Below, piece after piece: positions 1 to 64,000 of a stretch of DNA of 64,000 bases. Made by a program: the position numbers and the translations under genes. The stretch comes from Syntrophobacter sp. (lineage in GTDB: Bacteria > Desulfobacterota > Syntrophobacteria > Syntrophobacterales > Syntrophobacteraceae), in the NCBI GenBank assembly GCA_039679945.1, contig JBDKTY010000067.1, positions 2,414 to 66,413 on the forward strand. The letters run 5' to 3'. The notes below the pieces were generated by a model. It did no database searches. It had not been told where the DNA came from and saw only the letters and a list, made by a program, of their open reading frames with translations. Numbering within the stretch: the first letter of the stretch is position 1; each line of letters starts with the position of its first letter.

Positions 1-648
1 GAGCAGTTCATCGTATCTGTCGGCACTGAGAAACACAAATTCCGGTCCATCCCTGTACTGCGAGGTGACCTGCCGGACAGAATGGATAAAACCACCCTCT
101 GCCCCATTGACTATGTACATTCTTTCGAGTGTGGGCTGCAGGTGAAGAATGAGATCGATGGTTTGCCGGATATCCAGATCGACCACTACCGGGATAATTT
201 GTCTCGAACTATGCTCGGAGGGGTATTTTTCGATGGAAGCAAGAACAGACACGACAGGGGTTCCCGGCGAAAGCCGGCTGCCCCGGTTGAGCACAAAATC
301 GGTGGCCAGACTGCCAAAGGTAATGATCGCATCAAACTTCCTGGGCCCGTACTTGGCGGTGTAATAGGTGGCCAGGGAATCGAGGTACCCGCTGCTTTTA
401 TTGCGATTCAGGTCCAGGTTTTCATGAGAAATGTCGAATGAATTCAGGTCATATGGCCCCAGAGCTTTGGCGATCCCCGAGAAAAACATGTCATTCAACG
501 GAAGCGAGCGGTCGAAAGGGTAAATTATAAGGAAGCTGGGCCTGCTGCTCTCCGCGGAAGCAGAACCGTACTGGCAGAACAGCAATGCGGCAAGGACAGC
601 GACGACCGACATGGAGCGCAGCCCCCATATCCATAAATCTCTATTCAT
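1..648 (-). CDS. Periplasmic solute-binding-like sensor domain protein, 3' end truncated by the window edge; paralog of the N-terminal domain of the kinase at 4629-7028
   Basis: The reverse strand reads MNRDLWIWGLRSMSVVAVLAALLFCQYGSASA... from ATG at 648 and stays open to position 1. It aligns with kinase residues ~50-250 (IIYPF, ENLDL, YLDSLA, FDAI, LSPG, TIDLI, LQPTL, SQYRDGPEF). It is absent from the ORF track because it has no stop in the window. Confidence 0.7.
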   Translation of the reverse strand, partial: MNRDLWIWGLRSMSVVAVLAALLFCQYGSASAESSRPSFLIIYPFDRSLPLNDMFFSGIAKALGPYDLNSFDISHENLDLNRNKSSGYLDSLATYYTAKYGPRKFDAIITFGSLATDFVLNRGSRLSPGTPVVSVLASIEKYPSEHSSRQIIPVVVDLDIRQTIDLILHLQPTLERMYIVNGAEGGFIHSVRQVTSQYRDGPEFVFLSADRYDELL

Positions 649-798
649 CCCTTTCTCCTGAAGTGCATCCGGCATCAATTTTTTGGTCCCTCTTCCCGGG
701 GTCGAAAAACCACCGTGATCTTTTTCACTCTTTTGAGTTTGGTTGCAATTGATCCGAACCTTAACCCACCAACAGAATAGTTCAATGATACTCGGTTC

Positions 799-817
799 GT
801 GTTGAAAGAATTCACAC
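799..817 (+). promoter_or_regulatory. Candidate enhancer (UAS) element GTGTTGAAAGAATTCACAC
   Basis: An identical 19-mer occurs at 7183-7201. It lies 186 nt upstream of the -24 element here and 185 nt there. Outer arms GTGT/ACAC are inverted. Confidence 0.45.
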
Positions 818-984
818 TCATCTTGAAGCGGATGAGAACCTGAAAACCCCTGCAATTAGACAAGCCTTTTGCATAGCCATCCAGCCTGTGCTCCCGCGGG
901 AAGGCATCACACGTTCTTCCGGGCAGGATCGAGCGCTTCATGTTTTCTGCCCGGCCACACTTCGAGCGTGCACGGAACATTCCA

Positions 985-1000
985 TGGCGTGGATCTTGCC
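985..1000 (+). promoter_or_regulatory. Sigma-54 (-24/-12) promoter candidate for 1142-2797
   Basis: TGGCGTGGATCTTGCC fits TGGC-N7-TTGC with correct GG-N10-GC spacing. It lies ~140 nt upstream of the ATG and matches 7368-7383 at 15 of 16 positions. Confidence 0.6.
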
Positions 1001-1141
1001 ATATATCCCGGTACAACGTTGGAACACGGCCTGTTCATGCATGTTTTTTGCCAAGGGTGACCGGTGGTGGTCTCTGAGCCGGCCAGGGACGAATCGGCGA
1101 CATTTCGGGACACAAGGACCAACCATCACGAAGGAGATCTA

Positions 1142-2797
1142 ATGAAGCGTTTTCTCGCGGTACGTACTTTTGCAGTGCTGGTACTGATAATGCTTGCCTT
1201 TGGCGCGGCGCCGGTTTTGGCGGAGGACACACCAGTCAATTCCAATGCGGGCACGAATGCAACTATAAACGGCCCAAAAACTAACCCGTACCTGGCATCC
1301 TCGCTCTACGGAATTGTACATTTTGACCCTTCCTCGAGCGACTCCACTCCCTACGGACCTCCCAAAGGCGTGTTCGTCGCCGATTCGAGGGACCAGAAAG
1401 TCGCTTACGCCGCTCCGGGTAACCTCATGATGGTTGCCTCCACGGACCCGCACTACATGTGGGAACCGGGAAGCGATCGCGTCCAGTACATACGCAAAAG
1501 CGGCGGCCAATGGGTACCGGTCGCAAGATTGGATATCCTTAACAAATTGAACTCATCCTTTGCAAAACTCACAAATCCAACAATCCGCAAATTCGGCAAG
1601 ACCTCGGTGGCTGGAATGACTCCGAGCGAAATGGATACATGGATGCAATCCATCCTTGGCACAAACTACAGTTCGCGGGGGGGAAATGGAATTTACACCC
1701 TGGTTGATAACAAAAACGTGCTCTACGCCGTCTACAATGGAAGCATAGTCGGTATTGGCCTTAAGGACCCGAATCGCCCCGAGGCAGGTCTTAAGATTAA
1801 ATACAGACTGGATGATCCCGTCACCAAAATTCAGGGTGTCAGCGGCGCTCGTGTCGGCGGTCTGAGCATGACCTATGACGGTCATCTTATAGTGACTTTC
1901 AGCAATGGAATATCAGTAGTCGATCGCAAGCTCACCCTCAGCACCAAATCGTACTACGCTTTCGGCACCGGCGAGCGGGTGACTAACTCGATTTGCGTCG
2001 ACGAGAATAACGGCATTTATGTAGCGAGCAATTCAATCATGCGCAAACTGGTTTGGACCGGCACAGCCCTTTCCGACCAGGCAAGCGACGGCGCTTGGTC
2101 GAGCACATATACTTCGGGTACTGAAACCGCCCCTATTGTCAGATTCGATAACGGGACCGGGTCCACCCCGACCCTTATGGGTTTTGGCAGTGATACAGAT
2201 AAGCTCGTGGTCTTAACCGATGGCGCCAAGGTAATGAATCTGGTGGCGTTCTGGCGCGATGCGATTCCCGCGGGCTTCACCGAACGTGTTGCAGGGCAGA
2301 TTCAAGTAACCTGCGGTTATAAGACCCTGCCCGAATGGATACAATCGGAGCAATCCGTGGTTGTAAGGGGCTATGGGGCCTTTGTAGTGAACAACATTCC
2401 GGAATCGGTCCCCGCTGAACTCAAGGCAGGCAACCAGATGACCAAGGCTGGCCTTCTGGGGCCGACATACACTCCGCCTTATGGCGTCGAACGCTTTGCG
2501 TGGGATACCACAACGCACTCATGGAGTTCCGTATGGGGGCGGTCGGATGTCTCATCTCCCACCATGATCCCGATCCATTGTGATACCGGCAATATGGCCG
2601 TCGTAGGCGGTTACATGCCCGATCTGGGTTGGGTAATACAGGGAATGGATTGGGATACGGGCGATACCGTCCACCTGACGTTCCTGGGCCCCTGGAACTT
2701 AGGAAATGGATACTATGCCATCGTGCAGTTCCTCGGGAACGGGGACCTGGTTCTCAACGGATTCGCCGGTTCATTACGGGTGCACTATGATCAGTAA
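1142..2797 (+). CDS. Secreted hypothetical protein (551 aa)
   Basis: AAGGAG RBS before ATG 1142. Signal peptide MKRFLAVRTFAVLVLIMLAFGAAPVLA. The composition is rich in Gly, Ser, Thr, Tyr and Trp, which I read as possibly beta-rich (not predicted). I recognise no family. Confidence 0.8.
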   Translation: MKRFLAVRTFAVLVLIMLAFGAAPVLAEDTPVNSNAGTNATINGPKTNPYLASSLYGIVHFDPSSSDSTPYGPPKGVFVADSRDQKVAYAAPGNLMMVASTDPHYMWEPGSDRVQYIRKSGGQWVPVARLDILNKLNSSFAKLTNPTIRKFGKTSVAGMTPSEMDTWMQSILGTNYSSRGGNGIYTLVDNKNVLYAVYNGSIVGIGLKDPNRPEAGLKIKYRLDDPVTKIQGVSGARVGGLSMTYDGHLIVTFSNGISVVDRKLTLSTKSYYAFGTGERVTNSICVDENNGIYVASNSIMRKLVWTGTALSDQASDGAWSSTYTSGTETAPIVRFDNGTGSTPTLMGFGSDTDKLVVLTDGAKVMNLVAFWRDAIPAGFTERVAGQIQVTCGYKTLPEWIQSEQSVVVRGYGAFVVNNIPESVPAELKAGNQMTKAGLLGPTYTPPYGVERFAWDTTTHSWSSVWGRSDVSSPTMIPIHCDTGNMAVVGGYMPDLGWVIQGMDWDTGDTVHLTFLGPWNLGNGYYAIVQFLGNGDLVLNGFAGSLRVHYDQ

Positions 2798-2945
2798 CCG
2801 GCAAGTCGCAGCCGACGAGTCGTCCAGTAGTTGGCGCGTTGTTTGGAGAAATTGAATAAAGACTTTGGTTGAGCACACCCGGTCCCTCCAGAATCCCCCC
2901 TCCGATGAGGGGCCGGGATTGTTCCTTTTCTTCAGCAGGTATCAG

Positions 2946-3104
2946 GTAGGTTGGGGTGAGCGGAGCGAACCCCAACACCCACGCATGCGGAAAATGTTGG
3001 GGTTCGCTCCACTCACCCCAACTTACGAGGTACGGGATTATCCCAACCTACGGGCTACGGGCTTGTTGCACATGTTGGGGTTCGCTCCGCTCACCCCAAC
3101 TTAC
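2946..3104. repeat. REP-like hairpin repeat, 3 copies (one inverted at 2946-2977, two direct at 2994-3026 and 3072-3104)
   Basis: The unit TGTTGGGGTTCGCTCC(A/G)CTCACCCCAACTTAC has an 8-bp stem GTTGGGGT/ACCCCAAC. It gives the spurious peptide MLGFAPLTPTY in the ORF track. Confidence 0.75.
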
Positions 3105-3237
3105 GGGATTACGGGGCTAAAGGGCTACAGGGCTCTCGGAGGGACGATCCCGGTCCCCTTGATCCCGGTCCCTTTTTCCAGCATGATGGGCTGACCAGCC
3201 TCGGATTTGGAACGCGACCAGACCGATGCCGGCCGGG

Positions 3238-4632
3238 TTACTTCCTGAGCCTCTTGTTCAACGCCGACCGGGTAATTCCCAGCATTGACGCCGCAAGGCT
3301 CTGATTGCCCCCTGACCTTATCATGGCCTCGGAAACCAGCGATTCCAGGGCTTCCTTGATAGTCGGCAGTCTCTCGGCGTATTGATAGAACCTGTCTCCC
3401 TCCACCGGTTTCCGGGGTTCGTCATGGCCCCGGTCCATGTGTTCCCGAAAAGAGGTCATCGACATCACCCGCGAAGAATTCTTGCCGACGGCGTCGTAGA
3501 TCATCGCCCTCAATTCCCGGATATTTCCAGGGAAATTGTACGCCATAAGGTGGAGTGGAAGCTCACGGGGATACAGCGGCTTCGGTTTTCCAAAATCGCG
3601 GGCGGCCTCTTCGATGTAGCGGTCCAGGAGCAGTGAAACATCAGTCAGCCTTTCCCGCAAAGGCGGTATATGGATATGGTGCGTCCTGAGACGATAGTAG
3701 AGGTCCTGCCGCATGAAGCCGTCAGTCACTAGCTGTTCCGGTTCCCTGTTCGTGGCCACCACGATCCGTGCTTGCACGGAGCGCGGCTCGTCCGAACCGA
3801 GAGGGAAATACTCCCTGTCCTGGATCACTCGCAGCAGCTTGATTTGAGAAGCCGCCGACAGATCGCCTATCTCGTCGAGAAAAATCGTTCCGCCCGCCGC
3901 CTTTTCTATGAGTCCGCTGCGAACCTCCGTTGCACCGGTAAACGCCCCCTTCCGGTGTCCGAAAAGAGTATCGGAAAACGAGTGATCGTCCACCCCCGCC
4001 GCATTCACGGCGATGAATTCGCCCCGCCTTCCGCTTGCAAGGTGAATGGCCCTCGCAAACAGTTCCTTCCCCACGCCCGTCTCGCCCGTGATAAGCACGG
4101 GTTCGCTTCCCTTCGCTATGGCCTCGCAGTACATGAAGAGGCCCATCATTTTCTTGTCCCGGGTGACTATGGCGGAGAATGCCTCGGGGTTCTTCAGACT
4201 GTCGGTAAGTATATGATGCAACAGCAGATCATTCTGTCGTTTCAACCGGCGGTAGTCGATCGCCCGTTTGATGCTCGATGAGAGCTGATCGGCATCCACA
4301 GGCTTGGTCAGATAGTCGAATGCTCCTTTACGAATACACCGGACCGCGGTCTGAATATCGTTGACCGCGGTCATCATGATCACCTGGATATCGGGATGCT
4401 TCAGGGCGATCTCCTCGAGCAGGCTCTCTCCCGATCTTTTCGGCATGATGATATCCAAGAGAACTGCCTCGATGTCATTGGTTTCCAGGAGGCCCATGAC
4501 TTTTGTCTCGTCCTGGCACGGAAGAAGGTTGTCGAAGCCGTTGAACTCCAAAATGATCCTGAAACTCTCCAGTGCCTGGGGTTCATCGTCCACAAGAAGT
4601 ATCGGATGTTCAGGTGTGAAATGGATGCTCAT
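3238..4632 (-). CDS. Sigma-54-dependent response regulator (NtrC family: REC + AAA+ + Fis-type HTH)
   Basis: Receiver ILLVDDEP...LLDIIMP, Walker A GETGVGKE, GAFTGA sigma-54 contact motif, and C-terminal HTH LAASMLGITRSALNKRLRK. The ATG at 4632 overlaps the kinase stop (ATGA). Confidence 0.93.
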   Translation of the reverse strand: MSIHFTPEHPILLVDDEPQALESFRIILEFNGFDNLLPCQDETKVMGLLETNDIEAVLLDIIMPKRSGESLLEEIALKHPDIQVIMMTAVNDIQTAVRCIRKGAFDYLTKPVDADQLSSSIKRAIDYRRLKRQNDLLLHHILTDSLKNPEAFSAIVTRDKKMMGLFMYCEAIAKGSEPVLITGETGVGKELFARAIHLASGRRGEFIAVNAAGVDDHSFSDTLFGHRKGAFTGATEVRSGLIEKAAGGTIFLDEIGDLSAASQIKLLRVIQDREYFPLGSDEPRSVQARIVVATNREPEQLVTDGFMRQDLYYRLRTHHIHIPPLRERLTDVSLLLDRYIEEAARDFGKPKPLYPRELPLHLMAYNFPGNIRELRAMIYDAVGKNSSRVMSMTSFREHMDRGHDEPRKPVEGDRFYQYAERLPTIKEALESLVSEAMIRSGGNQSLAASMLGITRSALNKRLRK

Positions 4633-7028
4633 GAATTGCTCCTGTTGTCGCTGCTGCACGCGGGAAGCTCCAGGACGGCGGTCGTACCCTCCCCCGCGCT
4701 GGAAGAAATGAGAATGCTGCCTCCATATGCTTCGACAATCTTCTTGGAGATGGCGAGACCCAGCCCGGTCCCCCCCGTCTCCCGCTTTGTCGTGAAAAAC
4801 GGGTCGAAGATCCTGTTCAGGTGCTCCGGCTGGATGCCCTGTCCGGAGTCTCTCACCTCCAGGAAAACCTTCCCCCTTTCAGCATCGTAATATGATCGTA
4901 TGCTCAAACACTGCTCCGTTGCGGTCAGCGCCTCGGCTCCATTGAGGATAAGATTGATCATAACCTGTCCCACGCGCTGACCGTTCGCCTCCACTGCCGG
5001 CAGATTCCCGCCATATTCCACGAACAGGTTGTCCGTCGACTTCTTCAGCTTGTTTGCTAACAGGTTCAGGGAAGACTGCAGGACGGCATTGATATCCACC
5101 TGTTCGGTCATCCCGGAAGGCTTTTCGGAAACGAACTCCTTCATGTCCGACACAATATTCTTGATTCGCTCCGATCCTTCTATGATGCCGTTCAAAAGGA
5201 TAGGGATATTTTCCCTGGCTCGCGAATAAGGGAGCTTTGCCACGGGGAAGTCCCCATTCTCCAGGGCATGTTTGTCGAGTATTTTGACTACGCTTTCCCA
5301 CGCCTTCTTCAACATCGGGGCATTCAGGAAGATGAAGTTATTGGGGTTGTTGATTTCGTGCGTTACACCGGCCGCCATGACTCCCAGGGAAATCATCTTG
5401 TCGGCGTGAACCAGTTGTTCCGCTCTTTCACGGGCTTCACGCTCGGCCAGCTTTCTTTGCGTTATGTCGAGAAGACACCCGATGAGGTGCGCCCTACCGT
5501 CGAGCACGACCCTATCGACCGTTTTCAATACGAAGACGTCCCTTCCCTGGCCTGAGACAAGCCTGTCTTCGAACGAGTCCGTCCCATTTGCGGATACATC
5601 TTCGGGCGTCTCGGATAGAAAGCCGTGGAAGCAATCCGGGCACAGACTGCCGGTCATATTCTCCGGAGGAATCCCCAGGAGTTCGGCGGCGGCCCGGTTT
5701 GCCTGCCGGATCGTCCCCGATTTGATATCGATCAGGGAAACCCCTATTGGGATTGAGGACAGCAGGGCCTGTAGGGTGGCTTCGCTTTCGCGAAGACTTC
5801 CGAGCGTCCTGTCCTGCAGGTCCCTGGCGTGGCCCAGTTCTTCCTGTTTCTCTTCCAGTTCCCTGCATGTGCCCCGGAGTTCCTGTTCCGCCGCCTTCCT
5901 GCTCCTCCACTGGATGAACAGCCAGAAGATAAGCGTACCCTGGGCAAAGAAAAAAAGAAGCGCGCCTCCCACGTGCCCCCTATAGTCGCGCCACAGGGAA
6001 GGGGCCCTGTTCACGACCTCGAAGCCGGCCAGCAGGTTCTTTTCGGAAAGACCCCATCTCGTCATCTGCCGCTCATCGACCTGCCGGATCGTAGACAGTC
6101 TGGTTTCGCCGATTGCGGCCGCACCATCATCCATGCCCAGGACCCCAGCCAGAAGATGGCCCACGGCAAGGCCACCTTCAAATACCGACGACATGGAGCC
6201 CCCAACTATCCCGGTGTACATATACTGGTCAGTCATTCCGTACACGGGACAGCCCGCCGTCTCGGAAAGTCTCCCGGCGACAGACTGTGAAGTGTATGAC
6301 CTGCCCGATCCATCCCTCATAAAACTTAGAAAGAGGATTGCGTCATGGCTATCCAGCTTTGCCGCGGCACTAAGCAGTTCCTCATAACTGCTTCCAACCG
6401 AAAATGCGAATTCCGGTCCATCCCGGTATTGTGAGACAACCTCCCGGATCTTCCAGACACTGCGCTCATAGGGGTGAGATCCGGAGACTATGTGGATTCT
6501 TTTGAGAGTGGGCTGCAGGCGCACAATGAGGTCAATGGTCTCCCGGACATCCACACTACTGAAAACCGGATAGACTTTCCTCACGGAATTCCAGGAAGTA
6601 TCTTTCCCTTTCAACGAAAGGGTCGCCAGGACGGGCGCACCGGGTGAGAGCGATTCGCACCGCCTGAGCAGAAATTCAAGCGACCAGTCGGTGACTGCCA
6701 CGATCGCATCGAAGTTTGTGGATGCATATTTGGTTGCCAAAGAACCGGCCAGGGAATCCAGGTATTCGTTACTGTCGATCCTGTCCAGGTCCAGGTTTTC
6801 CTGGCTGATCTCAAAGGTATTCAAATCAAAGGGTTCCAGGGCCTCGGTCAAACCCGATGAGAACCTGACACTAAACGGAAGCGCGCGGTTGAATGGGTAA
6901 ATCACGAGAATTTCGTGCCTGCCGGAACTGCCCGCATGTGCCGGATGCAACTGTAACATCGGCAATACCATTGCAAGGACCAGAATCACGAGGCAATGAG
7001 TAACCCGCAGCCGGGGACCTCTTTTCAT
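4629..7028 (-). CDS. Sensor histidine kinase (periplasmic solute-binding-like domain, TM, coiled coil, PAS, HisKA, HATPase)
   Basis: H-box AAGVTHEINNPNNF and ATPase motifs DSGQGI / GGTGLGLAI. I chose the start at M11 (GGAGAG RBS), supported by the conserved 5' block at the same offset as in the paralog at 1-648. Confidence 0.9.
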   Translation of the reverse strand: MKRGPRLRVTHCLVILVLAMVLPMLQLHPAHAGSSGRHEILVIYPFNRALPFSVRFSSGLTEALEPFDLNTFEISQENLDLDRIDSNEYLDSLAGSLATKYASTNFDAIVAVTDWSLEFLLRRCESLSPGAPVLATLSLKGKDTSWNSVRKVYPVFSSVDVRETIDLIVRLQPTLKRIHIVSGSHPYERSVWKIREVVSQYRDGPEFAFSVGSSYEELLSAAAKLDSHDAILFLSFMRDGSGRSYTSQSVAGRLSETAGCPVYGMTDQYMYTGIVGGSMSSVFEGGLAVGHLLAGVLGMDDGAAAIGETRLSTIRQVDERQMTRWGLSEKNLLAGFEVVNRAPSLWRDYRGHVGGALLFFFAQGTLIFWLFIQWRSRKAAEQELRGTCRELEEKQEELGHARDLQDRTLGSLRESEATLQALLSSIPIGVSLIDIKSGTIRQANRAAAELLGIPPENMTGSLCPDCFHGFLSETPEDVSANGTDSFEDRLVSGQGRDVFVLKTVDRVVLDGRAHLIGCLLDITQRKLAEREARERAEQLVHADKMISLGVMAAGVTHEINNPNNFIFLNAPMLKKAWESVVKILDKHALENGDFPVAKLPYSRARENIPILLNGIIEGSERIKNIVSDMKEFVSEKPSGMTEQVDINAVLQSSLNLLANKLKKSTDNLFVEYGGNLPAVEANGQRVGQVMINLILNGAEALTATEQCLSIRSYYDAERGKVFLEVRDSGQGIQPEHLNRIFDPFFTTKRETGGTGLGLAISKKIVEAYGGSILISSSAGEGTTAVLELPACSSDNRSNS

Positions 7029-7182
7029 TTCTCTCTCCAAAAGCACACTCGACATCAATTTCTTTGGCTCTCTCTTCCAAAGGCCTGATTGAGCGATGGT
7101 GATTTATTTCACCCTGTTGAATTTGGTGTCATGAGTCCGGATACAGATACACTAACAAAATAATCGAACGCCGACCCAACAC

Positions 7183-7201
7183 GTGTTGAAAGAATTCACA
7201 C
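7183..7201 (+). promoter_or_regulatory. Candidate enhancer (UAS) element, second copy
   Basis: Identical 19-mer GTGTTGAAAGAATTCACAC, followed by a conserved CTT..AGC.GATGAG.AC block as at 818-840. Confidence 0.45.
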
Positions 7202-7367
7202 CCGCCTTCCAGCCGATGAGGACACGAGATCGCATTCATCCGGCGGGTCCGTTCACTATCAGCCCGCCCCCGATTCGTCGCGAAACAGTATCCCGCGCCG
7301 TCCGGGATGGAGTCGGACGCTCCGAGGTTTCCGCGCGACAGTCTGTGACCTTGCACAGATTGTTCCG

Positions 7368-7383
7368 TGGCTTGGATCTTGCC
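7368..7383 (+). promoter_or_regulatory. Sigma-54 (-24/-12) promoter candidate for 7595-8907
   Basis: TGGCTTGGATCTTGCC has correct GG-N10-GC spacing and lies ~210 nt upstream of the ATG at 7595. Confidence 0.6.
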
Positions 7384-7594
7384 AAGAATCTCCACAAACA
7401 CGGACTCCATGGGTTGCCTGGCGCGGTTCCATGAAAGGAGACGGCCCACGCCGCCGCTTTTCATACGAGCCACTCCAGCCGGCATGGAAAGGAGGTGAGG
7501 ACTTCTATCCTGCTCCGTACAATCGATAAATCGCGACTGATGCTATTCCATGGCCCATCTTCAATCATCTCATTAGCGGAAGGCTGAAAATCAA

Positions 7595-8907
7595 ATGAAA
7601 AAAAGAACAGTATTCGCCACTTTGCTCGTCCTGACTCTTATAGCCCTGCAGGGACTCAAGGCTGAAGCCCGCAATCCGCTTGCAACGAACGACCAGTTAT
7701 ACGCGGAATACCTGGCTACATACATGATAGCAACTCCTGAAGTGGAGGCGGCAAAAGCAACGTTATCAACGAACTGGCAGGCCCTCCTCGGCACCGTGAG
7801 CGCCGAGCAACTGGCGTATCTCCAGGAAGCAGTCGATGAGTCGGCATTCGCATCGGCGCTTAGCGTGCAGGGCAGCGATCCCAACTATCCGAAGGCCATT
7901 TCGACTCTTGCGGCCCCACATTCCTGGCATGGCATGGATGTCCCCGGTTCCAGGTCGGTATTTGATAACCCTGACACGATTTACAGGAGTATCAAGATCG
8001 ATCCGACCGCGAGCTACGTAATTAGAGGCAAACGGGCACAGGTCCCGCCGGTGGATGAGAATTTTTCTCTGTGGGATGCTTCCAATAATACGATTTCGAA
8101 TATGCGGGGCAAGGACCTGGTCACAAAAGCGGACGGATCATTTACCATCACGGTGGACAGCAATCCCGCAAATGGCAGGAAGAACCACATCCAAACAACC
8201 TCGGCATCAAAAACCATATTTGTCCGGAATACCGTTAATGATTGGCAACTCAGAGGTTTACCAAATTGACTGTCGAACGGATCGACGATGGGACGACACT
8301 GCCCGACCCCAAGACGTTCGATGCCATGGTCAGTCAGATAGCTGCTTCCATTCCGAGCACCACCGCCATCAATATCTTCAATACCAGGGCGAATGCGCAG
8401 GCTGTCAATACAATCCCCGCTATAACCCGGGGAGGGAGCGCGGGGACCTTGTCAACCCAGGCGCAGGAATACAGTTCATGGAAGATTGCCGATGACGAGG
8501 CATTGATCGTAAAAGTCAACCTGGGCGGTGCAAAATACCTCATCTGCCCGGTTTATGATAAATGGCTGATCACAACGGACTACATCAACCATACGCAGAC
8601 CCTGAACAACGCCCAGGCAGTACCCAACCCCAATGGCACTTACACCTTCGTGATCTCCGTGCAGGACCCCGGTGTCTACAACTGGATCGATACGGTCGGA
8701 ATGCACGAGGGATATCTCAACCTCCGATGGCAGGCTCTGCCCGGCAAAGTCCCGGCGACCGGTGACGTATCGGCGACCATGAAACTTGTCAAACTGGTAT
8801 ATCTGAAAAGTATTCTCCCTCCCCATACCAAGTGGGTCACCAAGCAGGAACGCAAACAGCAACTCAGGGAACGCCGCGAGGCTTATGCGAAAAGATATGC
8901 GGAGTAA
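7595..8907 (+). pseudogene. Secreted DUF1214-like protein split by a single-base frameshift near 8240
   Basis: ORFs 7595-8269 and 8242-8907 abut in different frames. The second has no RBS or ATG. One extra G in GATTGGCAA would read ...FVRNTVNDWATQRFTKL... Motifs PPVDENFSLWD and NWIDT..GYLNLRWQ recall DUF1214. The signal peptide sits on the first part only. Confidence 0.6.
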
Positions 8908-8940
8908 CGGCTGGAACGTGTGAAGAATCGGGCAGCGGAC

Positions 8941-9068
8941 TGATACGGAGTTGCGTTCAAGATGAGTCTATCCCTAAATCGAAGATCCCGTTCAGAATTG
9001 ACCCGTTCTACCCTTCGATACCTCAGGGCGAACGGGGGTATATCCTCTTGAACGCCAATTAGTATGAG
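8941..9068 (+). repeat. 128-nt structured intergenic repeat, copy 1
   Basis: 125/128 identical to 45643-45770. Closing inverted repeat GCGTTCAAGA (8953-8962) / TCTTGAACGC (9046-9055). Inner hairpin CCCGTTC...GAACGGG. Confidence 0.8.
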
Positions 9069-9096
9069 GGCACACATCAGCCGCGATATGAAGATG

Positions 9097-9131
9097 GAAA
9101 AGATACCGCGAGGACTGATCCTTGCGGTATC
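9097..9131 (-). terminator. Rho-independent terminator candidate downstream of vapC
   Basis: 12-bp stem GATACCGCGAGG / CCTTGCGGTATC with a 6-nt loop, followed on the minus strand by TTTTCC. Confidence 0.5.
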
Positions 9132-9189
9132 CTTCATTGCAGTCATGAGTTGATTTGGTCACGGATAGCAGAAGGTTTTGCACCGAAAT

Positions 9190-9588
9190 TCAGCTTCCGA
9201 GCTTCAGATTGATTACCTTGATTCCCTTTTTCCTGTAGCTCTCGAAGTGGACATCCGTGGTGTAAATCACTCGGACTCTTTCCGCGAGAAAACCGGCGAG
9301 AATCAGAGAATCGACGGCAGAGATACCCAGACCGTGACTGAGCGCCGCCGCCCTTGAAAGAATATCATTGTCTCTGAGCCAGAGAACCGTGCAGACAGCG
9401 GGAATTGCTTCGAGCAGAGTGGTTGCGCCCTCGATTCCTCTTTTCAGGCTCAGCATTTCGAGTTCAGAGAGGGTCAGGCAAGATACGACAGCCTCTTCTC
9501 TGTCCTCGATAAGGGCTTTCCACACGGAGACCGACGTCGAATTTCCCCGAAGAAACTCAATGAAGAAACCCGTATCAAGGCCGATCAT
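9190..9588 (-). CDS. vapC: PIN-domain toxin VapC
   Basis: MIGLDTGFFIEFL... is a typical PIN N-terminus with an acidic Asp. The protein is 132 aa and overlaps the upstream antitoxin by 14 nt. Confidence 0.85.
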   Translation of the reverse strand: MIGLDTGFFIEFLRGNSTSVSVWKALIEDREEAVVSCLTLSELEMLSLKRGIEGATTLLEAIPAVCTVLWLRDNDILSRAAALSHGLGISAVDSLILAGFLAERVRVIYTTDVHFESYRKKGIKVINLKLGS

Positions 9589-9805
9589 CGCCCCTCCCCT
9601 CCTCGACCATCCTGTCCACATCCGGGGCGACGTGAACTTTACCGGCGAGTTCCAGTGCTTTATTCCCCAAAGCCCTCTTTTGCTGGTCGATGAGGTATTT
9701 CTCGATGGCCTCCGCCACGAGACTGGAGACCGAGACCTGACGGTTGGCCGCGACACGCTTCAAGTTTTCACTCAATTTGTCCGGAATGCTGACGGTCATG
9801 CGCAT
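9575..9805 (-). CDS. vapB: Ribbon-helix-helix (CopG-like) antitoxin VapB
   Basis: MRMTVSIPDKLSENLKRVAANRQVSVSSLVAEAIEKYL is an RHH fold signature. AAGGAGG RBS lies 5 nt before the ATG at 9805. Confidence 0.8.
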   Translation of the reverse strand: MRMTVSIPDKLSENLKRVAANRQVSVSSLVAEAIEKYLIDQQKRALGNKALELAGKVHVAPDVDRMVEEGRGDDRP

Positions 9806-9867
9806 GAACACCTCCTTGCCTGATCGAACAGGTTAATACCTGCTCTTCATGGATATCATATCATACC

Positions 9868-9879
9868 TTATGCGCATAA
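9868..9879. promoter_or_regulatory. Perfect 12-bp palindrome TTATGCGCATAA, candidate vapBC operator
   Basis: It lies 63 nt upstream of the vapB start. On the minus strand it overlaps a TTGTTA-16 nt-TATGAT promoter-like arrangement. Confidence 0.3.
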
Positions 9880-10009
9880 CAATGCGATACATTCCTTCCG
9901 CGCATCGAGAGCCTAAACGGTGCACCTTCAAGCGATAAATCGATGGCTATCGGGTATTCGGCCGCCGTCGTCGATACCCTTGCTTGCGCCGCTTGATGCG
10001 AATCCGCGG

Positions 10010-10573
10010 TCACATCTTCCACCCCCGATAAACCGAGAGGCTTTCTCTCCCGCATTTCAGACTCCGCGCCAGCAGCATCCGTTTTGGCGGGAAATGGGGG
10101 CCGTAGACAAGCAGGACGCCGTCCCAGCCTCCGAGCGATTCTTCAAGGGCGTAAACGGGCTTATCGGGATAAATGAACAGGATGTCGGCGGCCCTGATGC
10201 GCTGGGTAAAGAAATCGGCGCAGAGAAAGTTCACGTGATTTCCTAGTTCAACGGCTCTCGCGGATTCCGCCGCTTCCGAAGCGAGGTCCGGGTCGGCCTC
10301 TATGCCGATGGCCGTGGTGAAAAGACCCGCCATACACGTAGCGGCGCCATCCCCGCTGCCCAGGTCCACGAAGAGCTTGAATGCGGAAAGATTGATCTTT
10401 TTGAAAAAATAGAAGAGATGAGCGGGCCGTGACCTGGCCCATGCCCCCGATGCGGTAAGCCTGTAGGAAACCTGCCCATCGGAATCGGGTACGACCTCGA
10501 AGCGGCGGATCAGTTCAATGGCCTTCCTTTGGAAAAATGATTTCCGAGGCAATAACTTCGATTCACGCCTCAT
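10010..10573 (-). CDS. Class I SAM-dependent methyltransferase
   Basis: Motif I VDLGSGDGAA, followed by the acidic loop GIEAD. ATGA overlap with the upstream gene. Confidence 0.75.
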   Translation of the reverse strand: MRRESKLLPRKSFFQRKAIELIRRFEVVPDSDGQVSYRLTASGAWARSRPAHLFYFFKKINLSAFKLFVDLGSGDGAATCMAGLFTTAIGIEADPDLASEAAESARAVELGNHVNFLCADFFTQRIRAADILFIYPDKPVYALEESLGGWDGVLLVYGPHFPPKRMLLARSLKCGRESLSVYRGWKM

Positions 10574-11373
10574 TTACGAATGATCGTTTTCGGTTCATAG
10601 TAGCCGGGCCGAACGGAAGCGACCGGGTATACGAGGCATTGCCTGCCAAGGATGGATCCCGGGTTGGTCACCGTATTGCAGCCTATCTCCACGCCATCCC
10701 CAAGCACGGCCCCCAGTTTGCGAAGACCCGTATCGACGGAATTGCCTCGGACCGTGACCCGGACGTTTGTCTCCTTAATTTTGAGGTTCGCCAGCTTGGT
10801 TCCCGCTCCCAGGTTCGTGTCATTTCCGAGAATGCTGTCGCCGATGTAGGCAAAATGTCCCGCTTTGGCGCCATTAAGCATAATGCTCGATTTCATCTCC
10901 GTGGTGTGACCGACCACACACCTCTCGCCTACAATGCATTTGCCCCGCATGTAAGCACCCTGGCGCACTTCCGTTTGCGCTCCTATCATTGCGGGGCCCT
11001 TTACCAGGGCGCCCGGTTCCAGGACTGCCCCCGGACCGATAAAGATCGCTTCGTCCCACAGGACACCGCCAGCGAACAGCACCGCCGCATCCGAGGTTTC
11101 CTCACCACCGACCTTGACCCTGAATTTTCCCTTCGTAACATCGCCGCCGATTATCTCGAACCCGGCATCCAGCCATTGACCCCGCCAGAGAACGAGGGTT
11201 TTTTCGAGGGGACGCCCGAAACATCCTACCCCGGAGACATTGGGTTTCATGTGGTTGTCAAGAAAGGAGGAGATCTTGCCGAGGGCCTCCCAGACAAGCC
11301 CGCATCCACTGAAAACATCCCTGTAAGCAAAATGGGAAAGATCAAAAAAAACTTCAGGCCGTAGAAAATCCAT
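10570..11373 (-). CDS. Left-handed beta-helix (hexapeptide repeat) protein, GlmU C-terminal-like acyltransferase or nucleotidyltransferase-associated
   Basis: Repeated [LIV]G-x4 hexapeptides (IGPGAVLEPGALVKGPAMIGAQTEVRQGAYMRGKCIVGERCVVG...). Confidence 0.7.
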   Translation of the reverse strand: MDFLRPEVFFDLSHFAYRDVFSGCGLVWEALGKISSFLDNHMKPNVSGVGCFGRPLEKTLVLWRGQWLDAGFEIIGGDVTKGKFRVKVGGEETSDAAVLFAGGVLWDEAIFIGPGAVLEPGALVKGPAMIGAQTEVRQGAYMRGKCIVGERCVVGHTTEMKSSIMLNGAKAGHFAYIGDSILGNDTNLGAGTKLANLKIKETNVRVTVRGNSVDTGLRKLGAVLGDGVEIGCNTVTNPGSILGRQCLVYPVASVRPGYYEPKTIIRK

Positions 11374-11595
11374 TTGCCCATTCCTCCCGAAATAACCGAC
11401 TTATTGCAGGACAGCGATACGGATTAGCATATTACTTGCATCAATTTGCACAAAACAGTGGTCCGATCTCGTACTTTTTCCGTATTATATAGCGGAAAAG
11501 GAAACGTATAAAAACGATTTGATACCAATCCCGTGGTTCCGGTCTTCCTATCGAAATCGGGGAGTCCCGGACGGTCCCAAAACAGGAGAAGACAG

Positions 11596-12246
11596 GTGAA
11601 GGTTCAATGTCCCGGATGCCGAATAGCTTTGACCATTCCAGATGACAAGATACCCGACGGGAAAGCGGTCAGGATGCCTTGCCCCAAATGCAAGGTGCCC
11701 GTGGAAATCAGTAGAAAGCAACCGGAGTCCGCAACACAGGAGTATTTCGCCACCGGTTCCGCGCCACCTCTGTCCGATTCTCTTTCCGACTACGCGGGTG
11801 CCGTGGACGTCGTGGAGGAGGGGGTCAAGACGGCATTGCTCTGTGTCGGCACCAGGCTGGGTGAAAAAATTGCCCAGGTGCTTCAGGAACTCGACTACTG
11901 GGTGGTGCATGCGGCGCGTTCCGGTTTCGCCCTTGGCAAACTGCATCACAATAATTATGATCTCCTCATACTTGAAGATACTTTCGATTCCGCTCAAACT
12001 GGGAACAACCTCGTCCTCCACCATGTACAGCTCTTGCCGATGCACCTCAGAAGGCAATTCTTCCTTTGCCTCTTCTCCGAAACATTGCCGTCAATGGATG
12101 CCATACGGGCTTTTCAGATGGGCGTAAATCTTATCCTCAACATTAAGGACCTCGAAAAGGCCAAAATCATTCTCGCCCGCTCGCTAAAAGAGTACAAAAG
12201 TTTCTACGGCTTCTTCAATGCCGAGATGAACCGAAAGCAGTACTGA
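11596..12246 (+). CDS. Zinc-ribbon (MJ0042-type CPxC...CPxC) protein with a receiver-like C-terminal domain
   Basis: GTG start after an AGGAG RBS. N-terminus VKVQCPGCRIALTIPDDKIP...MPCPKCKVPVEI. The C-terminal part is a CheY-like fold that lacks the N-terminal acidic pair. Confidence 0.65.
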   Translation: MKVQCPGCRIALTIPDDKIPDGKAVRMPCPKCKVPVEISRKQPESATQEYFATGSAPPLSDSLSDYAGAVDVVEEGVKTALLCVGTRLGEKIAQVLQELDYWVVHAARSGFALGKLHHNNYDLLILEDTFDSAQTGNNLVLHHVQLLPMHLRRQFFLCLFSETLPSMDAIRAFQMGVNLILNIKDLEKAKIILARSLKEYKSFYGFFNAEMNRKQY

Positions 12247-12299
12247 TAGAAGCGAAACCGGGATGGCGCGCGGGATGGGGGAAAGAGCCGGGGCTCCCG

Positions 12300-12566
12300 A
12301 TGTCCAGACATCCGCGGGTTAGAATCGAAAACTGCGTGGCCACCATCCTGGAAATCAACCGGAACCTCGGGACAGGGCAGATAAGACCGGAGATCATCCG
12401 CCAGTTCGAGCGCCTGAAGGCCTTTGTCCACGCGGTATCGGAAGAGAGCGTCGATGAAGATGATATTGACAGGATCGAGGAGGCTACTAACCAGTTGCTG
12501 GATGAGATTCGGTGCAACATGAAAATGCGGGAAATACCCTACCATCCCGAAGGGCCGATCCATTGA
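12300..12566 (+). CDS. Hypothetical small acidic protein (88 aa)
   Basis: ATG start and coding-like composition, followed by a strong terminator. I recognise no family. Confidence 0.5.
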   Translation: MSRHPRVRIENCVATILEINRNLGTGQIRPEIIRQFERLKAFVHAVSEESVDEDDIDRIEEATNQLLDEIRCNMKMREIPYHPEGPIH

Positions 12567-12588
12567 CGATTCTAAGCCCGAATATGTG

Positions 12589-12619
12589 AAAACCCCGCGT
12601 TTGCGGGGTTTTCTTTTTT
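12589..12619. terminator. Bidirectional rho-independent terminator
   Basis: AAAACCCCGC-GTTT-GCGGGGTTTTCTTTTTT lies between convergent genes. Confidence 0.7.
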
Positions 12620-12639
12620 CGTGTTCTTTCGCCAGACGG

Positions 12640-14100
12640 CTATCTTCTGCCTCCGTGGCCACCACCGCCACCAAAGCCGCCGCCGTGACCACCGCCAAAA
12701 CCGCCTCCTCCATGACCGCCACCGAAGCCGCCTCCACCGCCAAAGCCGCCTCGGGAGAAGCCGCCCCCGCTGAAACCGCTACCGCGGGCGCTCAAACCAC
12801 CGCCGCTCATGCCGGAGAAACTGCTCCCCGAGCGCACACCACCTCCACCGGTCGAGAAACCACTAAAGGACCTCGGAGCGGAAGAAGAGAATCCGGCGCT
12901 GGATCCCCTTGTCACCGGGCCGCCGAATGCGCCCGAGGTGCGGTTTTGGAACCGGCTCCCGGACACACTGGAGCCAGCCTGTCGAAAACCCGCGCCTCCA
13001 TCTCGGCCCGACCCGACGGAGGCAAGCCGATTGGAATTGATGCTCGCGTTCAGACTCCCGCCCGTACTTCGGTTCCCACCGGCCGAAAACTGCCGCCCGG
13101 AAGTGCCAAGGCCTCGAGAACCACCCGAAAGAGTATTCCCGAACCTGTCCGCATCATGGCTGACAGCCCCGGAGCCCCGAGAACTGTTCAGGTTGCGATT
13201 GAGAATAGACCGGGCACCTTGAGTGTTGCCGGCAAAATTATTCCCGGCCCGCCCGTTCGCGACTGTTCTTGAACCACCCGCCCCGGAGGCTCGTGTCACC
13301 GGGTCAATCCTTGCCACCTGCCCCGTACCGTTTCGCACGTGATTGGTGACTCTTCCCCCGCCGCCCGATGCTACATGGCCGTGATGGTGGTCTCTGGTTC
13401 CGTGGCCCCCCCCGTTGATGAATACCGTTCTGTCGAAATCGTTCAACACAAAGAAACCGTCAAAACCGACTCCTCCCCACCAAAAGGGTGACGGGACCCA
13501 GGAATACAGGTACCAGTAGTCCCAGGGAGGAGGGTAATAGGTCACAACGGGAGGACCATAATCAACATAGTATTCATCGACACCGGGGTCGTATGTGTAA
13601 TCCGGATATGGCGGTGCACTGTCACTGTAACTTTCGGGAGGCGATTGCCCTTCTCCACGATAGCCCGCCGAAAGATTCGTATTCGATCTGTAATCGTACT
13701 GCTCACCCGCGACTGTTATGGGGAGCCCCAAACCAGTGCTGACATCAGCGACCGCGCCGCTGACTCTATCCACGCTCATTGCCACTTTGCCCGCCCCCGC
13801 GGCGTCAACCGCTGCTTGCCGCACCTCTTGAAAAATATCCGGGGTAACAGGGTAATCAGCAACCCACCCGTTCTTTGGAGCAACACCGACGGAAGCCAGG
13901 GAGCTTTCCGCCTCGGCTTCCTCATTTGAAGCCGTCAGGTTAAGTGATTTCGCCAATTCGATGGCAAAATCCCCCTCGCGGACTAAAGGCTGTTCTATCG
14001 GAGGCTTGGACCCGGAAGACCCCCGCGCGCTGTCAGCAGCGGCTGCCAGAGGCATCAGGGTCAAACCCACGGCCACAAAAATGGCCACCAGTGTTTTCAT
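12640..14100 (-). CDS. Secreted protein with an aromatic/Pro-rich core and a long Gly/Ser/Arg/Asn low-complexity tail ending in a poly-Gly/His tract
   Basis: Start at MKTLVAIFVAVGLTLMPLAAAA (signal peptide, AAGGA RBS). Middle region YYPPPWDYWYLYSWVPSPFWWGG. C-terminus GGFGGGGGFGGGHGGGGFGGGHGGGFGGGGGHGGRR. Confidence 0.75.
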   Translation of the reverse strand: MKTLVAIFVAVGLTLMPLAAAADSARGSSGSKPPIEQPLVREGDFAIELAKSLNLTASNEEAEAESSLASVGVAPKNGWVADYPVTPDIFQEVRQAAVDAAGAGKVAMSVDRVSGAVADVSTGLGLPITVAGEQYDYRSNTNLSAGYRGEGQSPPESYSDSAPPYPDYTYDPGVDEYYVDYGPPVVTYYPPPWDYWYLYSWVPSPFWWGGVGFDGFFVLNDFDRTVFINGGGHGTRDHHHGHVASGGGGRVTNHVRNGTGQVARIDPVTRASGAGGSRTVANGRAGNNFAGNTQGARSILNRNLNSSRGSGAVSHDADRFGNTLSGGSRGLGTSGRQFSAGGNRSTGGSLNASINSNRLASVGSGRDGGAGFRQAGSSVSGSRFQNRTSGAFGGPVTRGSSAGFSSSAPRSFSGFSTGGGGVRSGSSFSGMSGGGLSARGSGFSGGGFSRGGFGGGGGFGGGHGGGGFGGGHGGGFGGGGGHGGRR

Positions 14101-14362
14101 AGGTATTCCTTTCCAATCCGATTTCCCTATCGACCATACGAAAATATAAGCACTGCAAGTAGTTATGGCGATTAGGATAATCACAATTCGATCAAGGTTT
14201 TTTGAACTTCCTCCGCGCGGCACCGGGGCTGGCGTCTTCGATAACTATTCAAATTTATTTTGTTTTATTATTATTGACATGCGGTATGGGTACATCTATT
14301 CTTCATATTTTCAGAGCCGGATGCGAAATCCGGCGTGTATTTACTTTTTTGGCGAGCGAACC

Positions 14363-14512
14363 ATGAGAAAAACCCTCGTTGGATGGTTGATTTGGTTCCT
14401 AGCCGCCGCGGCGCTCACGATTTTTTTGAATGCGGCCGAACAGGGCGCCAGGAAACAGAGTGAGGGTTCCGCCAAACGTCCTCCGGTCCAATACCATTAC
14501 TACATGGACTGA
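14363..14512 (+). CDS. Possible 49-aa single-pass membrane peptide
   Basis: MRKTLVGWLIWFLAAAALTIFL... lies downstream of a TTGACA-17-TATTCT promoter-like site (14274-14302). The RBS is weak, so this is a low-confidence call. Confidence 0.25.
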   Translation: MRKTLVGWLIWFLAAAALTIFLNAAEQGARKQSEGSAKRPPVQYHYYMD

Positions 14513-14620
14513 GTCCCGATTCGTGAGATTTCGAGGCTCGTCCGGAGGCAAAAACCCGGGATTCATTCGGCTGTCCGCCCCGCTCTTTCTCAACCAGCAG
14601 TAGCTCTCCCGCTTTCGAGA

Positions 14621-15598
14621 ATGACGATTTCGAGATCCAAGTATTCTTTAGTGGTTTCGACGGAACAACAAGGCCGGCGAATCGATCTGTTCCTGAGCGA
14701 CCTGATCCCTGAGCTGTCGAGGAGCCACATTCAAAGGCTCATTCGAGACGGACAGGTGCGTGTTAATGGCGCTGTCGTGAAGCCGAGTTACGAAGCCAGG
14801 CTGGGAGACACTATCCTGGCGGAAATTCCCGATCCGGACCCCGAGACCGCCCTGGTCCCGGAACCGATGCCCCTGGTCGTGCTCCATGAAGACGACGACC
14901 TCATTATCATCAATAAGCCGCCCGGACTCGTGGTTCACCCGGGGGCCGGCCACTCGGAGGGCACGCTCGTTCACGGGTTGCTCGCTCATTCACCACATCT
15001 TGCCATGCAGGGATCTCCTCTTCGCCCCGGCATCGTCCACCGCCTGGACAAGGATACCTCGGGGGCTCTGGTCATAGCTAAAAGCGAACGGGCATACCTG
15101 GACCTGATAAAGCAATTCAAGGAACACGGGGTGAAGAAGGAATACCTGGCGCTCGTCCACGGGAGCCCGGCACAGCGGGAAGGAGAGATTCGGACCCTGC
15201 TGGGGCGGCATCCGACTGAGCGCAAGAAGATCAGCGTGCTGCCCCGAGGAGGCAGGGAAGCAGTATCTCACTGGATGCTCGAAAAGAGCTGGGGGGATGC
15301 TTCGCTCCTCAAGGTGACCATTGAAACCGGAAGGACGCACCAGATACGGGTTCACCTCAGCTATATAAATCATCCGGTGATCGGTGACGAGACTTACGGG
15401 GGCGGCGCGAGACGTGCCAGGATGGCCAAATCCGATGCAATCCGTGCTTTGCTGCTCGACGCGCGGCGGCAGATGCTCCATGCGCGGCGCCTGGAGTTCA
15501 TGCATCCCACGCGAGGAGGCGCGGTCGTCGCGATTGCACCTTTGCCGGATGATTTCAGGCACATGGAAGAAGGGCTGGATGCTGTCTTGCGAAGGTGA
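14621..15598 (+). CDS. rluD: 23S rRNA pseudouridine synthase, RluA/RluD family
   Basis: S4 domain at the N-terminus and catalytic motif HRLDKDTSGALV. Confidence 0.9.
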   Translation: MTISRSKYSLVVSTEQQGRRIDLFLSDLIPELSRSHIQRLIRDGQVRVNGAVVKPSYEARLGDTILAEIPDPDPETALVPEPMPLVVLHEDDDLIIINKPPGLVVHPGAGHSEGTLVHGLLAHSPHLAMQGSPLRPGIVHRLDKDTSGALVIAKSERAYLDLIKQFKEHGVKKEYLALVHGSPAQREGEIRTLLGRHPTERKKISVLPRGGREAVSHWMLEKSWGDASLLKVTIETGRTHQIRVHLSYINHPVIGDETYGGGARRARMAKSDAIRALLLDARRQMLHARRLEFMHPTRGGAVVAIAPLPDDFRHMEEGLDAVLRR

Positions 15599-15668
15599 AA
15601 AACAGGGCAGTGCGATGTCTTTTAGTGGCGAGCGCTATCCCGGATGCAACCGGGTGTGGCAAGCGAAG

Positions 15669-16106
15669 TCATATTTTAAGAGTTTTGTGGTCCGTGACGC
15701 TTTCCGTATCGGTTGACGATCTCCCGACCTCTCCTTTCTTCCTTGATACAATCGCTTTTATCATTGCGGCTATTTCCGCGCCCGACATGGCATCCTTGAG
15801 CAGGTAATGATCCGCGCCGAACTTCTCGGCGGTTGTTCGATACTCCGGCAGGTCGTAGCTCGTAAAGATACTTACAACCACATTGGGGTGGGTATCTTTT
15901 ATCTCCCGCGTCAGCTCGAGGCCGTTCTTCCCGGGCAGGCGGATATCCATGAATATGATGTCGGGGTTAGTCTCTTCTATTTTCTTATGCACGTCGGAGC
16001 CGTCGGCGAGTTCATTGATCGAGATTGAAGGAATATACATCTTGATGATTTCCTTGAAGGAACGCCTGAAGAAATCGTTATTTTCTATAATGAGAACCGA
16101 AGACAT
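15669..16106 (-). CDS. Stand-alone CheY-like response regulator receiver
   Basis: VLIIENND...IIFMDIRLPGKNGLELTREIK...SIFTSY. Confidence 0.88.
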   Translation of the reverse strand: MSSVLIIENNDFFRRSFKEIIKMYIPSISINELADGSDVHKKIEETNPDIIFMDIRLPGKNGLELTREIKDTHPNVVVSIFTSYDLPEYRTTAEKFGADHYLLKDAMSGAEIAAMIKAIVSRKKGEVGRSSTDTESVTDHKTLKI

Positions 16107-16176
16107 CCACTCCTCCCCCCACGGCGGGCAGCACGCCCTTGAACTACGGGCATGCCTCCACGGATCCCCCCAACGA

Positions 16177-16192
16177 TGCGATCATATTGCCG
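16177..16192 (-). promoter_or_regulatory. Weak sigma-54 promoter candidate for the receiver gene
   Basis: The minus strand reads CGGCAATATGATCGCA with correct GG-N10-GC spacing, ~70 nt upstream of the ATG at 16106. It departs from consensus at T1 and in the -12 TTGC. Confidence 0.3.
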
Positions 16193-16328
16193 GAAAGGAA
16201 GATGGTAAATAAGGGATTCAGTGTATTTATGGGATAAGGGTGTTCTTTTCCATGGGACAATGCATTTCATTGCCCCTTTTCCATGGCATTCAGCGTCGAC
16301 AGATCCGCGCGGCAATAGTCACCGGCGG

Positions 16329-17654
16329 TTACTGCCTTTCCTCGGAACGGGTCGGCGGGATATGGGCCGGGAATTCAAGATAAATCAACTGGGTATTGTC
16401 CTCATAGGAGAGCAGTTCCGCATAGCGTCCCCAGGTGACGGCCGAGTCGAGCTGGCGCTCTGCCTCTTCGGGCGGGAATTCCAGTTCGAGCGCTGTCTGG
16501 ACGACATCCCATTTCAACTGGTGATTGTCGGTGGCCTTCAGCATGGCGAATATCCATTTGAAGAGGGGCAGCCTGCGAATCCTGGTAGCGAAAATCTCCT
16601 TCCTGGCCTGAATGCTTGCTTCGGCAAAGGTCTCACCGAGCGGCCTGAGAGTAATATCGCCCTGTGCAATGGTTGCGAAGCCGAGAAGCTCGGCGGCGTC
16701 GATCATTCGGAGCAGGTGGTCCGAATTGACTTTTAGTTCTTCGGCCAACCGGTAAATATCCACCCGGTCGCTTGGCATCTTGTCGAGGAATTCGAGAAGA
16801 CCCGTAAGCTCATTGAGGTTTATGAGCGGCAGCGCGCGGGTGCGGCCCGGCTCGCCGGGCGCGGTTCCCAGCTCCAGGTGCTCGGGCTGAGTCTGGCCGG
16901 CAAGAAGCGCATAGACCCTGTCGACGACCTCCAGGAATTTCGGGTCTTTTCGCATCCGCGGCTGTGGCAGGGGTACCCTGAGGTCCGCCACCACACGGCC
17001 CGGGTCCTTCTCCATGACGATTATCCGGTCGGCCATGAAAATGGCCTCTTCTATGTTGTGCGTCACCATGAGAATGGCGCGGGTGGGGATGCGGCCTCCC
17101 GTCCAGAGTTCGAGGAGTTCTCCCCGCAGGGCTTCGGCGCTCAAAACGTCGAGCGCGGAGAAAGGTTCATCGAGGCACAGCAGTTCGGGGTCGATGGCCA
17201 TGGCGCGGGCGAACCCCACTTTTTGGCGCATTCCCCCGGAGAGTTCGCGCGGGTAGGCCGTTTCAAAACCATCCAGGCCGACCCGGTCGAGCAGATCGAG
17301 CGCGCGCGTGACGCTCAGCTTGGAGGGGACGCCCCGGGCCTTGAGAGCTACTTCCACATTCTCCTGAACTGTCAGCCACGGAAACAGGGCAAAGGTCTGG
17401 AATACGATCGCCGCATTGGGATTAATGCCTTCGAGGGGGGCGCCGCGGTAGAGCACCCGGCCGTCCGTCGCCGCCTGCAACCCCGTTATTATGCGAAGAA
17501 GCGTGCTCTTCCCGCACCCCGAGGGCCCGAGAAGAACGACGAATTCACCTTCCTCGATGGTGATATTGATGTCCCGCACGGCGGTGAATTGCTTCCCGCC
17601 CGTGCCATAAACCTGGCTGACACCTTTTAATTTCAGAAGGGAGATATCCGCCAT
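16329..17654 (-). CDS. ABC transporter ATP-binding protein (NitT/TauT family) with an extra ~170-aa C-terminal domain
   Basis: Walker A GPSGCGKST, signature LSGGMRQK, Walker B LLCLDEP, then a non-ABC C-terminal extension. Confidence 0.9.
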   Translation of the reverse strand: MADISLLKLKGVSQVYGTGGKQFTAVRDINITIEEGEFVVLLGPSGCGKSTLLRIITGLQAATDGRVLYRGAPLEGINPNAAIVFQTFALFPWLTVQENVEVALKARGVPSKLSVTRALDLLDRVGLDGFETAYPRELSGGMRQKVGFARAMAIDPELLCLDEPFSALDVLSAEALRGELLELWTGGRIPTRAILMVTHNIEEAIFMADRIIVMEKDPGRVVADLRVPLPQPRMRKDPKFLEVVDRVYALLAGQTQPEHLELGTAPGEPGRTRALPLINLNELTGLLEFLDKMPSDRVDIYRLAEELKVNSDHLLRMIDAAELLGFATIAQGDITLRPLGETFAEASIQARKEIFATRIRRLPLFKWIFAMLKATDNHQLKWDVVQTALELEFPPEEAERQLDSAVTWGRYAELLSYEDNTQLIYLEFPAHIPPTRSEERQ

Positions 17655-17660
17655 AAATGA

Positions 17661-19385
17661 CTACTCCATCCGGAATCTTTCCCGGGCGACCCGGTATAAC
17701 CGTCTCCAAACCAGACGATTGATCAAAACCACCGTGATTATCATAACCAATGTGGAGGCGAGGAGCAGCGGGTAATCGCCCGATGCGGTCGCGCGCGCTA
17801 TGGTTGAGCCGATTCCGATGGTGTAGACGGTTTTCCCGGCAAAATCCACATATTCCGCGACGATGCTTGCATTCCAGGCCCCGCCCCCGGCGGCGATGGC
17901 GCCCGTGATTATATATGGGAAAAGCGCCGGGAGAATGAGAATGCGCCATCTGCTCCACGTGCCGAGTTGGAGAATGGTGGCTGTGAATTTGAGATCTTGC
18001 GGAATGGCGCTTGCCCCGGCGATTATGTTGAACAGCAGGTACCACTGCGTGCCCAGGAGCATGAGGAGGACCGCGATCAGGCTAAGTCCGCCGGGCATGC
18101 CGAGCATGAAGAGAAGGAATATCGGGAAGAGCGCGGTTGCCGGGATCGAGGCCGCGATCTGAACAACCGGCTGCAACAGGGCCGCAAGCCGCGCATTGGT
18201 CCCAATAGCCACGCCCAGCGGCAGGGTCCAGGCAAGAGCAATGAACAGGGCGAGGGTAACGCGAAGAAATGAAGCACCTATTCCAAGTCCGATCGTCCAC
18301 CACTGCGTGGCCGTAACGGTAAAAAGCATGAGGGCCGCCTGGTACAGCCCGTAAGACAGGGGAAGCGCGGCAGCCGTACAAAAAAGGATGAAGAACCAGG
18401 GATGAGGTTCCCTTTCCCGCGTGTAAGCCTGCCGGGCCGGGAAGAGCTTCATGATGGCGGAATCGAGCCGGCGGCAGACCGGCAGGAAAATCGATTCGCC
18501 CACCCAACCGACAAGCCGGGATGTCCGCCAGGCCTCATAAAACCAGGAAGTGCGCGGCGACTCGGGTTCCACCATCTCCAGCTTGAAACGCTCGGACCAG
18601 GCCAGCAGCGGCCTCCAGATGAACTGGTCGAGCGCCACGATAACAAAAACCAGCACGGCGAGCCCCCACACGATCGCGCGCATGTCCCCCTCACTAGCCG
18701 CCTCGTGAAGATACGCACCCAGTCCCGGCAGGCGAAAATCGCGCTGGCCGACCGTGAAGATTTCCGCGGCCATGAGGAAAAACCACCCGCCCGCCCAGCT
18801 CATGATGCTGTTCCAAAGAAGGCCGATGGCGGCGAAGGGCATCTGAAGCATTCGAAAACGCAACCACCAGTTGAAGTTGTAGATGGCGCTGGCTTCCGCC
18901 AGCTCATTGGGTATGGTGGTCAGCGCCTGGTACCAGGCAAAGGTGAGGTTCCATGCCTGGCTGGTGAAGATGAGGACTATCGAGGCCAGTTCCGCGGCAA
19001 TCTTGGTAGGCAAAATACTGCTGAGGCTCAAAACCACCACGGGAAGAAAAGACAGGATCGGAATGCTCTGGAGAATATCCAGGAGCGGCAGGAGCAGCTT
19101 TCGCGCATACCGGTTCCGCACCATCGAGTAGCCATAAACGATGGTGAAGATCATGGAAAGCACGTATGCGGCGGTCATCCGCCCGATCGAATATCCGGCA
19201 TACCAGGGCAGCGCCGAGGGAGAAAGTGAAATTTGAGGACCTTCAATGATTGCCGGAGCATGGAATGCCAGGCGGACGCCGTACCAGATCGAGCCGATGA
19301 GGCCCATCAATACGATGGCGTCCCCCCAGGTAAACGCGGGGAAAGCGGTCTGTTCGATTTTGAATAGATAAAGTGGCCGCTTCAT
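17661..19385 (-). CDS. ABC transporter permease, fused double permease domain (NitT/TauT family)
   Basis: 574 aa, polytopic. The size and repeated hydrophobic blocks suggest two BPD-transporter-like halves. Confidence 0.88.
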   Translation of the reverse strand: MKRPLYLFKIEQTAFPAFTWGDAIVLMGLIGSIWYGVRLAFHAPAIIEGPQISLSPSALPWYAGYSIGRMTAAYVLSMIFTIVYGYSMVRNRYARKLLLPLLDILQSIPILSFLPVVVLSLSSILPTKIAAELASIVLIFTSQAWNLTFAWYQALTTIPNELAEASAIYNFNWWLRFRMLQMPFAAIGLLWNSIMSWAGGWFFLMAAEIFTVGQRDFRLPGLGAYLHEAASEGDMRAIVWGLAVLVFVIVALDQFIWRPLLAWSERFKLEMVEPESPRTSWFYEAWRTSRLVGWVGESIFLPVCRRLDSAIMKLFPARQAYTREREPHPWFFILFCTAAALPLSYGLYQAALMLFTVTATQWWTIGLGIGASFLRVTLALFIALAWTLPLGVAIGTNARLAALLQPVVQIAASIPATALFPIFLLFMLGMPGGLSLIAVLLMLLGTQWYLLFNIIAGASAIPQDLKFTATILQLGTWSRWRILILPALFPYIITGAIAAGGGAWNASIVAEYVDFAGKTVYTIGIGSTIARATASGDYPLLLASTLVMIITVVLINRLVWRRLYRVARERFRME

Positions 19386-19682
19386 TGAATCCTGCCTCGG
19401 GCGACATCTTCAGTTCCGAAAAATCAGTCTTTCCGCGGGTCGTGCATGGAATAAAAAACCGGCAATCACTTCTACATCAATTATCGGAAGCCAGCAACAC
19501 GGGTCTAGCGCAAAAAGAAGACCGAGGCAACCCGATTCGGACCGCCTCATCGCCACTTTATGGAATTTAGCCGAATTATTTCAAATGACCTCCGGACCCG
19601 GGGTAGTCTCCGGAAAATGCCATGGTCACTGCTGCTCGATGAATCGTTTGGAATTACAATGAGATGAAAAAGATAGACGCGA

Positions 19683-19711
19683 TTGAACTTTGGGGAACGT
19701 TTTGTTATACT
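19683..19711 (+). promoter_or_regulatory. Sigma-70-type promoter candidate for pyrG
   Basis: TTGAAC, 17-nt spacer, TATACT. It lies ~90 nt upstream of the pyrG start. Confidence 0.45.
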
Positions 19712-19800
19712 AGCCTCCCGTGCGGGGATTGCCCCCGCGCCTGCACGGGCTGTAACACAGAAATTCCCGCCGACACGATCCGCTGAAAAGGGGAAATCCT

Positions 19801-21480
19801 TTGCGCCAGACGAAATTTATCTTTATTACGGGTGGAGTTTTGTCCTCCCTCGGGAAGGGCCTCGCGGCCGCTTCCATTGGGGCTCTGATGGAGAGCAGGG
19901 GCCTGCGGGTCACGCTCCAGAAACTCGATCCCTACATCAATGTCGACCCGGGGACCATGAATCCTTTTCAGCACGGCGAGGTTTTCGTCACGGACGACGG
20001 TGCTGAAACCGATCTGGACCTCGGCCATTATGAACGTTTCACCCATGCTCACCTTGGGAAAAAGAACAACTACACTTCAGGCAGCATCTATTATTCGGTA
20101 ATAATGAAGGAAAGGCGCGGCGAATACCTGGGCGGCACGGTCCAGGTGATTCCTCATATCACCGACGAGATCAAGGCCTGCATTCATGGATTCGCCGAAG
20201 GCATGGATGTGGCTATCGTCGAAATCGGCGGGACTGTCGGTGATATCGAAAGTCTTCCTTTTCTGGAAGCTATTCGCCAGTTCCGAAACGATGTCGGCCG
20301 TGAAAACGCAATGTTCGTCCATGTTACACTCGTTCCCTACCTTCCCACCTCCGGGGAAGTCAAAACCAAGCCCACCCAGCACAGCGTGAAGGAATTGCGG
20401 GGTATCGGCATACAGCCCGATATTCTCCTGTGCCGCACGGAAAAACTGCTTTCGCCCGATATAAAGGCAAAGATCGCACATTTTTGCAACGTGGACGCGG
20501 ATGCGGTAATTACGGGAAAAGACGTTGAGTGCATCTACGAAGTTCCGCAACTCTATCACGATGAGGGGCTCGACGAAAAAATCGTGAGACTGCTCAATAT
20601 ATGGACACGCGCCCCCATTCTCGACGATTGGCGGGCTCTCGTGCAGCGGATGAAAAACCCTCTCTACACCGCGCGCATCGCCATAGTGGGTAAATACATC
20701 GATCTCAAGGAATCCTATAAGAGCCTCAACGAGGCGCTCGTGCACGGCGCCGCCGCCCACGGGTTGGACCTCCAGCTTGACTACGTCGATTCCGAAAACG
20801 TGGAAAAGGATGGGGGCGAGGAGCTGGTCTTTGGCGTCGACGGCATTCTCGTTCCGGGCGGCTTCGGGCAGAGGGGTGTCGAGGGCAAGATTAAAGCGAT
20901 ACGCTACGCGCGGGAAAACCGCATACCCTTTCTCGGAATATGTCTCGGGATGCAACTCGCCACGGTCGAATTCGCCCGCAACGTAGCGGGGCTCGAGAAG
21001 GCCCACAGCATGGAGTTCGACAAACACACGCCACACCCCGTCATCTACCTGATGCGTGAGTGGTTTGATTACAAAAACAATTCCGTTATCCGCCGCGATG
21101 ACAACTTCGACTATGGCGGAACCATGCGCCTGGGCGCCTACCCCTGTGTTCTGGAACCCCAGAGCTTTGCATTCGAAGCTTACCAGCAGCCTGAAATCTC
21201 CGAGCGCCATCGCCACCGGTATGAATTCAACAACCAGTACAGGGACATACTGGCGGAAAACGGCATGCGCTTCACCGGCCTCTCGCCCGACCGCAATCTG
21301 ATCGAGATAATCGAGCTTCCCGAGCATCCCTGGTTTCTGGGGTGCCAATTCCATCCTGAGTTTAAGTCGCGGCCGATGGAGCCTCATCCCATCTTCGCCG
21401 CTTTTGCCGGGAAAGCCCTTGAGGAAGCTCGACGCAAGAACCCCAATCTGCTCCCCAAATGCGTTTTTCCCGGGAGTTGA
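19801..21480 (+). CDS. pyrG: CTP synthase
   Basis: [16 protein letters not shown] at the N-terminus and the glutamine amidotransferase motif GICLGMQ. TTG start. Confidence 0.97.
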
Positions 21481-21481
21481 C

Positions 21482-22294
21482 GTGGGCGGATTCGAACTAT
21501 TCGGCAAACAATTCGGACCGGACCGCCTCTTCCTTATCGGCGGACCATGCGTGATCGAAAGCGAAGAGCTGGCTTTTCAGGTGGCATCCTTTCTCAAGGA
21601 TACCTGCACGCGCCTGCGCATCCCTTTTGTATTCAAGAGTTCCTACGACAAGGCGAACCGGACCTCGGTCCATTCCTACCGCGGTCCGGGGCTCAAGGAG
21701 GGGCTTTCCGTACTGGCGCATATCCGCGAGGAACTCGAAATCCCAGTTCTCACGGACGTGCACACACAAGCGGAAGTTGGCCCCGTGAGCGAAGTCGTCG
21801 ACATCCTCCAGATCCCCGCGTTTCTCGTGCGCCAGACTGACCTCGTCACGGAGGCTGGCCGGACGGGAAAGCCGGTCAACCTGAAAAAGGCTCAGTTCCT
21901 TGCTCCGCGTGACATGGCCCAGGTTATCGCAAAGGTGCGCGACACAGGTAACGAGCGGATCATGCTGACGGAACGCGGCACGCAGTTCGGCTACAACAAT
22001 CTTGTGGTCGATATGCGGTCCATCCCCATCATGTCGGAGTTCGGTTATCCGGTGGTATTCGATGCCACTCACAGCGTTCAACTTCCGGGGGCGCAGGGAA
22101 CCAGTTCGGGGGGAGATCGTCAGTACGTCTCCTCCCTTGCATGCGCGGCGGTTGCCGCTGGCGCGCACGGCATTTTCATAGAAACACATCCCGATCCCGA
22201 TAGAGCGCTGTGCGACGGGCCCAACTCGCTTGCGCTGGAGCAAACCGCATCCTTGCTGGAAAAGCTGCTCGCTATCCATGACGTGGTGAAATGA
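21482..22294 (+). CDS. kdsA: 2-dehydro-3-deoxyphosphooctonate (KDO-8-P) aldolase
   Basis: LIGGPCVIESEE...FKSSYDKANRTS...DATHSVQLPG. I chose the GTG start after a GGGAG RBS, immediately after the pyrG stop. Confidence 0.93.
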   Translation: MGGFELFGKQFGPDRLFLIGGPCVIESEELAFQVASFLKDTCTRLRIPFVFKSSYDKANRTSVHSYRGPGLKEGLSVLAHIREELEIPVLTDVHTQAEVGPVSEVVDILQIPAFLVRQTDLVTEAGRTGKPVNLKKAQFLAPRDMAQVIAKVRDTGNERIMLTERGTQFGYNNLVVDMRSIPIMSEFGYPVVFDATHSVQLPGAQGTSSGGDRQYVSSLACAAVAAGAHGIFIETHPDPDRALCDGPNSLALEQTASLLEKLLAIHDVVK

Positions 22295-22366
22295 CGGATT
22301 TTCCCCGGGGCTCGCGGACTCACTTTCCGGGGTGCATCGCATCCGGACCGGATGGAGGAATGCAGT

Positions 22367-22918
22367 ATGGCTTTAGATGAAGAGGGGCAGGAACTCGGGG
22401 AGCGTATTTCACGGGTCCGGCTGATGATTTTCGACGTGGACGGGGTGCTCACCGACGGACGTGTGATTTACCTGGATAACGGCACCGAGATAAAAGAATT
22501 CAATGCGCAGGATGGCCATGGAATAAAGCTGCTCCAGCGGGCAGGGATCGAGGTTGCGTTGATATCTGGCAGGGCCTGCCCGGCCGTTGAACATCGGGCG
22601 GCGGGTCTCGGCATCCAAAGAGTGTATCAGGACATCAAGATCAAAGTGGAAGCCTATCTCCAGCTTCTCGCGGATACCGGCCTCACGGAGCGGGAGACCG
22701 GCTATATGGGCGACGACCTGATTGATATCCCCGTCATGCGCCGGGCCGGATTTTCCGTCGCCGTACCCAATGCGGCGCCCCATGTGTTTCCATACGCCCA
22801 CTACATCACAAAGGCGAGCGGTGGGCGCGGCGCGGCCCGCGAAGTCTGTGAGATGATCCTGAAGGCTCAGAATCTTTGGGACTCCGTAACGTCCCGGTAT
22901 TTTGCCGACCCCATGTAG
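22367..22918 (+). CDS. kdsC: KDO-8-phosphate phosphatase (HAD family)
   Basis: FDVDGVLTDG...DGHGIKLL...GDDLIDIPVM. A GGAGG RBS precedes the ATG at 22367. Confidence 0.88.
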   Translation: MALDEEGQELGERISRVRLMIFDVDGVLTDGRVIYLDNGTEIKEFNAQDGHGIKLLQRAGIEVALISGRACPAVEHRAAGLGIQRVYQDIKIKVEAYLQLLADTGLTERETGYMGDDLIDIPVMRRAGFSVAVPNAAPHVFPYAHYITKASGGRGAAREVCEMILKAQNLWDSVTSRYFADPM

Positions 22919-23270
22919 CATTGCTATGCGGTTCCCGGTCACGGCAGTCTTCGGTCCATGGGGGAATTGTTCCTCCTGCGCATTCGTGAAAGCTCTACTT
23001 TCGAACCGCGACGGGGCAGGCCCGGAAGAGTCATTCGATGATATTGGCGGATAAATTCACATGCGGCATTTTCCAGGCGTTTCGAATCGTTACGGAATAT
23101 GGCTTTACACTGGATACAGCGCCGTGATAGACTGTTCATATACGTGTAATCTATTTAATTGATTGACGATTTTCTGATTTGGAAGACGGTTTTCCGAGAG
23201 TAGGGCCATTTCCCGTAAAAAAATAGCACAGGGATTCATTATTCTGGTAATCGCGGGTCTCAGTCTAGTA

Positions 23271-23792
23271 TTGATAGCCGGAATATGGAAGGGAAAGGGC
23301 CCCGGAAGCAACCCGAGGGACTCGGGGCCGATTATTTCCGATTCCGAAATGAAGCTGACGGAAATAGAATTCACCGAAATGGAGCAGGGAAAGAGGCTCT
23401 GGACCCTGCACGCGGCGGAGGCAACTTACTACCAGGACAGGCAACGGACCGCTCTCAAGACGGTGCACATGACGTTCTACCTCGATAACGATGAGGAGGT
23501 GCATCTTGAGAGCCGTGAGGGCATATTCAACACTGTGAGCAAGAATGTCCAGCTCCGGGAGGATGTGCGCGCGAAGCTGCCCCGGGGTTACGTCGTCACT
23601 ACCGAGAGGGTGAATTATAACCATAGCCTGAGGACTGTTTCCTCGGACAAGCGTATACACCTCACGGGCCCGGGGGCGCAAATACAGGGAAATACGTGGG
23701 AGTACAAGATCAACGACCGCATGGGTACCGCTAATGGAGAGATCACTGTCTCACTGGTCCTGCCGGAGCTGCGGCTTGAAAAATCTCCGTGA
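23271..23792 (+). CDS. lptC: LPS export protein LptC (start uncertain; the frame is open back to 23178)
   Basis: It sits between kdsC and lptA and has an OstA-like beta-rich sequence. The expected N-terminal TM helix KKIAQGFIILVIAGLSLVLIAGIW is encoded in frame upstream of the first canonical start. Confidence 0.7.
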   Translation: MIAGIWKGKGPGSNPRDSGPIISDSEMKLTEIEFTEMEQGKRLWTLHAAEATYYQDRQRTALKTVHMTFYLDNDEEVHLESREGIFNTVSKNVQLREDVRAKLPRGYVVTTERVNYNHSLRTVSSDKRIHLTGPGAQIQGNTWEYKINDRMGTANGEITVSLVLPELRLEKSP

Positions 23793-23896
23793 GTTGAGAC
23801 GGAGAACACCGCTCCGGCATTTATGGTCAGAGCATTCTGTATGACATTCATTCGGGACGATGTTCGGCAGAGACATTGTCCACAAAACGAGGATAT

Positions 23897-24571
23897 ATGA
23901 AAACCGCTGCTTCCAGGATGATTTTTGACGGGCTGCTTCTGGCTGTTTTCCTGTCGTCTACTCTTCTTTTCCCAGTCGGCGCGGATGCCGCGGGCAAGCC
24001 GCAGACACAGGCCAAACCCGTCCAGAAACAGGCGGAACCAGCCAAAAAACCGGCGGACCCCGTTCAGAAGCAGGAAAGCTCCATCACGGACAAGTTTGCG
24101 ACCAGCCAGTCTCCGATCTATATCACCGCGGACCGGATGGAGGTGCGCCAGGAAGAAAAGATTGTCACTTTCGAGGGCCATGTTGTAGTCAAGCAGGATG
24201 ATGCCGTCATTACCGGCAACAGGCTTAAAGTGGTGGGACTATCCACCGATAAGGAAGATAAGAGCGCCAAGAAAGTGAACAAGGCTGATAAGGGCGACTC
24301 TGCCGGGATGGCTGAGAAAATAGATTACATCGAGGTCGAAGGAGATGTTAAAGTAACCCAGCAAGACCGGATCGCCACGGCGGATAAGGCGATTTTCTAC
24401 CAGCAGGACCAGAAGATAATTTTGCGGGGCCATCCGACCGTGACAAAGGGAAAAGACAAGATCGAGGGCTCGGTGATTACGATTTTTCTCCAGCAGAACC
24501 GAAGCGTCGTGGAGGGTGGAAAGGAAATCCCCGTCCAGGCGGTTTTGTTCCCCGGCAACAAGAAGGAATAG
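23897..24571 (+). CDS. lptA: LPS export periplasmic protein LptA (OstA-like)
   Basis: Signal peptide, ITADRMEV...VTFEGHVVV repeat pattern, and position before lptB. Confidence 0.85.
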   Translation: MKTAASRMIFDGLLLAVFLSSTLLFPVGADAAGKPQTQAKPVQKQAEPAKKPADPVQKQESSITDKFATSQSPIYITADRMEVRQEEKIVTFEGHVVVKQDDAVITGNRLKVVGLSTDKEDKSAKKVNKADKGDSAGMAEKIDYIEVEGDVKVTQQDRIATADKAIFYQQDQKIILRGHPTVTKGKDKIEGSVITIFLQQNRSVVEGGKEIPVQAVLFPGNKKE

Positions 24572-24574
24572 CCC

Positions 24575-25309
24575 GTGTCCGAACCTCGGAAAAAGCTGGT
24601 GGTGGAAAATCTGGTCAAGGAGTACGGCGGCCGCCGTGTCGTGGACAATGTCTGCCTGGAACTGCATGAGGCGCAAATTGTTGGCCTCCTGGGACCGAAT
24701 GGGGCCGGAAAATCAACGACCTTTTACAGCATTGTGGGTATAATTCGGCCAGACAGCGGCGCGGTTTATCTTAATGACGAAAACATCATAGGCCAGCCGA
24801 TGTACCAGAGGGCACGGAAAGGAATAACCTACCTGTCCCAGGAGCCCTCGGTATTTAGGAAGCTTACGGTGGAACAGAATATACTGGCGATCCTGGAGAC
24901 AATGCCGATAGGCAGGCAGGAGCGGCAGGCAAGGTTAAAAGAGCTTTTGGGTGATCTGAGGCTGGAGCACCTGGCCGGCAACAAGGCTGACCGGCTCTCC
25001 GGAGGGGAGCGCAGGCGCGTGGAAATTACCCGCGCCCTGGTTACTCAGCCCAGCTTCATCCTGCTGGACGAACCGTTTGCCGGAATCGATCCGCTGGCGG
25101 TTCTCGAGATCCAGGGACTTATCCGGGCTCTCAAGTCGAAAGGTATCGGAGTGCTCATTTCCGATCACAATGTAAGGGAGACACTGAAAGTATGCGATTG
25201 GGCCTATATAATGCACGAGGGCCGCATCCTCGAAAAAGGCGACCCGATGGGAATTGCTCAAAGCGACCTTGCCAGGCGCACCTATCTTGGCGATCAGTTC
25301 AGTCTGTGA
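24575..25309 (+). CDS. lptB: LPS export ABC ATPase LptB
   Basis: GPNGAGKSTTF, LSGGERRRVEI, ILLDEPFAGIDP. Confidence 0.93.
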   Translation: MSEPRKKLVVENLVKEYGGRRVVDNVCLELHEAQIVGLLGPNGAGKSTTFYSIVGIIRPDSGAVYLNDENIIGQPMYQRARKGITYLSQEPSVFRKLTVEQNILAILETMPIGRQERQARLKELLGDLRLEHLAGNKADRLSGGERRRVEITRALVTQPSFILLDEPFAGIDPLAVLEIQGLIRALKSKGIGVLISDHNVRETLKVCDWAYIMHEGRILEKGDPMGIAQSDLARRTYLGDQFSL

Positions 25310-25320
25310 TGGATTAGGTA

Positions 25321-26775
25321 ATGGCGGGATTTGAACTTAAACAGCAACTGAAATTGAGCCAGCAGCTCATAATGACCCCGCAGCTCCAGCAGGCCATTAA
25401 GCTGCTGCAGCTATCGAGGTTGGAGCTTCTCGAGACCATTAACCAGGAACTCGAAACGAACCCCCTGTTGGAAGAGACTCAGGAAGAACTTCCCACCGAA
25501 CAGGATGCTGAGCTGGAAACCCTCACCAATACCGAAACTCCCTTCCAGGAAGTGCAGCTCTCGGAAACAAAGATAAGAGAAGACTTCGATTGGGAAGGCT
25601 ACCTCGACGAATACAACACGAGTACTCCCGTCCTTGTAGAGACCGATCCCAACCAGGAATGGCCCAGCTTCGACAGCCGATTGACCGAACCCACGACCCT
25701 GGAAGACCACCTTGTCTGGCAGCTTCGCCTCTCCGACTGCAACGAGCAGGAAAGGGAAATCGGCGGCACCATCATAGGCAACCTCAACAAAGATGGCTAC
25801 CTGGAAGCGACGATTGAAGAAATCGCCGAAATGACGGGAGCTGACACGAGCAAGGTTGAACAGGTCCTGGCAAGGGTGCAGACTTTCGACCCGACCGGTG
25901 TCGCCGCGAGGGATCTAAAGGAATGCCTTCTGATCCAGGCCAGGGCGCTGGAGCTTGAAGATCCGCTGGCTGTCCGCATCATAGAGGATCATCTCCATTA
26001 CCTCGAAACAAAGAACTACGCCGCGCTCGTCCGCACGCTGAAGCGAAGCCCCGAGGAAGTCAAGGCAGCGGTGGAAATCATCCTCGGACTGGACCCGAGA
26101 CCCGGAAGCGCCTTCAACAAGGAAACCGTTGAGTATATCAGCCCCGACATATACGTTTTCAAGGTCGACGAGGAATGGGTGATACTGCTCAATGAAGACG
26201 GAATGCCCAAGTTGAGGGTCAGCCCCTACTACAAGGATGCCCTTGGAGAGGGGGAGTCGCTTTCAAACGATACCAGGGACTATATCCAGACGAAGTTGCG
26301 CTCCGCCGCATGGCTGATAAAGAGCATCCACCAGAGACAGCGAACCCTCTACAAGGTTTCCCACAGCATAGTAAAGCTCCAGTCGGACTTTTTCGAAAAG
26401 GGCGTGGCGCACCTCAAGCCCATGGTGTTGCGCGACATAGCCGAAGACGTCGGGATGCATGAATCCACCATCAGCCGGGTTACCGCCAGCAAATACATGC
26501 ACACGCCGCACGGAATTTTCGAACTCAAATACTTCTTCAACAGCTCCATAAACAGCGTCATGGGTGAGGCCGTCGCCTCGGAAAGCGTAAAGGAGCGGAT
26601 TCGGCAGATAGTGCGGGAGGAAAATTCCTCAAAACCGTACAGTGACCAGGAGATAGTGGAGATTCTTGAGAAGGAAAATATCAGCATTGCCCGGCGCACG
26701 GTTGCCAAGTATAGGGAAATGCTGGGTATTTTGCCATCCAACAGACGCAAGAAAACTTGCTGGGGCCCCTCCTGA
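25321..26775 (+). CDS. rpoN: RNA polymerase sigma-54 factor
   Basis: Region I LKLSQQLIMTPQLQQAIKLLQLSRLEL and RpoN box ARRTVAKYRE. Confidence 0.96.
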   Translation: MAGFELKQQLKLSQQLIMTPQLQQAIKLLQLSRLELLETINQELETNPLLEETQEELPTEQDAELETLTNTETPFQEVQLSETKIREDFDWEGYLDEYNTSTPVLVETDPNQEWPSFDSRLTEPTTLEDHLVWQLRLSDCNEQEREIGGTIIGNLNKDGYLEATIEEIAEMTGADTSKVEQVLARVQTFDPTGVAARDLKECLLIQARALELEDPLAVRIIEDHLHYLETKNYAALVRTLKRSPEEVKAAVEIILGLDPRPGSAFNKETVEYISPDIYVFKVDEEWVILLNEDGMPKLRVSPYYKDALGEGESLSNDTRDYIQTKLRSAAWLIKSIHQRQRTLYKVSHSIVKLQSDFFEKGVAHLKPMVLRDIAEDVGMHESTISRVTASKYMHTPHGIFELKYFFNSSINSVMGEAVASESVKERIRQIVREENSSKPYSDQEIVEILEKENISIARRTVAKYREMLGILPSNRRKKTCWGPS

Positions 26776-26978
26776 TGGGTATCATGAGGTTGCTTGGGTC
26801 CGGCTTAGACGATTCCAGTCGGGCAGGGTTTCGGCCTGCCCGGTATACACATCGCGCCCCGCTGCCGTTCCATTTCACAGGGTTGCGGGAGCATGCGGCT
26901 AAAGTTGGAAAGTTCTCACCGCGCCGCGTGCAGCGTTGGATCGGCGATAGCTGAAAACAGCGTCTCAGGAGAAATGCC

Positions 26979-27521
26979 ATGCAGATTAACGTTTCGTTCC
27001 GCCACATCGAGGCATCCGACCCCTTGAAGCTCTATGCCGAGGACAAGATTTCCAGGGTCAAGCGATTTCTGAAGGAGCCAATAGAAGCCCACGTGGTGCT
27101 TAAGGTCGAGAAATTCCGGCATATAGCCGAAGTATCGATCGATGCTCCGGGTCTGCACCTGAACGGGGCCGAAGAAACCGACGACATGTATTCGAGCATC
27201 GACTTGCTTGTGGACAGTTTGGAGGGGCAGGTCAAGAAGGGCAAGAGCAAGGTCATGCGGCGCCGGCCGGCCGGGTTTGACAAGGAATCGGCGGTGCAGG
27301 CCGAGCCCGCCGGCGAGTCGATAGCGGCGGAAGACGAGGAACAGCGTATAATCAGGGCCGAGCAGGTCTACGCAAAGCCCATGGACCTGGATGAAGCTGT
27401 CATGCAGCTCAATCTCACAACCGGTGAATTCATCGTCTTCACCAACCGAAGAACGAACAGGATAAACGTCCTGTACCGCAGAAAAGACGGCAATCTCGGT
27501 CTTATCGAAACGGTTGGATAA
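26979..27521 (+). CDS. hpf: Ribosome hibernation promoting factor (long form)
   Basis: MQINVSFRHIEASDPLKLYAEDKI... plus a C-terminal dimerisation domain FIVFTNRRTNRINVLYRRKDGNLGLIE. Confidence 0.9.
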   Translation: MQINVSFRHIEASDPLKLYAEDKISRVKRFLKEPIEAHVVLKVEKFRHIAEVSIDAPGLHLNGAEETDDMYSSIDLLVDSLEGQVKKGKSKVMRRRPAGFDKESAVQAEPAGESIAAEDEEQRIIRAEQVYAKPMDLDEAVMQLNLTTGEFIVFTNRRTNRINVLYRRKDGNLGLIETVG

Positions 27522-27762
27522 AGGAGAATGAAGCGGTCATCGCGGCAGTTGACCGCAAATAAAAAGCGAGCAAATTATTTCTAAATTTTAATACATCCGG
27601 TACCGTTTTTGAATATAATCATGGGGCGGGAATCCTTTTCCGCCCTGATTCAATTAAGGTGTTGAGAGTCCAGGGGATCGGGATCGCTTTTTGCGGCCCG
27701 TGGTTTTGTTTTTCCCCTTAGAATTCCGATATCACATATTCTAGTGCCGACAGAGGGGCTTG

Positions 27763-28224
27763 ATGAAAATTCTCGATATCCTGGCGATGGATTCCATAGT
27801 TCCCGAGCTTAGAGGCAGGACCAAGAAACAGGTTCTCGAAGAGCTGATAGACGCAGTCATGCATCATAAGCCGCAAGTGGACCGGGAACGGCTCATGAAG
27901 GTGCTTCTCGAAAGAGAAAGACTGGGAAGCACGGGGATTGGGGACGGGATCGCCATTCCGCACGGCAAACTCAAAGATATCGACGAGCTGGTCCTGTCTT
28001 TCGGACGCTCGACCGAGGGGATCGACTTCGAATCCATGGACGGGAAGCCGGTACATCTCTTTTTCCTCCTTGTGGCCCCCGAGACCTGTTCCGGGATACA
28101 CCTGAGGGCGCTGGCCAGAATAGCCAGGTTGTTGAAAAACGGGATGGTACGCAAGCGACTTGGAAAAGTTGACAACCGGGAAGAGATATTCTCTATTATT
28201 CAACAGGAAGACGAGGATTTCTGA
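27763..28224 (+). CDS. ptsN: PTS IIA-Ntr nitrogen regulatory protein
   Basis: ERERLGSTGIGDGIAIPHGK contains the phospho-accepting His motif. Position is downstream of rpoN-hpf. Confidence 0.88.
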   Translation: MKILDILAMDSIVPELRGRTKKQVLEELIDAVMHHKPQVDRERLMKVLLERERLGSTGIGDGIAIPHGKLKDIDELVLSFGRSTEGIDFESMDGKPVHLFFLLVAPETCSGIHLRALARIARLLKNGMVRKRLGKVDNREEIFSIIQQEDEDF

Positions 28225-28355
28225 CTGTGCTCGTTCCGTCATGAGGAGAACCGGTAAGGATCTCTCCCCTCATTTCGGGGTCCGGCCCCCTGTTCTCCGG
28301 TAGGTTTCGCGCCTCGGCCCGGGGCCGGTCTCAGTCGAGATCCGAGGAAATTCAA

Positions 28356-29231
28356 ATGACAGCAGGAAAGCCGCATGTCGTGGTGGTCACCGGACTTTCG
28401 GGTTCCGGAAAGAGCACCGCTATCAAAGCGTTCGAAGACATTGGCTATTTTTGTATCGATAATTTGCCGGTGCCTCTTCTGGGCAGCTTCCTGTCGTTGT
28501 GCGAAAGGGACATGCCCGACATAACCCGGATAGCGCTGGGCATCGATATCCGGGAACGCAGCTTTCTCAAGGACTACCACTCGATTTTCTCCGACCTCGA
28601 ACACACGGGTTACAGGTTCGAAATACTCTTTCTCGAAGCGGATGACGACATTCTCCAGCGACGCTACAGCCAGACGCGGCGCGTGCATCCGGCCGCCGAT
28701 TCCGATTCCCTGCTCTTGAATGCCATCCACAACGAACGCGAACAGCTCAGCGTGCTGCGCGGCCGGGCCTCGCGGCTGGTTGACACGGGCGCCCTGTCGG
28801 TGCATCAGCTCAAGCAGATGATCACCAGGCGCTACTCGCACATGAATGAAAAGGAGCAACTCAGCATCCAGGTGATCTCGTTCGGCTATAAATACGGACT
28901 TCCGTTCGAGGCCGATCTGGTAATCGATGTGAGATTTCTTCCGAACCCCTATTTCGTGGAGGATCTCAGGTTTCGCGACGGCTGTTCGGAACCCGTCAGG
29001 GAGTGGGTGTTGAAATGGCCCGCTGTCCACGAGTTTCTATCCGACTACTGCTCGCTTGTACTCAAACTACTGCCCTGCTACATTGAAGAGGGGAAACGAT
29101 ACCTGACGATTGCTGTCGGGTGTACCGGCGGAAAGCATCGCTCGGTTGTGATCGCCGATCAGATCGCGGAAAGACTTCGGCGCAACAGCTATTACCTGAG
29201 CGTATTCCACCGGGATATACATTTGGAATGA
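28356..29231 (+). CDS. rapZ: RNase adapter / nucleotide-binding protein RapZ (YhbJ)
   Basis: VVVTGLSGSGKSTAIKAFEDIGYFCIDNLP and C-terminal AVGCTGGKHRSV. Confidence 0.92.
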   Translation: MTAGKPHVVVVTGLSGSGKSTAIKAFEDIGYFCIDNLPVPLLGSFLSLCERDMPDITRIALGIDIRERSFLKDYHSIFSDLEHTGYRFEILFLEADDDILQRRYSQTRRVHPAADSDSLLLNAIHNEREQLSVLRGRASRLVDTGALSVHQLKQMITRRYSHMNEKEQLSIQVISFGYKYGLPFEADLVIDVRFLPNPYFVEDLRFRDGCSEPVREWVLKWPAVHEFLSDYCSLVLKLLPCYIEEGKRYLTIAVGCTGGKHRSVVIADQIAERLRRNSYYLSVFHRDIHLE

Positions 29232-29686
29232 GAGGGACTCAATTGGGTGGCGGAAACGACAAGGCCCTCATCGGAGTTATAGCCATTTCCCACTGCAAGT
29301 TAGCTGAAGAAATGCTCAAGGTGGCCGAGATGATAGTCGGCCCACTGCGGAATTGTAAGGCGATTTGCTTCGGGCCCGAACAGCCGGTGGATGAACTGAT
29401 CAAACTCCTCAGGGATACGCTCAAGGAAGTGGACCAGGGCAAGGGTGTCCTGATCCTGACTGATTTATTCGGCGGAACACCGGCCAACATCAGTCTGTCA
29501 TTTCTGGGACCGGGTGTGGAGGTTGTTTGTGGAATGAACCTGCCCATGCTGATTAAACTCGCCGGCTGCCGCGGCGGCCATTCGCTGCGGGAAACGGCGG
29601 CCCTGGTGAAGGAGTATGGGCAGCGGCATATCACACTTGCAAGCGAAGTTCTCTCACGCTCGGTGAAAACAGCATCATTGCCGTAA
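29228..29686 (+). CDS. PTS EIIA component, mannose/fructose family
   Basis: LIGVIAISHCKLAEE is the N-terminal His motif, and LTDLFGGTP is also present. ATGA overlap with rapZ. A TTG at 29243 is an alternative start. Confidence 0.8.
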   Translation: MRGTQLGGGNDKALIGVIAISHCKLAEEMLKVAEMIVGPLRNCKAICFGPEQPVDELIKLLRDTLKEVDQGKGVLILTDLFGGTPANISLSFLGPGVEVVCGMNLPMLIKLAGCRGGHSLRETAALVKEYGQRHITLASEVLSRSVKTASLP

Positions 29687-29698
29687 CCGGACAAGACC

Positions 29699-30196
29699 GT
29701 GGGCATCGAAATCACCATCTCACCTCTTGACGAAACCGATATTCCCTCAGTCGTGGAGATCGAAAGGCAGAGCCAACTGGAGCCGTGGTCGGAGCAGTCT
29801 TTCCTTGAGGAACTCGAACGACTGCATTCCCATATGCTGGCGGCAAGGCTCGGGCGCGACGCCGTAACAGCGAACCGGACCTGGACAGCGGGCGAGGCCG
29901 CGGGATACATCTGCTACTGGTGCGTGGCGGATGAAATCCAAATCCTTAACATAGCGGTACATCCGGACTTCAGAAGGCAGGGCATGGCCGGCGCCCTGCT
30001 CGCCCATGCCATCGAAAGGGGCCGCGAGAAGAAGGTCATGCTGGTCACCCTGGAGGTACGGAGGAGCAACGACGCGGCCCGCCGGCTGTATGAGTCCTTC
30101 GGCTTCAAGGTGGTCGGAGAACGGCCCAACTACTATGGGGCGCCCGTAGAGTCCGCCATACTGATGGAACTCGAAATACTGAAAAACGATGTTTAG
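29699..30196 (+). CDS. rimI: Ribosomal-protein-alanine N-acetyltransferase (GNAT)
   Basis: ILNIAVHPDFRRQGMAGALL...LEVRRSNDAARRLYESFGF...ERPNYY. Confidence 0.85.
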   Translation: MGIEITISPLDETDIPSVVEIERQSQLEPWSEQSFLEELERLHSHMLAARLGRDAVTANRTWTAGEAAGYICYWCVADEIQILNIAVHPDFRRQGMAGALLAHAIERGREKKVMLVTLEVRRSNDAARRLYESFGFKVVGERPNYYGAPVESAILMELEILKNDV

Positions 30197-30202
30197 ATCG
30201 AA

Positions 30203-30360
30203 ATAGCATTCAAGACGCCACTGTTCCCGACCGTATCATGCAGAGTGAGCAAACCCCGCATGCGCGTGATAGAGCGCGGGGAACAAACAGCGTTGCATCC
30301 ACGCACCCCTGGCCCGTTCCACCCTTCGATACCTCTCAAGAAACAGCTTTTGAGAGGTAG
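30203..30360 (+). repeat. Mosaic of partial intergenic repeat units
   Basis: AAACCCCGCATGCGCGTG (30251-30268) is identical to 48641-48658. CCCGTTCCACCCTTCGATACCTC (30313-30335) matches the core of the 128-nt repeat. This is followed by hairpin CCTCTCAA/TTGAGAGG. Confidence 0.5.
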
Positions 30361-30405
30361 TAAAATCAAGGACTTATGGCATTGGTTGGAACCATGAATA
30401 ATCAC

Positions 30406-30597
30406 TTAAGCATGTTGAGCTTCGAGGGGTTCAATGCGGTACCCCAATGCTTTGGCCTTGCGCTTAAGATAGTTCAGGGTTCTTTTATGCATCATCTGGT
30501 CATAATGTTCCTGAGAACGCTCAGTGCGAACGGGGGTAAGTCCGCTTTCACATGGTGGTTTGATACTATTCGGAGCGAGCTTTTTTTTGAGAGGCAT
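30406..30597 (-). mobile_element. Probable C-terminal remnant of an IS110-family transposase
   Basis: The tail ...QEHYDQMMHKRTLNYLKRKAKALGYRIEPLE resembles, from memory, the conserved IS110-family C-terminus (..Y..R......L.R.L..LGY.V.LE). There is no room for the catalytic N-terminal part. Confidence 0.4.
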
Positions 30598-30666
30598 CGA
30601 AGAACGAGCGCTATTTTGAACTCAACCCGGTATGGAACCTGATTCCGCAAAGAGGTAATCCTTTTC

Positions 30667-33600
30667 ATGGACCAAGAACAGATTCAGTCAGATGCCCTGA
30701 CCAGAAACATGGACCTCACCAATATCCACGTGGAAATCCCCTATTGCTTCATAGTGCTGGAGCAGGCGGTGGCGGGATTTTCCGGAAAAGAAAAACAGGC
30801 ACGGGAGCTTCTGCTTGAATACCACCACAAATACAGGAACTGGCACTTTGTGGTGCAGGAAACGCAACGGTATGCGATCAACAATCTTCGCCTGTACCAG
30901 AATAGTCCTCTATGCGGCAATGTCGTCTATCTTCTTGCCAGCATATTCCTCCATGCACTCACGGAATCGGAACGGTTCGAAATCCGAGGCATGGCCGCGG
31001 ACCATCTTCTATCCTACCTCATGAAGCTGACGGAGCAAATGCCCCGGGAAATGGCCCGGCCCATGCCGGAAGGGACGTCCCTGGATGACCTGGAACGCAT
31101 CTTCGAGACGGACACCTCTTTTCATCAGGGGATCATACGATACTATCTTCGACGGCTCGCCGACCTGCCGGATGCCCCATTCGAATTCCTGATGCGCAGC
31201 TTCTACCCGCCCAAACGGCTGGCGGCCCAACTGCTCTCGATTTGGGAAGATCCCTCTTCTTTCGAGGAACTCAGGGCACTCCTGCAAAGATTTTACAGAG
31301 AAACCTATCTTTTCTGGCTCGACAGGGAAGATCCCTGTGAGTGGCTGGCGGCTCAGAAGCAGGAATCTTCCTCTCCCGTTCCCTGGCTGAAGGACTGCGC
31401 ATCGTTGACGCACGCGCAACTCCAGTCGCATCTCGACAGGATCGGCAATGAAATCTCGCTGGAAGCCGATCACCGCAAGGCCGTGGCGATGCTCATCGAG
31501 ATGACCGATTTTCATGACATCACGCAGCTCTACTTCCAGTTGCCCGACAAGTTCTCGCAATACCAGGAAGAGTGCCCCCAGGCCGCTCAACTGGGCATGC
31601 TCATGCGCCTCAAGGTGATGGAGATCAAAGGGCTTGAGGCGATTCATGAAGAAACGCTCAGGGAAATCAATTTCGAAATCGGGAGGTGGATCAGGCAGGA
31701 AGCACGCGATAAGCTGGAAACGCTACTGGAGCGCATCTTCAGCATCATGGAGATCTCGCTGCGCAACTATCCCCAGGCAGCCGTCCAGATAATCCGCACT
31801 ATCGGCATGGAGATCCTCGAAACAAACGATCGCCCCCTTATAGACTACTTCATAAAACGCATAATCCGCCTGGGCTTCCAGCCCCCCATGCTGGGCCAGG
31901 TAAGCCAGCACTGGCAGATTCCAGTAAACCCGGCGCACCTTCCGAACGTGCGGGTCTGGATGGACATCATAAAGAAAGACCCGTTGCGCACCCGCGCGCT
32001 TCTTTCCGCTCTCATCGTGAACCTTTCGCTGGGCGGCATTTTCGTGCGGGACACCGACCTCTTCCAAAAGGACGTGAGTCAGCTCCTCAACGCTCCGATG
32101 CGCCCCGTGTACAACCTCGTGAAACAGCTCGCGAAACTTTTTCCCGTCTACTTCAACGAGATCGGAGCCGAGGGTCAGCTCCGGACGGTCTCCACGGACG
32201 TGGATGAAATCACCGGCAGAAGCGACAGGCTCATCCATTTCCTTCGCAAGCAGAGCCACGTGGAAAGCAACAATATCGTTGTGGCCTTCATGCAGGCCAT
32301 AATCGAATATTGGCGCACGATGGACAAAAGCCATCTCGAGGGGTTGATCCCGGCCGAGGTCTACATGGAAGTCCCCGAATCCGGCCCACTGGTGGAGCAC
32401 ATCCACAAAATCTTCGAATTCATATTCAGCACGCGCACCATCAACCATGTCCAGGACCTGCTCGACCTCACCGAGCAGGAGGCGAGGCAACTGATCGGCA
32501 AGGCGCCGGATTCCGTGCCGGAAACGGAGCGCAGGCGCGCCTTCCTGATGATCCAGTTCTACCAGTTGCTCCACGAGAAATACGCGCTGAGCTTTAAGGA
32601 CATCCAGGTGCATCTGCACCGCGCGATGACCCTGGGCCTTCCTGATCCCGGAAGACTTCTTCAGGCGCTGAACAGCAATGACAGGTTGGAAAAACTCGAA
32701 AACATCCTGGACTACCTGATGGAGTTAAGAGAGGTAATCCTCACCCCGGGCGAACTGCGCATAATGGAAAATATCTACTACAAGCGTCATATCGCCGTGG
32801 ATATTCCCTCCATGTACGGCTCCTACAATGAACCCCGCTTCGACGCCCTGGGGCTGACCTTTCGCCTGGAGAACCTGGCCAATGTGCTCTTCGAGGAGAT
32901 TATCCTCTCCTTCAATCTCAGCTTCATAACAAGGGCCACCTTCTTCCGGATCGCCCGGTTCATCCCTCTCTTCATGAAAGCGCTGGAAATCGACGGGATA
33001 ACATCGAACCGGCTCGAGCTCCAAAAGAAGCTTTTCCTGAAAGCCCTGGAGGTACCGAGATTTTCTCACTCGCAGTACATGGATCTTTTCAGGGGGTTCT
33101 CGGAAGCCATTAAACAGATCATCCAGACCAACTACGACGCGGTGCACGACGAGACCCTGGAACTCATAATCAGGCAGCTCGGCCGGGACCGGCTGCTCGC
33201 CAGGTACCAGAGAGAGGGGGAAACCGCGGCCGAGAGAAACCAGCGGGTCTCGGAGAGTTTCCTTCGGGACATCATCGCCCGCACTTTCGGTCTCCAGTAT
33301 TTCGACCATTTCATTACCAGTATTCTCACCACGCTGGCCACGCAGCGGGAGGAGCTGAGCACCGAGAAGCTGGACCTGCTCCTGAGCTACGACCCGGAAA
33401 AAACGGCTACCGACCTTCACTCCCCCAACCCGACCACATTCGACCTCATCTACATGGGGAGCAAAGCCCACACCCTGGCGCAGCTTCATTCGATCGGGAT
33501 AAAGGTTCCCCCCGGCTTTGCGATTACCACGGAGTATTTCCGATGCAGGAGCGTCATCGAGAGCTTCTCGCATTCGCGGGAAGAATTCGAGGGACGGGTC

Positions 33601-34941
33601 ATGGCGCTCGTGCGCAAGGTCGAGGAGGAAACCGGGCGGCAGTTCGGCCTTCCAGGGAATCCGCTCCTGTTTTCGGTCAGATCCGGCGCCGCCGTGTCCA
33701 TGCCGGGAATGATGAACACGTTCCTCAACGTTGGCATCAACGAGGAGATAGTCGAAGGATTGATCGCACAGATGGGTCAGGCCTGGTTTGCCTGGGACAA
33801 CTACAGGCGATTCATCCAGTCCTGGGCCATGTCCTTCGGCATGGCGAGAGACGAGTTCGGCACCATAATGAACCAGTTCAAGAAAAAATACGGGCGGCAG
33901 GTGAAGCGGGAATTCTCACCCGCCGAAATAAAGGAACTCGCCCTCGCCTACCGCGCCGCGATGCTGGAACATGGGATCGAGTTCTCGGATTCCCCGCGCG
34001 AGCAACTCTTCACGGCCATACAGCAGGTGGTCAAATCCTGGGATGAGGACAAGGCCAAAACATACCGGGAGATCATGATGCTTTCCGAGGACTGGGGCAC
34101 CGCGGTGACCGTTCAGACAATGGTTTTCGGAAATCTCGATACACAGTCCGGGGCCGGGGTGATGTTCACGCACAATCCCTGGACTTCGGAGGACAAGGTG
34201 GACCCGATCGGCGACTTCACCTGGGGCAACCAGGGCGAGGACGTGGTGGGAGGGCTCGTCAAGACCCTTCCCCTCTCGGAAAAACAGCGGCTCGGCGAGG
34301 GGGAACGCAAGGAGACCTCCCTCGAAGTGCTTTTCCCCAGGGTCTACAAGCGGCTTAACGATATCGCCAGGAAGCTGGTTTACGAGGAGAGCTGGGCGCC
34401 ACAGGAAGTGGAATTCACCTTCCAGGGAGCAACCGAGGAGGGAGTCTACCTTCTGCAGTCACGAAACATGACGCCGCGCATCAAGCGATCCTACCCCGTA
34501 TTCAAGGCCACCGAAAACCTCCACGACAAGTACCTGGGAAGCGGCATCGGCGTGAGCGGAGGGGCGCTTTGCGGCATGGTGGCCTTTGACCTGGAAACCA
34601 TACGACTGCTCAAGGAAAAATACCCCGACAAGCCCATCATTCTCATCCGGTCGGATACCGTTCCGGACGATATACGCGAGATTTCCGTCGCGGACGGGAT
34701 ACTCACGGGCAAGGGAGGCGCGACATCTCACGCCGCGATTGTCGCTCACAGGCTCGAGAAGGTATGCGTCGTCGGCGTGAGCAGAATGCGGGTATGGGAG
34801 TCGGAGAAAAGGTGCATGATCGACGGCACGCAACTCAATACCGGCGATACTATCGGAATAGACGGCAGAAGCGGCGCTATCTATTCGGGTTTGCTCGAGA
34901 CCGAGCAGGTGCACGTCGAGGACAGCGCGAATTATGATTGA
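30667..34941 (+). CDS. 1424-aa protein: unknown ~880-aa helical N-terminal region fused to a PPDK-type ATP-grasp nucleotide-binding domain and a phospho-histidine swivel domain
   Basis: From ~residue 905: GSKAHTLAQLHSIGIKVPPGFAITTEYF, LLFSVRSGAAVSMPGMMNTFLNVGIN, AWDNYRRFIQSW. The swivel motif GKGGATSHAAIVAH has its His codon at 34729. Only 69 residues follow, so there is no PEP/pyruvate TIM-barrel domain. Confidence 0.9.
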   Translation: MDQEQIQSDALTRNMDLTNIHVEIPYCFIVLEQAVAGFSGKEKQARELLLEYHHKYRNWHFVVQETQRYAINNLRLYQNSPLCGNVVYLLASIFLHALTESERFEIRGMAADHLLSYLMKLTEQMPREMARPMPEGTSLDDLERIFETDTSFHQGIIRYYLRRLADLPDAPFEFLMRSFYPPKRLAAQLLSIWEDPSSFEELRALLQRFYRETYLFWLDREDPCEWLAAQKQESSSPVPWLKDCASLTHAQLQSHLDRIGNEISLEADHRKAVAMLIEMTDFHDITQLYFQLPDKFSQYQEECPQAAQLGMLMRLKVMEIKGLEAIHEETLREINFEIGRWIRQEARDKLETLLERIFSIMEISLRNYPQAAVQIIRTIGMEILETNDRPLIDYFIKRIIRLGFQPPMLGQVSQHWQIPVNPAHLPNVRVWMDIIKKDPLRTRALLSALIVNLSLGGIFVRDTDLFQKDVSQLLNAPMRPVYNLVKQLAKLFPVYFNEIGAEGQLRTVSTDVDEITGRSDRLIHFLRKQSHVESNNIVVAFMQAIIEYWRTMDKSHLEGLIPAEVYMEVPESGPLVEHIHKIFEFIFSTRTINHVQDLLDLTEQEARQLIGKAPDSVPETERRRAFLMIQFYQLLHEKYALSFKDIQVHLHRAMTLGLPDPGRLLQALNSNDRLEKLENILDYLMELREVILTPGELRIMENIYYKRHIAVDIPSMYGSYNEPRFDALGLTFRLENLANVLFEEIILSFNLSFITRATFFRIARFIPLFMKALEIDGITSNRLELQKKLFLKALEVPRFSHSQYMDLFRGFSEAIKQIIQTNYDAVHDETLELIIRQLGRDRLLARYQREGETAAERNQRVSESFLRDIIARTFGLQYFDHFITSILTTLATQREELSTEKLDLLLSYDPEKTATDLHSPNPTTFDLIYMGSKAHTLAQLHSIGIKVPPGFAITTEYFRCRSVIESFSHSREEFEGRVMALVRKVEEETGRQFGLPGNPLLFSVRSGAAVSMPGMMNTFLNVGINEEIVEGLIAQMGQAWFAWDNYRRFIQSWAMSFGMARDEFGTIMNQFKKKYGRQVKREFSPAEIKELALAYRAAMLEHGIEFSDSPREQLFTAIQQVVKSWDEDKAKTYREIMMLSEDWGTAVTVQTMVFGNLDTQSGAGVMFTHNPWTSEDKVDPIGDFTWGNQGEDVVGGLVKTLPLSEKQRLGEGERKETSLEVLFPRVYKRLNDIARKLVYEESWAPQEVEFTFQGATEEGVYLLQSRNMTPRIKRSYPVFKATENLHDKYLGSGIGVSGGALCGMVAFDLETIRLLKEKYPDKPIILIRSDTVPDDIREISVADGILTGKGGATSHAAIVAHRLEKVCVVGVSRMRVWESEKRCMIDGTQLNTGDTIGIDGRSGAIYSGLLETEQVHVEDSANYD

Positions 34942-34975
34942 TCCCGACCGATAGTGAACGGCTCCCGGGATCTCG

Positions 34976-35003
34976 AAAAAGCGGGGGAATCGGATTCCCC
35001 CGC
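34976..35003 (-). terminator. Rho-independent terminator (minus strand; possibly bidirectional)
   Basis: GCGGGGGAAT-CGG-ATTCCCCCGC is a 10-bp stem, with TTTTT following on the minus strand. Confidence 0.6.
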
Positions 35004-35058
35004 GACTCTCCGCGCTTTTGAAAAGCTTGAACAACATCTTCTCGGACGCGATCCCGGG

Positions 35059-35223
35059 TCATTTGCCGAGCATGGCATCTTCGTTTCTTTTCTTTTCCTT
35101 CAGCTCGAACTCATTCGGTCCCCAGCTTCCATCGTTGCACTGAATACACTGGTCTCCAATGCACACGCCGCCGCCATGGGGATACGTCCTGTCCTGAAAC
35201 TCGCAACTCTTCTTCTCCGCCAT
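35059..35223 (-). CDS. Small Cys-containing hypothetical protein (54 aa)
   Basis: MAEKKSCEFQDRTYPHGGGVCIGDQCIQCNDGSWGPNEFELKEKK... with a GAGAGG RBS and a terminator downstream. Confidence 0.55.
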   Translation of the reverse strand: MAEKKSCEFQDRTYPHGGGVCIGDQCIQCNDGSWGPNEFELKEKKRNEDAMLGK

Positions 35224-35533
35224 GATTGACCTCTCTTTTCCCAACCGGGGGCTATCGATAATTCCTCCAGGGGCATCAAAGTATTCGCTCCCCAAGAAAA
35301 GCTATTCTTCCAGTATTACATCTCTCAGATAATGTAAGCATAACTTTCCGGAAGCACACGAAACCTCAATGGAAATAACCTTTTCAAGGAACTTCACAAG
35401 CTTGTTCCCCCTTCACCGGGGCCTTACATTGTAGGAAACTGATCTTCACATGATATTCAGGAACGGCCCGGTGAACTCTTACTTCCGCTTCGGCGAAGAG
35501 TGGCTGTTCGGCCGTTCTTGGGGAGGATTCCAT

Positions 35534-35833
35534 ATGATCTACAAGGATGCCATCAATTCGGCAAGCCAGACCGAAAGGGGAGACGACTCCTGGACGGAGT
35601 TCTCGGATTCTTTTCACGCCTCCGTGGGCAGGCTCGGGGAAATGGTCAATGATGTCAGTGAAATGAGGGAGAACTGCCGGGACGAGTGGTGTGACGCGGC
35701 CGAATGCCTGTTGGGCGAGGCCACGACAGCCGCGTTTGCCGTCAGCGAACCACACTGGGCGCTCAGCGAAGATTCGAGGAAACTCAAGGATTTGAAAAAG
35801 AGGATCCACGATCTTCACGGGTCGAAGCACTAG
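35534..35833 (+). CDS. Hypothetical protein (99 aa)
   Basis: A GGAGG RBS lies 7 nt before the ATG. The sequence is helical and acidic. I prefer it over the Arg-rich antisense ORF 35384-36073. Confidence 0.5.
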   Translation: MIYKDAINSASQTERGDDSWTEFSDSFHASVGRLGEMVNDVSEMRENCRDEWCDAAECLLGEATTAAFAVSEPHWALSEDSRKLKDLKKRIHDLHGSKH

Positions 35834-35997
35834 AAGCAGATCATTGATTGGAGGAGGCTTGCGACAAAGAAAACATCGGTGCGCGCGGCAACCGCGCGCG
35901 AAGTTTTTGATACGCATCGCGGCAACCGTTCTCCTCTCGAAGCGCCGGGGGGAGAACGGGCCAGTGCAAACAGATGTGGTCCCTTTCGGCTTTTGTT

Positions 35998-36025
35998 TTG
36001 ACTTTACGCGCGTAAGTTCTAAAAT
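35998..36025 (+). promoter_or_regulatory. Sigma-70-type promoter candidate for the GAPDH-like gene
   Basis: TTGACT, 16-nt spacer, TAAAAT. It lies ~220 nt upstream of the start. Confidence 0.4.
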
Positions 36026-36246
36026 ATCAGTTGCCGCGCAGGTTTTCAGGTTCACCGGACTCCAAAAGCTCAATTTCCTGAAATCACTCGAATGAGTGCA
36101 AGCACCGCGAGAATGTACGATTCCCCGATTTCCCCCCCACCGGCTGGACCGCTGTCTCGGAGGCGCGTCGTTTTCCCGGGACGTGGGTTGCTCGGGATCG
36201 GAATTCCGCTTCTTTTACTTAGTTCCAGATGGATCAGGGAGGCCAC

Positions 36247-37611
36247 ATGGACGAAGAAAAAATGGTTCCACAGAAACTTGGGATTAATGGCCTTGGAAGA
36301 ATCGCAAAACTTACAATCTGGCACCACGTCGAACGAAAGTATTTTTCCGAAATCGTTGTAAATATCGGCAGGGAAGTGGGAACGAAGCTGGAGGACATAG
36401 CTCATTTTATTGAGCATGACTCCACCTATGGGTCTCTGCACAGCTATCTGTACGGATCGCGGGCCAAGAGGTGCATCGAGCAGATCGATGATAAATCGGG
36501 AAGCTTTGTCATCGATGGCGTGAAGGCCACATTCCTGCGCCAGGCGAGAAACCCTTCCCAGATCGGGTGGAAGGGCAATGGCGTGGAACTGGTGGTCGAC
36601 GCGACGGGGGCCTTTCTCGATCCCACGTCCGCGCCGGACGATCCGAAAGGCTCGGCGCGAGGGCATTTGCTCTCCGGCGCTAAGAAGGTGATCGTCTCGG
36701 CTCCGTTCAAAATAAAGGACAAGAGCCGGGAGATGCCCTCGGATGCCATTACCACGGTCATGGGAATCAATGACACGGACTATGATCCCAAGAGGCACCT
36801 GATCGTTTCCAATGCATCCTGCACCACGACATGTCTTGCGTATATGGTCAAGCCGCTTCTGGACTTTTTCGGGGAAGACCGTATCCTTTCCGCGGCCATG
36901 ACCACGGTGCATGCCGCGACCAGTTCGCAGTCAGTCCTCGACCGGGCCCCCAAGGCAAGGGCGACTGATTTGCGCAAATCGCGCTCCGCTTTCAATAACA
37001 TCATTCTGACCAGCACGGGCGCGGCCAAGGCGCTGGGGTTGGTAATACCGGAGATGAAAAAAATCGGATTCATCGCGGAATCCGTGCGTATACCCGTGAC
37101 GACGGGCTCACTCATAATTCTGGCGCTGATGATCCAGGATGAAAGCCTCACGACTCCAATTGGGCGAGAGCTGATTAACAATGTCTACAAGAACGCCGTA
37201 AATCACTTCCCCGAGGGCTATCTCGTCTTTTCCGAAAAACAGAATGTGTCCTCGGATATCATCGGACTGCCCAGGGCAGCGGCGGTGATCGAAGGGGCCG
37301 AGAATCACACCCGGACCTCCGCGGTTCATATAGACGCGGATCGACTGCTGAATGCGATTGCCCTGCTGGATGAGACAGGGGCGCAAAGCGCCATTGCCTC
37401 GACGGATGCCGGTCCTCTGCGCGGACGAGAAGCAGTGAACGGCCGTCCGAAACAGAGAAGATACGTCGAGGTCCCCGTGACCCAGGCGGTAATCTACGGC
37501 TGGTACGATAATGAACTGGGCAGCTACACGAACATGCTGGGCGACCGGGCGGTCAGTATAGCGAAGCTCATGCGCATCGGCGCCTCCGCGCGCGTGCCGG
37601 TGATGGTCTGA
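36247..37611 (+). CDS. Glyceraldehyde-3-phosphate dehydrogenase family protein, long atypical form (~455 aa)
   Basis: NAD-binding LGINGLGRIAKL and catalytic SNASCTTTCL. There is a large insertion before ...YGWYDNELGSYTN and a C-terminal extension. Confidence 0.85.
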   Translation: MDEEKMVPQKLGINGLGRIAKLTIWHHVERKYFSEIVVNIGREVGTKLEDIAHFIEHDSTYGSLHSYLYGSRAKRCIEQIDDKSGSFVIDGVKATFLRQARNPSQIGWKGNGVELVVDATGAFLDPTSAPDDPKGSARGHLLSGAKKVIVSAPFKIKDKSREMPSDAITTVMGINDTDYDPKRHLIVSNASCTTTCLAYMVKPLLDFFGEDRILSAAMTTVHAATSSQSVLDRAPKARATDLRKSRSAFNNIILTSTGAAKALGLVIPEMKKIGFIAESVRIPVTTGSLIILALMIQDESLTTPIGRELINNVYKNAVNHFPEGYLVFSEKQNVSSDIIGLPRAAAVIEGAENHTRTSAVHIDADRLLNAIALLDETGAQSAIASTDAGPLRGREAVNGRPKQRRYVEVPVTQAVIYGWYDNELGSYTNMLGDRAVSIAKLMRIGASARVPVMV

Positions 37612-37870
37612 TCGCGCGAGGCCCTCAAGCCTCGGCTTCCCCATGGTCATGAAAGGATCACGGATTCGGTGACGGGCTCCAGGCCCGTCCCGAATTCCTT
37701 TCCACCCGCGGTCGCGACGCTGCCTCCGGAGCTTGCTCCCACCTCTCTATCGATCTCATCCTCGGAAATAGCTTGCATTTTTAAACGATTTGACATAGCC
37801 TTCTTATTCGGCTTCTAAACCGCCTTTATCATTCACTAAATCGATTCATTTGCTTTATGCCTCATGAAAG

Positions 37871-38488
37871 GTGCATAGCGTGATAGTGCGGCATTGGATG
37901 TCATCCGATCTGGTAACGATCAAAAAGGAAGCTTCCATCCAGGAGGCCCTTGCCCTCATGAAGCAGCAATCGATCCGGCATCTCCCCGTGGTGGGTCCGG
38001 ACAAGGAACTGGAGGGCTGGGTCACCGACGCGGACCTGCGTGGTGTCCTCATCGCGTCGATGCTGGAGGAGTTGACACTCGAAGACGTGATGATCCGGAA
38101 GCCATTTACCGGGTCACCGGACATGCCGCTCGAGGAGGCCGCACGCGTTCTCCTGGAAAAGCGGGTGGGCGGATTGCCCGTGGTCGAAAACGGCACGCTG
38201 GTCGGCATAATCACCGTCATAGATATACTGTCGGCCTTCATAACCTTCCTCGGGCTTTTCTCCGATTCTTCCCGCCTCGATGTGAAGGTAGCCGGCGACA
38301 TCAATCCGCTTCCCGAACTGACGCGCATCGTCAAACAGAAAGGCGCCGAGATAATCAGCATCTGCCACCTGCCCACGGAGGGTCAGGAGTACATATATTC
38401 CATCCGTCTCAAGAAAACCGACCTGAAACCGATCATTTCGGACCTCGAGGAGCACGGCATAGAAGTGGATTCGAACTTCGACCTGTGA
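37871..38488 (+). CDS. CBS-pair protein with an ACT-like C-terminal domain (AcuB-like)
   Basis: Two CBS motifs (IRHLPVV..., GGLPVVENGTLVGIITVIDIL) followed by a small regulatory domain. Confidence 0.85.
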   Translation: MHSVIVRHWMSSDLVTIKKEASIQEALALMKQQSIRHLPVVGPDKELEGWVTDADLRGVLIASMLEELTLEDVMIRKPFTGSPDMPLEEAARVLLEKRVGGLPVVENGTLVGIITVIDILSAFITFLGLFSDSSRLDVKVAGDINPLPELTRIVKQKGAEIISICHLPTEGQEYIYSIRLKKTDLKPIISDLEEHGIEVDSNFDL

Positions 38489-38527
38489 TCCCGGACAGGT
38501 TCCGCGTCCGTCCCCGGATACCGCCGG

Positions 38528-38637
38528 CCTGTTTCGCCCTTCGATGCTCGGGGCGGAAGGGAATATGCGGGTCGCTACCCGCGGGGGAAAACCGGTCCTT
38601 GAGAAGTATCGAAGCCTGAACGGGCCAATTCACTCAG
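38528..38637 (+). repeat. Degenerate copy of the structured intergenic repeat
   Basis: GCCCTTCGATGCTCGGGGCGGAAGGG (38536-38561) and ...GAACGGGCCAATTCACTCAG match the core and 3' end of the 128-nt unit. It lies in a convergent intergenic region. Confidence 0.4.
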
Positions 38638-38649
38638 TGCGTGTCCTGC

Positions 38650-39621
38650 CTATACCTCCAAAAGCGACCGTATTTCCCCAGCCACCTCGGCATCCGGCAC
38701 ACCCGGCGCAGCGGACGGGTCCCACTCGAAAACATCCCGCTCACTCCAGTCCCCGCGCACTACACGGACCGATTCACCTCGGGGCGCCCAGACTTCGGGA
38801 TCGGTCGGACCGAAGACCACCACTGAGGGAGTTCCAACCGCCGCCGCGAGATGACCCACCCCCGAATCGCTCCCGAGGTACAGCCGGCACTGAGCAATGA
38901 AGGCCGCAAGCCGGGCCCGCGAAAACCCATGAAGCACCGTGATGCCCTCCCCGCTCATCATTTCCGCGAACTCCCGCAAGCATTCGTCAGCCGGGCCCAC
39001 GGAGAGCAGCACCGGCAGCGAGAGTTCCCGGGATAGCCAGTACAGAAGGTCCCGCCACTTCGCGAGCGGCCATATCTTTCTCCTGCCGCCGCTTCCGGGG
39101 TGAACCAGAACGGGTTTTGCCTCGACCGCGCGCGCTTTCAGGAACTCTTGCGCGGCGAACATATCCGACTCTGGCGGCTCAAGTGACAGGAAGCCCTTCC
39201 CACATGGCAGCCCCAGCGTTGACAACTGGGCGGAGATATAGTCGAAGGCGTGTGAACCGGCATGGTCCGGGGGTGGAAAGGAGCGCAAAAGGAGGACTTT
39301 CGCGCTCAGGCGCGCCGAGAGTCTCTCGGCCAGCAGCCTGCTTCCCGCCTGCCCGACTACAAAGACCTGTTGAGCCCGCGCCAGAAAGCCGGGCAGAGGC
39401 GTCGTTTCCCACGCGCTGTCATCGAGGAGCGCGGGAATCAGCGGTCCGTCCAGCGAATGGAATTCCCCGAGATACCCTTTCCCCGTCAGGAGTGAGAAGT
39501 GCTCGCGTTTTGACCAGAAGTCCACGACAACGCCGGGCTCCGATGTGAACACTCCCTCCAGCGCGCCCGCCGCGACAAGGAAGTCTCCGAGCGCTCCCTG
39601 GTGGAACAGCACGATCTTCAC
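38650..39621 (-). CDS. Glycosyltransferase family 9 (LPS heptosyltransferase-like)
   Basis: MKIVLFHQGALGDFL..., VHPGSGGRRKIWPLAKW, LGSDSGVGHLAAAVGTPSVVVFGPT. Confidence 0.88.
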   Translation of the reverse strand: MKIVLFHQGALGDFLVAAGALEGVFTSEPGVVVDFWSKREHFSLLTGKGYLGEFHSLDGPLIPALLDDSAWETTPLPGFLARAQQVFVVGQAGSRLLAERLSARLSAKVLLLRSFPPPDHAGSHAFDYISAQLSTLGLPCGKGFLSLEPPESDMFAAQEFLKARAVEAKPVLVHPGSGGRRKIWPLAKWRDLLYWLSRELSLPVLLSVGPADECLREFAEMMSGEGITVLHGFSRARLAAFIAQCRLYLGSDSGVGHLAAAVGTPSVVVFGPTDPEVWAPRGESVRVVRGDWSERDVFEWDPSAAPGVPDAEVAGEIRSLLEV

Positions 39622-40253
39622 CGCGCGGATTCTGCCAGGGCCAGGAAATCCGTTATGCCGAAATCCGGATTTCGTCGTGTTTCGTAATCGATTATGACAT
39701 CGGCGAGTTCGCGATAGAGCAGCTCACGGGATTCGAGGAGGTCCTCGTAGCAGCGCCGCAGGGCTTCCTGGCGGCTTTCTCCGGGTTCCGGATTGAAGAG
39801 CCCCCTCCAGAGGATCGGCCTCGGCTTGGCCATATAAGCGCGGAGCATTTCCTGGCGGGCCTCCGGGGGAGACGCGAAATGAATGACGAGGGTAAGCGAT
39901 TTGAGTCTTTCCAGCAGTTCCCGGCCCGTATAGATCACGCTTCCGGTAGTGTCCACCACCGTCTTTTCGGGATTCACGGCCGGCGCATGCCGCTCGATCC
40001 CGCCCAGGACCTCGGCGACAACCTCATTTTCGCGGGCAAGATATTTTGCTTCCTTTTCCGGGTACCCGTCATCATAGGGAAACCCCATCCACTCACCGAG
40101 CGTGAGGGCGGTTCCGTCGGCGCGCCTCAGTTCCGATGAAAGCCTCTCGGTGATGAGATCGTCGCAGCAGTAGCGCGTGAATCCGGATCGTGACAATAGG
40201 GAAGACCAGTGTGACTTGCCGGAACCTGACATTCCGATAAGGGAAATAACCAT
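39618..40253 (-). CDS. P-loop kinase-like protein (shikimate/adenylate kinase fold)
   Basis: MVISLIGMSGSGKSHWS contains a Walker A motif. I chose the start at M107 of the track ORF. 4-nt overlap with the GT9 gene. Confidence 0.7.
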   Translation of the reverse strand: MVISLIGMSGSGKSHWSSLLSRSGFTRYCCDDLITERLSSELRRADGTALTLGEWMGFPYDDGYPEKEAKYLARENEVVAEVLGGIERHAPAVNPEKTVVDTTGSVIYTGRELLERLKSLTLVIHFASPPEARQEMLRAYMAKPRPILWRGLFNPEPGESRQEALRRCYEDLLESRELLYRELADVIIDYETRRNPDFGITDFLALAESAR

Positions 40254-40467
40254 TTTACATTCCACAGTTTGGGGTGATTGCGAACAGTTCCAAAGTGTTG
40301 AGTATGACATGAGAAAGTACCAAAACAAACCCAAAACCGGAATAGCCGCGCATCGACAAATCTCGAAAAGGTAGTATTTCAGGAAAGTGAACGATTTGAC
40401 TTTGACAGGACAGCCAAAATACGCCAGAAAACAGCATTTAAAGGCCACTCCAGGAAAGGAAGAATTG

Positions 40468-41187
40468 ATGCGGCACAAAGACATTCCATTGCGGGAGCGG
40501 ATAATTTTCGCGCTCGATGTCGATTCCCCGGACAAGGCGAAGGAACTGGTGCGGCGGCTGGAAAGCCACATAGGCTTCTACAAGGTCGGCCTGCAGCTTT
40601 TCCTCGCCGGCTGGTTCCCCGTTATCGAGTGGATAGCCTTGCGCGGGCACAAGGTGATGGTGGATCTGAAGTTCTTCGATGTTCCCGAAACGGTGAAGCT
40701 CGCGGTCGGTCAACTCACGGGGAGGAATGTGACATTCGCGACCGTGCATGGCAATGATCCGATCCTCAAGGCGGCGGCCGAGGCCAAAAAGGAAGTAAAG
40801 ATCCTGGCCGTGACCGCCCTCACCAGCTTCGGCGAGGAGGACATGAAAGAGATGCTCGGGGCGCCCTGCAAGGTGGAAGACCTGGTCCTCGCACGGGCGC
40901 GGCGCGCCCTCAAGGCCGGAATAGACGGCATCGTCTCCTCCGGACTGGAAGCGGCAAGGCTGCGCGGCGAACTGGGAGACAACTTCCTCGTCGTCACTCC
41001 CGGCATTCGTCCCGGCAAGAACATCGAAGTCAGGCAGGACGACCAGAAGCGGATAATCACGGCCGGCGAAGCGATACGCAACGGCGCGGACCACATCGTC
41101 GTCGGGCGGCCCATACGTGATGCCACCGATCCGATCGCCGTCATCGCGGCCATGCACGGTGAGATCGAAAAGGCGCTGGGGGCTTAG
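40468..41187 (+). CDS. pyrF: Orotidine 5'-phosphate decarboxylase
   Basis: IIFALDV...GFYKVGLQLF...MVDLKFFDVPETV...VVGRPI. An AAGGAAG RBS precedes the ATG at 40468. Confidence 0.92.
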   Translation: MRHKDIPLRERIIFALDVDSPDKAKELVRRLESHIGFYKVGLQLFLAGWFPVIEWIALRGHKVMVDLKFFDVPETVKLAVGQLTGRNVTFATVHGNDPILKAAAEAKKEVKILAVTALTSFGEEDMKEMLGAPCKVEDLVLARARRALKAGIDGIVSSGLEAARLRGELGDNFLVVTPGIRPGKNIEVRQDDQKRIITAGEAIRNGADHIVVGRPIRDATDPIAVIAAMHGEIEKALGA

Positions 41188-41781
41188 CCGGGGAATGGTA
41201 CCCGGCTCGGATCGCAAGCGCGGCGCCGAACGGATACCGGACTTATTTTCCTGCCCCGCGGGTCGCTCGAACCGCCGCGGACCACCGATGAGATTTACTG
41301 GAAGAGATTGTACAAGTGGACGATAAGCGCCGCCAGGATAATTGAAATGACCAACACAACATTTGCCCAAAGACTGATGAAACTTTCTTTCATGATGAAT
41401 CTCGTCTTGTCTGTACGGTAATGCCGTTGAAGGAGTGAGAATACGTCCCTCGCGGATAACGGTCATGCCGGTCGGGAGGCCGCCATCCGATTGCCTGAAG
41501 ACTAATAATGACCGTGTCGGTTCTTCCCGGAGAGTACCACGGAGCACAGCGGAGGAGGATTACGAGGTCACTCGCAAGGAGCTATTCAAAACGTTTTCCC
41601 GCGATAACGAACCAAGGTCTTTTCAAGCCCAATATAGTCGAACACGAATTCGAAATCCAGGGAGGGGCGGGCAAAAAATGCATCTCATCGCCGAGCTTTC
41701 GAGCTTGCACGACGCACCATCCCCGGCCCGGCTGCTTATTCTTCATCTCTGCTATTGAGAAAGCAGGGCCCGGGCCGCGGG

Positions 41782-42267
41782 CTATGGATGATCAGGTGTA
41801 CCAATGTTCGTGGACGTCAGTCGTTTCTCCAGGAATATCAGCGTGAGTCTGTCCGTTGCGGCCTCGGATGCGAACGGACAGTATCCAAGCTCGCGATAGA
41901 ATCTTAGATTTCGCTCGCTACGTGATCCCGTGAACAACTCAAACCGTTCAGCCCGCCCGAAACGTGTTTCAATTTCTTTCATCAAAAGCGTACCAACGCC
42001 GCGGCCCTGAAAATCCGGATGGACGATAAGCCTTCCGATATGGCATGTTCCCTCTTTCATGACGGCCCTGACTGAACCAATGATCTTTCCATCAAAATAG
42101 ACTTTCAGGAAGAACCAGCGGTCAAAGTCCTTTCGTATCTGATCAAGAGTCTGTGTCAGCGGCGGAATGGCGAAGTCATCGTAAATCGCTGCTTCGCTCT
42201 GATAAGCGAGTTTCTGAAGGTCCAGGATTTCCTTCGCATCTTCCAGGAATGCCTGCTCAGTTTTCAT
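41782..42267 (-). CDS. GNAT family N-acetyltransferase
   Basis: RLIVHPDFQGRGVGTLLMKEIE...RNLRFYRELGY. Confidence 0.85.
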   Translation of the reverse strand: MKTEQAFLEDAKEILDLQKLAYQSEAAIYDDFAIPPLTQTLDQIRKDFDRWFFLKVYFDGKIIGSVRAVMKEGTCHIGRLIVHPDFQGRGVGTLLMKEIETRFGRAERFELFTGSRSERNLRFYRELGYCPFASEAATDRLTLIFLEKRLTSTNIGTPDHP

Positions 42268-42780
42268 ACAGATCCCTCTACGATCGGTCAAGCTCGCAAC
42301 AGCTTCCGTCGCTAAACACGACGGACAGGTTTACCGGTGAATCATTTGATGACAATACAGACGCCTAATGATTCCAAAGCGTTAATTGGTAACCGTGCAT
42401 CGGACAGATGATTCCATGGTTAGAAACAACTATGCGTGGTCGAAATTCCGACTGTGCATGATCATTGGTCACGGACCGTAATAGCATAGTCGAAAATGGC
42501 TATAGTAACGAAAAATGGTCACCGTTGTTTGTGATCTTTATGAGCATTAGTAGGCTCTAAATTGGCAAGCGACATTTATAGCGTAATGCCTTCGGCCTGA
42601 TTTGAAGGAGGCGGCACGCGTCCCCGGAAACCGGGCTAGGCCGGTTTCCGGGAAAAAGCCGTAGCGGCTCCCATCCATTTAATTTCCTTTAAGAAAGTAA
42701 TTTCTTAATCCGATGTAGATGTTACACGGAGCGCATGGGTGTCTTTTCCACAGCGGGAAGAATTCTAAATAATCGGGGAA

Positions 42781-44721
42781 GTGCAAGTGGAGCATCACGA
42801 GATACTGAAATTGATGGGGAAACCCAACCTGGGCGAGGAGTCCGGCAAGGGCAGGGGCGAACAAACCGCCGAAATCTACATGCTTCTGCTCCATAAGGGG
42901 TTCCTTACGCCCGACCAGCTTAAGTACGCCGCAAGGGTACACTCCAAGCTATCAGGCAACCAGACTCTGCTCCAGGTACTGCAGGAACTCAGGTTCATCA
43001 CCCCCGAGCAGCTTGACGAAACGCTGGCCGCAAATCGACTGAATCTCAAAATCGGCGCTTTGCTGGTGGAACTCGGCCACATCACCAAGAACGAACTTGA
43101 AACCGCGATAAGCCTTCAGAAGGAAAGCACGACCCGGAAGACCATCGGTGAAATTCTGGTGGAAGGCGGTTTCCTCGAGGAGCGCAAGTTCCTGGAAGTA
43201 CTCTCCTACCAGTTGGGACTTCCGTTTCACCAGCTCGAACTCTCTAAAATCGAGCCGAATCTTTTGCGAAGAGCCCCGGCAAGGTGGTACTCGCAGCACG
43301 GCTTTCTTCCCATCGGGGTTGCCAACGGCCGCGTGACCGTCGCCTTTCCCGATCCCCTGAACCGCGACAGCATCGACGCAGCCGAAAAAACGTTCGGCAA
43401 AATCATTCCCTCTATCTGCAGCAGGAGCGATTTCCGCGAAATAGTCGCGGCCCTGGAACGTGACGCCACAAACGCCAGGGCAAATGAGCCGGATGAAAAA
43501 TCGGTCGTCAGTATAGTAAACTCCCTGATAGACGAGGCTGTCAAAAGCAAGACCAGTGACATCCACATCGAACCGACGCGCGACAAGGTCAGGGTCCGTT
43601 TCCGCATCGACGGGGTACTGGTCCAGCACCGGGACCTCCCGCCGGAAATGGGGCCGCCGCTTTCCAGCCGCCTGAAAATAATGTCCAAGTCCGACATCGC
43701 CGAGAGAAGAAGGCACCAGGGAGGCAGGATCCTTTTCGAGAATTCCAGGACGGGAACCACGCTGGACCTGCGTATCTCGTTTTTCGTGACCGTATGGGGC
43801 GAGACCATAGTAATCAGGCTCCTGAACACCAAGGCGCAGGTTCACGACCTCATGGAAATAGGGTTGTTTCCGAAGATCCTGGACCGATTTCGCTTCGACG
43901 CACTCGACCTGCCGAGCGGCGTGATCATGGTCACCGGGCCGACCGGCTCGGGGAAAACCACCACCCTCTACAGCGCGATTAACTACCTGGAAAACGTCAA
44001 CACATGCATCGTCACGGTGGAAGACCCGGTCGAATACCTGCTGGACGGCATCGCGCAATGTTCGATCGATCCCAAAATCAACCTCACTTTCGAGGAAAGC
44101 CTCAGGCACGTCGTCAGGCAGGACCCCGACATCATAGTAATCGGGGAGGTGCGCGATCAGTTCTCGGCCGAGACATGCATACAGGCATCCCTCACGGGCC
44201 ATAAGGTCCTCACCACCTTCCATACCGAAGACAGCATCGGGTGCCTGATCCGGCTCCTGAACATGAACATCGAACCATTTCTCATCTCCTCCACGGTGGT
44301 GGGCGTGGTGGCGCAGAGGCTTCTCAGGAAGATCTGTCCGCATTGCGCCGAACCCTACGTCCCGAAGGCGCCAGAGCTTTACCGGCTCGGATACACGGCG
44401 GCGGACATCAAGGGCGCCAAATTCAGATTGGGACGGGGATGCGGCGAGTGCCGCTTCACGGGCTACAAAGGCAGGCTGGGAGCATTTGAACTCCTCGTGC
44501 TGAACGAACCGGTGAAGGATGCCGTGCTCACGAAGAAAACATCCTATGAAGTCAGACGAATCAGTATGGACACCTCCGGATTGGTGACTCTGCTCGAGGA
44601 TGGAATCATGAAGGCGGTTAACGGCACGACATCCCTCCAGGAGGTATTCCGGTCCCTGCCGCGCGTCGTAAAACCACGGCCTATCGCGGAACTCCGCAGA
44701 CTGTTAGGAACAGAACAATGA
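42781..44721 (+). CDS. GspE/PilB/MshE-family secretion ATPase with tandem N-terminal T2SSE_N (MshEN-like) modules
   Basis: Walker A GPTGSGKTTT, Asp/His boxes, and the tetra-Cys CPHC...CGEC. The N-terminus carries KIGALLVELGHITKNELETAISLQ and TIGEILVEGGFLEERKFLEVLSYQ. The exact start is uncertain (GTG 42781 or 42787). Confidence 0.92.
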   Translation: MQVEHHEILKLMGKPNLGEESGKGRGEQTAEIYMLLLHKGFLTPDQLKYAARVHSKLSGNQTLLQVLQELRFITPEQLDETLAANRLNLKIGALLVELGHITKNELETAISLQKESTTRKTIGEILVEGGFLEERKFLEVLSYQLGLPFHQLELSKIEPNLLRRAPARWYSQHGFLPIGVANGRVTVAFPDPLNRDSIDAAEKTFGKIIPSICSRSDFREIVAALERDATNARANEPDEKSVVSIVNSLIDEAVKSKTSDIHIEPTRDKVRVRFRIDGVLVQHRDLPPEMGPPLSSRLKIMSKSDIAERRRHQGGRILFENSRTGTTLDLRISFFVTVWGETIVIRLLNTKAQVHDLMEIGLFPKILDRFRFDALDLPSGVIMVTGPTGSGKTTTLYSAINYLENVNTCIVTVEDPVEYLLDGIAQCSIDPKINLTFEESLRHVVRQDPDIIVIGEVRDQFSAETCIQASLTGHKVLTTFHTEDSIGCLIRLLNMNIEPFLISSTVVGVVAQRLLRKICPHCAEPYVPKAPELYRLGYTAADIKGAKFRLGRGCGECRFTGYKGRLGAFELLVLNEPVKDAVLTKKTSYEVRRISMDTSGLVTLLEDGIMKAVNGTTSLQEVFRSLPRVVKPRPIAELRRLLGTEQ

Positions 44722-45575
44722 GCCATGAGAAAAGCACGCAATCGCTGTTGGACATAGTCAAGGAGTACGCCTCCTCCGAAAAACTCGCCCTCCCGGTATT
44801 TCCCTCCGTCGCGAACCAGCTTCAACAGGTGATGGCGGATACCGAGGTGCCGATCGAACAGATAGCCGAAATAATCGGCCGGGACCAGGCACTGACCAGC
44901 CAGATCCTCAAGATGGCCAACTCCGCCTTCTTTTCCGGGCTGAACCGGGTGCGCACCATTCGCGAGGCGCTCCTGCGCATGGGTACGAACCAGGTTTTCA
45001 ACTGCCTGATCGTGAGCGCTCAGAAGGACCTCTACAAATCCAAAAACGCAATCATCGACGGCTATCTCGTGACCTTATGGAAACACGCCCTGGCAACGGC
45101 CATGGGGACTAAATGGCTGTTGAAGAAAACGGGCTACGCGGAACTGGCGGAAGAAGGATTCCTCGCGGGGTTGCTTCACGACATCGGAAAACTGCTGCTG
45201 CTCAGGGTACTCGAGAACCTGAACTCCGAAAACGCGGAACTCAAGTTCTCGAATGAATTCATTACCGAAATCCTCGACTCGATGCACGTCGAACAGGGCT
45301 ATAATCTCATGGAGGAATGGAGCATTCCGCCCATCTATTGCGGCATAGTCCGTGACCATCACACCGAGGATTTCGACAGCTCGGATGTCCAGCTTCTGGC
45401 GGTGAGAATCGCCAACCAGTTGTGCCGCAAGGTGAGCATCAGCCTGCACCCGGAGAATAATATCGTCCCGGCCACCCTCCCCGAAGTCCATGCGCTGGGC
45501 ATCAGGGAAATCATCCTGGCCGAAATGGAGATTGTACTGGAAGACGCCATGGATTCGGAACTGGTGGGGAAGTGA
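44718..45575 (+). CDS. HDOD domain signalling protein
   Basis: LPVFPSVANQLQQVM...ILKMANSAFF...GLLHDIGKLLL. ATGA overlap with the ATPase gene. Confidence 0.88.
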   Translation: MSHEKSTQSLLDIVKEYASSEKLALPVFPSVANQLQQVMADTEVPIEQIAEIIGRDQALTSQILKMANSAFFSGLNRVRTIREALLRMGTNQVFNCLIVSAQKDLYKSKNAIIDGYLVTLWKHALATAMGTKWLLKKTGYAELAEEGFLAGLLHDIGKLLLLRVLENLNSENAELKFSNEFITEILDSMHVEQGYNLMEEWSIPPIYCGIVRDHHTEDFDSSDVQLLAVRIANQLCRKVSISLHPENNIVPATLPEVHALGIREIILAEMEIVLEDAMDSELVGK

Positions 45576-45642
45576 GGCGGGGCAGGCTCGCCAGGCGCCC
45601 GCCCCCCCCGTTCATACCGGGCTATTGAAGCATGAACGGGAG

Positions 45643-45770
45643 TGATACGGAGTTGCGTTCAAGATGAGTCTATCCCTAAATTGAAGATGCCGTTCAGAAT
45701 TGACCCGTTCTACCCTTCGATACCTCGGGGCGAACGGGGGTATATCCTCTTGAACGCCAATTAGTATGAG
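45643..45770 (+). repeat. 128-nt structured intergenic repeat, copy 2
   Basis: Only 3 substitutions relative to 8941-9068. It is flanked by further CCCGTTC/GAACGGG hairpins (45608-45641, 45906-45935). Confidence 0.8.
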
Positions 45771-45968
45771 TACCCGGTTACTCAAAAAAAGCTCATTTCG
45801 CTGCGTCATGAGCATTATTCAGGAAACGGACTCCACGCCCCCTTGCTTCGATAACTCCCGAAAAACCTGATCCACGTGCCGTGGAAAATGTGATCTCTCA
45901 TTACACCCGTTCATGCTTCGGCGCTCTCGGGAAACAGTTCCCTCCCTCGGAATATAGAAGCGCTTATT

Positions 45969-46007
45969 CCCGTTCGCCCCGAGCAGGGTATCGAAAGGGA
46001 GAACGGG
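45969..46007 (-). repeat. Inverted partial copy (core hairpin) of the structured repeat
   Basis: CCCGTTCGCCCCGAGCAGGGTATCGAAAGGGAGAACGGG matches the reverse complement of the copy-1 core (CCCGTTCGCCCTGAGGTATCGAAGGGTAGAACGGG). Confidence 0.45.
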
Positions 46008-46048
46008 CCAGTCCCCCCCCGGCCCAGGCGTATCCCCGGCGAAAGCCG

Positions 46049-47350
46049 CTAGTGCTTGAACGCCCGCTGCCCGGTCAGCACCATCGTGACATCGGCCTCG
46101 TTGCAGGCATCGATCACTTCCCAGTCACGCATGGACCCGCCAGGCTGGACCACCGCCGATATGCCCTGCCGGATTCCGACGTCCACGCCGTCCCGGAACG
46201 GGAAGAACGCATCGGACACCATGGAGGCGCCTTTCAAGCCGGCCTTGGCCCCGGCGGTCAAAGCGTCGATCTCCTCTTTCTCCTCCTTCGGACGCTCCCC
46301 CTTCTCTATCGCAAGCTCAAGCTCCTTGTAAGGCAGCCCGTATTTGTCAAAGCAGACCGCATCGGCGTATTTCTGGTAGGCCTTGTATACGGCGATCTCC
46401 GCGACTCCCACCCGGTCCTGCTCGCCCGTGCCGATCCCCACCGTGCATTCATCCTTCACGTACAGAACGGAATTGGACGTAACTCCCTGTTCGACAAACC
46501 ATCCGAACAGCAGATCGGCCATCTCCTTTTCACTCGGCTGACGCCGGATCTTGTGGATCTTGTCCTTGTAAGAGGACTCGGCCAGTTTGAAGTCTTCCGG
46601 TCCCTTTATCTTGTTGAGCGCGGACTGCTGCACGATCAGTCCGCCATCGATCAACGACTTGAAGTCCACGAATCGCTGGTTGATGTAATCGGCGAGCCGG
46701 TCCATCCTGGAGACCTGGATGATGCGAAGACTAGGCCTCTTTTTGAGAATGGCCAGGGAACCCTCGGCATAGTCGGGGGCGGCCACGACCTCGAGGTAAT
46801 TTTCGGATATCAGTTCGGCTGTCGTTTTGTCCACCGGACGGTTCAGCACGAGGCAGCCACCGAACGCCGCGATACGGTCGGCCCGGTTTGCGCGGTGGTA
46901 TGCATCGGCAAGACTTTTTCCGTAAGCCGCCCCGCAGGGATTGTTGTGTTTGAGGATGACGGCGGCCGGTTTTTGCATCAGATACTTAATGATATTCAGA
47001 CCGTTGTCGAGGTCCGTCAGGTTGATTTTTCCCGGATGCTTTCCTTCCTGCGGCATATCCTCTTCCCGGATGGCGCTGACAAGGCCCTTCCCCGGATCAA
47101 TGAACCCGCAGCCTCCAAGGGTCAGATTTCCGGACACCATCTCGTATAACGCGGCCTCCTGCCCCGGGTTTTCGCCGTATCGCAGCCCTTTTTCAATCAG
47201 CTCACCGGTTTTACCGTCCGGGAATTTCCATGATCTCTTACGATAGACCAATTCCTGGTCTCCGAAGGTGATTCGAAGCGAATCCGGGAAATGGTCCTCC
47301 ATAACTGTACGGTACATTTTCTTGAGATCCTCGGCCATCATCTCCTCCAT
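46049..47350 (-). CDS. purH: AICAR transformylase-type PurH homolog lacking the N-terminal IMP cyclohydrolase (MGS-like) domain
   Basis: ILKHNNPCGAA and C-terminal SDAFFPFRDGVD...VQPGGSMRD...LTGQRAFKH. The protein is only ~430 aa. The start is uncertain (47338-47350). Confidence 0.85.
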   Translation of the reverse strand: MEEMMAEDLKKMYRTVMEDHFPDSLRITFGDQELVYRKRSWKFPDGKTGELIEKGLRYGENPGQEAALYEMVSGNLTLGGCGFIDPGKGLVSAIREEDMPQEGKHPGKINLTDLDNGLNIIKYLMQKPAAVILKHNNPCGAAYGKSLADAYHRANRADRIAAFGGCLVLNRPVDKTTAELISENYLEVVAAPDYAEGSLAILKKRPSLRIIQVSRMDRLADYINQRFVDFKSLIDGGLIVQQSALNKIKGPEDFKLAESSYKDKIHKIRRQPSEKEMADLLFGWFVEQGVTSNSVLYVKDECTVGIGTGEQDRVGVAEIAVYKAYQKYADAVCFDKYGLPYKELELAIEKGERPKEEKEEIDALTAGAKAGLKGASMVSDAFFPFRDGVDVGIRQGISAVVQPGGSMRDWEVIDACNEADVTMVLTGQRAFKH

Positions 47351-47501
47351 TGGGTGGTTTAATACCCGCATTACTAGAACAGCCGACGGCCTGAAATCAA
47401 ATAAAACTTGCTCCCGGCGGCGATCGGGTAAATAATTCATGCTTCATAGCGTCTCGGGATATGAGGACTCACGCGGTTCCAACGGGCGAAAGGAGCATTC
47501 G

Positions 47502-48566
47502 ATGAGAGACTTCGAGGGGCTTGCATCGGCAACGCTGATCGCCAGCATGCCTCATAAGGACCGGGCAAAAGCAATCGAACTCGTTATGCGCTCCACGCCC
47601 CGGATTCCCGTCTGGCCTCAATTGACCTCCTACCCCGCCGAACAGATGATGGCCCAGTACATCGAGGGGCTCCCTGGGCTGGTGGAGGAAGAGGGCCGCA
47701 CTCTCGTCCGCGCGGATACCCCGGAATTCGACGAGGCGACCTACTCGTTTTATGAAGAGTACCTTGCCGTGGAAGACGGCTCTCTGGGCGTGGAAAATTC
47801 ACGATTCGCGATGGGCCCGGAAACCGGGGCATCCCTGCGCCAGTTCCTGGAAACGCTTGAGGGCTCATCCGCGCCTCCGCGCGCGGTCAAGGGCCAGGTA
47901 ATCGGTCCCTTTACCCTGCTCTCGGGACTCAAGGACCAGGATGGCCGCGCTCTTCTTTTTGACGAACGATTCCAGGACATCGTACCCAAGCTTCTCGCCT
48001 ACAAGTCCAAATGGCAGATCGAGATGCTCAAGAGGTTCGGGGTCCCCGTCATTATTTTTTTGGATGAACCGGGACTCGCCGGCTTCGGGTCCTCGGCCTT
48101 CATCACCATTTCCGCGGAGCTTATTCAACAGCTCCTGGCGGAAGTCGTCGAGGTGATTCATTCGGCGGAGGGACTGGCCGGAATTCACGTGTGCGCGAAT
48201 ACGGACTGGCAACTGGCCTTTAAATCCGGGTTCGATATCATCAACTTTGACGCGCACACCTATTTTGACAAGTTCATGATTTATAGGGAGGAATGCCTCG
48301 ATTTTCTGGCCCGTGGAGGCAACCTTGCCTGGGGCATAGTTCCCACGCTCGACCAGGACGCACTGGCGGTCGAAACAGTGGAGAGCCTTGCCCTGACATG
48401 GTCCGCCCAGGTAGCCGAGCTTGCCTCGGGAGATATGCCCGCCGGGAAGATTGTTTCTCAGTCGCTTCTTACCCCAAGTTGCGGCTGCGGCAGCCTGCCC
48501 GAGGCTTCCGCCGAGAAGGTGCTCGATCTGCTGAGCGGCCTTGCCGAAAGGTTTGAGGCTAAATAG
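47502..48566 (+). CDS. MetE-C-terminal / URO-D superfamily Zn-dependent methyltransferase-like protein
   Basis: Putative Zn ligands are IHVCAN (H-x-C) and TPSCGCGS. An AAGGAG RBS precedes the ATG at 47502. The family assignment is from motif memory only. Confidence 0.7.
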   Translation: MRDFEGLASATLIASMPHKDRAKAIELVMRSTPRIPVWPQLTSYPAEQMMAQYIEGLPGLVEEEGRTLVRADTPEFDEATYSFYEEYLAVEDGSLGVENSRFAMGPETGASLRQFLETLEGSSAPPRAVKGQVIGPFTLLSGLKDQDGRALLFDERFQDIVPKLLAYKSKWQIEMLKRFGVPVIIFLDEPGLAGFGSSAFITISAELIQQLLAEVVEVIHSAEGLAGIHVCANTDWQLAFKSGFDIINFDAHTYFDKFMIYREECLDFLARGGNLAWGIVPTLDQDALAVETVESLALTWSAQVAELASGDMPAGKIVSQSLLTPSCGCGSLPEASAEKVLDLLSGLAERFEAK

Positions 48567-48606
48567 AACCGTCCATGGATGGGCCCGCACCGGGGAGCTT
48601 GAAGGG

Positions 48607-48750
48607 TGATCACTCAATGGCCGTTCGCCTTGAGTGGAGTAAACCCCGCATGCGCGTGGCGAGGGCCTTAAGGTGACCGTGTTGAAGGCGAGCGCTCCTG
48701 GCGCGTTATACCCTTCGGTTCCCCGGGACGAAGGGGTCATTGAGTGATCG
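48607..48750. repeat. Diverged member of the structured repeat family (candidate ncRNA or REP element)
   Basis: Perfect 12-bp closing inverted repeat GATCACTCAATG (48608-48619) / CATTGAGTGATC (48738-48749). 3' hairpin CCCTTCG-11 nt-CGAAGGG (48711-48735) is in the same position as in the 128-nt unit. Confidence 0.45.
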
Positions 48751-48877
48751 TCGGCAGGCCCGAAAGCCCGCCCCTCACACTGCGGGGGAGGTTGCCCCTG
48801 TGTTTTGCCTGGTCTTGCCATGCGAATGCGGGGCTTATTATGCTCGGCATGAACGGGCGCGCGCGTGGGGGTGGTGC

Positions 48878-49108
48878 TCACTCACCCAGATCCCTGAGCC
48901 CGAGGTTTTCACGCTCCGCTTCGAGAATTTCGGCGACGTCGGTTTCACAGCCGGGCGCCATGGCAATGCTCACCAGCCCGAGGGCGGAATCGACGGTGGA
49001 TACCACTCCGATTCCGGGATAAGCCTCTATGATGAACCGCAGGTAGTGGATCTGGTAAGGGTCGATCAAATATTGGCGCACAATGCAATTGTCCGGGGGC
49101 GGTCCCAA
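48878..49108 (-). CDS. Small conserved hypothetical protein (DUF4911-like, 76 aa)
   Basis: TTG start 6 nt after an AGGAG RBS. The motif IHYLRFIIEAYPGIGVVSTVD recalls DUF4911 (from memory). Confidence 0.6.
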   Translation of the reverse strand: MGPPPDNCIVRQYLIDPYQIHYLRFIIEAYPGIGVVSTVDSALGLVSIAMAPGCETDVAEILEAERENLGLRDLGE

Positions 49109-49206
49109 AATTTTTCTCCTTTATTTGCGTTCGTTGCTATGATAGCAGACAACCGTTCAGAATACGAAACTTCAGCGGAAACCGCCAAGTTGGAGGATTT
49201 TCGACA

Positions 49207-50607
49207 ATGCTAACGAACCCGGCACGGTTTCGAATCGTTCTGTTCCTTGTTTTCCTTGCCGTCTTTTTCCCGTTTCACGGGGACACATCCGGCGTGGCCC
49301 TCGCCCAGTCACCGGGAAAATCCATCCCCATCTTCAGCCAGGGACAGGCGGTTGACGATCCCCAGGACAGCGCGAAAAGCCAGCAGCAGGCGGTCCAGGA
49401 CTTTATGGCCCAGGCCGTCATGCAGGCAGTCGGAAAATACCTGAGTCCGACGCAGATGGGCACACAATTTTCCGCGCTCCAGAAACAAATTCTCGCGCAT
49501 CCTCAAAAGTACATAGACTCATACCAGGTCTTTAGCCAGACACAGACGGGCGGGCTCTATCGTGTGACAGGCCAGGTATCGGTATCGATCGACGTGCTGC
49601 GCAAGGATCTGGAGGAAGCGGGCTTTCCCATAACGGAAACAGCCCGGGCGCAGGCGCCCGTGAAGGATGCTTCCAATCCACCGGCCTCCGGGGATAAACC
49701 CCAGGCGCCCGAAAGCACGGGCGAAACCGCGGCCGAAACCCGGGTGGCAAAGACGAACGAAGCGCCCAAGACCTCCGCGACCCGCGGACTCTCGGTCACC
49801 AAGAAAGAAATTCTCTGGGTGGTTTGCGAGAAGTGGGAACAGGACTGGGTGATACCAGCAAACAAACGGGACGCGCAGTCTCTATTCGCTCAGAGCATAA
49901 AACGGGAGCTTGACGACTACGATTACTCCCTCCTCTACGCGGAACCGGGTTCGGTGAAGGTGGACTATACCGGCAACATCCCACTGTCCCAGGTTGCCGC
50001 GCTTGCCCAAAGCCTTGGTGTCCAGCAGGCGGTTGTCGGAGCCGTGGCGCTGAAGCAGGAACGCAACAGGCCCGCAAAGCTTCAGATAAGCCTCCGCGTG
50101 CTGAAGGTGGCGGCAGGGAAAACCGAGGGGAACATCACCAGGGAACTGGGCATGGAGGAACTCTCCAACCAGGATGGAGCCTCTGAGCTTGCTTCCTGGG
50201 TGGCGCCCCAGTTGAACAGCCTCCTCGGAGCCGGTGAGCGCGAGCAAAAGGTCTCTTCCCCCGACGCCCCGGCCGGGCAGGCGGAACCCGCCACCACGGC
50301 GGCGCGGCAGGAAGGCCCCGCCCGCTGGACGATCAGCCTCCCCTCGGCCCAGTACGGGTACTGGAAAGAGGTGGAACGGGCGCTTCGCGAACAGTTCAAG
50401 AGCATGCAGGTGACGAGCCTCGAGATGGGCGCCGCGGAAGGGACCGTGCGACTCGATGGGGTGGACGGCAGCTTTATCTCCAGGATGAACGGCACATCAC
50501 TTCCGAGCGGAGCACTGGTCCGCATAGATTCCTATTCGGCGGAGACGCGGGAGATAAAGGTATCCTTCACGCCTCCCGGAGCAGTGAAGGCTGAGCCCAA
50601 ACAATGA
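49207..50607 (+). CDS. Secreted hypothetical protein (466 aa)
   Basis: N-terminal hydrophobic signal RFRIVLFLVFLAVFFPF and an Ala/Gln/Pro-rich linker. 4-nt overlap with pgsA. Confidence 0.8.
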   Translation: MLTNPARFRIVLFLVFLAVFFPFHGDTSGVALAQSPGKSIPIFSQGQAVDDPQDSAKSQQQAVQDFMAQAVMQAVGKYLSPTQMGTQFSALQKQILAHPQKYIDSYQVFSQTQTGGLYRVTGQVSVSIDVLRKDLEEAGFPITETARAQAPVKDASNPPASGDKPQAPESTGETAAETRVAKTNEAPKTSATRGLSVTKKEILWVVCEKWEQDWVIPANKRDAQSLFAQSIKRELDDYDYSLLYAEPGSVKVDYTGNIPLSQVAALAQSLGVQQAVVGAVALKQERNRPAKLQISLRVLKVAAGKTEGNITRELGMEELSNQDGASELASWVAPQLNSLLGAGEREQKVSSPDAPAGQAEPATTAARQEGPARWTISLPSAQYGYWKEVERALREQFKSMQVTSLEMGAAEGTVRLDGVDGSFISRMNGTSLPSGALVRIDSYSAETREIKVSFTPPGAVKAEPKQ

Positions 50608-51155
50608 CCATTCCCAACCTGCTGACGCTCAGCCGCATCCTGCTGACCCCCGTATTCGTGTGGCTCGTGCTGGAAAACAGGCTCACTTCAGCCCTGTTGC
50701 TCTTTTTCGTGGCCGGAATGACCGATGCGGCCGACGGGTTCATCGCCCGGTTTTTCGATCAGAAAAGCCGCTTCGGAGCGCACCTGGACCCCCTGGCAGA
50801 CAAGACTCTTTTGGTTACATCTTTTCTCGTGCTGTGCCATGTCGGGCTCATACCCGCATGGCTGGTGATTATCACCGTGGGACGCGATCTCATGATCGTG
50901 TCCGGTATCTGTACTCTTTACTGCATCGGCGTCAAACTGGAGATGCAGCCCCTTGCCTCCAGCAAGGCGACTACCTTCTTCCAGCTTTTCACCGTTTTCG
51001 TGATGCTCGGCTCCGACCTAGCGCCTCTGCCCGCGTGGATTTATACGGCTTTGTTTTTCGTCACGGCCGGTTTTTCCGTCTACAGCGGCCTGCGCTACTT
51101 CGGCATTGGACGGCAGCTTCTGTTGGAGCATCGGATAGTAAAATCCGGCCAGTAA
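50604..51155 (+). CDS. pgsA: CDP-alcohol phosphatidyltransferase (phosphatidylglycerophosphate synthase-like)
   Basis: DAADGFIARFFDQKSRFGAHLDPLAD matches the D-x2-DG-x2-AR-x8-G-x3-D-x3-D motif. Confidence 0.88.
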   Translation: MTIPNLLTLSRILLTPVFVWLVLENRLTSALLLFFVAGMTDAADGFIARFFDQKSRFGAHLDPLADKTLLVTSFLVLCHVGLIPAWLVIITVGRDLMIVSGICTLYCIGVKLEMQPLASSKATTFFQLFTVFVMLGSDLAPLPAWIYTALFFVTAGFSVYSGLRYFGIGRQLLLEHRIVKSGQ

Positions 51156-51206
51156 TGTTTTTCTTGACATACTCCCGCCACGCCGCTATAGATCCTAGAG
51201 TTTTGT

Positions 51207-51281
51207 AGGCACGTAGCTCAGTGGGAGAGCGCTACCCTGACACGGTAGAAGTCGGCGGTTCAAAACCGCCCGTGCCTACCA
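51207..51281 (+). tRNA. tRNA-Val (anticodon GAC)
   Basis: Cloverleaf folded by hand: acceptor AGGCACG/CGTGCCT, D arm GCTC/GAGC, anticodon stem CTACC/GGTAG with loop CTGACAC, T arm GGCGG-TTCAAAA-CCGCC, and an encoded CCA. Confidence 0.95.
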
Positions 51282-51487
51282 GCGCTTTTCAGGAAAACAG
51301 GAGCGAAATGGTCGGATTTATCCGGCTCGCTGGTTACCCGGACCCGGATCACAGCAGGAAGAGAACATTTCGGCACTGAGGGAAAAATTATTTCCGTCCA
51401 GGGCATCTTTCCAAATGATGGGGGTGCCTTTTTTTGTTTTCTCCAGTTGCTGCCATGCCCGCGCACGCGAGCGAACAGGAAGTGAAA

Positions 51488-53425
51488 ATGCAATCAGATC
51501 AAATTCAGGTCACTTTTCCGGACGGACGGCTTGAAACCGTTCCCAGAGGGATAAGCGTCAAGGAGGTACTCGCCGGGGTAAGGACCTCCCCGGACGGGTG
51601 GGTTGCGGCAAAGCTCAACGGGCAAATGGTGGACCTCGGCAAAACGATCGATGAAGATGCCACCCTGGAAGGCATCAAAACGGGGACGGACGCGGCCCTG
51701 GAGATCCTTCGTCACAGCGCCTCGCACATTATGGCCGAGGCTGTCAAATCACTTTTTCCGGAGGCGAAGGTTGCCATAGGTCCCGCGATCGAAAACGGCT
51801 TCTACTACGATTTTGACGTGGAGAGGCCATTCACCCAGGAAGATCTTGAAAAGATCGAGGTCAGGATGCGGGAGATCGTTTCCCAAAAACTCCCGTTCAC
51901 CCGTACGGATGTGGCGCGCGAAGAGGCGATCCGGACTTTTTCCGAACAGGGCGAAAAGTACAAGGTGGAACTCCTCAACGATATCCGGGACCCGATGGTT
52001 TCCTATTACCGGCAGGGTAATTTCCTGGATCTGTGCCGCGGCCCGCACATCCCGCACACGGGATTTCTGAAGGCGTTCAAACTTACAAGCGTCGCGGGCG
52101 CGTACTGGCGGGGCGACGAACACAACGCCATGCTCCAGCGCATCTACGGCACCGCCTTTTTCAGCATTGACGATCTCAAGAAGTACCTGAAGTTCCTTGA
52201 GGAGGCCCAGAGGCGCGACCACAGGAAGCTGGGAAAGGAACTCGACCTGTTTTCCTTCTCGGATGAGGTCGGGGCCGGCATGGTCATCTACCATCCCAAG
52301 GGCGCCCTGATCCGGCACATATTGGAGAGCTTCGAAAAGCGCGAGCACCTGCGCCGCGGATATCATATCGTAATCGGCCCGACCCTGCTCAAGACCGATC
52401 TTTGGAAGAAGTCCGGACATTTCGAGCATTACCGGGAAAACATGTATTTTTCCGAAATCGACGAGCAGTCATACGGCATAAAGCCGATGAACTGCCTGTC
52501 GCACATGCTGATATACAAGTCGAGGATACGAAGCTATCGTGATCTTCCTCTGCGTTTTTTTGAACTGGGCACGGTGCACAGGCATGAAAAATCCGGTGTT
52601 CTACACGGATTGCTTCGCGTCAGGCAGTTTACCCAGGATGACGCGCACATTTTGTGCATGCCGGACCAGTTGAACCAGGAAATAAAAGATATTCTTGATT
52701 TCGTCATCGAGGTGATGGGGATCTTCGGATTTGCCTACGAGATGGAGATCAGCACCCGTCCCGAGAAATCGATCGGGACGGATGAGGATTGGGAGCGCGC
52801 GACCAATGCGCTCATGGTGGCGTTGAACGAAAAGGGCCTCCCCTTCCAGATTAACGAGGGAGACGGCGCTTTTTACGGACCGAAGATCGATATCAAGCTC
52901 AAGGACGCGCTGGACAGGCGCTGGCAGTGCGCGACGATACAATGCGACTTTACGCTTCCCGAGCGCTTCGACCTCAGCTATATCGGGGCGGACGGCGCGA
53001 AACATCGCCCCGTCATGGTCCACCGTGTCATACTGGGTGCTATCGAACGTTTCCTGGGTGTTCTCATCGAGCACTACGCCGGGGCTTTCCCCGTATGGCT
53101 CGCCCCTGTCCAGGCGACGATCGTGACGGTTACGGATTCGCAACTGGATTTCGCGCGGGAGATCAGCCGCCAGCTTCAGGAGCGCGGGGTTCGGGTCGAA
53201 GTTGACATGCGCAGTGAAAAACTGGGCTACAAGATACGCGAGGCCCAGATGCAGAAGGTACCCTATATGCTCGTAATCGGCGACAAAGAGGTTGCCGAAG
53301 GCGCCATCGCCCCGAGAAAGCGCGACGGAACGCAATTGAGTCTCATGAGTCCGACTGAGTTTGCCGATCTGATCGAAAGGGAGTGCCTTGAAATGAGCAA
53401 GGGGCGGGTCGGCCTTGCCATATAG
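51488..53425 (+). CDS. thrS: Threonine--tRNA ligase
   Basis: TGS domain N-terminus IQVTFPDGR, editing-domain HSASHIMA, and class II motifs. I chose the ATG at 51488 after an AGGAAG RBS. Confidence 0.97.
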
Positions 53426-53625
53426 CGCGTAGTGCGCGGGCGGGTCGGCCATTATGCTATTTCTTTTCAAAACCTCCCATGCCCCCTTTTGAAACACGGG
53501 GGAAATTGTTAAAAGAGATATTTCGACGTGTGTTTCGGGTTTTCGCCGTCCCGCTTCATGCGCGAGCGGCAATTGATCCTTATGTAAGACACGAGCCAAG
53601 ACCTTTAAACAAGGAGGAACAAGCC

Positions 53626-54135
53626 CTGGAGAAACAAGCTAACGTGAACGAAAAAATCCGGGCGCCCGAAGTGCGGGTGATCGGACATGACGGACAGCAG
53701 TTGGGGATCTTGCCCGTAAGGAAGGCGATGGAGCTGGCTGCCCTGGAGCACCTCGACCTGGTCGAGGTAGCCCCGAACGCCGATCCCCCTGTTTGCAAGA
53801 TAATGGATTACGGGAAATTCAAGTACCAGCAGAACAAGCGGACTCAGGAAGCCAAGAAAAAGCAGACGGTAATCCAGGTCAAGGAAATCAAGATCCGTCC
53901 GAAGACGGATGAGCATGATCTGCTGGTCAAAATTAAACATATCAAGCGCTTTCTCGAGCAAAAAGATAAGGCGAAGATAACAATTCTTTTTCGCGGGCGT
54001 GAGATTGCCTACGCCGACCAGGGATTCAAGGTGCTCGAGCGCATCAGGGACGAACTCAAGGAAGAAATCGTGGTCGAACAGCAGCCGAAGATGGAGGGCC
54101 GCAACCTGATAATGATTCTGGCTCCCAAGACCTAA
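53626..54135 (+). CDS. infC: Translation initiation factor IF-3 (non-canonical start, probably CTG 53626)
   Basis: INEKIRAPEVRVIG...DLVEVAPNADPPVCKIMDYGKFKY. GGAGG at 53613-53617 lies 8 nt before an in-frame CTG. The nearest GTG (53644) is 26 nt away. Confidence 0.9.
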   Translation: MEKQANVNEKIRAPEVRVIGHDGQQLGILPVRKAMELAALEHLDLVEVAPNADPPVCKIMDYGKFKYQQNKRTQEAKKKQTVIQVKEIKIRPKTDEHDLLVKIKHIKRFLEQKDKAKITILFRGREIAYADQGFKVLERIRDELKEEIVVEQQPKMEGRNLIMILAPKT

Positions 54136-54161
54136 AAAATCACCGTGTCTCCCTTAATTTG

Positions 54162-54190
54162 TTGACTCTTCGGCAAGTCCTAAATAAACT
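54162..54190 (+). promoter_or_regulatory. Sigma-70-type promoter candidate for rpmI-rplT
   Basis: TTGACT, 17-nt spacer, TAAACT, followed by a ~200-nt leader. Confidence 0.45.
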
Positions 54191-54394
54191 ATGACTTTTG
54201 TGCCGTGGTGATTTCGGCGAGGGGTTTGTTTCGCGGTCCGGCCCGGAAACCCTTGCCCTTCTCGGATCGGCCGCCAGCTTGCGCGCTTTCGAGAAGCCCG
54301 TCTTGCATGGGTTTTCTTGCTTTTTTGTCTTGAAAGCACCCCCTCCCTAAAAGGGGTTTAAGTTCTAATTTTGAGCCAACGGAGGATACCTGTA

Positions 54395-54592
54395 ATGCCG
54401 AAGATCAAAACCAATCGCGCCGCCGCCAAGCGATTCAAAAAGACCGGAACGGGCAAAATCGTCCGCGCCAAAGCCTTCAAGAGTCATATTTTGACCAAGA
54501 AAAGCCCTAAGAGAAAGCGTGGCCTGCGCAGAGATACCGTCGTGAACGCAGTCAGCACGAAGTCGCTCCAGCGGATGCTGCCCTACCTTTAG
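54395..54592 (+). CDS. rpmI: 50S ribosomal protein L35
   Basis: [24 protein letters not shown]... with a GGAGG RBS. Confidence 0.95.
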
Positions 54593-54690
54593 ACAGGTAT
54601 GGGGCGGGCCCTGCAGCCCGCCGATTCATCCGAAGACTGCATGAACGATCCCATTGCCGTTGAGTTATTAGATATTGACAGGAGATTCCA

Positions 54691-55044
54691 ATGCCCAGAG
54701 TAAAAAAGGCGGTGAAGTCGCGCGAGAGGCGCAAGAAGGTTCTAACCGCTGCCAAGGGATACCGCGGTGGCCGCGGCACCCTGATCCGTTCCGCCCTTGA
54801 GACAGTACAACGCGCACTCAAATTCGCCTACCGTGACCGTAAGGTTAAGAAGCGCGAATTCCGCAGCCTTTGGATAATGCGCATAAACGCCGCGGTACGC
54901 GAGCACGATTTGAGCTATTCCCGGTTTATCAACGGCTTGAAAAAAGCCAACGTCGATCTTGACCGCAAAGCGCTGGCCAACCTCGCTGTAAACAACCCGG
55001 AAGCATTTGCCGAATTGGCGAAAATTGCGAAAGAAGCCGCGTAG
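54691..55044 (+). CDS. rplT: 50S ribosomal protein L20
   Basis: [26 protein letters not shown]... Confidence 0.97.
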
Positions 55045-55047
55045 AAA

Positions 55048-56058
55048 ATGAAAGAGGCAGTTCAAAATCTCCTCGACTCGGCTTCCCGCGAGGTGTCCGG
55101 ACTGGGAGAAGACCCGAAGGCCCTGGATCTTGCCAGGATACGCTTCCTGGGCAGAAAGGGCGAACTGGCGCAACTCTTCAAACAACTCGGGCAAACACCG
55201 GAGCAGGAACGCCGCGAAGCCGGCAGGCTGCTTAATGAAGCCAAATCCCGGCTCGAATCGATCTTTTCCGACGCGGCCGAGAGAATAGAAAAACAGGCAG
55301 CCGGCAGGCGCGAAGCTATCGATGTGACCGTTCCGGGAAGACTGCCTCCCGCGGGACGTTTGCACCCGATAACCCAGGTCGCCCTTGAAATCACCCGGAT
55401 CTTCAACTGGCTCGGGTTCGAGGCGGTCGAAGGTCCCGAGATCGAGCTGGACTACTACAATTTCGAAGCCCTCAATATCCCGCGGGACCACCCTGCCCGC
55501 GACATGCAGGACACCTTTTACATCTCCGAAGACGTCGTGTTGCGCACCCATACATCCCCTCTCCAGGTAAGGGTGATGGAGAAGCGCCGACCGCCGATCC
55601 GCATCATCGCCCCGGGCCGGACCTACCGTTGCGATTCCGATGTGACCCATACGCCCATGTTTCACCAGGTCGAGGGCCTGATGGTGGGAGAGGGAATTTC
55701 CTTCGGCGATTTGAAAGGCATTCTCACCACTTTTGTCCACCAGATGTTCGGGCCCAACGTCGGATTGCGTTTCCGGCCAAGCTTTTTCCCTTTCACCGAA
55801 CCGAGCGCCGAGGTGGACATCCAGTGCGTGATGTGCCATGGGCAGGGATGTCGTGTCTGCTCGCAAACGGGATGGCTGGAAATACTCGGGTCCGGAATGG
55901 TTGACCCCGCGGTATATAAATACGTGGACTACGACCCTGAAAAGGTGACGGGGTTTGCCTTCGGCATGGGGATCGAACGCATCGCCATGCTGAAGCTGGG
56001 AATTGACGACCTGCGTCTTTTTTATGAAAACGACCTCCGGTTCCTGAGCCAATTCTGA
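55048..56058 (+). CDS. pheS: Phenylalanine--tRNA ligase alpha subunit
   Basis: HPARDMQDTFY, RTHTSPLQVR, FRPSFFPFTEPSAEVD. Confidence 0.97.
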   Translation: MKEAVQNLLDSASREVSGLGEDPKALDLARIRFLGRKGELAQLFKQLGQTPEQERREAGRLLNEAKSRLESIFSDAAERIEKQAAGRREAIDVTVPGRLPPAGRLHPITQVALEITRIFNWLGFEAVEGPEIELDYYNFEALNIPRDHPARDMQDTFYISEDVVLRTHTSPLQVRVMEKRRPPIRIIAPGRTYRCDSDVTHTPMFHQVEGLMVGEGISFGDLKGILTTFVHQMFGPNVGLRFRPSFFPFTEPSAEVDIQCVMCHGQGCRVCSQTGWLEILGSGMVDPAVYKYVDYDPEKVTGFAFGMGIERIAMLKLGIDDLRLFYENDLRFLSQF

Positions 56059-56250
56059 CCCTGAAGAGCATCCGGGGATGCAAGCACATTTGAAACTGCC
56101 ATGATCGCCATTCCCGGGCCGGGGTGGCGTTTTGTGTACCATTGCGAAGCTGCATGCAGGATATTTGCTCGCGGTTATCGGGGAGTTTGACAGGTCTGGT
56201 TACAAAGAATCTCACAGCAACCGCACTTACGATATAGCCTTGGATTAAAC

Positions 56251-58656
56251 ATGCTTATTAGTCTCAAATGGCTCTCTGACTATGTAGAGTGCCACCTGCC
56301 GCCCCGGGAGCTGGCCGATGGCCTGACCATGACGGGTCTGGAGGCCGAGGGCCTCTGGCACCGCTACCCTCATCTGAAAGATGTCATCACGGTCCGGATA
56401 GAGTCGATCGCGCCTCATCCGAACGCCGACCGGTTGAGCATATGTTCCGTTTCCAGCGGGAACAGCGTCTACAGGGTGGTTTGCGGAGCGCCCAACGCTC
56501 GCGCGGGCGAAATCGTCCCCCTTGCGACGGACGGGGCCGAACTCCCTTCGGGTCAGGTCCGGAAGACTTCGATACGCGGCGAGGCATCCGACGGGATGCT
56601 GTGCTCCGAGAAAGAACTCGATCTCGGAGAGGACCGGAGCGGGATATGGCTGCTGCCACCCGACACGCCGGTCGGGGTGACGCTGGATAAGGCCCTCGGT
56701 ATAGAGGACGTGCTGCTGGAGATAGGCATTACTCCAAACCGCGGCGACTGCCTCTCCATGATAGGGGTCGCGCGCGAAACCGCTTCCCTGTGCGGGACCG
56801 CCGTAAAATATCCCGCGGTATCCCTCGAAGACACCGGGCCTCCCATAGAGACTCTGGCATCCGTCACAATCGATGACCCTGCCGGGTGCCCGCGCTACAC
56901 CGCCCGCCTGATTCGGGGCGTCAAAATCGGACCTTCGCCCGAATGGCTCAGGAGCCGGATTGAGGCAGTAGGCCTGCGTTCCATCAACAACATAGTGGAT
57001 GTGACCAACTTTGTGATGATGGAACTGGGGCAGCCGCTGCATGCCTTCGATTTCAACAGGGTCCGCGAGCACGGGATCGTCGTTCGAAAAGCATCGCCCG
57101 GCGAGAAGTTCACGACACTTGACGGCGTGGAGCGTGAATTGCCGGAAGGCACGGTCCTCATCTGCGACGGTGTCGGACCGGTGGCTATCGGCGGCATCAT
57201 GGGCGGGCTCAATTCCGAAATCTCACCCGACACCACGGACGTGTTGATTGAAAGCGCCTACTTTCAACCGCTTTCCATCCGCCGGAGCAGCAAGAAGCTT
57301 GGTCTCAAAACGGAGTCAAGCTACCGGTTCGAGCGTGGAATAGACCCCGAGGGTGTCCTTCGCGCCCTGGACCGCGCGGCTCGACTCATGCAAGAGGTGG
57401 GCGGAGGTGTCATCGCTTCGGGAAGAATAGACGCCTACCCCCAAAAGCTGGAGTTCCCGGTGCTGACCCTGAGGGTCGACGCCGCGAACCGTTTTCTTGG
57501 GACGAACCTCTCCCGCGCCGAAATGCAGCGAGTTCTCGAGAGCATCGAGATTCGCGTGGAACCGCTGGACACTAACAGCCTCAAGGTTCTGGTCCCGTCC
57601 TTTCGACCGGACATCACAAGGGAAGTGGACCTTTTCGAGGAGATCGCCCGCCTTTCCGGTTATGATGCTATTCCGGTCACGAGCCCCGCGGTTGTCGCGG
57701 AATCCGCGTCCGCCAATCCGCACCAGGCGGCAAGGCACGATATCAAGCGGCTCCTCGCCAGTGCGGGCTTCTTCGAGGTCATCAACTACTCTTTTATTTC
57801 CCTCGAATCTCTTAAGAAGCTCCGGTACGCGGAAGGTGACCCCAGGCTCAATCCCGTAAGGCTCAGGAATCCGCTCAGCGATGAGCAGGCTGTCATGCGC
57901 ACAAGCCTCATTCCGGGTCTTCTCATGAATGCCCGGTACAATTTCGATCGCCGGTCCGAGGACCTTCGGATTTTCGAGCTGAGCAAGGTATTTCTGCCCC
58001 GTGAAGGGGAACTGCTGGCGAACGAACCTCACCACATCGCCGGCGCGATGGCCGGCCGGCGGGTTTCGCAGCTTCTCCACGGCAAGGATGAGGAGATCGA
58101 CTACGCCGATGTCAAGGGTGTGGTGGAAAGCGTTCTCAACTTCCTGAGAATCAACGGCGCCAGGTTCAGAGCCGAGGCGATTCCTCCCTGGCTGGATCAA
58201 TATGCATCCGCTTCCATATTCGTTGGCGACGAGCGCGTTGGGGAACTGGGCGGAATACATCCCGAGGTAGCCGAAAGCTTCGATCTCAAGCGTGCCGTAT
58301 ACATTTTCCGGCTCAACTTCGAGCGGCTCTTTGCTCTGAAGGGTCCGGAACCTTTCTTCGCGAGCCTGCCGAAGTTTCCGGCGGTCGCCCGTGACATGGC
58401 CCTGGTTGCCGCCGAGAAGCTGCCGGTGGAAGAGCCGCTTGACTTCATAGCGAACTTGAAGGAGCCTTTGCTCGAAAGCGTGGCTATCTTTGATATATTC
58501 CGGAGCGAACAACTCGGAGCCGATAAAAAAAGTGTAGGATATCGACTCACATACCGTGCACCCGACCGAAGCCTCACTGACGAAGAAGTGAATGTTATTC
58601 ACGAAAAGCTCGTCAAAAGGATGGTCGATAGATTTGGGGTATCCCTGAGGCAGTAG
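56251..58656 (+). CDS. pheT: Phenylalanine--tRNA ligase beta subunit
   Basis: MLISLKWLSDYV..., tRNA-binding, B3/4, B5 and FDX-ACB domains in order. Confidence 0.97.
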   Translation: MLISLKWLSDYVECHLPPRELADGLTMTGLEAEGLWHRYPHLKDVITVRIESIAPHPNADRLSICSVSSGNSVYRVVCGAPNARAGEIVPLATDGAELPSGQVRKTSIRGEASDGMLCSEKELDLGEDRSGIWLLPPDTPVGVTLDKALGIEDVLLEIGITPNRGDCLSMIGVARETASLCGTAVKYPAVSLEDTGPPIETLASVTIDDPAGCPRYTARLIRGVKIGPSPEWLRSRIEAVGLRSINNIVDVTNFVMMELGQPLHAFDFNRVREHGIVVRKASPGEKFTTLDGVERELPEGTVLICDGVGPVAIGGIMGGLNSEISPDTTDVLIESAYFQPLSIRRSSKKLGLKTESSYRFERGIDPEGVLRALDRAARLMQEVGGGVIASGRIDAYPQKLEFPVLTLRVDAANRFLGTNLSRAEMQRVLESIEIRVEPLDTNSLKVLVPSFRPDITREVDLFEEIARLSGYDAIPVTSPAVVAESASANPHQAARHDIKRLLASAGFFEVINYSFISLESLKKLRYAEGDPRLNPVRLRNPLSDEQAVMRTSLIPGLLMNARYNFDRRSEDLRIFELSKVFLPREGELLANEPHHIAGAMAGRRVSQLLHGKDEEIDYADVKGVVESVLNFLRINGARFRAEAIPPWLDQYASASIFVGDERVGELGGIHPEVAESFDLKRAVYIFRLNFERLFALKGPEPFFASLPKFPAVARDMALVAAEKLPVEEPLDFIANLKEPLLESVAIFDIFRSEQLGADKKSVGYRLTYRAPDRSLTDEEVNVIHEKLVKRMVDRFGVSLRQ

Positions 58657-58666
58657 TGAGGTCGTC

Positions 58667-59050
58667 ATGGCAGAAAAAGAAGCTCAGCCGGGGAAAGACG
58701 CCGGCGCGGGAAGAAAGCCGCCCTGTGAAGTTACTTTTCATGTGGGGGACCAGCCGTTCACGGGTACATCCATTCATTTCAGCGAGCGCGGCATCCTGGT
58801 GATGTCCAAGACCCCCGCTCCCCTCAACGCCAAGCTCAAATTGATACTTCAGTTTCCGGGCTTCAAGAACGCGCTGGAGCTGAAAGGGGAAGTGGTTTGG
58901 AGCAACATCTACGGGGCCGGAGATTCGCTCTCGCCCAAGGGAATGGGCGTGAAGTTCATGAATGTCGAACGGGATATGGAACGGCTGCTGGCGGAGCTTG
59001 CCACGCAGTACGAGTGCGCGGGAAGCGTATACAGTTGCTATTACACCTGA
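58667..59050 (+). CDS. PilZ-like domain protein
   Basis: ...IHFSERGILV...KGEVVWSN...KGMGVKFMNV fits a PilZ beta-barrel pattern. The RxxxR motif is degenerate. Confidence 0.7.
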   Translation: MAEKEAQPGKDAGAGRKPPCEVTFHVGDQPFTGTSIHFSERGILVMSKTPAPLNAKLKLILQFPGFKNALELKGEVVWSNIYGAGDSLSPKGMGVKFMNVERDMERLLAELATQYECAGSVYSCYYT

Positions 59051-59196
59051 TCGGATCACGGGCGAGACGCCGGTGCAAGCATCCGCCCTTGACCCGAACC
59101 GCCCATGAAAGCCGCCGATGTAATTGCATTTCTTCCCGGGTCAGACAAAAGTTCGATCCGGGAAAATTGTTTATGGGGAGCCAGCTCACAGGCGCC

Positions 59197-59320
59197 TAAT
59201 ACGGAATTGCGTTCAAGATGAATCTTTCCCGAGAGTGACGGCGCCGATGAGAATTGGCTCCACCCTTCGATACCTCACGGCGAACGGGAGACGTATCATC
59301 TTGAACGCGAAATAGTATAA
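59197..59320 (+). repeat. Structured intergenic repeat, diverged copy 3a
   Basis: Shares ATACGGAATTGCGTTCAAGATGA, CACCCTTCGATACCTCACGGCGAACGGGAG and TCATCTTGAACGC with the other copies. The closing helix is a perfect 13 bp (59209-59221 / 59296-59308). Confidence 0.65.
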
Positions 59321-59437
59321 TACGAGGTTGCGTTCAGAGGTATCCGCCATAAAAGGTGGACATCCGGGTCAACACTCGCTCGTTCATGTTTCGATACCCC
59401 GTCGCGAACGGGAGTGTATCCTCTCGAACACAAATGA
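59318..59437 (+). repeat. Structured intergenic repeat, diverged copy 3b (tandem to 3a)
   Basis: ATACGAGGTTGCGTTCAGAGG ... TTTCGATACCCCGTCGCGAACGGGAG ... CCTCTCGAACAC. The closing helix is kept with a different sequence. Confidence 0.55.
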
Positions 59438-59583
59438 CTTTAAATGGTTCGCCACCGGGCATAAGACCACGTCATTCCGATCGGAGTCCTCGTATTCCCG
59501 GACGATAACTCCCCCCGTCCGCGCCGGGGTGCCGATAGGTGGAACGGGCCTGTGTGCGGTGGAACGTATAGAAGAGGATTCCA

Positions 59584-60129
59584 TTGAAGTTTGTTGAAAT
59601 AGCACTGATAGCCGTGGCACTGGGTTGTGACGCTTTCGCCGTCGGGATGGGTGTGGGAACGAAAGCCTGTCAACCGAGGCAGGTGTTCCGGCTCTCTTTC
59701 CACTTCGGCCTCTTTCAGTTTATTATGCCGCTTCTCGGCTGGTATGCCGGCCAGAATATGGTTGGGATTGCCAGCAGGTGGGCGCCATGGATAGCCTTCG
59801 TCCTGCTGTTTGGCATCGGCGCCAGGATGGCGGGGGAAAACCTGTTCCACAAGAAAGTCGAGAAGCCGGCCGCATGCGATCCGACCCGCGGCCTCAGCCT
59901 TGTGGTCCTGTCCCTGGCCACGAGCATCGATGCCCTGGGAGTAGGCTTCGGCATGGGCCTTCTCGGTACCGGGCTTCTATTCCCGGCATTATGGATAGGA
60001 ATAACAGCCGCTGCCATGACATGGGCCGCGATGAAGCTCGGCAATCGTCTTTCGCGGCGCTTCGGCAAGTGGATGGAACTTGCCGGAGGAATCATTCTGA
60101 TGGCCATTGCAGTCAAACTGGTTCTATAG
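59584..60129 (+). CDS. mntP: Manganese efflux pump MntP (DUF204 family)
   Basis: Two DUF204 halves with LGCDAFAVGMG and SIDALGVGFG. 181 aa with six TM segments. TTG start. Confidence 0.85.
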   Translation: MKFVEIALIAVALGCDAFAVGMGVGTKACQPRQVFRLSFHFGLFQFIMPLLGWYAGQNMVGIASRWAPWIAFVLLFGIGARMAGENLFHKKVEKPAACDPTRGLSLVVLSLATSIDALGVGFGMGLLGTGLLFPALWIGITAAAMTWAAMKLGNRLSRRFGKWMELAGGIILMAIAVKLVL

Positions 60130-60144
60130 GAACGGAATCCACTC

Positions 60145-63100
60145 ATGGCGATAAGACTTGAAACAGCACTCAAGGAACATCTCTTTGACCCCGAGGGAGC
60201 GAGCCTGTGCGGGAGAGTACGGGACTACTTCGGTTGGGAAATCGGTCAGGCGCGGGTTATAAACATCCTGACTCTTGACACACGGCTGTCCGAACAGGAA
60301 CTCGAAGCCGTACGCACCGAGATTTTCACAAACCCGGTGACCCAGATTTCCTCGTACGGCGGCATCGCACGGGACTTCGACTGGGCGATCTGGGTCGGGT
60401 ACAGGCCGGGCGTGCGCGATACGGCGGGAAGCGTTGCGATCGAAGCCATATCCAATTACCTGGACAGGCCCTGCTCGCCCGATGAGGCCGCCTATACTTC
60501 CCGGCTTTTTCTTCTGCGCGATGCCACGCTCACGCGCGCCCAGACTGAAACGATCGCCCGCGAACTGCTTGCCAACGACATCATACAGCAGTGGCGCATA
60601 TTCAGCCGGTCCGAATGGAACGAGAAGGAAGGAGTGGGACTGGTAATCCCGAAAGTGCTGCTCGCTCACACGCCTTCCGTTGCCCGGATCCCGATCGAAA
60701 GTGATGAAGAACTCGCAAAACTGAGCGATGAGAGAAACCTGGCGCTCAACAGAAGTGACATCCCGGTCATTAGAGAATACTTCCGCCGCGACGATGTACT
60801 TCGCCAGCGCGCGGAGGTGGGGCTTTCCGTCCCCACCGACGTCGAACTGGAAGCCATTTCCCAGGCCCGCAGCGATCACTGCAACCACAACACGTTTCGT
60901 GGGAAATTCCACTATCGCGACCTGGCGACCGGCGAAAGCCTTACCGTGGACAATCTTTTCAAGACGTGCATCCAGGCGCCCACGCTCGCGTTGCAGCAAG
61001 CCAAGGAATGGGTTGTCTCCGTCCTGTGGGACAATGCCGGGGTTGCGCGCTTCGACGGGGATTTCAACTACTCCGTTACCGGCGAAACTCACAACAGCCC
61101 ATCCAACATGGAAGCTTACGGCGGATCGCTCACGGGCATTGTCGGCATCTATCGGGATATCATGGGAACGGGTAAGGGTTCGCGCCTGGTTGCGGGGCTC
61201 TACGGCTTCTGCGTGGGTCCTCGGGATTACAGGGGACCTCTGCGGCCCCACCTGCATCCACGCCGGCTTCTGGACGGAATTGTGGAAGGCGTGAAGGATG
61301 GCGGGAACAAACACGGCGTTCCGACGCCCTTCGGAAATCTCTTCTTCCATCCCTCTTACCTGGGGAAATGCCTGGTATTCGTTGCATCCCTGGGAATCAT
61401 GCCGCGCGCGATCAATGGCCAGCCGGTTGACCTGAAACAGCCCGGAGATGGAGACCTCATCATCATGTGCGGCGGCCGGGTCGGGAAAGACGGTATCCAC
61501 GGAGTCACGGCGTCGAGCGAGAGCTATAGTGAAAGCACGCCCGCGGGGCATGTCCAGATCGGCGATCCCTACACACAGAAAAAGATGCATGATTTCCTGC
61601 TCGAGGCACGCGACGAGGAACTGATCACCTTCATTACCGACAACGGGGGCGGAGGGCTCTCCTCCTCCGTCGGCGAATCCGCCTCCATGGCAGGCGGTGC
61701 TTATGTCGAAGTGGATAAGGTCCCGCTGAAGTACGAGGGACTCGATGTCTGGGAGATCTGGGTATCGGAATCGCAAGAGCGCATGACGGTGGCGATCCGG
61801 CCGGAGAGTCTCGGAAGGTTCATGGAGCTTTCTCGCAGGCACGACGTGGAAAGCACGGTCATCGGGCACTACGAAAAAACAGGAAAGCTCCATCTCGTCT
61901 TCGATGGGAAGACCTGCGCGTATCTTGATCTCGAGTTCTTCTCGGAAGACTTTCCCCAGTGGGAGTTCAAGGCGGAGTGGACCCCGCCGCGAGCGCGGGG
62001 GCTGCTTGAACCGGTGCTCTCGGAACCTTCTGATTTGGGACGCGCTCTGCACGCGCTCCTGGCAAGTCCTAACCTGTGCAGCCGGGAATGGATACAGCGC
62101 CAGTACGATCACGAAGTCCAGGGCGGCAGCGCGGTCAAGTTCATGACGGGCCGGGACCGTGACGTCCCGAATGATGCCGCTGTCATTCGGCCGGTGCTTG
62201 ACAGAAATGGCGGGATTGCCCTCGCCCAGTCGTTGAATCCGACTTACTCGCAAATCGACGCCTACGAAATGGTGGCGGCAACCATTGACGAAGCTGTACG
62301 CCGTATCGTCTCGGTCGGTGGGAAGCTCGACGAAATCGGAGGAGTCGATAACTTTTGCTGGCCGAATATCCAGTACGACCCCGTTTCAAATCCCGACGGC
62401 GGGTACAAAGCCGCCCAACTGGTTCGGGCAAACTGGGCGCTCCGCGATATGTGCCTGAAGTACGGCATCCCGCTTCTTTCCGGAAAAGACAGCATGTATG
62501 TGGACGGACATCTCTCCGGCGCTTTCGGTGAGAGGCATAAGGTGAGCGGTCTGCCCACAATGCAGTTCACGGCGACGGGAATCGTTCCCGACGTTCGAAA
62601 ATCCCAGACCATGGAACTCAAGAGGGCCGGGGACCTCGTCTACATTGTGGGAACAACCCGCAATGAACTCGGCGGCTCCGCTTACTATGATCTTTTCGGC
62701 TACCTGGGACTGAATGTTCCAAAGACCGATCCCGAACAGCTCCTTGCGCTGTACGGGGCGGTCGAGCGCGCTATTTCGGCGGAACTCGTGGCGTCATGCC
62801 ACGGCATCTACAGGGGCGGCCTCGCGGTTCACGCCGCCATGGCAGCTTTTGGGGGGCATCTCGGGATGACCGTGGACCTTGCCCGGGCACCGGTTGACAG
62901 TAAAGAACCGGTGGCCATATCGTCCGGGCGGACGGTCACCCTCCGCGATGACCAGGTCCTTTTCAGCGAATCGAGCGGGCGATTCCTGGTAACCGTTCCC
63001 AAAGAGCGCCATGCCGAATTTGAAGAACTCTTCCAGGGTCTGACCTTGGGCAAGATTGGTCAAGTGACCGCTGATCCCGAATTGGTCATCGTCGGCAATT

Positions 63101-63168
63101 CAGGTGCCGAGCTGCTGCGGGAGAATATCTTTTCGTTAAGGAAATCCTGGCTGGGGAACCCCGGGTAG
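60145..63168 (+). CDS. purL: Phosphoribosylformylglycinamidine synthase, PurS-PurL fusion
   Basis: The N-terminal ~85 aa are PurS-like (ALKEHLFDPEGASL...IFTNPVTQ). PurL motifs DHCNHNTF, ETHNSPS and the duplicated AIR-synthase-like domains follow. Confidence 0.95.
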   Translation: MAIRLETALKEHLFDPEGASLCGRVRDYFGWEIGQARVINILTLDTRLSEQELEAVRTEIFTNPVTQISSYGGIARDFDWAIWVGYRPGVRDTAGSVAIEAISNYLDRPCSPDEAAYTSRLFLLRDATLTRAQTETIARELLANDIIQQWRIFSRSEWNEKEGVGLVIPKVLLAHTPSVARIPIESDEELAKLSDERNLALNRSDIPVIREYFRRDDVLRQRAEVGLSVPTDVELEAISQARSDHCNHNTFRGKFHYRDLATGESLTVDNLFKTCIQAPTLALQQAKEWVVSVLWDNAGVARFDGDFNYSVTGETHNSPSNMEAYGGSLTGIVGIYRDIMGTGKGSRLVAGLYGFCVGPRDYRGPLRPHLHPRRLLDGIVEGVKDGGNKHGVPTPFGNLFFHPSYLGKCLVFVASLGIMPRAINGQPVDLKQPGDGDLIIMCGGRVGKDGIHGVTASSESYSESTPAGHVQIGDPYTQKKMHDFLLEARDEELITFITDNGGGGLSSSVGESASMAGGAYVEVDKVPLKYEGLDVWEIWVSESQERMTVAIRPESLGRFMELSRRHDVESTVIGHYEKTGKLHLVFDGKTCAYLDLEFFSEDFPQWEFKAEWTPPRARGLLEPVLSEPSDLGRALHALLASPNLCSREWIQRQYDHEVQGGSAVKFMTGRDRDVPNDAAVIRPVLDRNGGIALAQSLNPTYSQIDAYEMVAATIDEAVRRIVSVGGKLDEIGGVDNFCWPNIQYDPVSNPDGGYKAAQLVRANWALRDMCLKYGIPLLSGKDSMYVDGHLSGAFGERHKVSGLPTMQFTATGIVPDVRKSQTMELKRAGDLVYIVGTTRNELGGSAYYDLFGYLGLNVPKTDPEQLLALYGAVERAISAELVASCHGIYRGGLAVHAAMAAFGGHLGMTVDLARAPVDSKEPVAISSGRTVTLRDDQVLFSESSGRFLVTVPKERHAEFEELFQGLTLGKIGQVTADPELVIVGNSGAELLRENIFSLRKSWLGNPG

Positions 63169-63308
63169 TCATCGCTGAATTTGGCCTCGGCGCTCATGGT
63201 TCAGCAGCAACCCCGATGAGGGGCTTGTTGCAGTTCCCTGTCGCCCGGCCGGTTCTATATCAGCACCAGGGTTGAACGGGCCGGTGTGCGCTGTTTTTCG
63301 ACATGCGC

Positions 63309-63340
63309 CTTGCCACGCGCATACAGGGGTTATTATGCTC
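63309..63340. repeat. 32-nt segment shared with 48814-48845
   Basis: CTTGCCACGCGCATACAGGGGTTATTATGCTC versus CTTGCCATGCGAATGCGGGGCTTATTATGCTC, 27/32 identical. Confidence 0.35.
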
Positions 63341-63433
63341 AGGGCGGACAGAGGGGTGAACGCCCTGGTCCCATCTGTCAGTTGTGAGCCGCCACAGTAT
63401 TGAGAACGAAGGTTTAGGAGGAGCAACCGAAGC

Positions 63434-63955
63434 ATGGAAAAGCCGTTGGTGGTAATCGTAATGGGGAGCGCATCGGATATTCCGGTAATGGAAAATGCTT
63501 TCCGTGTTCTCGAGAAATTCAAAGTACCCTTTGAGGCCCGGATTCTCTCCGCTCACCGAACACCCGATGAATCCGCAGTCTACTTCAAGGGGCTCGTTGA
63601 GCGCGGTGTAAAGGTCATTATAGCCGGCGCGGGCTGGGCGGCCCATCTGGCAGGCGCGGCCGCGGCTAATACGACCATCCCGGTGATAGGCGTTCCCATC
63701 GATTCTTCCCCGCTTAACGGCATGGATGCACTGTTCGCCACGGTACAGATGCCTCCGGGAATTCCCGTTGCCACCATGGCCGTGGGTAAAGGCGGAGCAT
63801 ATAACGCCGCGGTATTCGCCGTCCAGATCCTCTCCCTTATGGATACCGATCTCACAGCCCGCCTTGATGCCTTCAAGAAGAAGATGGCCGATGAAATCAT
63901 AAGTGAAAAGAACAAGGAACTGCAGGATTATCTCGCCGGCCGAAAGTCCGGTTAA
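63434..63955 (+). CDS. purE: N5-carboxyaminoimidazole ribonucleotide mutase
   Basis: [14 protein letters not shown]...ILSAHRTP...[27 protein letters not shown]. Confidence 0.95.
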
Positions 63956-64000
63956 CCGGTGTCGCATTCCGTGAGTTCTTCGACGTTTAGAATGCCGTCA

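Follow-up and report, generated by a model that had tools for sequence, protein, structure and literature searches.

The window analysed here, a 64-kb stretch of Syntrophobacter DNA, carries two copies, the first of them cut by the window edge, of one type of gene switch, composed of a membrane sensor kinase, a sigma-54 activator and a conserved predicted sigma-54 promoter, and each copy faces a different exported protein. The features of both copies are collected in Table 1. In copy two, the end of the kinase gene overlaps the regulator gene by 4 nt.

A sequence-only reading of this DNA had described the module as present twice, with a complete kinase and an NtrC-type activator in copy two and with rpoN in the same window. 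Its coordinates hold for the sensors, the spacers, cargo one and the regulator. The kinase of copy two carries PAS, HisKA and HATPase domains, the activator carries a receiver, an AAA+ domain with the GAFTGA motif and HTH_8, and rpoN is indeed present. Cargo two had been placed correctly but is not a single open frame in this assembly, where it is split into 7595-8269 and 8242-8907.

Table 1. Coordinates of the two module copies and of rpoN in the 64-kb window
Feature	Position	Strand	Remarks
Copy one sensor gene, 5' part	1-648	-	216 codons (216 aa); from translation; runs off window edge
Copy one divergent spacer	649-1141		493 bp
Sensor-proximal conserved island, copy one	673-696		Sensor strand reads GGAAGAGGGACC-AAAAAAT-TGATG; shared block, offset 24
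Distal palindrome GTGATCTTTTTCAC, copy one	715-728		Putative binding site of the activator; 270 nt before TGGC
19-mer GTGTTGAAAGAATTCACAC, copy one	799-817		Putative upstream activating sequence; encloses proximal palindrome TTGAAAGAATTCAC (802-815), 183 nt before TGGC
Predicted sigma-54 type -24/-12 promoter TGGCGTGGATCTTGC, copy one	985-999	+	Exact match; predicted start near 1011, leader ~131 nt
Cargo one ORF	1142-2797	+	551 aa
NtrC-type response regulator, sigma-54 enhancer-binding protein, copy two	3238-4632	-	464 aa; Pfam
Sensor histidine kinase, copy two	4629-7028	-	799 aa; Pfam and AF2 model
Copy two divergent spacer	7029-7594		566 bp
Sensor-proximal conserved island, copy two	7053-7078		Shared block, offset 24
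Distal palindrome GTGATTTATTTCAC, copy two	7099-7112		
19-mer, copy two	7183-7201		Holds proximal palindrome at 7186-7199
Predicted sigma-54 type -24/-12 promoter TGGCTTGGATCTTGC, copy two	7368-7382	+	Exact match; predicted start near 7394, leader ~201 nt
Cargo two, exported protein, probably DUF1214-type	7595-8907	+	Frame interrupted
rpoN (sigma-54)	25321-26775	+	lptB-rpoN-hpf arrangement; Pfam Sigma54_AID, Sigma54_CBD, Sigma54_DBD

Sensors, regulator and exported proteins

The incomplete product of copy one comprises a signal-anchor helix together with two thirds, counted from the N-terminus, of a sensor domain that resembles periplasmic binding proteins. The sensor domains of the two copies, previously judged by eye to be clear paralogs, are 48% identical over 206 aa (E=2e-55). 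The complete kinase of copy two has the domain order TM helix, periplasmic binding-protein-like domain, TM helix, PAS, HisKA and HATPase; HATPase_c is matched at 5e-24 and HisKA weakly, at 9.5e-4 and under the cut-off, with the H-box THEINNP present in the translation. The copy one sensor is 61-63% identical to the N-termini of kinases of 805-822 aa at the related loci L001, L005 and L006, and the best representative match, P0129, was ruled out as the copy-one kinase at 47% identity. In each of the complete homologues found (L001, L002, L005-L008), a kinase gene precedes that of an NtrC-type regulator and is divergent from the promoter, and from all of these we infer that the copy one gene continues into a kinase with an activator partner.

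In the AF2 model of kinase residues 1-359 (pLDDT 91.3), the periplasmic sensor domain is confidently predicted to adopt a type I periplasmic binding fold, nearest to the PF04392 amino-acid binders. The top five Foldseek matches of the sensor model fall on 3LFT, 3LKV and 6HNJ/6HNI (CD0873), with a probability of 1.00 and TMt of 0.65-0.71. These PF04392 (ABC_sub_bind) solute-binding proteins serve transporters as free or lipid-anchored partners, with L-Trp, L-Tyr or L-Phe as ligands (PMC10443332), whereas the window domain sits between two membrane helices as part of a kinase and is 14-16% identical to them. The PF04392 Pfam model itself has no match in either window sensor, even at E<=1; among the sensor relatives, P0133 scores 60 bits, above the cut-off, and P0134 and P0151 give weak matches. 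A profile of full-length sensor homologues run against PDB sequences was dominated by kinase domains and was uninformative on the sensor domain. The window sensor domain is a member of a large superfamily of N-terminal sensor domains, to which P0133 also belongs, and its distant sequence relatives include carriers of PF04392.

The regulator of copy two matches Response_reg (2e-24), Sigma54_activat (1e-55), AAA_lid_14 (1e-13) and HTH_8 (1e-7), and has the receiver, sigma-54 AAA+ domain and C-terminal Fis-type HTH of an NtrC-family enhancer-binding protein. Both GAFTGA (residues 229-234) and the Walker A sequence GETGVGK are invariant in a 10-sequence family alignment. All of the named NCBIfam equivalogs scanned (AtoC, NtrC, ZraR, GlrR and others) score under their cut-offs, the best being AtoC with 324 bits vs 714.

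The two exported proteins are unrelated to each other, as had been proposed (best E=1.0). Cargo one, which is GenBank MEN6438344.1, has an N-terminal signal peptide (VLA|ED), no family match in Pfam or NCBIfam, and a beta-propeller fold in its AF2 model (pLDDT 84.8). A fold search returned only generic propellers (PQQ dehydrogenases, BamB and YxaL, TM 0.42-0.49) and gave no functional assignment. The beta-propeller family of cargo one is large, highly conserved and shared with methanogens. Homologues of cargo one in other organisms occur without the sensor and without the promoter; this cargo, therefore, was recruited to the module.

The break in cargo two is a 1-nt deletion in this assembly, a missing G at 8244 that leaves GG instead of GGG. 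The intact protein has 437 aa, and an identical intact copy, P0278, is encoded on Logan contig L009, which differs from window positions 5999-8966 by 4 mismatches and by one indel, that of cargo two (99.9% identity). An intact orthologue is also found in L002. P0278 scores 24.5 bits against DUF1214 (PF06742), for which the gathering threshold is 25, and many homologues, 40-60% identical, carry DUF1214 as an annotation or pre-scored match. No functional study of DUF1214, likewise a large family, was found in the literature.

Recurrence in related genomes

About ten further spacers, on five related metagenomic or MAG contigs, have the same layout, promoter, pair of palindromes and adjoining kinase and NtrC-type operon. 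A search of relatives, which had been suggested as a check on the module, finds the unit of sensor, promoter and exported protein again in L001, L002, L004, L005, L007 and L008, with different cargo genes. At L006 the promoter is intact, and a DDE transposase gene on the opposite strand occupies the cargo position. The cargo types across modules are beta-propeller, DUF1214-type, DUF1254/DUF1214, PA-domain-like, and sulfatase with a radical-SAM maturase. The genome contig scan found only two other MAGs.

This is a lineage-specific expansion of two-component, sigma-54 modules that are predicted to drive exported proteins. Given that the promoter is kept while the units recur with varied cargo, the proposal of a paralogous family of signal-responsive, sigma-54-dependent units for extracytoplasmic proteins stands. 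The block of kinase, regulator and spacer, to just past the -12 element, has quite probably been duplicated repeatedly in the Syntrophobacter-related lineage and placed before unrelated exported proteins.

The divergent spacers

Local alignment of the two spacers scores 68, against 20.7 +/- 2.7 (max 33) for dinucleotide shuffles (z=17) and at most 29 for random window segments. Aligning 649-1141 to 7029-7594 against shuffled controls, a check proposed earlier, thus bears out the similarity, and the conserved islands do lie at equivalent offsets from the sensor start. They comprise the shared exact block CATCAATTT at 673 and 7053 (offsets 24 and 24), the identical 20-mer CGTGTTGAAAGAATTCACAC at 798 and 7182 (149 and 153), and the shared exact block TGGATCTTGCCA at 990 and 7373 (341 and 344). 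The two sensor genes retain 61% identity at their fourfold-degenerate sites; therefore, part of the general spacer similarity is shared ancestry, and the islands stand out because they are invariant across many more diverged copies.

The -24/-12 promoter had been called in both spacers upstream of the cargo, and the identical element TGGCnTGGATCTTGC, with TGGC-N7-TTGC spacing, has its only exact matches in the window at these two places. In 7 aligned spacers its sequence stays constant between diverging flanks, and it is found in all 12 related promoter regions, with 1-2 changes in the sulfatase-type spacers. The generic TGGC-N7-TTGC pattern is not rare, with 3 found in the window vs 2.4 expected, and therefore the promoter call rests on position and conservation. 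A scan of metagenome contigs with the pattern TTCCNTGGCNTGGATCTTGC gave 63 matches, of which 0 adjoined a sensor and 1 had a distant regulator match, so these are chance matches. On the minus strand neither spacer contains TGGC-N7-TTGC, such that no element of this type points toward the sensor genes.

It is very improbable that the spacers resemble each other only through residual homology from a segmental duplication, with a fortuitous -24/-12 match and with cargo genes transcribed from other promoters. The identity at fourfold-degenerate sites leads one to expect some neutral similarity, and the promoter pattern by itself is statistically unremarkable, as stated above. Yet the islands show no variation in 7-12 spacers of several genomes, with sensors 45-60% identical, while neighbouring columns vary, and the homology ends shortly after the -12 element, at the start of the unrelated cargo leaders. 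A consensus sigma-70 scan found no promoter in either spacer, and both a gene for an enhancer-binding protein and rpoN are present. A riboswitch or attenuator in the leaders was also considered and dropped, since their predicted folding is no more stable than that of shuffled sequences (z=+1.45 and -1.27); an Rfam scan of 1-10000 gave nothing credible.

The 19-mer previously noted is common to both spacers, lies inside the identical 20-mer and occurs in the 64 kb only at these two places, with 0.02 matches expected. It is one of two palindromic sites, both of which are likely to bind the activator. In non-sulfatase spacers, TTGA-N6-TCAA-type palindromes lie at -183 +/- 2 and -270 +/- 3 from TGGC; the sites of L004 lie at -181 and -285/-306, and the proximal site of L008 at ~-181. 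At the palindromes, the columns without variation in the 7 aligned spacers coincide exactly with the TG...CA cores. Both sites lie far from the promoter, at ~-200 and ~-290 from the predicted start, and their 87 bp separation is wider than that of classical tandem NtrC or DctD sites. At L002a both sites read TTGC-N6-GCAA instead of TTGA-N6-TCAA, and this paired switch, seen in one module, points to one module-specific binder for both sites.

The TTGA-N6-TCAA motif, which is GTGA-N6-TCAC in the window, fits the general half-site pattern of FNR/CRP-type boxes. The palindromes could accordingly be boxes for a shared global regulator of the CRP/FNR family that co-regulates all modules, for example with redox or carbon status; such a factor would act mainly on the promoter of the sensor operon and modulate the sigma-54 promoter, while the enhancer-binding protein binds elsewhere or acts from solution. 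The near likeness of half-sites in paralogous modules of one genome agrees with such a factor, as does the position of the distal site, ~50 bp upstream of the -10-like element of the sensor gene. This reading is nonetheless quite unlikely. A joint change of both sites in L002a only is unexpected for a global factor, diverged spacers keep the distances to the sigma-54 promoter constant to within 3 bp, every module brings an HTH_8 regulator of its own, and between the palindromes and the promoter there is no further conserved candidate site.

The island nearest to the sensor gene may possibly be a -10-like element and leader of the sensor operon. The other spacers have a purine-rich tract followed by a GAAAAT/AAAAAT/TAAGAT-like hexamer, ~31-33 nt downstream of the distal palindrome (~43 nt in L002b). 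Reading the CATCAATTT island as an IHF site was rejected: seen from the sigma-54 promoter, the island lies beyond both palindromes, and only one of its copies fits the consensus.

Proposed mechanism and related systems

The preferred reading, to which we give a probability of roughly 0.8, is that the two copies are both self-contained regulatory modules of the two-component, sigma-54 kind. The membrane histidine kinase would sense a periplasmic small molecule via its modelled binding-protein-like domain and, judging from domain content, would phosphorylate the co-transcribed NtrC-type response regulator. The activated regulator would then bind one or both of the TTGA-N6-TCAA-type palindromes in the divergent spacer, as their conservation and covariation suggest, and would open the sigma-54 holoenzyme complex at TGGCnTGGATCTTGC by DNA looping and ATP hydrolysis, such that the divergent gene for the exported protein is transcribed. 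The distal palindrome might also serve autoregulation, given its position relative to the -10-like element. That the module is placed before unrelated exported proteins suggests substrate- or product-induced expression of extracytoplasmic enzymes.

The two window spacers have the identical 20-mer and near-identical distal sites, and the L001/L005 paralogues share half-sites; therefore, insulation at the DNA level between paralogous regulators is not evident. Between modules, regulator identity is 71-94% and the HTH segments are very much alike. Several kinase/activator pairs might on these grounds converge on one enhancer sequence, as a cross-wired OR-gate regulon in which any of several signals switches on the whole set of exported proteins rather than one-sensor, one-gene units. 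Against this, most sensor domains cluster with others of the same cargo type, as in a sulfatase clade and a W2+L002b clade, and this favours dedicated pairs. The diverged site pair in L002a points to insulation, and a pair that lies strictly next to one promoter normally indicates dedicated control. Cross-wiring of this kind is judged unlikely. A broader proposal, judged equally unlikely, is that the block of kinase, activator, enhancer and promoter behaves as a portable plug-in cassette, copied at least half a dozen times in one Syntrophobacter-related lineage and fused downstream of -12 to unrelated exoenzyme genes; its copies may form a cross-wired multi-sensor network because the paralogue enhancers remain almost identical.

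The self-contained module has well-known counterparts. In E. coli, the ZraS/ZraR kinase and NtrC-type regulator operon is divergent from the sigma-54-dependent zraP, which encodes a periplasmic protein; ZraR binds inverted repeats in the shared spacer, ZraS responds to Zn/Pb, and zraSR is itself sigma-54 dependent. The modules described here share the divergent arrangement of such an operon and an exported-protein gene, with inverted repeats in the spacer. Unlike zraSR, they have no -24/-12 element toward the sensor genes and have a different periplasmic sensor domain, their NCBIfam scores are far under the cut-offs (238 vs 760 for ZraR and 137 vs 479 for ZraS), and their cargo is varied and enzyme-like rather than a chaperone such as ZraP. 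In Rhizobium, the divergent target of DctB/DctD is the transporter gene dctA, and the spacer holds two upstream activating sites. The dctBD-dctA system is likewise a two-component sigma-54 system with a divergent target and two upstream sites, which are putative here, but its target is a transporter, the DctB sensor is not of the binding-protein type, and the Dct sites are closer to the promoter and to each other.

In the hybrid two-component regulators of Bacteroides polysaccharide utilisation loci, a single polypeptide unites sensor and kinase with a receiver and an AraC-type output. Their functional logic is the same, in that a periplasmic sensor gene adjoins genes for exported hydrolases, including sulfatases, that are induced by substrate fragments. 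In contrast to the present modules, they have no sigma-54 involvement, and there is no sequence relationship. Genes for enhancer-binding proteins in Desulfovibrionales are commonly divergent from sigma-54 promoters with palindromic sites upstream (PMC4641369). The same 2015 study describes a deltaproteobacterial genome rich in enhancer-binding proteins, with regulators that adjoin their sigma-54 targets and with conserved palindromes at least 100 bp upstream (PMC4641369). Those regulons differ in organism group and in sensor architecture, and none is described with this PBP-like sensor or with this set of cargo.

The design is therefore well known, as with zraSR-zraP and dctBD-dctA, and no new regulatory principle is involved. 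What the locus does offer is a clean natural case, in a syntrophic deltaproteobacterium, of a regulatory module that was duplicated while its targets were exchanged, along with a precise, testable model of promoter and enhancer. It also ties a poorly studied class of PBP-like sensors to exported proteins, among them sulfatases and members of two uncharacterised families, and therefore screening for sensor ligands could hint at the substrates of the enzymes. If the sensors do bind the substrate or product of the neighbouring enzyme, they would provide an experimental handle on the beta-propeller family and on DUF1214.

Two units with one gene layout

Two units that share one gene layout lie in the leftmost 9 kb of the window (Table). 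The sequence-only reading took them for a duplicated sensor-and-promoter cassette driving two unrelated secreted proteins, and this observation is confirmed by the matching layout, the identity between the sensors, the alignment of the spacers, shared elements unique to those spacers, and the presence of rpoN in the same window, as had been noted. The N-termini of the two sensor proteins are 48% identical (E=2e-55) and therefore paralogous, and the two cargo proteins are unrelated to each other, both as proposed. The rpoN gene lies in the canonical order lptB-rpoN-hpf (window 24575-27521).

The boundaries proposed for unit two stand, but cargo two is not a single frame in this assembly. One G is missing at 8244, which splits the gene into frames at 7595-8269 and 8242-8907. 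A Logan contig (L009, run SRR15035646) that is 99.9% identical to window 5999-8966, with just 4 mismatches, reads GGG where the window has GG, and encodes exactly the repaired protein. The orthologue in the related metagenomic locus L002 is also an intact ORF, of 437 aa. Because the near-identical L009 copy is intact, the frameshift either arose in assembly or marks a pseudogene at the strain level.

Table. Features of the two units in the window, and cargo genes of the related loci
Feature	Position	Strand	Remarks
Unit-one sensor ORF	1-648	-	216 codons, cut by window edge
Unit-one spacer	649-1141		493 bp
Cargo one	1142-2797	+	551 aa
Unit-two regulator	3238-4632	-	464 aa, same operon as kinase
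Unit-two kinase	4629-7028	-	799 aa, 4-nt overlap with regulator gene
Unit-two spacer	7029-7594		566 bp
Cargo two	7595-8907	+	split frame in this assembly
rpoN	25321-26775		between lptB and hpf
Sensor-proximal shared block CATCAATTT	starts 673 and 7053
Shared 20-mer CGTGTTGAAAGAATTCACAC	starts 798 and 7182
Shared block TGGATCTTGCCA	starts 990 and 7373
L001a, L005A cargo			DUF1254+DUF1214
L001b, L005B cargo			452-aa PA-domain-like protein
L002a, L002b cargo			cargo-two paralogues
L004, L007 (twice), L008 cargo			sulfatase, then anaerobic sulfatase-maturating radical-SAM enzyme
L006 cargo position	7182-8837 of the locus	opposite	DDE transposase, downstream of intact promoter and palindromes

Three copies of a REP-like hairpin element of 37-39 nt, one of them inverted, occupy window 2939-3109, in the gap where cargo one and the regulator gene converge, with the core TGTTGGGGTTCGCTCC(A/G)CTCACCCCAAC. 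The ORF at 2865-3194 is probably a mere translation of this element. In GenBank, the proteins from cargo one through the kinase have successive accession numbers (MEN6438344-346). A PIN-domain (VapC-like) ORF at 9190-9756 on the minus strand adjoins cargo two and may have a small partner gene upstream; in L002, the window's relative, an RHH_5 gene lies between the two modules.

Sensor, kinase and regulator in the window and in related loci

Unit two was said to include a complete kinase and an NtrC-type activator, and the domain content agrees. With its REC, AAA+ sigma-54 interaction, lid and HTH_8 domains, the regulator is a complete enhancer-binding protein of the NtrC type; it scores below every NCBIfam equivalog cut-off (best AtoC, 324 bits versus 714). 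The kinase carries PAS, a weak HisKA match and HATPase_c, and its residues 1-359 matched no Pfam model. An AlphaFold model of the sensor domain built from 51 homologues (pLDDT 91.3) predicts a membrane helix, a two-lobed domain of alternating alpha/beta structure and a second membrane helix. The top PDB matches to the model are the PF04392-type binding proteins 3LFT (L-Trp-bound), 3LKV and CD0873, with TMt of 0.65-0.71. A full HMMER scan gave sensor-domain relatives in 8,254 representative clusters, just four of them at 46% identity or above. Most are multi-domain signalling proteins; P0151, for example, is a one-component membrane protein of 1029 aa in which this same kind of PBP-like sensor domain is fused to GAF, PAS, sigma-54 AAA+ and HTH_8 domains. 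Another relative, P0133, scores above the PF04392 threshold. Therefore, the label of a periplasmic solute-binding-like sensor holds by modelled fold and by transitive homology, but not by a direct family match. Aromatic amino acids are the ligands of solved PF04392 proteins (PMC10443332), which offers only a lead to the sensor's ligand.

Close members of the sensor family are rare: 8 matches turned up in 5.8 billion proteins. Metagenomes supplied the contexts L001, L002 and L004, and among 185,579 representative genomes scanned, two "uncultured delta proteobacterium" MAGs gave four further loci, L005-L008. At every locus the sensor forms the N-terminus of a kinase that is followed by an NtrC-type regulator of 464-468 aa. 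The intact kinases of the related loci span 642-832 aa, those of L001a and L004 being fragmented in their assemblies. Upstream of the kinase, in divergent orientation, is an exported-protein gene, except in L006, where a transposase takes its place. The expectation that the unit of sensor, promoter and exported protein recurs in relatives is thus borne out, with differing cargo genes. L002 is syntenic with the window, has a hexapeptide-transferase neighbour in common with it, and carries two modules in tandem, its contig stopping directly past the second regulator. Regulators are 71-94% identical across all modules, with GAFTGA and Walker A motifs invariant among those aligned, and the sensor domains of distinct modules are 44-86% identical and group largely by cargo type.

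A conserved spacer with a predicted sigma-54 promoter

The islands reported at equivalent offsets in the two window spacers survive formal alignment and include exact shared blocks whose distances from the sensor start match. The local alignment scores 68, against 20.7 ± 2.7 for dinucleotide shuffles (z=17), a pairwise similarity that overstates constraint, since fourfold-degenerate sites in the two window sensor genes are still 61% identical. The 19-mer of the sequence-only reading, which includes the proximal palindrome, and the element TGGCnTGGATCTTGC occur within the 64 kb only in the two spacers. When seven spacers are aligned, 46 columns are invariant: about 20 make up TTCCnTGGCTTGGATCTTGC plus TGCA some 11 nt upstream, and most of the others belong to the cores of two palindromes. 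By itself, TGGC-N7-TTGC is not a rare pattern (3 occurrences versus 2.4 expected); the case for a candidate promoter and its putative sites is carried by family-wide invariance, fixed geometry, the adjacent enhancer-binding protein and rpoN. Taking GC at -12, transcription is predicted to start near 1011 and 7394. Past the -12 element, the homology of the two window spacers fades within some 20 nt, where unrelated leaders begin; these leaders match nothing in Rfam and do not fold unusually.

Counted from the T of TGGC, the palindrome start positions in all non-sulfatase spacers are -183 ± 2 and -270 ± 3, which places their centres in the window at about -200 and -290 relative to the predicted starts. 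Of the four sulfatase-type spacers, L004 and L008 have related sites at similar positions. The motif is TTGA-N6-TCA(A/C/T), and the distal sites in the window read GTGA-N6-TCAC. This resembles FNR/CRP boxes, and the half-sites are common to paralogous modules, so a global factor acting at the palindromes or cross-talk among the paralogous regulators is possible. In L002a both palindromes have switched jointly to TTGC-N6-GCAA/GCAT, which points to one module-specific dimeric binder for the pair. The L002a regulator is unlike the others at a few positions of its HTH, e.g. LNRRLKK versus LNKRLRK, which is only a hint.

Across the family, the sensor-proximal island (673-696; 7053-7078) recurs as a purine-rich tract and then a GAAAAT-like hexamer, some 25-30 nt ahead of the ribosome-binding site; it may supply the sensor operon with its -10 region and leader. 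Neither a consensus sigma-70 promoter nor a minus-strand -24/-12 element for this operon was found in the spacers scanned. The sulfatase-type modules (L004 at about 7000-7100, L007, L008) have a conserved leader, about 330 nt long in L004, L007b and L008 and shorter in L007a, which holds a perfect palindrome, ATATGCAGATAATCTGCATAT, with the sulfatase start about 100 nt downstream; this could act as a second operator or form a hairpin in the RNA.

Domains, fold, conservation and recurrence support the reading of the modules as paralogous sigma-54-dependent units for exported proteins. In the proposed mechanism, a ligand at the periplasmic domain would control kinase activity, and the phosphorylated regulator would bind the palindromes and oligomerise. 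By looping, it would activate sigma-54 holoenzyme at the invariant promoter, resulting in transcription of the divergent gene, and the distal site may also serve in autoregulation.

Cargo exchange and known divergent units

Cargo one (GenBank MEN6438344.1, from a Syntrophobacter sp. MAG) has a signal peptide and belongs to a large, strongly conserved family of more than 855 members for which Pfam has no model; its bacterial and methanogen (Methanosarcina, Methanospirillum) proteins are 50-55% identical. Cargo one is modelled as a beta-propeller with generic structural matches only, and some members of the family carry fused PKD, PASTA or chagasin-like domains. Homologues from other organisms (L073, L074) have neither the module sensor nor its promoter; therefore, cargo one was recruited to the module and not the reverse. 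In L074 (8001-12345), a DUF3313 gene stands between two copies of the family; directly upstream is a metallo-beta-lactamase-fold gene, and a LuxR-type regulator lies some 5.5 kb off. Cargo two appears to be DUF1214-type, its score of 24.5 bits lying just under the cut-off of 25, with many annotated homologues. Its paralogues in L002 (6054-7355; 11930-13243) are each just 64-85% identical to the window protein and share identical C-terminal 47 residues, which suggests gene conversion or a common recombination end-point.

The zraSR-zraP and dctBD-dctA systems are classical divergent two-component sigma-54 units, and the module resembles them in architecture. It is also like units in Desulfovibrio, where many enhancer-binding protein genes diverge from sigma-54 promoters that have palindromes upstream (PMC4641369). 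Unlike these known units, the module has a PBP-like sensor, widely spaced palindromes and a sensor operon that lacks a sigma-54 promoter. Despite the three differences, the architecture matches, and the modules are therefore a lineage-specific expansion with target swapping rather than a new mechanism. Paralogues with near-identical enhancers may be cross-wired, and the pairing of sensor and enzyme may provide a route to the substrates of uncharacterised cargo families.

Follow-up and report, generated by a model that had tools for sequence, protein, structure and literature searches.

Sigma-54 promoters carry a -24/-12 element with a consensus similar to TGGCAC-N5-TTGCW, in which GG and GC are exactly 10 nt apart. 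The GC is followed, about 12 nt downstream, by the transcription start, and the enhancers typically lie at -100 to -150. NtrC recognizes the site TGCACC-N5-GGTGCA. The pspA promoter of E. coli is a verified sigma-54 promoter. In the zra region of E. coli (NC_000913), GG-N10-GC elements are found in both directions, TGGCACGGAAGATGCA towards zraP and TGGCATGATTTCTGCT towards zraS. Work by Leonhartsberger et al. in 2001 reportedly revealed that both zra promoters require sigma-54 and that the repeats of this region are bound by ZraR. In Pseudomonas putida, the gene for the regulator DmpR and the sigma-54 target promoter Po fire divergently, back to back (PMC5175336). The dmpR promoter is sigma-70 dependent, and it does not overlap Po (PMC5175336). 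Sigma-54 regulons have been said to centre on the cell exterior (PMC3162934).

The locus that we compare with these systems is encoded in a window of 64,000 nt (positions 2414-66413 of contig C67), which is part of a metagenome-assembled genome (6.36 Mb, 302 contigs). It contains two near-identical 16-mers, which we refer to as P1 and P2 (Table 1). We consider these very probably to be real sigma-54 promoters, of the ordinary kind found in NtrC-class two-component cassettes. The model that we favour with high confidence is that of a self-contained cassette, where the motif would be a -24/-12 promoter under the control of its own kinase/activator pair.

The paired elements and the genes they face

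The initial annotation had pointed to a near-identical pair of motifs, each conforming to the sigma-54 rule TGGC-N7-TTGC (which amounts to GG-N10-GC). Coordinates and letters were confirmed in the window. TGGCGTGGATCTTGCC and TGGCTTGGATCTTGCC are both on the plus strand, they differ only at position 5, and the spacing is exact in both. Each matches 8 of the 11 consensus positions. The similarity of the flanks is also borne out by the alignment, with GCAC.GA...TTCC.TGGC upstream and AACACGG downstream being present at both sites. The bare rule is not rare: three matches are found in the window and 2.4 are expected. By our own rough estimate, about 50 pairs of 16-mers that differ at no more than one position should occur by chance in 64 kb. 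Thus, the pair becomes meaningful by its context alone. The third match to the rule in the window is TGGCCAGCGCTTTGC (54965-54979, minus strand).

The P1 and P2 intergenic regions are homologous across about 450 nt (mean column identity of 72% in the alignment), and the genes to the left of both motifs are paralogs. The likeness of the motifs is thus due to duplication and is not a coincidence.

Table 1. Positions of the promoter elements, dyads and genes in the window
Feature	Position	Strand	Remarks
P1 -24/-12 element TGGCGTGGATCTTGCC	985..1000	+	GG at 986-987, GC at 998-999; PWM score 14.9 bits
P2 -24/-12 element TGGCTTGGATCTTGCC	7368..7383	+	PWM score 12.5 bits
P1 proximal dyad TTGAAAGAATTCAC (TTGA-N6-TCAC)	802..815		centre 176 bp upstream of the T of TGGC; candidate UAS
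P2 proximal dyad, identical to that of P1	7186..7199		centre 175 bp upstream
P1 distal dyad GTGATCTTTTTCAC (GTGA-N6-TCAC)	715..728		centre 263 bp upstream; about 40 bp from the kinase start codon
P2 distal dyad GTGATTTATTTCAC	7099..7112		centre 262 bp upstream
Candidate divergent sigma-54-type element TGGAATGTTCCGTGCA	969..984	-	GG-N10-GC; abuts P1 via the palindrome CCATGG
Candidate divergent element CGGAACAATCTGTGCA beside P2	7352..7367	-	GG-N10-GC
HK1, N-terminal periplasmic sensor part of a histidine kinase (HK2 paralog)	1..675	-	runs beyond the window start, followed by EBP1
EBP2, NtrC-class response regulator	3238..4659	-	receiver, AAA+ Sigma54_activat (GAFTGA), AAA lid and HTH_8
HK2, sensor histidine kinase	4629..7058	-	periplasmic domain, PAS, HisKA-like, HATPase_c; likely start ATG 7028
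P1 cargo, 551 aa, signal peptide	1142..2797	+	no Pfam/NCBIfam family; predicted beta-propeller fold
P2 cargo, signal-peptide protein	7595..8907	+	overlapping frames 7595-8269 and 8242-8907; weak DUF1214-like similarity
rpoN (sigma-54)	25321..26775	+	complete; AID, CBD and DBD domains all above Pfam cut-offs

A position weight matrix (PWM) was seeded with 48 intergenic, correctly oriented near-consensus sites from the host genome. With this matrix, the three host-genome sites reach 14.9, 13.4 and 12.5 bits and occupy ranks 123, 218 and 300 among 2817. Within this range, 19-41% of the genome-wide matches are intergenic, compared to a background of 12-14%. The PWM over-penalises deviations because of the choice of its seeds. 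The scan of P1 and P2 that had been proposed at the outset is thus suggestive of a sigma-54 promoter, but motif strength by itself is not decisive.

The sigma-54 reading is decided by the context of the motifs: dedicated activators, the highest conservation in the region, orientation towards the cargo genes, absence of a sigma-70 pair, and the lack of protein-level conservation of the ORFs that cover them. With this, the promoter reading put forward in the initial annotation is in line with every available sequence-level test. Both elements are intergenic, are oriented towards their cargo gene and have no competing coding function. The two minus-strand ORFs that run across the motifs (675-1016 and 7129-7485) were rejected as genes, as their products are unrelated (E = 0.32) while the DNA is homologous. 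A scan of both intergenic regions with the sigma-70 consensus did not reveal a sigma-70-like hexamer pair, neither for the cargo genes nor for the kinase operon. Rfam searches returned nothing meaningful for positions 600-9000 of the window nor for the sister-cassette loci. The 5' leader of the P1 cargo has no stable fold (z = +1.47), and a riboswitch or attenuator reading is without support. From the position of the GC, transcription from P1 would start at about 1011, resulting in a leader of about 131 nt to the ATG at 1142. For P2, the start would be at about 7394, with a leader of about 201 nt to the ATG at 7595. Both downstream ORFs begin with signal peptides, and the motifs thus face secreted-protein genes as had been claimed. 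The host genome codes for about 60-70 proteins with a Sigma54_activat domain.

A GAFTGA-type activator had been noticed between the two motifs. It proved to be EBP2, which has a receiver, a Sigma54_activat (E = 1e-55) and an HTH_8 domain; one such gene is found beside every cassette. The genes for HK2 and EBP2 overlap by about 30 nt. In HK2, the Pfam match to HisKA is below the cut-off, while that to HATPase_c is above it. With a receiver, a sigma-54 AAA+ domain and HTH_8, and with a kinase partner in the same operon, this is a two-component system of the NtrC class. AlphaFold returned an unusably poor model for the sensor domain of the kinase (pLDDT 50). This domain is common among kinases from the bacterial family of the host (48 of 80 genomes). 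More distant kinases that share it (about 200 bits) are encoded in 52 of 122 genomes of the class, and no promoter layout common to these was found.

The AlphaFold model of the P1 cargo (pLDDT 80) has only generic beta-propeller matches, and there is no sequence match in PDB. Homologs with 41-55% sequence identity are encoded in Syntrophaceae, Synergistota, Bacteroides/Parabacteroides and Flavobacterium (L008-L018). Outside the genus, the promoter is absent from the genes for these homologs; one locus from a Syntrophaceae MAG (L010) was inspected in detail, and those from Synergistota and Bacteroidota were covered by a motif scan only. Within the genus, the promoter precedes cargoes that are unrelated to each other: beta-propeller proteins, DUF1254+DUF1214 proteins, a weakly PA-like protein with a SnoaL-like protein behind it, and a sulfatase together with its maturase. 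As the distant cargo homologs are devoid of the promoter, it goes along with the regulators and not with the cargo. The P2 cargo is not an ortholog of the DUF1254+DUF1214 cargo (genome G011). Its signal peptide is found in the first frame only, and the split into two frames might stem from a frameshift, from an assembly error or from decay of the gene.

That the cargoes are exported agrees with the proposed focus of sigma-54 regulons on the cell exterior (PMC3162934). The cassettes link signal-dependent sigma-54 control to exported proteins of unknown function, among them the beta-propeller family, DUF1254/DUF1214 proteins and the sulfatase with its maturase. An inconsistency in public data was also noted: the same 10,817-bp contig is found in two MAGs, as LUZV01000157.1 (Anaerolineales Chloro_02) and as LUZZ01000286.1 (Syntrophobacterales Delta_01). 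As the phylum labels differ, one of these binnings must be wrong.

Cassette copies, candidate activator sites and rival explanations

(Probable tandem copies.) A third copy of the element, TGGCCTGGATCTTGCC, is found at C203:14968. It has the same flanks and is located between a third kinase/activator pair and a paralog (68% identical) of the 551-aa P1 cargo. C203 ends with exactly those 127 bases with which C67 begins. This overlap is inside paralogous activator genes, and the activator that is cut at the two contig ends fits together across both. The overlap and the matching activator halves indicate that there are probably three cassettes in tandem: EBP3-HK3 divergent from P3 and cargo3, then EBP1-HK1 divergent from P1 and cargo1, then EBP2-HK2 divergent from P2 and cargo2. 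The assembly break between C203 and C67 was probably caused by the repeat. A fourth, more distant cassette is found on C134, and two more activator paralogs are encoded at contig ends. Paralogous kinases are 61-67% identical and paralogous activators 70-87%.

(Sister cassettes.) The C134 cassette belongs to a sister subfamily that contributes five further promoters, its own included. Four of these have TTGT rather than TTGC, a variant that is conserved in four genomes. In the sister cassette at G000 C134:4731-9231 (also L064, L065 and L066), a sulfatase with a Tat signal (CSPSR motif) is followed by a radical-SAM maturase. The long leader of the sulfatase cassettes contains a perfect 9-bp inverted repeat (ATATGCAGA-TAA-TCTGCATAT) and a CACTC...GAGTG hairpin, which are kept across genomes. 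When 39 genomes of the genus were scanned with the pattern, 11 matches were obtained, compared to one in a reversed control. Eight of these are in the characteristic layout, with the activator and kinase genes divergent from the promoter and its secreted-protein gene (three in the host genome and five in three sister genomes). Matches in G031, G025 and G009 (L021, L023 and L024) are not surrounded by a cassette and were dismissed as unrelated or due to chance. The regulatory module thus duplicates as a unit and exchanges its cargo. Its annotation covers promoter, enhancer dyads, kinase, activator and cargo, and describes a sensor-cassette family in an uncultured, syntroph-like deltaproteobacterial genus.

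(Conservation.) Eight promoter regions from four genomes were aligned over 400 columns (mean pairwise identity 0.52). With 0.93, the -24/-12 element is the best-conserved 16-nt stretch, ahead of the proximal dyad TTGARAAAAYTCAY (0.81), the distal dyad (0.74), the block ACACAAACATAATA between the dyads (0.72) and a block immediately upstream of -24 (0.70). In the window, the inter-dyad block (ACMCAAACAKAATA) is found at about 764-779 and about 7150-7165, and its reverse complement is similar to a TATTAT -10 hexamer. A sigma-70 -10 reading of this block was discarded, as no fitting -35 was found.

(Dyads.) We consider the TTGA-N6-TCAA dyads, which are kept about 175 and 262 bp upstream in most of the 13 promoters analyzed from five genomes of the genus, as candidate activator sites. 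Measured from the T of TGGC, their centres are fixed at -174 to -178 and at about -262. For three promoters of the sister subfamily, the best match to the distal dyad is instead near -293 to -309. Relative to the transcription start, the dyads would be at about -200 and -290, which is farther than the typical enhancer distance. Substitutions in the dyads are symmetric (TGAA..TTCA to TGAG..CTCA, and GTGA..TCAC to TTGA..TCAA), which is the pattern expected if the predicted site is bound by a dimer. When the host genome was searched for a dyad at this distance in combination with TGGY-N7-TTGY, the four cassettes and one other match were retrieved. The outer bases of the dyad vary along with the recognition helix of the activator: ...GIT(R)SALNKR is paired with G..C and ...GIT(P)SALNKR with T..A, which represents few independent events. 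These paired changes provide a small natural series on how paralogous activators stay apart.

(Proposed mechanism.) From the arrangement of the sites, their conservation and the domains of the proteins, we infer the following course of events. The periplasm-sensing histidine kinase would phosphorylate its cognate NtrC-type enhancer-binding protein. Dimers of this activator would bind to the two dyads, which are located about 200 and 290 bp ahead of the transcription start, and would then oligomerise. By DNA looping, the activator would contact the sigma-54 RNA polymerase, which is held in a closed complex on TGGCnTGGATCTTGC. The activator would spend ATP to open this complex, so that the adjoining gene for the exported protein is transcribed. 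The cassette has been duplicated repeatedly, with promoter and dyads moving together with the kinase and activator genes while the cargo changes.

(Activator assignment.) By synteny, EBP2 is expected to serve P2, while its paralog EBP1, encoded upstream of the window, is expected to serve P1. In a variant of this model, EBP2 drives both promoters as a single regulon. P1 and P2 have the same proximal dyad across 20 nt, and EBP1 and EBP2 have the same recognition helix (...MLGITRSALNKRLRK), so that cross-talk is possible. However, in all genomes examined, each promoter is adjoined by a divergent kinase/activator pair of its own, and HK1 and HK2 share only about 55% identity in their sensor domains, which points to different signals. 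We thus consider control of both promoters by one activator to be unlikely, and prefer the assignment of each promoter to its own pair.

(Another operator.) The conserved block of about 40 nt might be the operator of another protein or the target of another sigma factor. In that case, GG-N10-GC would be incidental and the cargo promoter would be elsewhere. A number of features agree with this. The promoter spacer TGGATC on the plus strand is invariant, although sigma-54 recognition has no need of the spacer, and about 20 nt upstream of -24 are likewise conserved more than sigma-54 would require. Four of the 13 promoters have GT at -12 in place of the canonical GC, and the PWM scores are only moderate. 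Some other constraint acts on this promoter block. A departure from the sigma-54 consensus is also seen at position -22, where G, T or C are found but never A. Yet in all 13 promoters, which are homologs and not independent occurrences, GG at -24 and TTG at -15 to -13 are invariant and their spacing is fixed. Every cassette has a dedicated sigma-54 activator, which requires a sigma-54 promoter as its target, and a sigma-70-like promoter was found in neither intergenic region. GT at -12 is also seen in the pspA promoter of E. coli (NC_000913; TGGCACGCAAATTGT), which shares the -12 TTGT with the sulfatase-linked sister cassettes. We consider a foreign operator improbable and retain the assignment of P1 and P2 as -24/-12 promoters.

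(Relics.) That the motifs are unused relics, kept through recent duplication or homogenised by gene conversion, might be argued from the frameshifted P2 cargo (the cassette may be decaying), from a cargo in genome G002 that looks truncated, and from the tandem paralogy of copies from the same genome, which makes gene conversion possible, but this is highly improbable, as the 19-nt core keeps 16-19 bases in common between every pair, also across genomes, while its surroundings have diverged (42-81% identity between pairs outside the core; 42-60% for the intergenic DNA around it), as the dyads and their distances are kept, and as every cassette has retained intact genes for its kinase and its activator.

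A candidate promoter in the opposite direction

The conserved flank upstream of the -24 element matches GG-N10-GC on the minus strand. It may represent a second sigma-54 promoter, arranged back to back with the first and serving the kinase-activator operon. This is a tentative reading, to which we assign slightly less than an even chance. Hypothetically, the minus-strand element beside P1 would start transcription at about 958.

In subfamily A, seven of the eight promoters have an invariant TTCC (GGAA on the minus strand) and an invariant TGCA, while the bases between them vary. Invariant ends with a variable middle are the bipartite pattern that a -24/-12 element should have. Promoters of the sulfatase subfamily have GGGACrATTwTTGCA at this place, with a largely different spacer and with an offset of one base in register to the plus-strand TGGC, but both TGCA and the GG-N10-GC spacing on the minus strand are retained. 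One subfamily has CCATGG at the junction between the two -24 elements, and the other has CCTGG. Genome G013 is the one genome that lacks the minus-strand element. The minus-strand elements reach PWM scores of only 3-9 bits, in part because their position -23 is not C. Back-to-back pairs of sigma-54 elements are not enriched genome-wide: seven were found, three of which are from these cassettes, and about five are expected. From these pair counts, the chance that any one site has such a partner is about 0.6%.

If this second promoter exists, both dyads would be upstream of the cargo promoter and at the same time 140-240 nt downstream of the kinase promoter, inside its leader. One enhancer would then serve two promoters from opposite sides. 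The kinase-activator operon would be subject to positive autoregulation, and occupancy of the two promoters would probably be mutually exclusive. It is tempting to speculate that the cassette would in this way choose between output and self-amplification. This would be an unusual sigma-54 architecture.

Comparison with characterized sigma-54 systems

(NtrB/NtrC and AtoS/AtoC.) The cassette regulators resemble those of NtrB/NtrC-glnAp2 and AtoS/AtoC-atoDAEB. They share the combination of receiver, AAA+ domain (GAFTGA) and Fis-type HTH, the kinase partner, and the logic of an enhancer with a -24/-12 promoter. The best NCBIfam matches are to AtoC, NtrC and AtoS. Scores are below the equivalog cut-offs for AtoC (324 vs 714 bits), NtrC (301 vs 559), AtoS (186 vs 646) and also ZraS (137 vs 479). 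The dyad TTGA-N6-TCAA differs from the NtrC site, and the targets are exported proteins of unknown function.

(PspF and DmpR.) As in PspF-pspA, an activator gene is divergent from a sigma-54 target. PspF, however, lacks a receiver domain and has no partner kinase, and apart from its -12 region the pspA promoter is near the consensus with TGGCAC. The divergent arrangement of dmpR and Po is also distinct: in the cassettes, the candidate promoter of the regulator genes is sigma-54-like, and the two -24 elements would touch each other.

(ZraS/ZraR.) The E. coli zra system has a gene for a periplasmic protein that is divergent from an operon encoding a histidine kinase and an NtrC-type activator, and it has intergenic inverted repeats, as do the cassettes. 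In zra, the repeats are located between two promoters that are about 140 bp apart, whereas in the cassettes both dyads are found towards the kinase gene, at a distance of 175-265 bp to the promoter of the cargo. The kinase promoter that the cassettes may have would abut the cargo promoter back to back, unlike that in zra. The sensor domain and the cargo are unrelated to ZraS and ZraP, and the NCBIfam scores fall far short of the cut-offs for ZraS and ZraR. Even though its enhancer sits between the promoters, zraP-zraSR is the closest known layout.

Follow-up and report, generated by a model that had tools for sequence, protein, structure and literature searches.

The RUP element of Streptococcus pneumoniae is 107 bp long, is present in 108 copies, has inverted repeats like those of IS630-Spn1 and inserts at TA (PMC2229807). 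It has been attributed to IS630-Spn1, the presumed source in trans of its transposase (PMC2229807). Elements of the IS630/Tc1/mariner group classically duplicate TA on insertion (PMC2170065; PMC7386202), and three-base duplications have been reported for some of their eukaryotic relatives, such as TAA in Fot/pogo (PMC7386202). A MITE family is also known from a related deltaproteobacterial-type lineage: Chunjie of Geobacter uraniireducens (cited in PMC10969869), recently active and 235 bp long with conserved inverted and direct repeats, which differs in sequence from the family reported here. A literature search returned no paper connecting MITEs with Syntrophobacter.

A 64-kb stretch (hereafter the window; positions 2414-66413 of contig C67) of a Syntrophobacter assembly of 6.36 Mb in 302 contigs was characterized. 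The original prediction had singled out a hairpin-rich unit of 128 nt at 8941-9068 and 45643-45770. Re-reading confirmed that these stretches are nearly identical (125/128; the three substitutions are ATCG/ATTG, GATCCC/GATGCC and CTCAGGG/CTCGGGG) and that the flanking DNA is unrelated. All three predicted features could be confirmed: the inverted repeat GCGTTCAAGA/TCTTGAACGC, the ATAC/GTAT arms outside it and, at 9002-9036, the inner hairpin CCCGTTC...GAACGGG. The 128-nt unit did not stand as a boundary. When the copies were aligned with their flanks, the element was limited by TAC...GTA and measured 121 bp; the predicted unit is made up of a 3-bp TGA, the 121-bp element, a second 3-bp TGA and one chance G. 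Copy 1 occupies 8944-9064 on the plus strand, has three mismatches to the family consensus and lies between TGA at 8941-8943 and TGA at 9065-9067. Copy 2 occupies 45646-45766, also on the plus strand, has two mismatches to the consensus and lies between TGA at 45643-45645 and TGA at 45767-45769; its inner hairpin is at 45704-45738 (plus strand). In copy 1, the left terminal inverted repeat is TACGGAGTTGCGTTCAAGA (8944-8962, plus strand), the hairpin CCCGTTC-TA-CCCT-loop-AGGG-C-GAACGGG spans 9002-9036 (plus strand) and the right terminal inverted repeat is TCTTGAACGCCAATTAGTA (9046-9064, plus strand).

Both window copies are in convergent intergenic regions, as had been proposed. Copy 1 lies between an unknown ORF (8242-8907, plus strand) and a PIN-domain gene (9190-9756, minus strand), and copy 2 between an HDOD gene (44718-45575, plus strand) and purH (46049-47440, minus strand). 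The 121 bp have no coding capacity, in agreement with the prediction; they have no room for a transposase or any other recognizable gene, and the only ORFs that overlap the element are run-throughs from its flanks. The spacer that holds copy 2 is a mosaic of repeats, about 250-325 nt longer than the corresponding spacers of relatives, with more hairpin variants at 45608-45641 and 45969-46007 (CCCGTTCATACCGGGCTATTGAAGCATGAACGGG, and an inverted core). A different repeat is present at 48607-48750 of the window, where a 12-bp inverted repeat, GATCACTCAATG / CATTGAGTGATC, surrounds a CCCTTCG...CGAAGGG hairpin and the superfamily ends described below are absent.

The terminal inverted repeats are imperfect and 19 bp long: TACGGAGTTGCGTTCAAGA and the reverse complement of the right end, TACTAATTTGCGTTCAAGA, agree at 16 of 19 positions and share a perfect 12-bp core, TTGCGTTCAAGA. 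Identical 3-bp flanks were found in 70 of 86 young copies, and in 68 of these 70 the flank was TNA (TGA 20, TCA 19, TTA 17, TAA 12); the remaining two were TCG and TTG, one each. Among older copies, the flanks were identical in 18 of 24. Without duplication, a flanking base would be expected to match in about 25% of cases. Because the middle base varies freely yet matches on both sides, the flanking trinucleotide is a target-site duplication and not part of the element. The target context is weakly palindromic, tC|TNA|Ga.

The family is far larger than the two copies that had been predicted. A BLAST search of the assembly gave 143 matches of at least 115 nt, distributed over both strands, and 22 of these lay at the end of a contig. 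Once the boundaries had been fixed, 109 full-length copies were counted at an identity of at least 90%, on both strands and on many contigs, together with at least 24 older copies at about 72-89%. Exact matches to the 12-mer core of the inverted repeat number 264 genome-wide, compared with 0 in a reversed-sequence control. Young copies have on average about two mismatches to the 121-nt consensus, 11 are identical to it, and the mean pairwise identity is 96%. The 125/128 identity of the window pair is thus the norm for the family, and the gene conversion or strong selection that had been invoked to account for near-identity at a distance is not needed. A local hop, with the window copies as closest kin, was also considered. 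The two have one rare base in common, yet other copies are equally close or closer. The window copies are ordinary members of a recent burst and not a special pair.

Two older copies were also present in the window. The first, at 59200-59317 on the plus strand, is about 78% identical and is flanked by TAA at 59197-59199 and 59318-59320. The second (59321-59438, plus strand, the end coordinate being approximate as the right end is degenerate) is more decayed and adjoins the first, the TAA between them being common to both. Copies elsewhere are often in tandem or tens of bases apart, sometimes with one TNA in common (window 59197-59441, C93:1511-1754 and C79:28710-28984), and 6 nt are missing from the junction of the C93 dimer. 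Such tandem arrangements suggest that new MITE copies insert into the target that an older copy has duplicated.

The same ends delimit many other subfamilies, about 100-375 bp long and with different interiors, both in this genome and across the genus. The pattern T.ATAY-N4-TYGCGTTCAAG was found 370 times in the genome and 0 times in the reversed-sequence control; the base that precedes TAC in this superfamily pattern is random, as TNA predicts. The young family and its sister subfamilies amount to about 185 elements, and of the 604 contig ends, 41 have a core within 140 nt. The same inverted repeats also bound MITEs about 300 bp long, for example at C17:2324-2615, C79:35395-35695 and C36:7611-7915. 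Their interior contains the repeat AGGCGTAGCCAGGAAACAGCGCTGTGTCCGCTCGATTCCGG, a hairpin and GGAAGTTCCTGTTCCGGAATGGCGTGACCCG, a module that is the source of about 40 'solo' hairpin matches.

The young subfamily appears to be specific to its lineage. No full-length copy was found in the genomes of 38 other species of the genus, and searches of public genome contigs with an exact 36-mer and of metagenome contigs with an exact 25-mer did not find the subfamily. A 20-mer of the inverted repeat matched only other MITE subfamilies, in MAGs of Syntrophobacteraceae and Desulfarculales. No precise empty site was found in genomes of the genus, where the best flank match was 76% identical, and a BLAST search within the genome for the excised site returned no paralogous empty site, only artefacts of tandem copies. 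Logan contigs from two runs that encode an identical HDOD protein end inside the MITE, 94 nt past the HDOD stop and about 24 nt into the repeat. In relatives whose HDOD proteins are 93% and 85% identical, the HDOD-purH spacer is 148 and 219 nt long and has no element, compared with 473 nt here, and the spacers cannot be aligned. These element-free spacers fit a late insertion, short of proof.

A partner able to supply a transposase was sought among all occurrences of the 12-mer core that do not belong to MITE-sized pairs, and this led to the ends of contigs C242, C236 and C273. At each of these, TNA and TACTAAGTTGCGTTCAAG are followed by the start or the end of a transposase. The start is a winged-helix ORF with the N-terminal sequence MGRKINV..., which continues into an A8 tract; at the opposite end, a C-terminus containing LPPYSPELNPTEHIWDHIRE reads out through the repeat. 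The partner IS is represented in the assembly by these three ends only, the middle of the transposase gene being absent from it. Complete 1137-bp copies with the same ends were found in sister species of the genus, in which two frames are joined at a slippery run, TTTAAAAAAA. Their conceptual fusion matched the NF033545 model for IS630-family transposases at 171.5 bits (cut-off 100), as well as DDE_3 and HTH_33, and includes the motif ...PPYSPELNP.EHIW....

The likeness between MITE and IS is confined to the ends. Between 17 and 18 of the 19 terminal bases are common to the MITE and the IS ends of its own genome, and the asymmetry between left and right is kept. The left repeat of copy 1 is similar to the left end of IS630-family elements, where the transposase starts (AAGATGAGTCTA in the MITE and AAGATAAATCTA in the IS), and the reverse complement of its right repeat resembles the IS630-type right end on C236, with about 22-23 of 26 positions alike as judged by eye. 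Beyond about 25-30 nt at each end, the two have no sequence in common. This end-specific resemblance fits descent from, and recognition by, an IS630-type lineage. The TA dinucleotide duplication of textbook IS630 elements was found neither for the MITE nor for the full-length ISs of the clade, both of which have TNA; the TNA flanks matched in 11 of 13 full-length ISs in sister species. TNA is therefore a departure of the whole IS clade from the textbook rule and not a mismatch between MITE and IS. Because IS630/Tc1/mariner elements classically duplicate TA, the assignment of the partner rests on the similarity of the ends together with the same TNA flanks around full-length ISs. A 47%-identical IS630 relative on Paraburkholderia plasmids has both copies flanked by TTA, which is compatible equally with TA or TNA.

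Two other candidate partners were discarded. The first was an IS1634-family transposase gene at C210:1-1460 (NF033559; interrupted where the contig begins), with about 60 nt between its end and a truncated MITE right end. Its relatives in the genus, 62-85% identical, have no such ends, and C210 is therefore an IS lying against a truncated MITE, the IS having probably inserted into, or next to, a MITE copy. An inverted pair of the repeat core on C9, 1153 bp in extent, was not an IS; it holds a short MITE and an unrelated gene.

As in MITEs generally, the element is small (the usual limit being about 600 bp) and non-coding, with terminal inverted repeats, variable target duplications, many dispersed copies and ends that match those of an autonomous IS. 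Its closest analogue is the RUP/IS630-Spn1 pair. Like RUP, it is about 100-120 bp long, is present in about 100 copies that are highly identical, non-coding and mostly intergenic, and has IS630-family-like inverted repeats. Unlike RUP, which inserts at TA, it duplicates TNA; it also differs in sequence, in host phylum and in its 19-bp inverted repeat, carries a REP-like hairpin and has many sister subfamilies with the same ends in one genome. The partner IS, about 1.1 kb long with short inverted repeats, a T...A-centred target and NF033545, DDE_3 and HTH_33 matches, resembles IS630, ISY100 and Tc1-mariner elements. It departs from classical IS630 elements and their TA in that three bases with a free middle base are duplicated, both by the MITE (68 cases) and by the full-length ISs. 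Duplication of TNA is known from Tc4 and Tc5 of C. elegans.

We consider it very probable that the 121-bp unit is a non-autonomous MITE linked to an IS630-family IS, amplified in a recent burst and carrying a REP-like hairpin as cargo. It would keep only what a transposase needs, two imperfect 19-bp inverted repeats of the form TAC-NNNN-TTGCGTTCAAGA and a few subterminal bases. The driver would be an IS630-family (Tc1/mariner-type) transposase with a winged-helix N-terminus and a DDE_3 catalytic domain, read from two frames with a -1 frameshift at an A7-A8 run between them. The 121-bp MITE is probably moved by such a transposase, judging from the shared ends. Acting in trans, the enzyme would bind the repeats, excise the element and paste it into a T-N-A target (tC|TNA|Ga), duplicating three bases. 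A recent burst within a species-level lineage would have produced about 110 copies, on average 96% identical, with the CCCGTTC...GAACGGG hairpin carried along, and the family may still be active.

The inner hairpin is a separate REP-like module, which occurs alone and in sister MITE subfamilies. REP/BIME elements are found in proteobacteria, and IS110/IS1111-family elements insert into them. The hairpin has a folding energy of -16 to -20 kcal/mol and a conserved loop, TTCGAYAC.... The pattern CCGTTC-N(16-32)-GAACGG was found 253 times in the genome and 25 times in the control, which corresponds to about 230 such hairpins. When 239 hairpins of typical length were sorted by position, 94 lay in young MITE copies, 68 near other superfamily inverted repeats and 77 far from any. 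A solo hairpin, GGCCCGCTCCACCCTCCGATACCTCACGGCGAACGGGG, was seen at L132:3358-3578 (Logan SRR32253583; HDOD 85% identical), in the orthologous HDOD-purH spacer of a relative and without MITE ends; the hairpin therefore spreads or persists independently of the MITE. In three MITE copies, at C186:1-300, C253:24410-24553 and C299:29895-30128, the hairpin loop is split by another multi-copy element, the end of which encodes the C-terminus of an IS110-family transposase (PF02371, 23.6 bits; cut-off 21.3). An IS110-type element appears to use the REP-like hairpin as a site-specific target. A split hairpin is also present at 30313-30535 of the window, with halves at 30313-30335 and 30519-30535 and about 183 nt between them. 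The likeness to REP/BIME elements lies in an imperfect inner palindrome of 33-35 nt that is abundant, intergenic, present in both orientations and a landing site for an IS110-family element. The differences are that no associated RAYT gene was found in the genome and that the palindrome here also travels inside a DDE-type MITE.

The original prediction had left open whether the unit was mobile DNA or a structured RNA. If it were a structured RNA gene or a 3'-UTR element (a stabilizer or terminator) under selection, the long helix and the inner hairpin would form a functional fold. Both strands do fold somewhat better than shuffled sequences (z = -2.0 and -2.8), and both window copies lie 3' of plus-strand genes. 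Compensatory changes were also found in the inner hairpin across the genome: of 86 distinct variants, 14 have U-A in place of C-G at one inner-stem pair, and 14 have G-C in place of C-G at another. This covariation is modest evidence, and the variants may derive from one or two events. The family as a whole does not behave in this way. Copies are found in all gene contexts (convergent 19, divergent 13, tandem 38), and in tandem contexts 17 are co-oriented with the genes and 21 opposed, so that there is no orientation bias. An Rfam scan of the window reached the gathering score only at a tRNA elsewhere, and in a permissive scan of the element the best match was a snoRNA model at E = 0.48. No terminator-like or promoter-like site was found in the element, nor any terminator-like T-run. 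The mixed contexts, the lack of orientation bias and the lack of Rfam, terminator or promoter matches argue against an orientation-dependent RNA role. The target duplications and the matching IS account for the presumed 'closing helix' and 'outer arms' as inverted repeats and duplicated target. When copies were excised in silico, 10 of 79 insertion sites fell in an open frame of at least 250 aa, compared with 77% of random positions, which shows the bias of the family towards intergenic DNA. An RNA function for the unit is very unlikely, and the RNA part of the prediction is not supported, although individual copies may have a secondary, exapted effect as RNA.

Given mobile DNA, it remains to be asked which transposase is responsible. 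IS5 elements of the IS1031 and IS427 groups and Harbinger-like elements are the textbook makers of 3-bp TNA duplications, and such a duplication is the hallmark commonly given for the IS1031 group of IS5, which makes a MITE of one of these kinds a first candidate. The genome has no DDE_Tnp_1_2 (PF13586) gene, however, and the few PF13586 genes of the genus lack matching ends. A core-like motif beside some of the latter proved to be inside coding sequence and not at an end. The DDE_Tnp_1 (PF01609) genes of the genome are not flanked by a repeat of the MITE kind, and the same ends and TNA flanks belong instead to IS630-family elements. We regard an IS5 or Harbinger-like origin as extremely improbable. 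The other possibility is that a REP-associated tyrosine transposase (RAYT), and not a DDE transposase, spreads the whole unit as an element of REP/BIME type. This reading draws on the REP-like character of the central hairpin (its copy number, conserved loop, covarying stem and solo intergenic copies) and on the presence of Y1_Tnp genes in the genome. REPs have neither terminal inverted repeats nor target duplications, whereas the 121-bp unit has both, and no Y1_Tnp gene of the genome is flanked by the hairpin. For the 121-bp unit we give this explanation almost no credence, while for the solo hairpins it may apply. Three Y1_Tnp (IS200-like) matches, at C148:552-878, C8:576-899 and C247:555-878, fall within open frames of 313-338 aa and are each situated about 550 nt from the end of a contig, a picture that resembles a multi-copy element whose tyrosine-transposase gene is unusually long. 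The suggestion that the unit is 'MITE-like or REP-like' can accordingly be divided. Inverted repeats, 3-bp duplications, over 100 young copies, a preference for intergenic DNA and a matching IS bear out the MITE part for the unit as a whole, and REP-like applies to the inner hairpin only.

The 121-bp element, read as a MITE of an IS630-family IS, is ordinary selfish DNA; it is mildly unusual in that it duplicates TNA and in that its REP-like hairpin cargo serves an IS110-family element as a target. For annotation, these MITEs should be masked, and neither RNAs nor small ORFs should be called inside them. The young family and its sister subfamilies account for a good part of the fragmentation of the assembly. 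The young family also offers a clean and dated case of a lineage-specific burst of MITEs in an uncultured syntroph. The 68, 18 and 11 junctions at young copies, older copies and full-length ISs support the existence of an IS630 branch in which TNA and not TA is duplicated, a point of relevance to the evolution of the target-cut stagger in IS630/Tc1/mariner elements. A bolder and more doubtful proposal, which we offer only tentatively, is that the element belongs to a widespread, poorly documented IS630 branch with TAC... ends and a 3-nt staggered cut at T-N-A, and that its hairpin acts as a landing pad for the IS110-family element. If this were true, a MITE burst would raise the number of target sites available to a second transposon, unrelated to the first, in a parasitic relationship of three layers. 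The hairpin module, as an apparent target of the IS110-family element, offers a small natural system in which to study the spread of one mobile element's target by another.

Follow-up and report, generated by a model that had tools for sequence, protein, structure and literature searches.

A giant PPDK-derived protein with an unmatched all-helical N-terminal region has a conserved GAPDH gene partner

Organisation of the locus

The window (the whole stretch of 64,000 nucleotides of Syntrophobacter sp. DNA that was analysed) contains a giant gene that starts with ATG and combines a novel N-terminal region with two domains of pyruvate, phosphate dikinase (PPDK) type (Table 1). A cluster running from rpoN to a rimI-type GNAT gene lies upstream on the same strand. 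Downstream lies the conserved partner gene, which encodes an unusual long-form GAPDH for which we coined the name GapL.

Table 1 Features of the giant gene, its product and its neighbours in the window.
Feature	Position	Strand	Basis or remark
Upstream cluster, rpoN to rimI-type GNAT	25321..30196	+	same strand as giant gene
rpoN	25321-26775	+	
hpf	26979-27521	+	
ptsN/EIIA-Ntr	27760-28224	+	
rapZ	28356-29231	+	
EIIA-Man	29243-29686	+	
rimI-type GNAT	29699-30196	+	
Giant gene: novel N-terminal region, PPDK ATP-grasp, phospho-His swivel domain	30667..34941	+	1424 aa
Less conserved helical (solenoid-like) part, residues 1-397	30667..31857	+	AF2 model, Foldseek
Conserved N-terminal core, residues 398-905 (compact all-alpha, one beta-hairpin)	31858..33381	+	alignments, AF2
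Densest conserved block, residues 404-550	31876..32316	+	consensus and invariant columns
Motif E.IY.KRHIA.(G/D)IPSMYG.Y.E.(K/R)FD, residues 697-726	32755..32844	+	secondary structure, invariant columns
PPDK-type ATP-grasp nucleotide-binding domain, residues 930-1271	33454..34479	+	Pfam PF01326, E 5.8e-35
PEP-utilizers mobile (swivel) domain, residues 1322-1403	34630..34875	+	Pfam PF00391, E 4.9e-17
His1355 codon, in GGATSH	34729..34731	+	equivalent to phospho-carrier His455 of C. symbiosum PPDK
GapL, long-form type I GAPDH, 454 aa, conserved partner gene	36247..37611	+	TIGR01534, 333 bits (cut-off 367)

The C-terminal half

Residues 930-1419 of the giant protein align with residues 18-518 of Clostridium symbiosum PPDK (PDB sequence match, E 3e-79). 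K22, R92, D321/E323, Q335 and R337 of the PPDK correspond to K933, R1005, E1247/E1249, Q1264 and R1266 of the ATP-grasp domain. These residues and T1353-S1354-H1355 are invariant or at least 90% conserved among 35 members with identity down to 28%, and both the ATP-grasp domain and the phospho-His swivel domain look intact. The motifs quoted in the sequence-only reading of this DNA are present, with VPPGFAITTE at residue 947, SVRSGAAVSMPGMMNTFLNVGIN at 1003, DNYRRFIQ at 1044 and GGATSHAAIVAH at 1350; the translation also agrees that the catalytic His is residue 1355 and that 69 residues remain after it.

Pfam bears out the earlier assignment of a PPDK ATP-grasp and swivel domain lacking the PEP/pyruvate barrel. 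PEP-utilizers_C, the PEP/pyruvate TIM barrel, was not found in the giant protein by Pfam or NCBIfam, nor was PEP-utilisers_N, the HPr-binding subdomain of Enzyme I (EI), by Pfam. The barrel is absent and an all-alpha region of ~900 residues is present instead, at the opposite end of the chain. Domain matches and alignment identify the protein as PPDK-derived, with the predicted make-up of a three-part phosphotransfer machine whose swivel domain is C-terminal.

The N-terminal region

This region had been described as helical, rich in Leu, Glu and Arg, and of no recognised family, and the description holds. Residues 1-905 contain 13.4% Leu, 8.7% Glu and 7.8% Arg, and the AF2 model (pLDDT 89.3, pTM 0.83) is essentially all-helical with one beta-hairpin. 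No known substrate domain was recognised by sequence or fold: the region has no Pfam, NCBIfam or PDB sequence match (residues 1-929 have no Pfam match even at E<=1), and Foldseek with the whole region returned generic CRM1/importin-like (solenoid) matches alone (TM 0.13-0.17).

Some family members have a shorter version of residues 1-397, and a few carry a hemerythrin domain ahead of them. The core formed by residues 398-905 (AF2 pLDDT 93.8, pTM 0.91) has no Pfam or PDB sequence match and no PDB fold match by Foldseek (best E 0.09, TM <=0.17). Alignments identify about 19 invariant residues in the N-terminal region, many of them charged or His. H54 is the single one outside the core; those within it are H424, G457, D462, P493, G503, R506, D513, R518, F525, R527, K528, H531, K638, Y639, K706, H708, S715 and G718. 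The densest block carries the motifs GFQxP...WQ..VNPxHL, DTDLFQKD, FPVYFNEIGAEGxLRxVST and HFLRKQxHVESN. The sole beta-hairpin (residues 700-721) coincides with the motif at 697-726 and bears the invariant K706, H708, S715 and G718. The N-domain is under strong constraint, and its core is a candidate acceptor or active site.

Distribution of the family

The same architecture, about 1350-1450 aa long, is found in at least 588 species genomes at identities down to 28%. Hosts include Desulfobacterota, Thermodesulfovibrio, Thermodesulfobacterium and MAGs labelled Thermoleophilia. PPDK_N was detected in all 35 of the diverse members tested and the swivel domain in 34 of the 35, while the N-domain almost never occurs without the PPDK half. 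The giant protein is real and widely conserved. The fusion artefact that the sequence-only reading had allowed for is, like a chance origin, ruled out by more than 120 full-length homologues of equal length (61-81% identity), by 496 clusters (50% identity) of N-domain relatives and by the constant architecture. Databases label family members 'pyruvate, phosphate dikinase', and our literature search found no paper on the family.

Gene neighbourhood

Of the 53 species loci with adequate flanks, 42 have a GAPDH gene in the same orientation no more than 1.5 kb from the giant gene, often overlapping it; the smallest gaps are -4..30 nt. In about 20% of loci no GAPDH gene is adjacent, and the single hemerythrin-fused member that was looked up has no GAPDH neighbour. 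The partner is usually GapL or a normal gap gene. The adjacency holds at 28-34% identity (L084, with a 4-nt overlap, L085, L086 and L088), and in glycolytic operons the order is gap-giant-pgk-tpi-secG or giant-GapL-pgk-tpi-secG. In one locus of the Thermodesulfobacterium geofontis type the order is gap-giant-GapL, and the two junctions are a 2-nt gap and a 4-nt overlap. The giant gene and GAPDH genes form a conserved cassette across otherwise unrelated neighbourhoods in very distant lineages. This conserved gene partner is the new finding, and it suggests that central sugar metabolism has a step or control point not yet described.

GapL retains the catalytic Cys (SNASCTT), the catalytic His, TVHAAT, STGAAKA and the phosphate-site Arg residues. 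Because the catalytic and phosphate-site residues are kept, GapL looks active and probably handles GAP/1,3-BPG. Asp32, the NAD-specificity residue, is replaced (VVNIGR). GapL insertions, which include an 'ETHTRT' motif, are conserved within the clade; in Desulfobulbia the giant gene pairs with a normal-size gap without them. Since either form pairs with the giant gene, a shared metabolite fits better than a regulatory site specific to GapL.

Syntrophobacteraceae have the rpoN cluster next to the giant gene, as do L020, L029, L069 and L089; the L089 cluster lacks ptsN and EIIA-Man. In most other sampled lineages the two are not neighbours. The arrangement with the rpoN cluster raises the question of whether the protein is an ATP-driven surrogate for PTS EI: phosphate on His1355 would go to the EIIA-Ntr/PtsN and EIIA-Man encoded next to it, and PEP-dependent EI/HPr would be supplanted in an rpoN-linked 'nitrogen PTS'. 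All Syntrophobacteraceae loci, like the window, have the order rpoN-hpf-ptsN-rapZ-EIIA(Man)-rimI ahead of the giant gene on the same strand, and PTS genes likewise lie beside it in L020, L029 and L069. A tblastn search of the window and 83 loci detected no HPr/NPr gene, and EI has a homologous swivel domain (weak TIGR01417 match). We nevertheless consider this role very unlikely: most of the sampled lineages (Desulfobulbia, Thermodesulfovibrionales, many Desulfobacterales) keep the GAPDH neighbour with no PTS gene nearby, the T. geofontis-type locus combines rpoN-hpf-rapZ with the gap-giant-GapL order in the absence of ptsN and EIIA-Man, and the HPr-binding subdomain specific to EI is missing. 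The linkage of the rpoN cluster to the gap operon may be no more than an ancestral gene order.

A polymer dikinase, such as an analogue of glycogen/glucan, water dikinase (GWD) whose helical N-terminal region binds the polymer that is phosphorylated, would be suggested by at least 12 Desulfobulbia loci in which a starch/glycogen-synthase family gene directly abuts the 5' side of gap-giant. Plant GWD applies the same engine to a polymer (PMC13553574). However, Pfam detected no carbohydrate-binding module or glucan-related family, the domain order of GWD differs, and adjacency to glgA is limited to one lineage whereas adjacency to GAPDH is general. Among the roles considered, this is the least probable.

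Discussion

The sequence-only reading proposed a possible dikinase or phosphotransferase whose acceptor cannot be predicted. The conserved engine residues support the first part; the second does not stand, since the giant gene is embedded in or abuts GAPDH genes (gap/GapL, often with pgk-tpi) in very distant lineages, and this context strongly narrows the acceptor. We propose, at a probability of roughly 0.35, that the protein is an ATP-driven, swivelling-His small-molecule dikinase working with GAPDH, possibly forming 1,3-bisphosphoglycerate from 3-phosphoglycerate; gene neighbourhood is the sole source for this acceptor. By analogy with PPDK, PEP synthase and rifampin phosphotransferase (RPH), His1355 would be pyrophosphorylated or phosphorylated by ATP at the ATP-grasp domain. 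As in RPH, a single linker holds the swivel domain, and this domain would ferry the phosphoryl group to a second site. Our proposed location for that site is the N-terminal core, where invariant His, Asp, Arg and Lys residues cluster. A speculative reaction is 3-phosphoglycerate + ATP (+ H2O or Pi) -> 1,3-bisphosphoglycerate + AMP + Pi (or PPi), or its reverse, with the labile acyl-phosphate handed to the neighbouring GAPDH (GapL or gap). Kinase-plus-reductase pairs that share an acyl-phosphate (PGK/GAPDH, ProB/ProA, AK/ASADH, ArgB/ArgC) are a precedent. If true, energy-limited anaerobes would have a strongly driven, AMP-forming way around phosphoglycerate kinase in gluconeogenesis.

The glycogen synthase gene ahead of gap-giant in Desulfobulbia was counted in favour of such a dikinase as a gluconeogenic setting, as was the autophosphorylation that the truncated PPDK VadK still performs on its His. 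Counted against it were the length (~900 residues) and the helical, in part solenoid-like character of the N-terminal region, which are commoner in protein-binding scaffolds than at small-molecule sites; the hemerythrin sensor domain of a few members, frequent in signalling proteins; and the loci without an adjacent GAPDH gene. PGK genes are present in the same operons, so a bypass is not obviously needed.

Some of these features would suit the main rival, a VadK-like regulatory protein, which we regard as possible but doubtful. Here the PPDK half would autophosphorylate as a non-canonical histidine kinase or phosphocarrier, the helical region would be a scaffold or sensor binding target proteins, the neighbouring GAPDH(s) first, and the phosphoryl group, or a phosphorylation-dependent conformation, would tune flux at the GAPDH node. 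VadK (Rv1127c), a PPDK reduced to ATP-grasp and His, autophosphorylates at His422, and reported interactions link it to enzymes of the methylcitrate cycle. The first ~400 residues of the giant resemble alpha-solenoid protein-binding scaffolds, and some members carry hemerythrin sensor fusions. Giant and GapL genes are tightly paired, often with translational coupling, which suggests that their products form a complex. The clade-specific GapL insertions include the 'ETHTRT' motif, which could be a docking or modification site. Yet the Desulfobulbia partner lacks those insertions, the C-terminal half scores 293 bits against the short-PPDK model NF004531 (cut-off 456), and ~19 invariant polar residues at 28-50% identity across phyla fit the active site of an enzyme better than a regulatory surface. 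Even VadK has no demonstrated phosphoprotein target. A protein acceptor, as proposed for VadK, is equally allowed as a small molecule.

It is improbable that the protein still converts pyruvate to PEP (PEP synthase or PPDK function), with the helical acceptor domain substituting for the barrel. In that case it and a gluconeogenic GAPDH, possibly of NADP type, would be co-expressed as a module for gluconeogenesis, in the manner of the co-regulated gapB and pckA of Bacillus. The ATP-grasp and His domains are indeed closest to true PPDK (TIGR01828 381 bits; PDB PPDK match as above), members already bear its name in databases, GapL lacks Asp32, and many hosts are autotrophs or organic-acid users that need gluconeogenesis. 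But the PEP-utilizers_C barrel and its motifs leave no trace, and it is GAPDH that adjoins the gene rather than enolase, phosphoglycerate mutase or a pyruvate-forming enzyme. We judge the exchange of a well-adapted barrel for a 900-residue domain, with the same small substrate, to be improbable in itself.

Comparison with known systems

PEP synthase (pyruvate, water dikinase) and PTS EI have a homologous swivel His domain, and PEP synthase also has an ATP-grasp domain. Unlike the giant, both possess a C-terminal PEP-binding barrel; EI in addition lacks the ATP-grasp domain and has the HPr-binding subdomain. The giant falls far below the cut-offs of both models (TIGR01418 for PEP synthase, 74.5 against 739.75; TIGR01417 for EI, 19 against 342).

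GWD is ~1400 aa long; its His domain precedes the nucleotide-binding domain and its N-terminus bears CBM45 starch-binding modules. Its large size, its multidomain make-up, the shared engine and a long N-terminal region for substrate recognition recall the giant, but Pfam detected no CBM45 modules in the latter. StGWD1 is described as 'high molar mass' in PMC13553574.

RPH and two-component dikinases of the HpeHI/phenylphosphate-synthase type convert ATP and an acceptor to AMP, Pi and the phospho-acceptor (PMC4844700; PMC12167813). Their combination of ATP-grasp with a family-specific acceptor domain follows the same logic as the giant, and in RPH-type proteins too the swivelling His domain is held at the extreme C-terminus by a single tether. 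The sequence relation to RPH is marginal (NF041857, 30 bits; cut-off 999), and its acceptor domain, of another fold, lies between the ATP-grasp and His domains, whereas the unmatched all-alpha region of the giant is N-terminal.

VadK/Rv1127c-type truncated PPDKs (NCBIfam NF004531, PRK05878) have, like the giant, lost the PEP/pyruvate domain and kept ATP-grasp and His. VadK autophosphorylates on its His with ATP and Mg2+ (PMC13400623), and is a precedent for a new role of this engine. It differs in being ~490 aa with no extra domain and in its place beside methylcitrate-cycle genes in Actinomycetes, against the 900-residue N-terminal fusion and GAPDH context of the giant.

PPDK itself (EC 2.7.9.1; C. 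symbiosum, PDB 1KBL/1DIK) has the TIM barrel and not the unrelated 900-residue region; the giant also differs in its GAPDH genomic partner. The PPDK model TIGR01828 has a cut-off of 843 bits against the 381 scored by the giant. The two have in common the catalytic Lys, Arg, Glu and Gln of the ATP-grasp domain, the G-G-x-T-S-H phospho-His motif and the domain order.

Putative catalytic half of the giant protein

The giant gene encodes a protein whose C-terminal part the sequence-only reading had described as a pyruvate phosphate dikinase (PPDK) ATP-grasp joined to a phospho-histidine swivel domain, cut short before the PEP/pyruvate barrel. That description holds in full. All four motifs on which it was based are present (VPPGFAITTE at residue 947, SVRSGAAVSMPGMMNTFLNVGIN at 1003, DNYRRFIQ at 1044, GGATSHAAIVAH at 1350). 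The histidine at position 1355 completes the T-S-H phospho-carrier motif of the swivel domain (GGATSH1355), and 69 residues remain after it. The PEP/pyruvate TIM barrel is missing, PEP-utilizers_C having no Pfam match in the protein at E ≤ 1, and the chain end 69 residues past the histidine is common to more than 120 homologues. No remnant of the barrel came to light downstream of the gene, where the two largest ORFs of the spacer have no Pfam match.

Against the sequences of solved structures, residues 930–1419 align with residues 18–518 of Clostridium symbiosum PPDK (E 3e-79). K22, R92, D321/E323, Q335 and R337 of that enzyme correspond to K933, R1005, E1247/E1249, Q1264 and R1266, and in an alignment of 35 family members these positions, together with T1353-S1354-H1355, either do not vary or reach a conservation of at least 90%. 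Judged by these residues, the PPDK half looks catalytically competent. We infer a chemistry in which ATP is converted to AMP and the beta-phosphate would pass via phosphohistidine to an acceptor on a separate domain.

Features in and around the giant gene (window positions unless a locus or residues are named)
Feature	Position	Strand	Remarks
rpoN-hpf-ptsN-rapZ-EIIA(Man) "nitrogen-PTS" cluster	25321–29686	+	
Spacer before giant gene	30197–30666		470 nt
Hairpin in this spacer	near 30340–30368		9 bp
ORF in this spacer	30406–30597	-	63 aa; no Pfam match
Giant gene	30667–34941	+	ATG start; 1424 aa
PPDK_N ATP-grasp (PF01326)	giant residues 930–1271		Pfam E 5.8e-35
Linker, no inserted domain	giant residues 1271 to 1322		
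PEP-utilizers mobile/swivel domain (PF00391)	giant residues 1322–1403		Pfam E 4.9e-17
His1355 codon	34729–34731	+	
snoZ6 Rfam match	33047–33125		25 bits vs 35
CcsR1 Rfam match	34930–35008		20 bits vs 65
Spacer after giant gene	34942–36246		1.3 kb, insertion-like
Terminator-like hairpin, strong	34981–35003	-	
Cys-rich ORF in this spacer	35059–35295	-	78 aa; weak DUF1496 match, E 0.004
Terminator-like hairpin, strong	35880–35900	+	
GapL (long-form GAPDH) gene	36247–37611	+	454 aa
CBS-pair protein gene	37958–38488	+	176 aa
Hemerythrin-fused giant gene	L087 1166–5788		
gap-GIANT-GapL, Thermodesulfobacterium geofontis-type	L089 8997–15405		gap 333 aa; 2-nt gap; GIANT; 4-nt overlap; GapL 415 aa

Comparison with described dikinase families

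The best NCBIfam model for the giant protein is that of PPDK (TIGR01828), which scores 380.7 bits, below its cut-off of 843.45; the ATP-grasp, the catalytic residues and the swivel T-S-H are all found and the barrel is not. The model for short PPDKs of the VadK type (NF004531, PRK05878) also falls below its cut-off, at 292.7 bits against 456. VadK (Rv1127c) consists of ATP-grasp and histidine domains only, in about 490–534 residues, whereas the giant protein has 1424 residues with a conserved N-terminal region of 900; the residues needed for VadK-style ATP/Mg2+ autophosphorylation on the swivel histidine are conserved in it. PEP synthase models score 74.5 bits against 739.75 (TIGR01418) and 87.9 against 598 (NF005057), the barrel again being absent.

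Small-molecule kinases related to rifampin phosphotransferase (RPH) differ in both score and domain order. The RPH/PigC/RedH-type models reach a marginal 30.1 bits against 999 (NF041857) and 30.1 against 1300 (NF052631), and enzymes of this type hold the acceptor domain between the ATP-grasp and the C-terminal histidine domain, where the giant protein has none; the order likewise differs from that of HpeHI. The PTS Enzyme I model (TIGR01417) gives 19 bits, from the swivel part alone. Enzyme I comprises an HPr-binding PEP-utilisers_N domain, the swivel histidine and a PEP barrel, and has no ATP-grasp, whereas the giant protein lacks both PEP-utilisers_N and the barrel. On sequence criteria, the giant protein would share the manner of working of the swivelling-histidine dikinase superfamily, yet membership failed for every described family tested. 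Databases name its relatives "pyruvate, phosphate dikinase" or "PEP/pyruvate-binding domain-containing protein"; the family is thus mis-annotated today, and misleadingly so, because the PEP/pyruvate-binding domain is precisely what it lacks. Full-text searches, accession numbers included, returned no paper on the family.

A conserved N-terminal region

Leu (13.4%), Glu (8.7%) and Arg (7.8%) are abundant in residues 1–905, as had been noted from the sequence. Residues 1–929 have no Pfam match even at E ≤ 1 and none in NCBIfam or PADLOC, and the core of the region (residues 398–905) has none in Pfam at E ≤ 10. Among PDB sequences no significant match was found by phmmer or by profile search (E ≥ 0.5). 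Within the family the region is well conserved. One block spans residues 404–550 approximately (DTDLFQKD, FPVYFNEIGAEGxLRxVST, HFLRKQxHVESN) and a second about 697–735 (IYxKRHIAxGIPSMYGxYxExKFDALG). Nineteen residues are invariant in 47 sequences: H54, H424, G457, D462, P493, G503, R506, D513, R518, F525, R527, K528, H531, K638, Y639, K706, H708, S715 and G718.

AlphaFold2, supplied with family alignments, predicts a confident and almost wholly helical fold for residues 1–925 (pLDDT 89.3, pTM 0.83). It contains some 47 helices, and its one beta-hairpin spans 700–721; the model of residues 398–905 reaches pLDDT 93.8 and pTM 0.91. Foldseek matched the longer model in the PDB to generic alpha-solenoid proteins only (CRM1 and importins, TM 0.13–0.17). 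For residues 398–905 the best PDB hit had E 0.09 and TM 0.17, and the search of BFVD with the N-terminal model was empty. As sequence and fold searches were both negative, the region does not correspond to a substrate domain of a characterised dikinase in the libraries searched, and the view that it belongs to no recognised family is borne out in Pfam, NCBIfam, PADLOC, PDB and BFVD. It is conserved, well folded in the models and, by the same models, novel with respect to solved structures.

Distribution of the family

Searching 5.8 billion proteins yielded over 120 relatives of full length (1409–1461 aa, 61–81% identity), all from Syntrophobacteraceae and allies, among them the cultured species Desulforhabdus amnigena, Desulfoferrobacter suflitae and Desulfacinum hydrothermale. 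With residues 1–905 alone, an exhaustive HMMER search matched 496 clusters at 50% identity; almost all complete members have 1335–1540 aa and match at the N-terminus. In a diverse set of 35 members, with identity as low as 28%, PPDK_N is present in all and the swivel domain in 34. The possibility that the ORF is a fusion or frameshift artefact, left standing by the sequence-only reading, was rejected on the strength of the full-length homologues and this recurring architecture.

The only other domain seen beside the N-domain, in the relatives examined, is an N-terminal hemerythrin extension, found in 2 of the 35. A few N-domain proteins have no detectable PPDK part and may be fragments. The hemerythrin (HHE cation-binding) domain has about 140 residues and occurs in the family members P0155 and P0169 and at locus L087. 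L087 is the sole hemerythrin-fused member whose context was read; it lacks a GAPDH neighbour and is followed by genes for one SH3-domain and one GGDEF protein.

Pattern scanning, with each GTDB species represented by a single genome, confirmed at least 588 giant-gene loci, so the family is not rare; it includes cultured sulfate reducers and small-genome thermophiles. The taxa include Syntrophobacteraceae, Desulfobulbaceae/Desulfobulbia, Desulfobacterales, Thermodesulfobacteriota, Thermodesulfovibrionales/Nitrospirota, Thermodesulfovibrio and Thermodesulfobacterium geofontis OPF15, with further MAGs labelled Miltoncostaeaceae/Thermoleophilia and Dehalococcoidia. The member from T. geofontis has the accession WP_013910164. 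A role in recycling AMP and PPi in sulfate reducers was considered because of the distribution in Desulfobacterota and Thermodesulfovibrio; the Thermoleophilia and Dehalococcoidia members weaken it.

Gene neighbourhood and pairing with GAPDH

In the window, the giant gene is preceded on the same strand by lptA-lptB-rpoN-hpf-ptsN-rapZ-EIIA(Man)-rimI and followed, after a spacer, by the genes for GapL and a CBS-pair protein. The order in Desulforhabdus and Desulfacinum is EIIA(Man)-GNAT-GIANT-GapL-gap-pgk-tpi-secG. We compared 83 giant-gene loci by tblastn and unbiased ORF clustering. The rpoN/PTS block adjoins the giant gene in Syntrophobacteraceae and a few others (L020, L029, L069, L089). The constant neighbour of the giant gene is a GAPDH gene, either GapL directly downstream or an ordinary 334-aa gap directly upstream. 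A same-strand GAPDH gene lies within 1.5 kb in 42 of the 53 loci that have at least 1.5 kb of flank on both sides, with intergenic distances reaching down to -4 to 30 nt.

The pairing is kept at 28–34% identity in unrelated surroundings: L084 (a 4-nt overlap), L085 (Thermodesulfovibrio), L086 (guaB-guaA-GIANT-GapL) and L088. The gap-GIANT-GapL arrangement of L089 sits behind rpoN-hpf-rapZ-GNAT, without ptsN and EIIA-Man, and its junctions imply translational coupling of the three genes. Other loci read gap-GIANT-pgk-tpi-secG (L069) or GIANT-GapL-pgk-tpi-secG (L025, L029). The giant gene and GAPDH form an operon-level partnership. An enzyme converting pyruvate to PEP with its acceptor domain swapped would suit the near relation to genuine PPDK, and it could plausibly belong to a gluconeogenic module; we consider it improbable, since the adjoining gene is that of GAPDH and not of enolase, phosphoglycerate mutase or a pyruvate enzyme.

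In Desulfobulbia the Pfam-checked order is aroK-aroC-glycogen synthase-gap-GIANT. This order (shikimate kinase, chorismate synthase, a starch/glycogen-synthase-family protein, gap and the giant gene), which repeatedly ties glycogen synthesis to the cassette, was seen at L031, L039, L050, L062, L064, L066–L068, L070, L071, L081 and L082. A dikinase acting on glycogen or another polymer would have this lineage-specific glgA neighbour as its sole basis, and we give it hardly any weight.

The nitrogen-PTS cluster of the window has no evident phosphoryl donor for PtsN and EIIA-Man at the loci examined, and tblastn found no HPr/NPr gene anywhere in the 64 kb of the window or, at the 83 related loci, up to 10 kb away. 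That the giant protein might serve PtsN and EIIA-Man as an ATP-driven surrogate of Enzyme I is attractive within the window, where HPr was not found nearby; it is very improbable for the family, whose loci in most lineages, and L089, are missing the PTS genes.

Ahead of the giant gene the spacer is unusually long, relatives ranging from an overlap with the GNAT gene up to about 230 nt. Neither a sigma-54 nor a sigma-70 consensus was conspicuous in it: the sigma-54 search upstream of the giant gene gave 37 matches against 55 expected, not above chance, and scanning for sigma-70 promoters and terminators brought up nothing of note. The spacer after the gene, which holds small ORFs and both terminator-like hairpins, parts it from GapL; in other lineages the two genes abut or overlap. 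Only two Rfam matches were obtained across 29.5–38 kb, both sub-threshold and most likely due to chance.

GapL is a type I GAPDH of 408–470 aa, found in the window and at L001, L002 and L020–L089. Across phyla it is more conserved than its giant neighbour, remaining 55–62% identical even where the N-region of the latter is at 36–40%. The catalytic Cys (SNASCTT), the motifs TVHAAT, STGAAKA and WYDNE and the Arg residues of the phosphate site are all retained, whereas Asp32 has been lost (VVNIGR); GapL is therefore likely to be active as a phosphorylating GAPDH, possibly preferring a different cofactor. Clade-specific conserved insertions (such as DPT.P.D.P.GS.RGHL, SAPFKIKDKS and IIEG.ETHTRT) and a TIGR01534 score just below cut-off (333 bits against 367) accompany these features. 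GapL appears to be a distinct, seemingly uncharacterised long-form clade.

The CBS-pair protein lies directly 3' of GapL and is kept in the closest relatives (L005–L009). In another split dikinase, phenylphosphate synthase, one subunit is a CBS-domain protein with a stimulatory role; it is thus conceivable that this neighbour is linked to adenine-nucleotide sensing.

Discussion

We propose that the giant protein is a swivelling-histidine dikinase with a GAPDH-linked acceptor, a reading to which we give a probability of roughly 35%, the acceptor being read solely from gene neighbourhood. A regulatory histidine kinase resembling VadK, its helical region serving to bind proteins (GAPDH or others), would also accommodate the close association with GapL, the solenoid character of the first 400 residues and the hemerythrin fusions. 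We regard it as a lesser but serious possibility; against it stand the use of an ordinary gap as partner in Desulfobulbia and a set of invariant polar residues patterned as in an enzyme.

Autophosphorylation has been reported for VadK (bioRxiv 10.1101/2025.10.30.685616; PMC13400623), and RPH (PMC4844700) and HpeHI (PMC12167813) are mechanistic relatives, the RPH swivel moving on a single tether. By analogy with these proteins, PPDK and PEP synthase, ATP would charge His1355 of the proposed dikinase, and the swivel domain at the C-terminus, likewise held by one tether, would bring the phosphoryl group to a second site. The candidate site is the invariant His/Asp/Arg/Lys cluster within residues 398–905. 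Since the only constant partner is a GAPDH of either type, a metabolite common to GAPDH and a kinase is the most economical acceptor. Speculatively, 3-phosphoglycerate would be converted to 1,3-bisphosphoglycerate as ATP yields AMP, or the reverse. The fullest version, an AMP-forming 3-phosphoglycerate dikinase acting as a thermodynamically driven bypass of PGK, whose new-fold domain makes 1,3-bisphosphoglycerate and hands it directly to GapL as a dedicated partner, is unlikely as it stands. The family itself is widespread and placed in central metabolism.

If the engine is active, the family would be a further functional offshoot of the swivelling-histidine design, joining PPDK/PEP synthase, the glucan dikinases, the small-molecule kinases of RPH/HpeHI type and VadK, with a putative acceptor-side domain that has no solved structural relative. 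The near-obligate GAPDH pairing inside the gap-pgk-tpi operon places it at that segment of glycolysis/gluconeogenesis, to our knowledge the only one without an ATP-driven bypass. Either a new metabolic step or a new control of GAPDH by histidine phosphorylation would alter reconstructions of central carbon metabolism in environmentally important anaerobes. Were the 3-phosphoglycerate step true, Desulfobacterota, Nitrospirota and other anaerobes would possess a new enzyme of the Embden-Meyerhof/gluconeogenesis pathway. As an AMP-forming alternative to PGK, the giant protein would resemble PEP synthase and FBPase, which circumvent other steps of glycolysis, and also other kinase/reductase pairs that have a labile acyl-phosphate in common.
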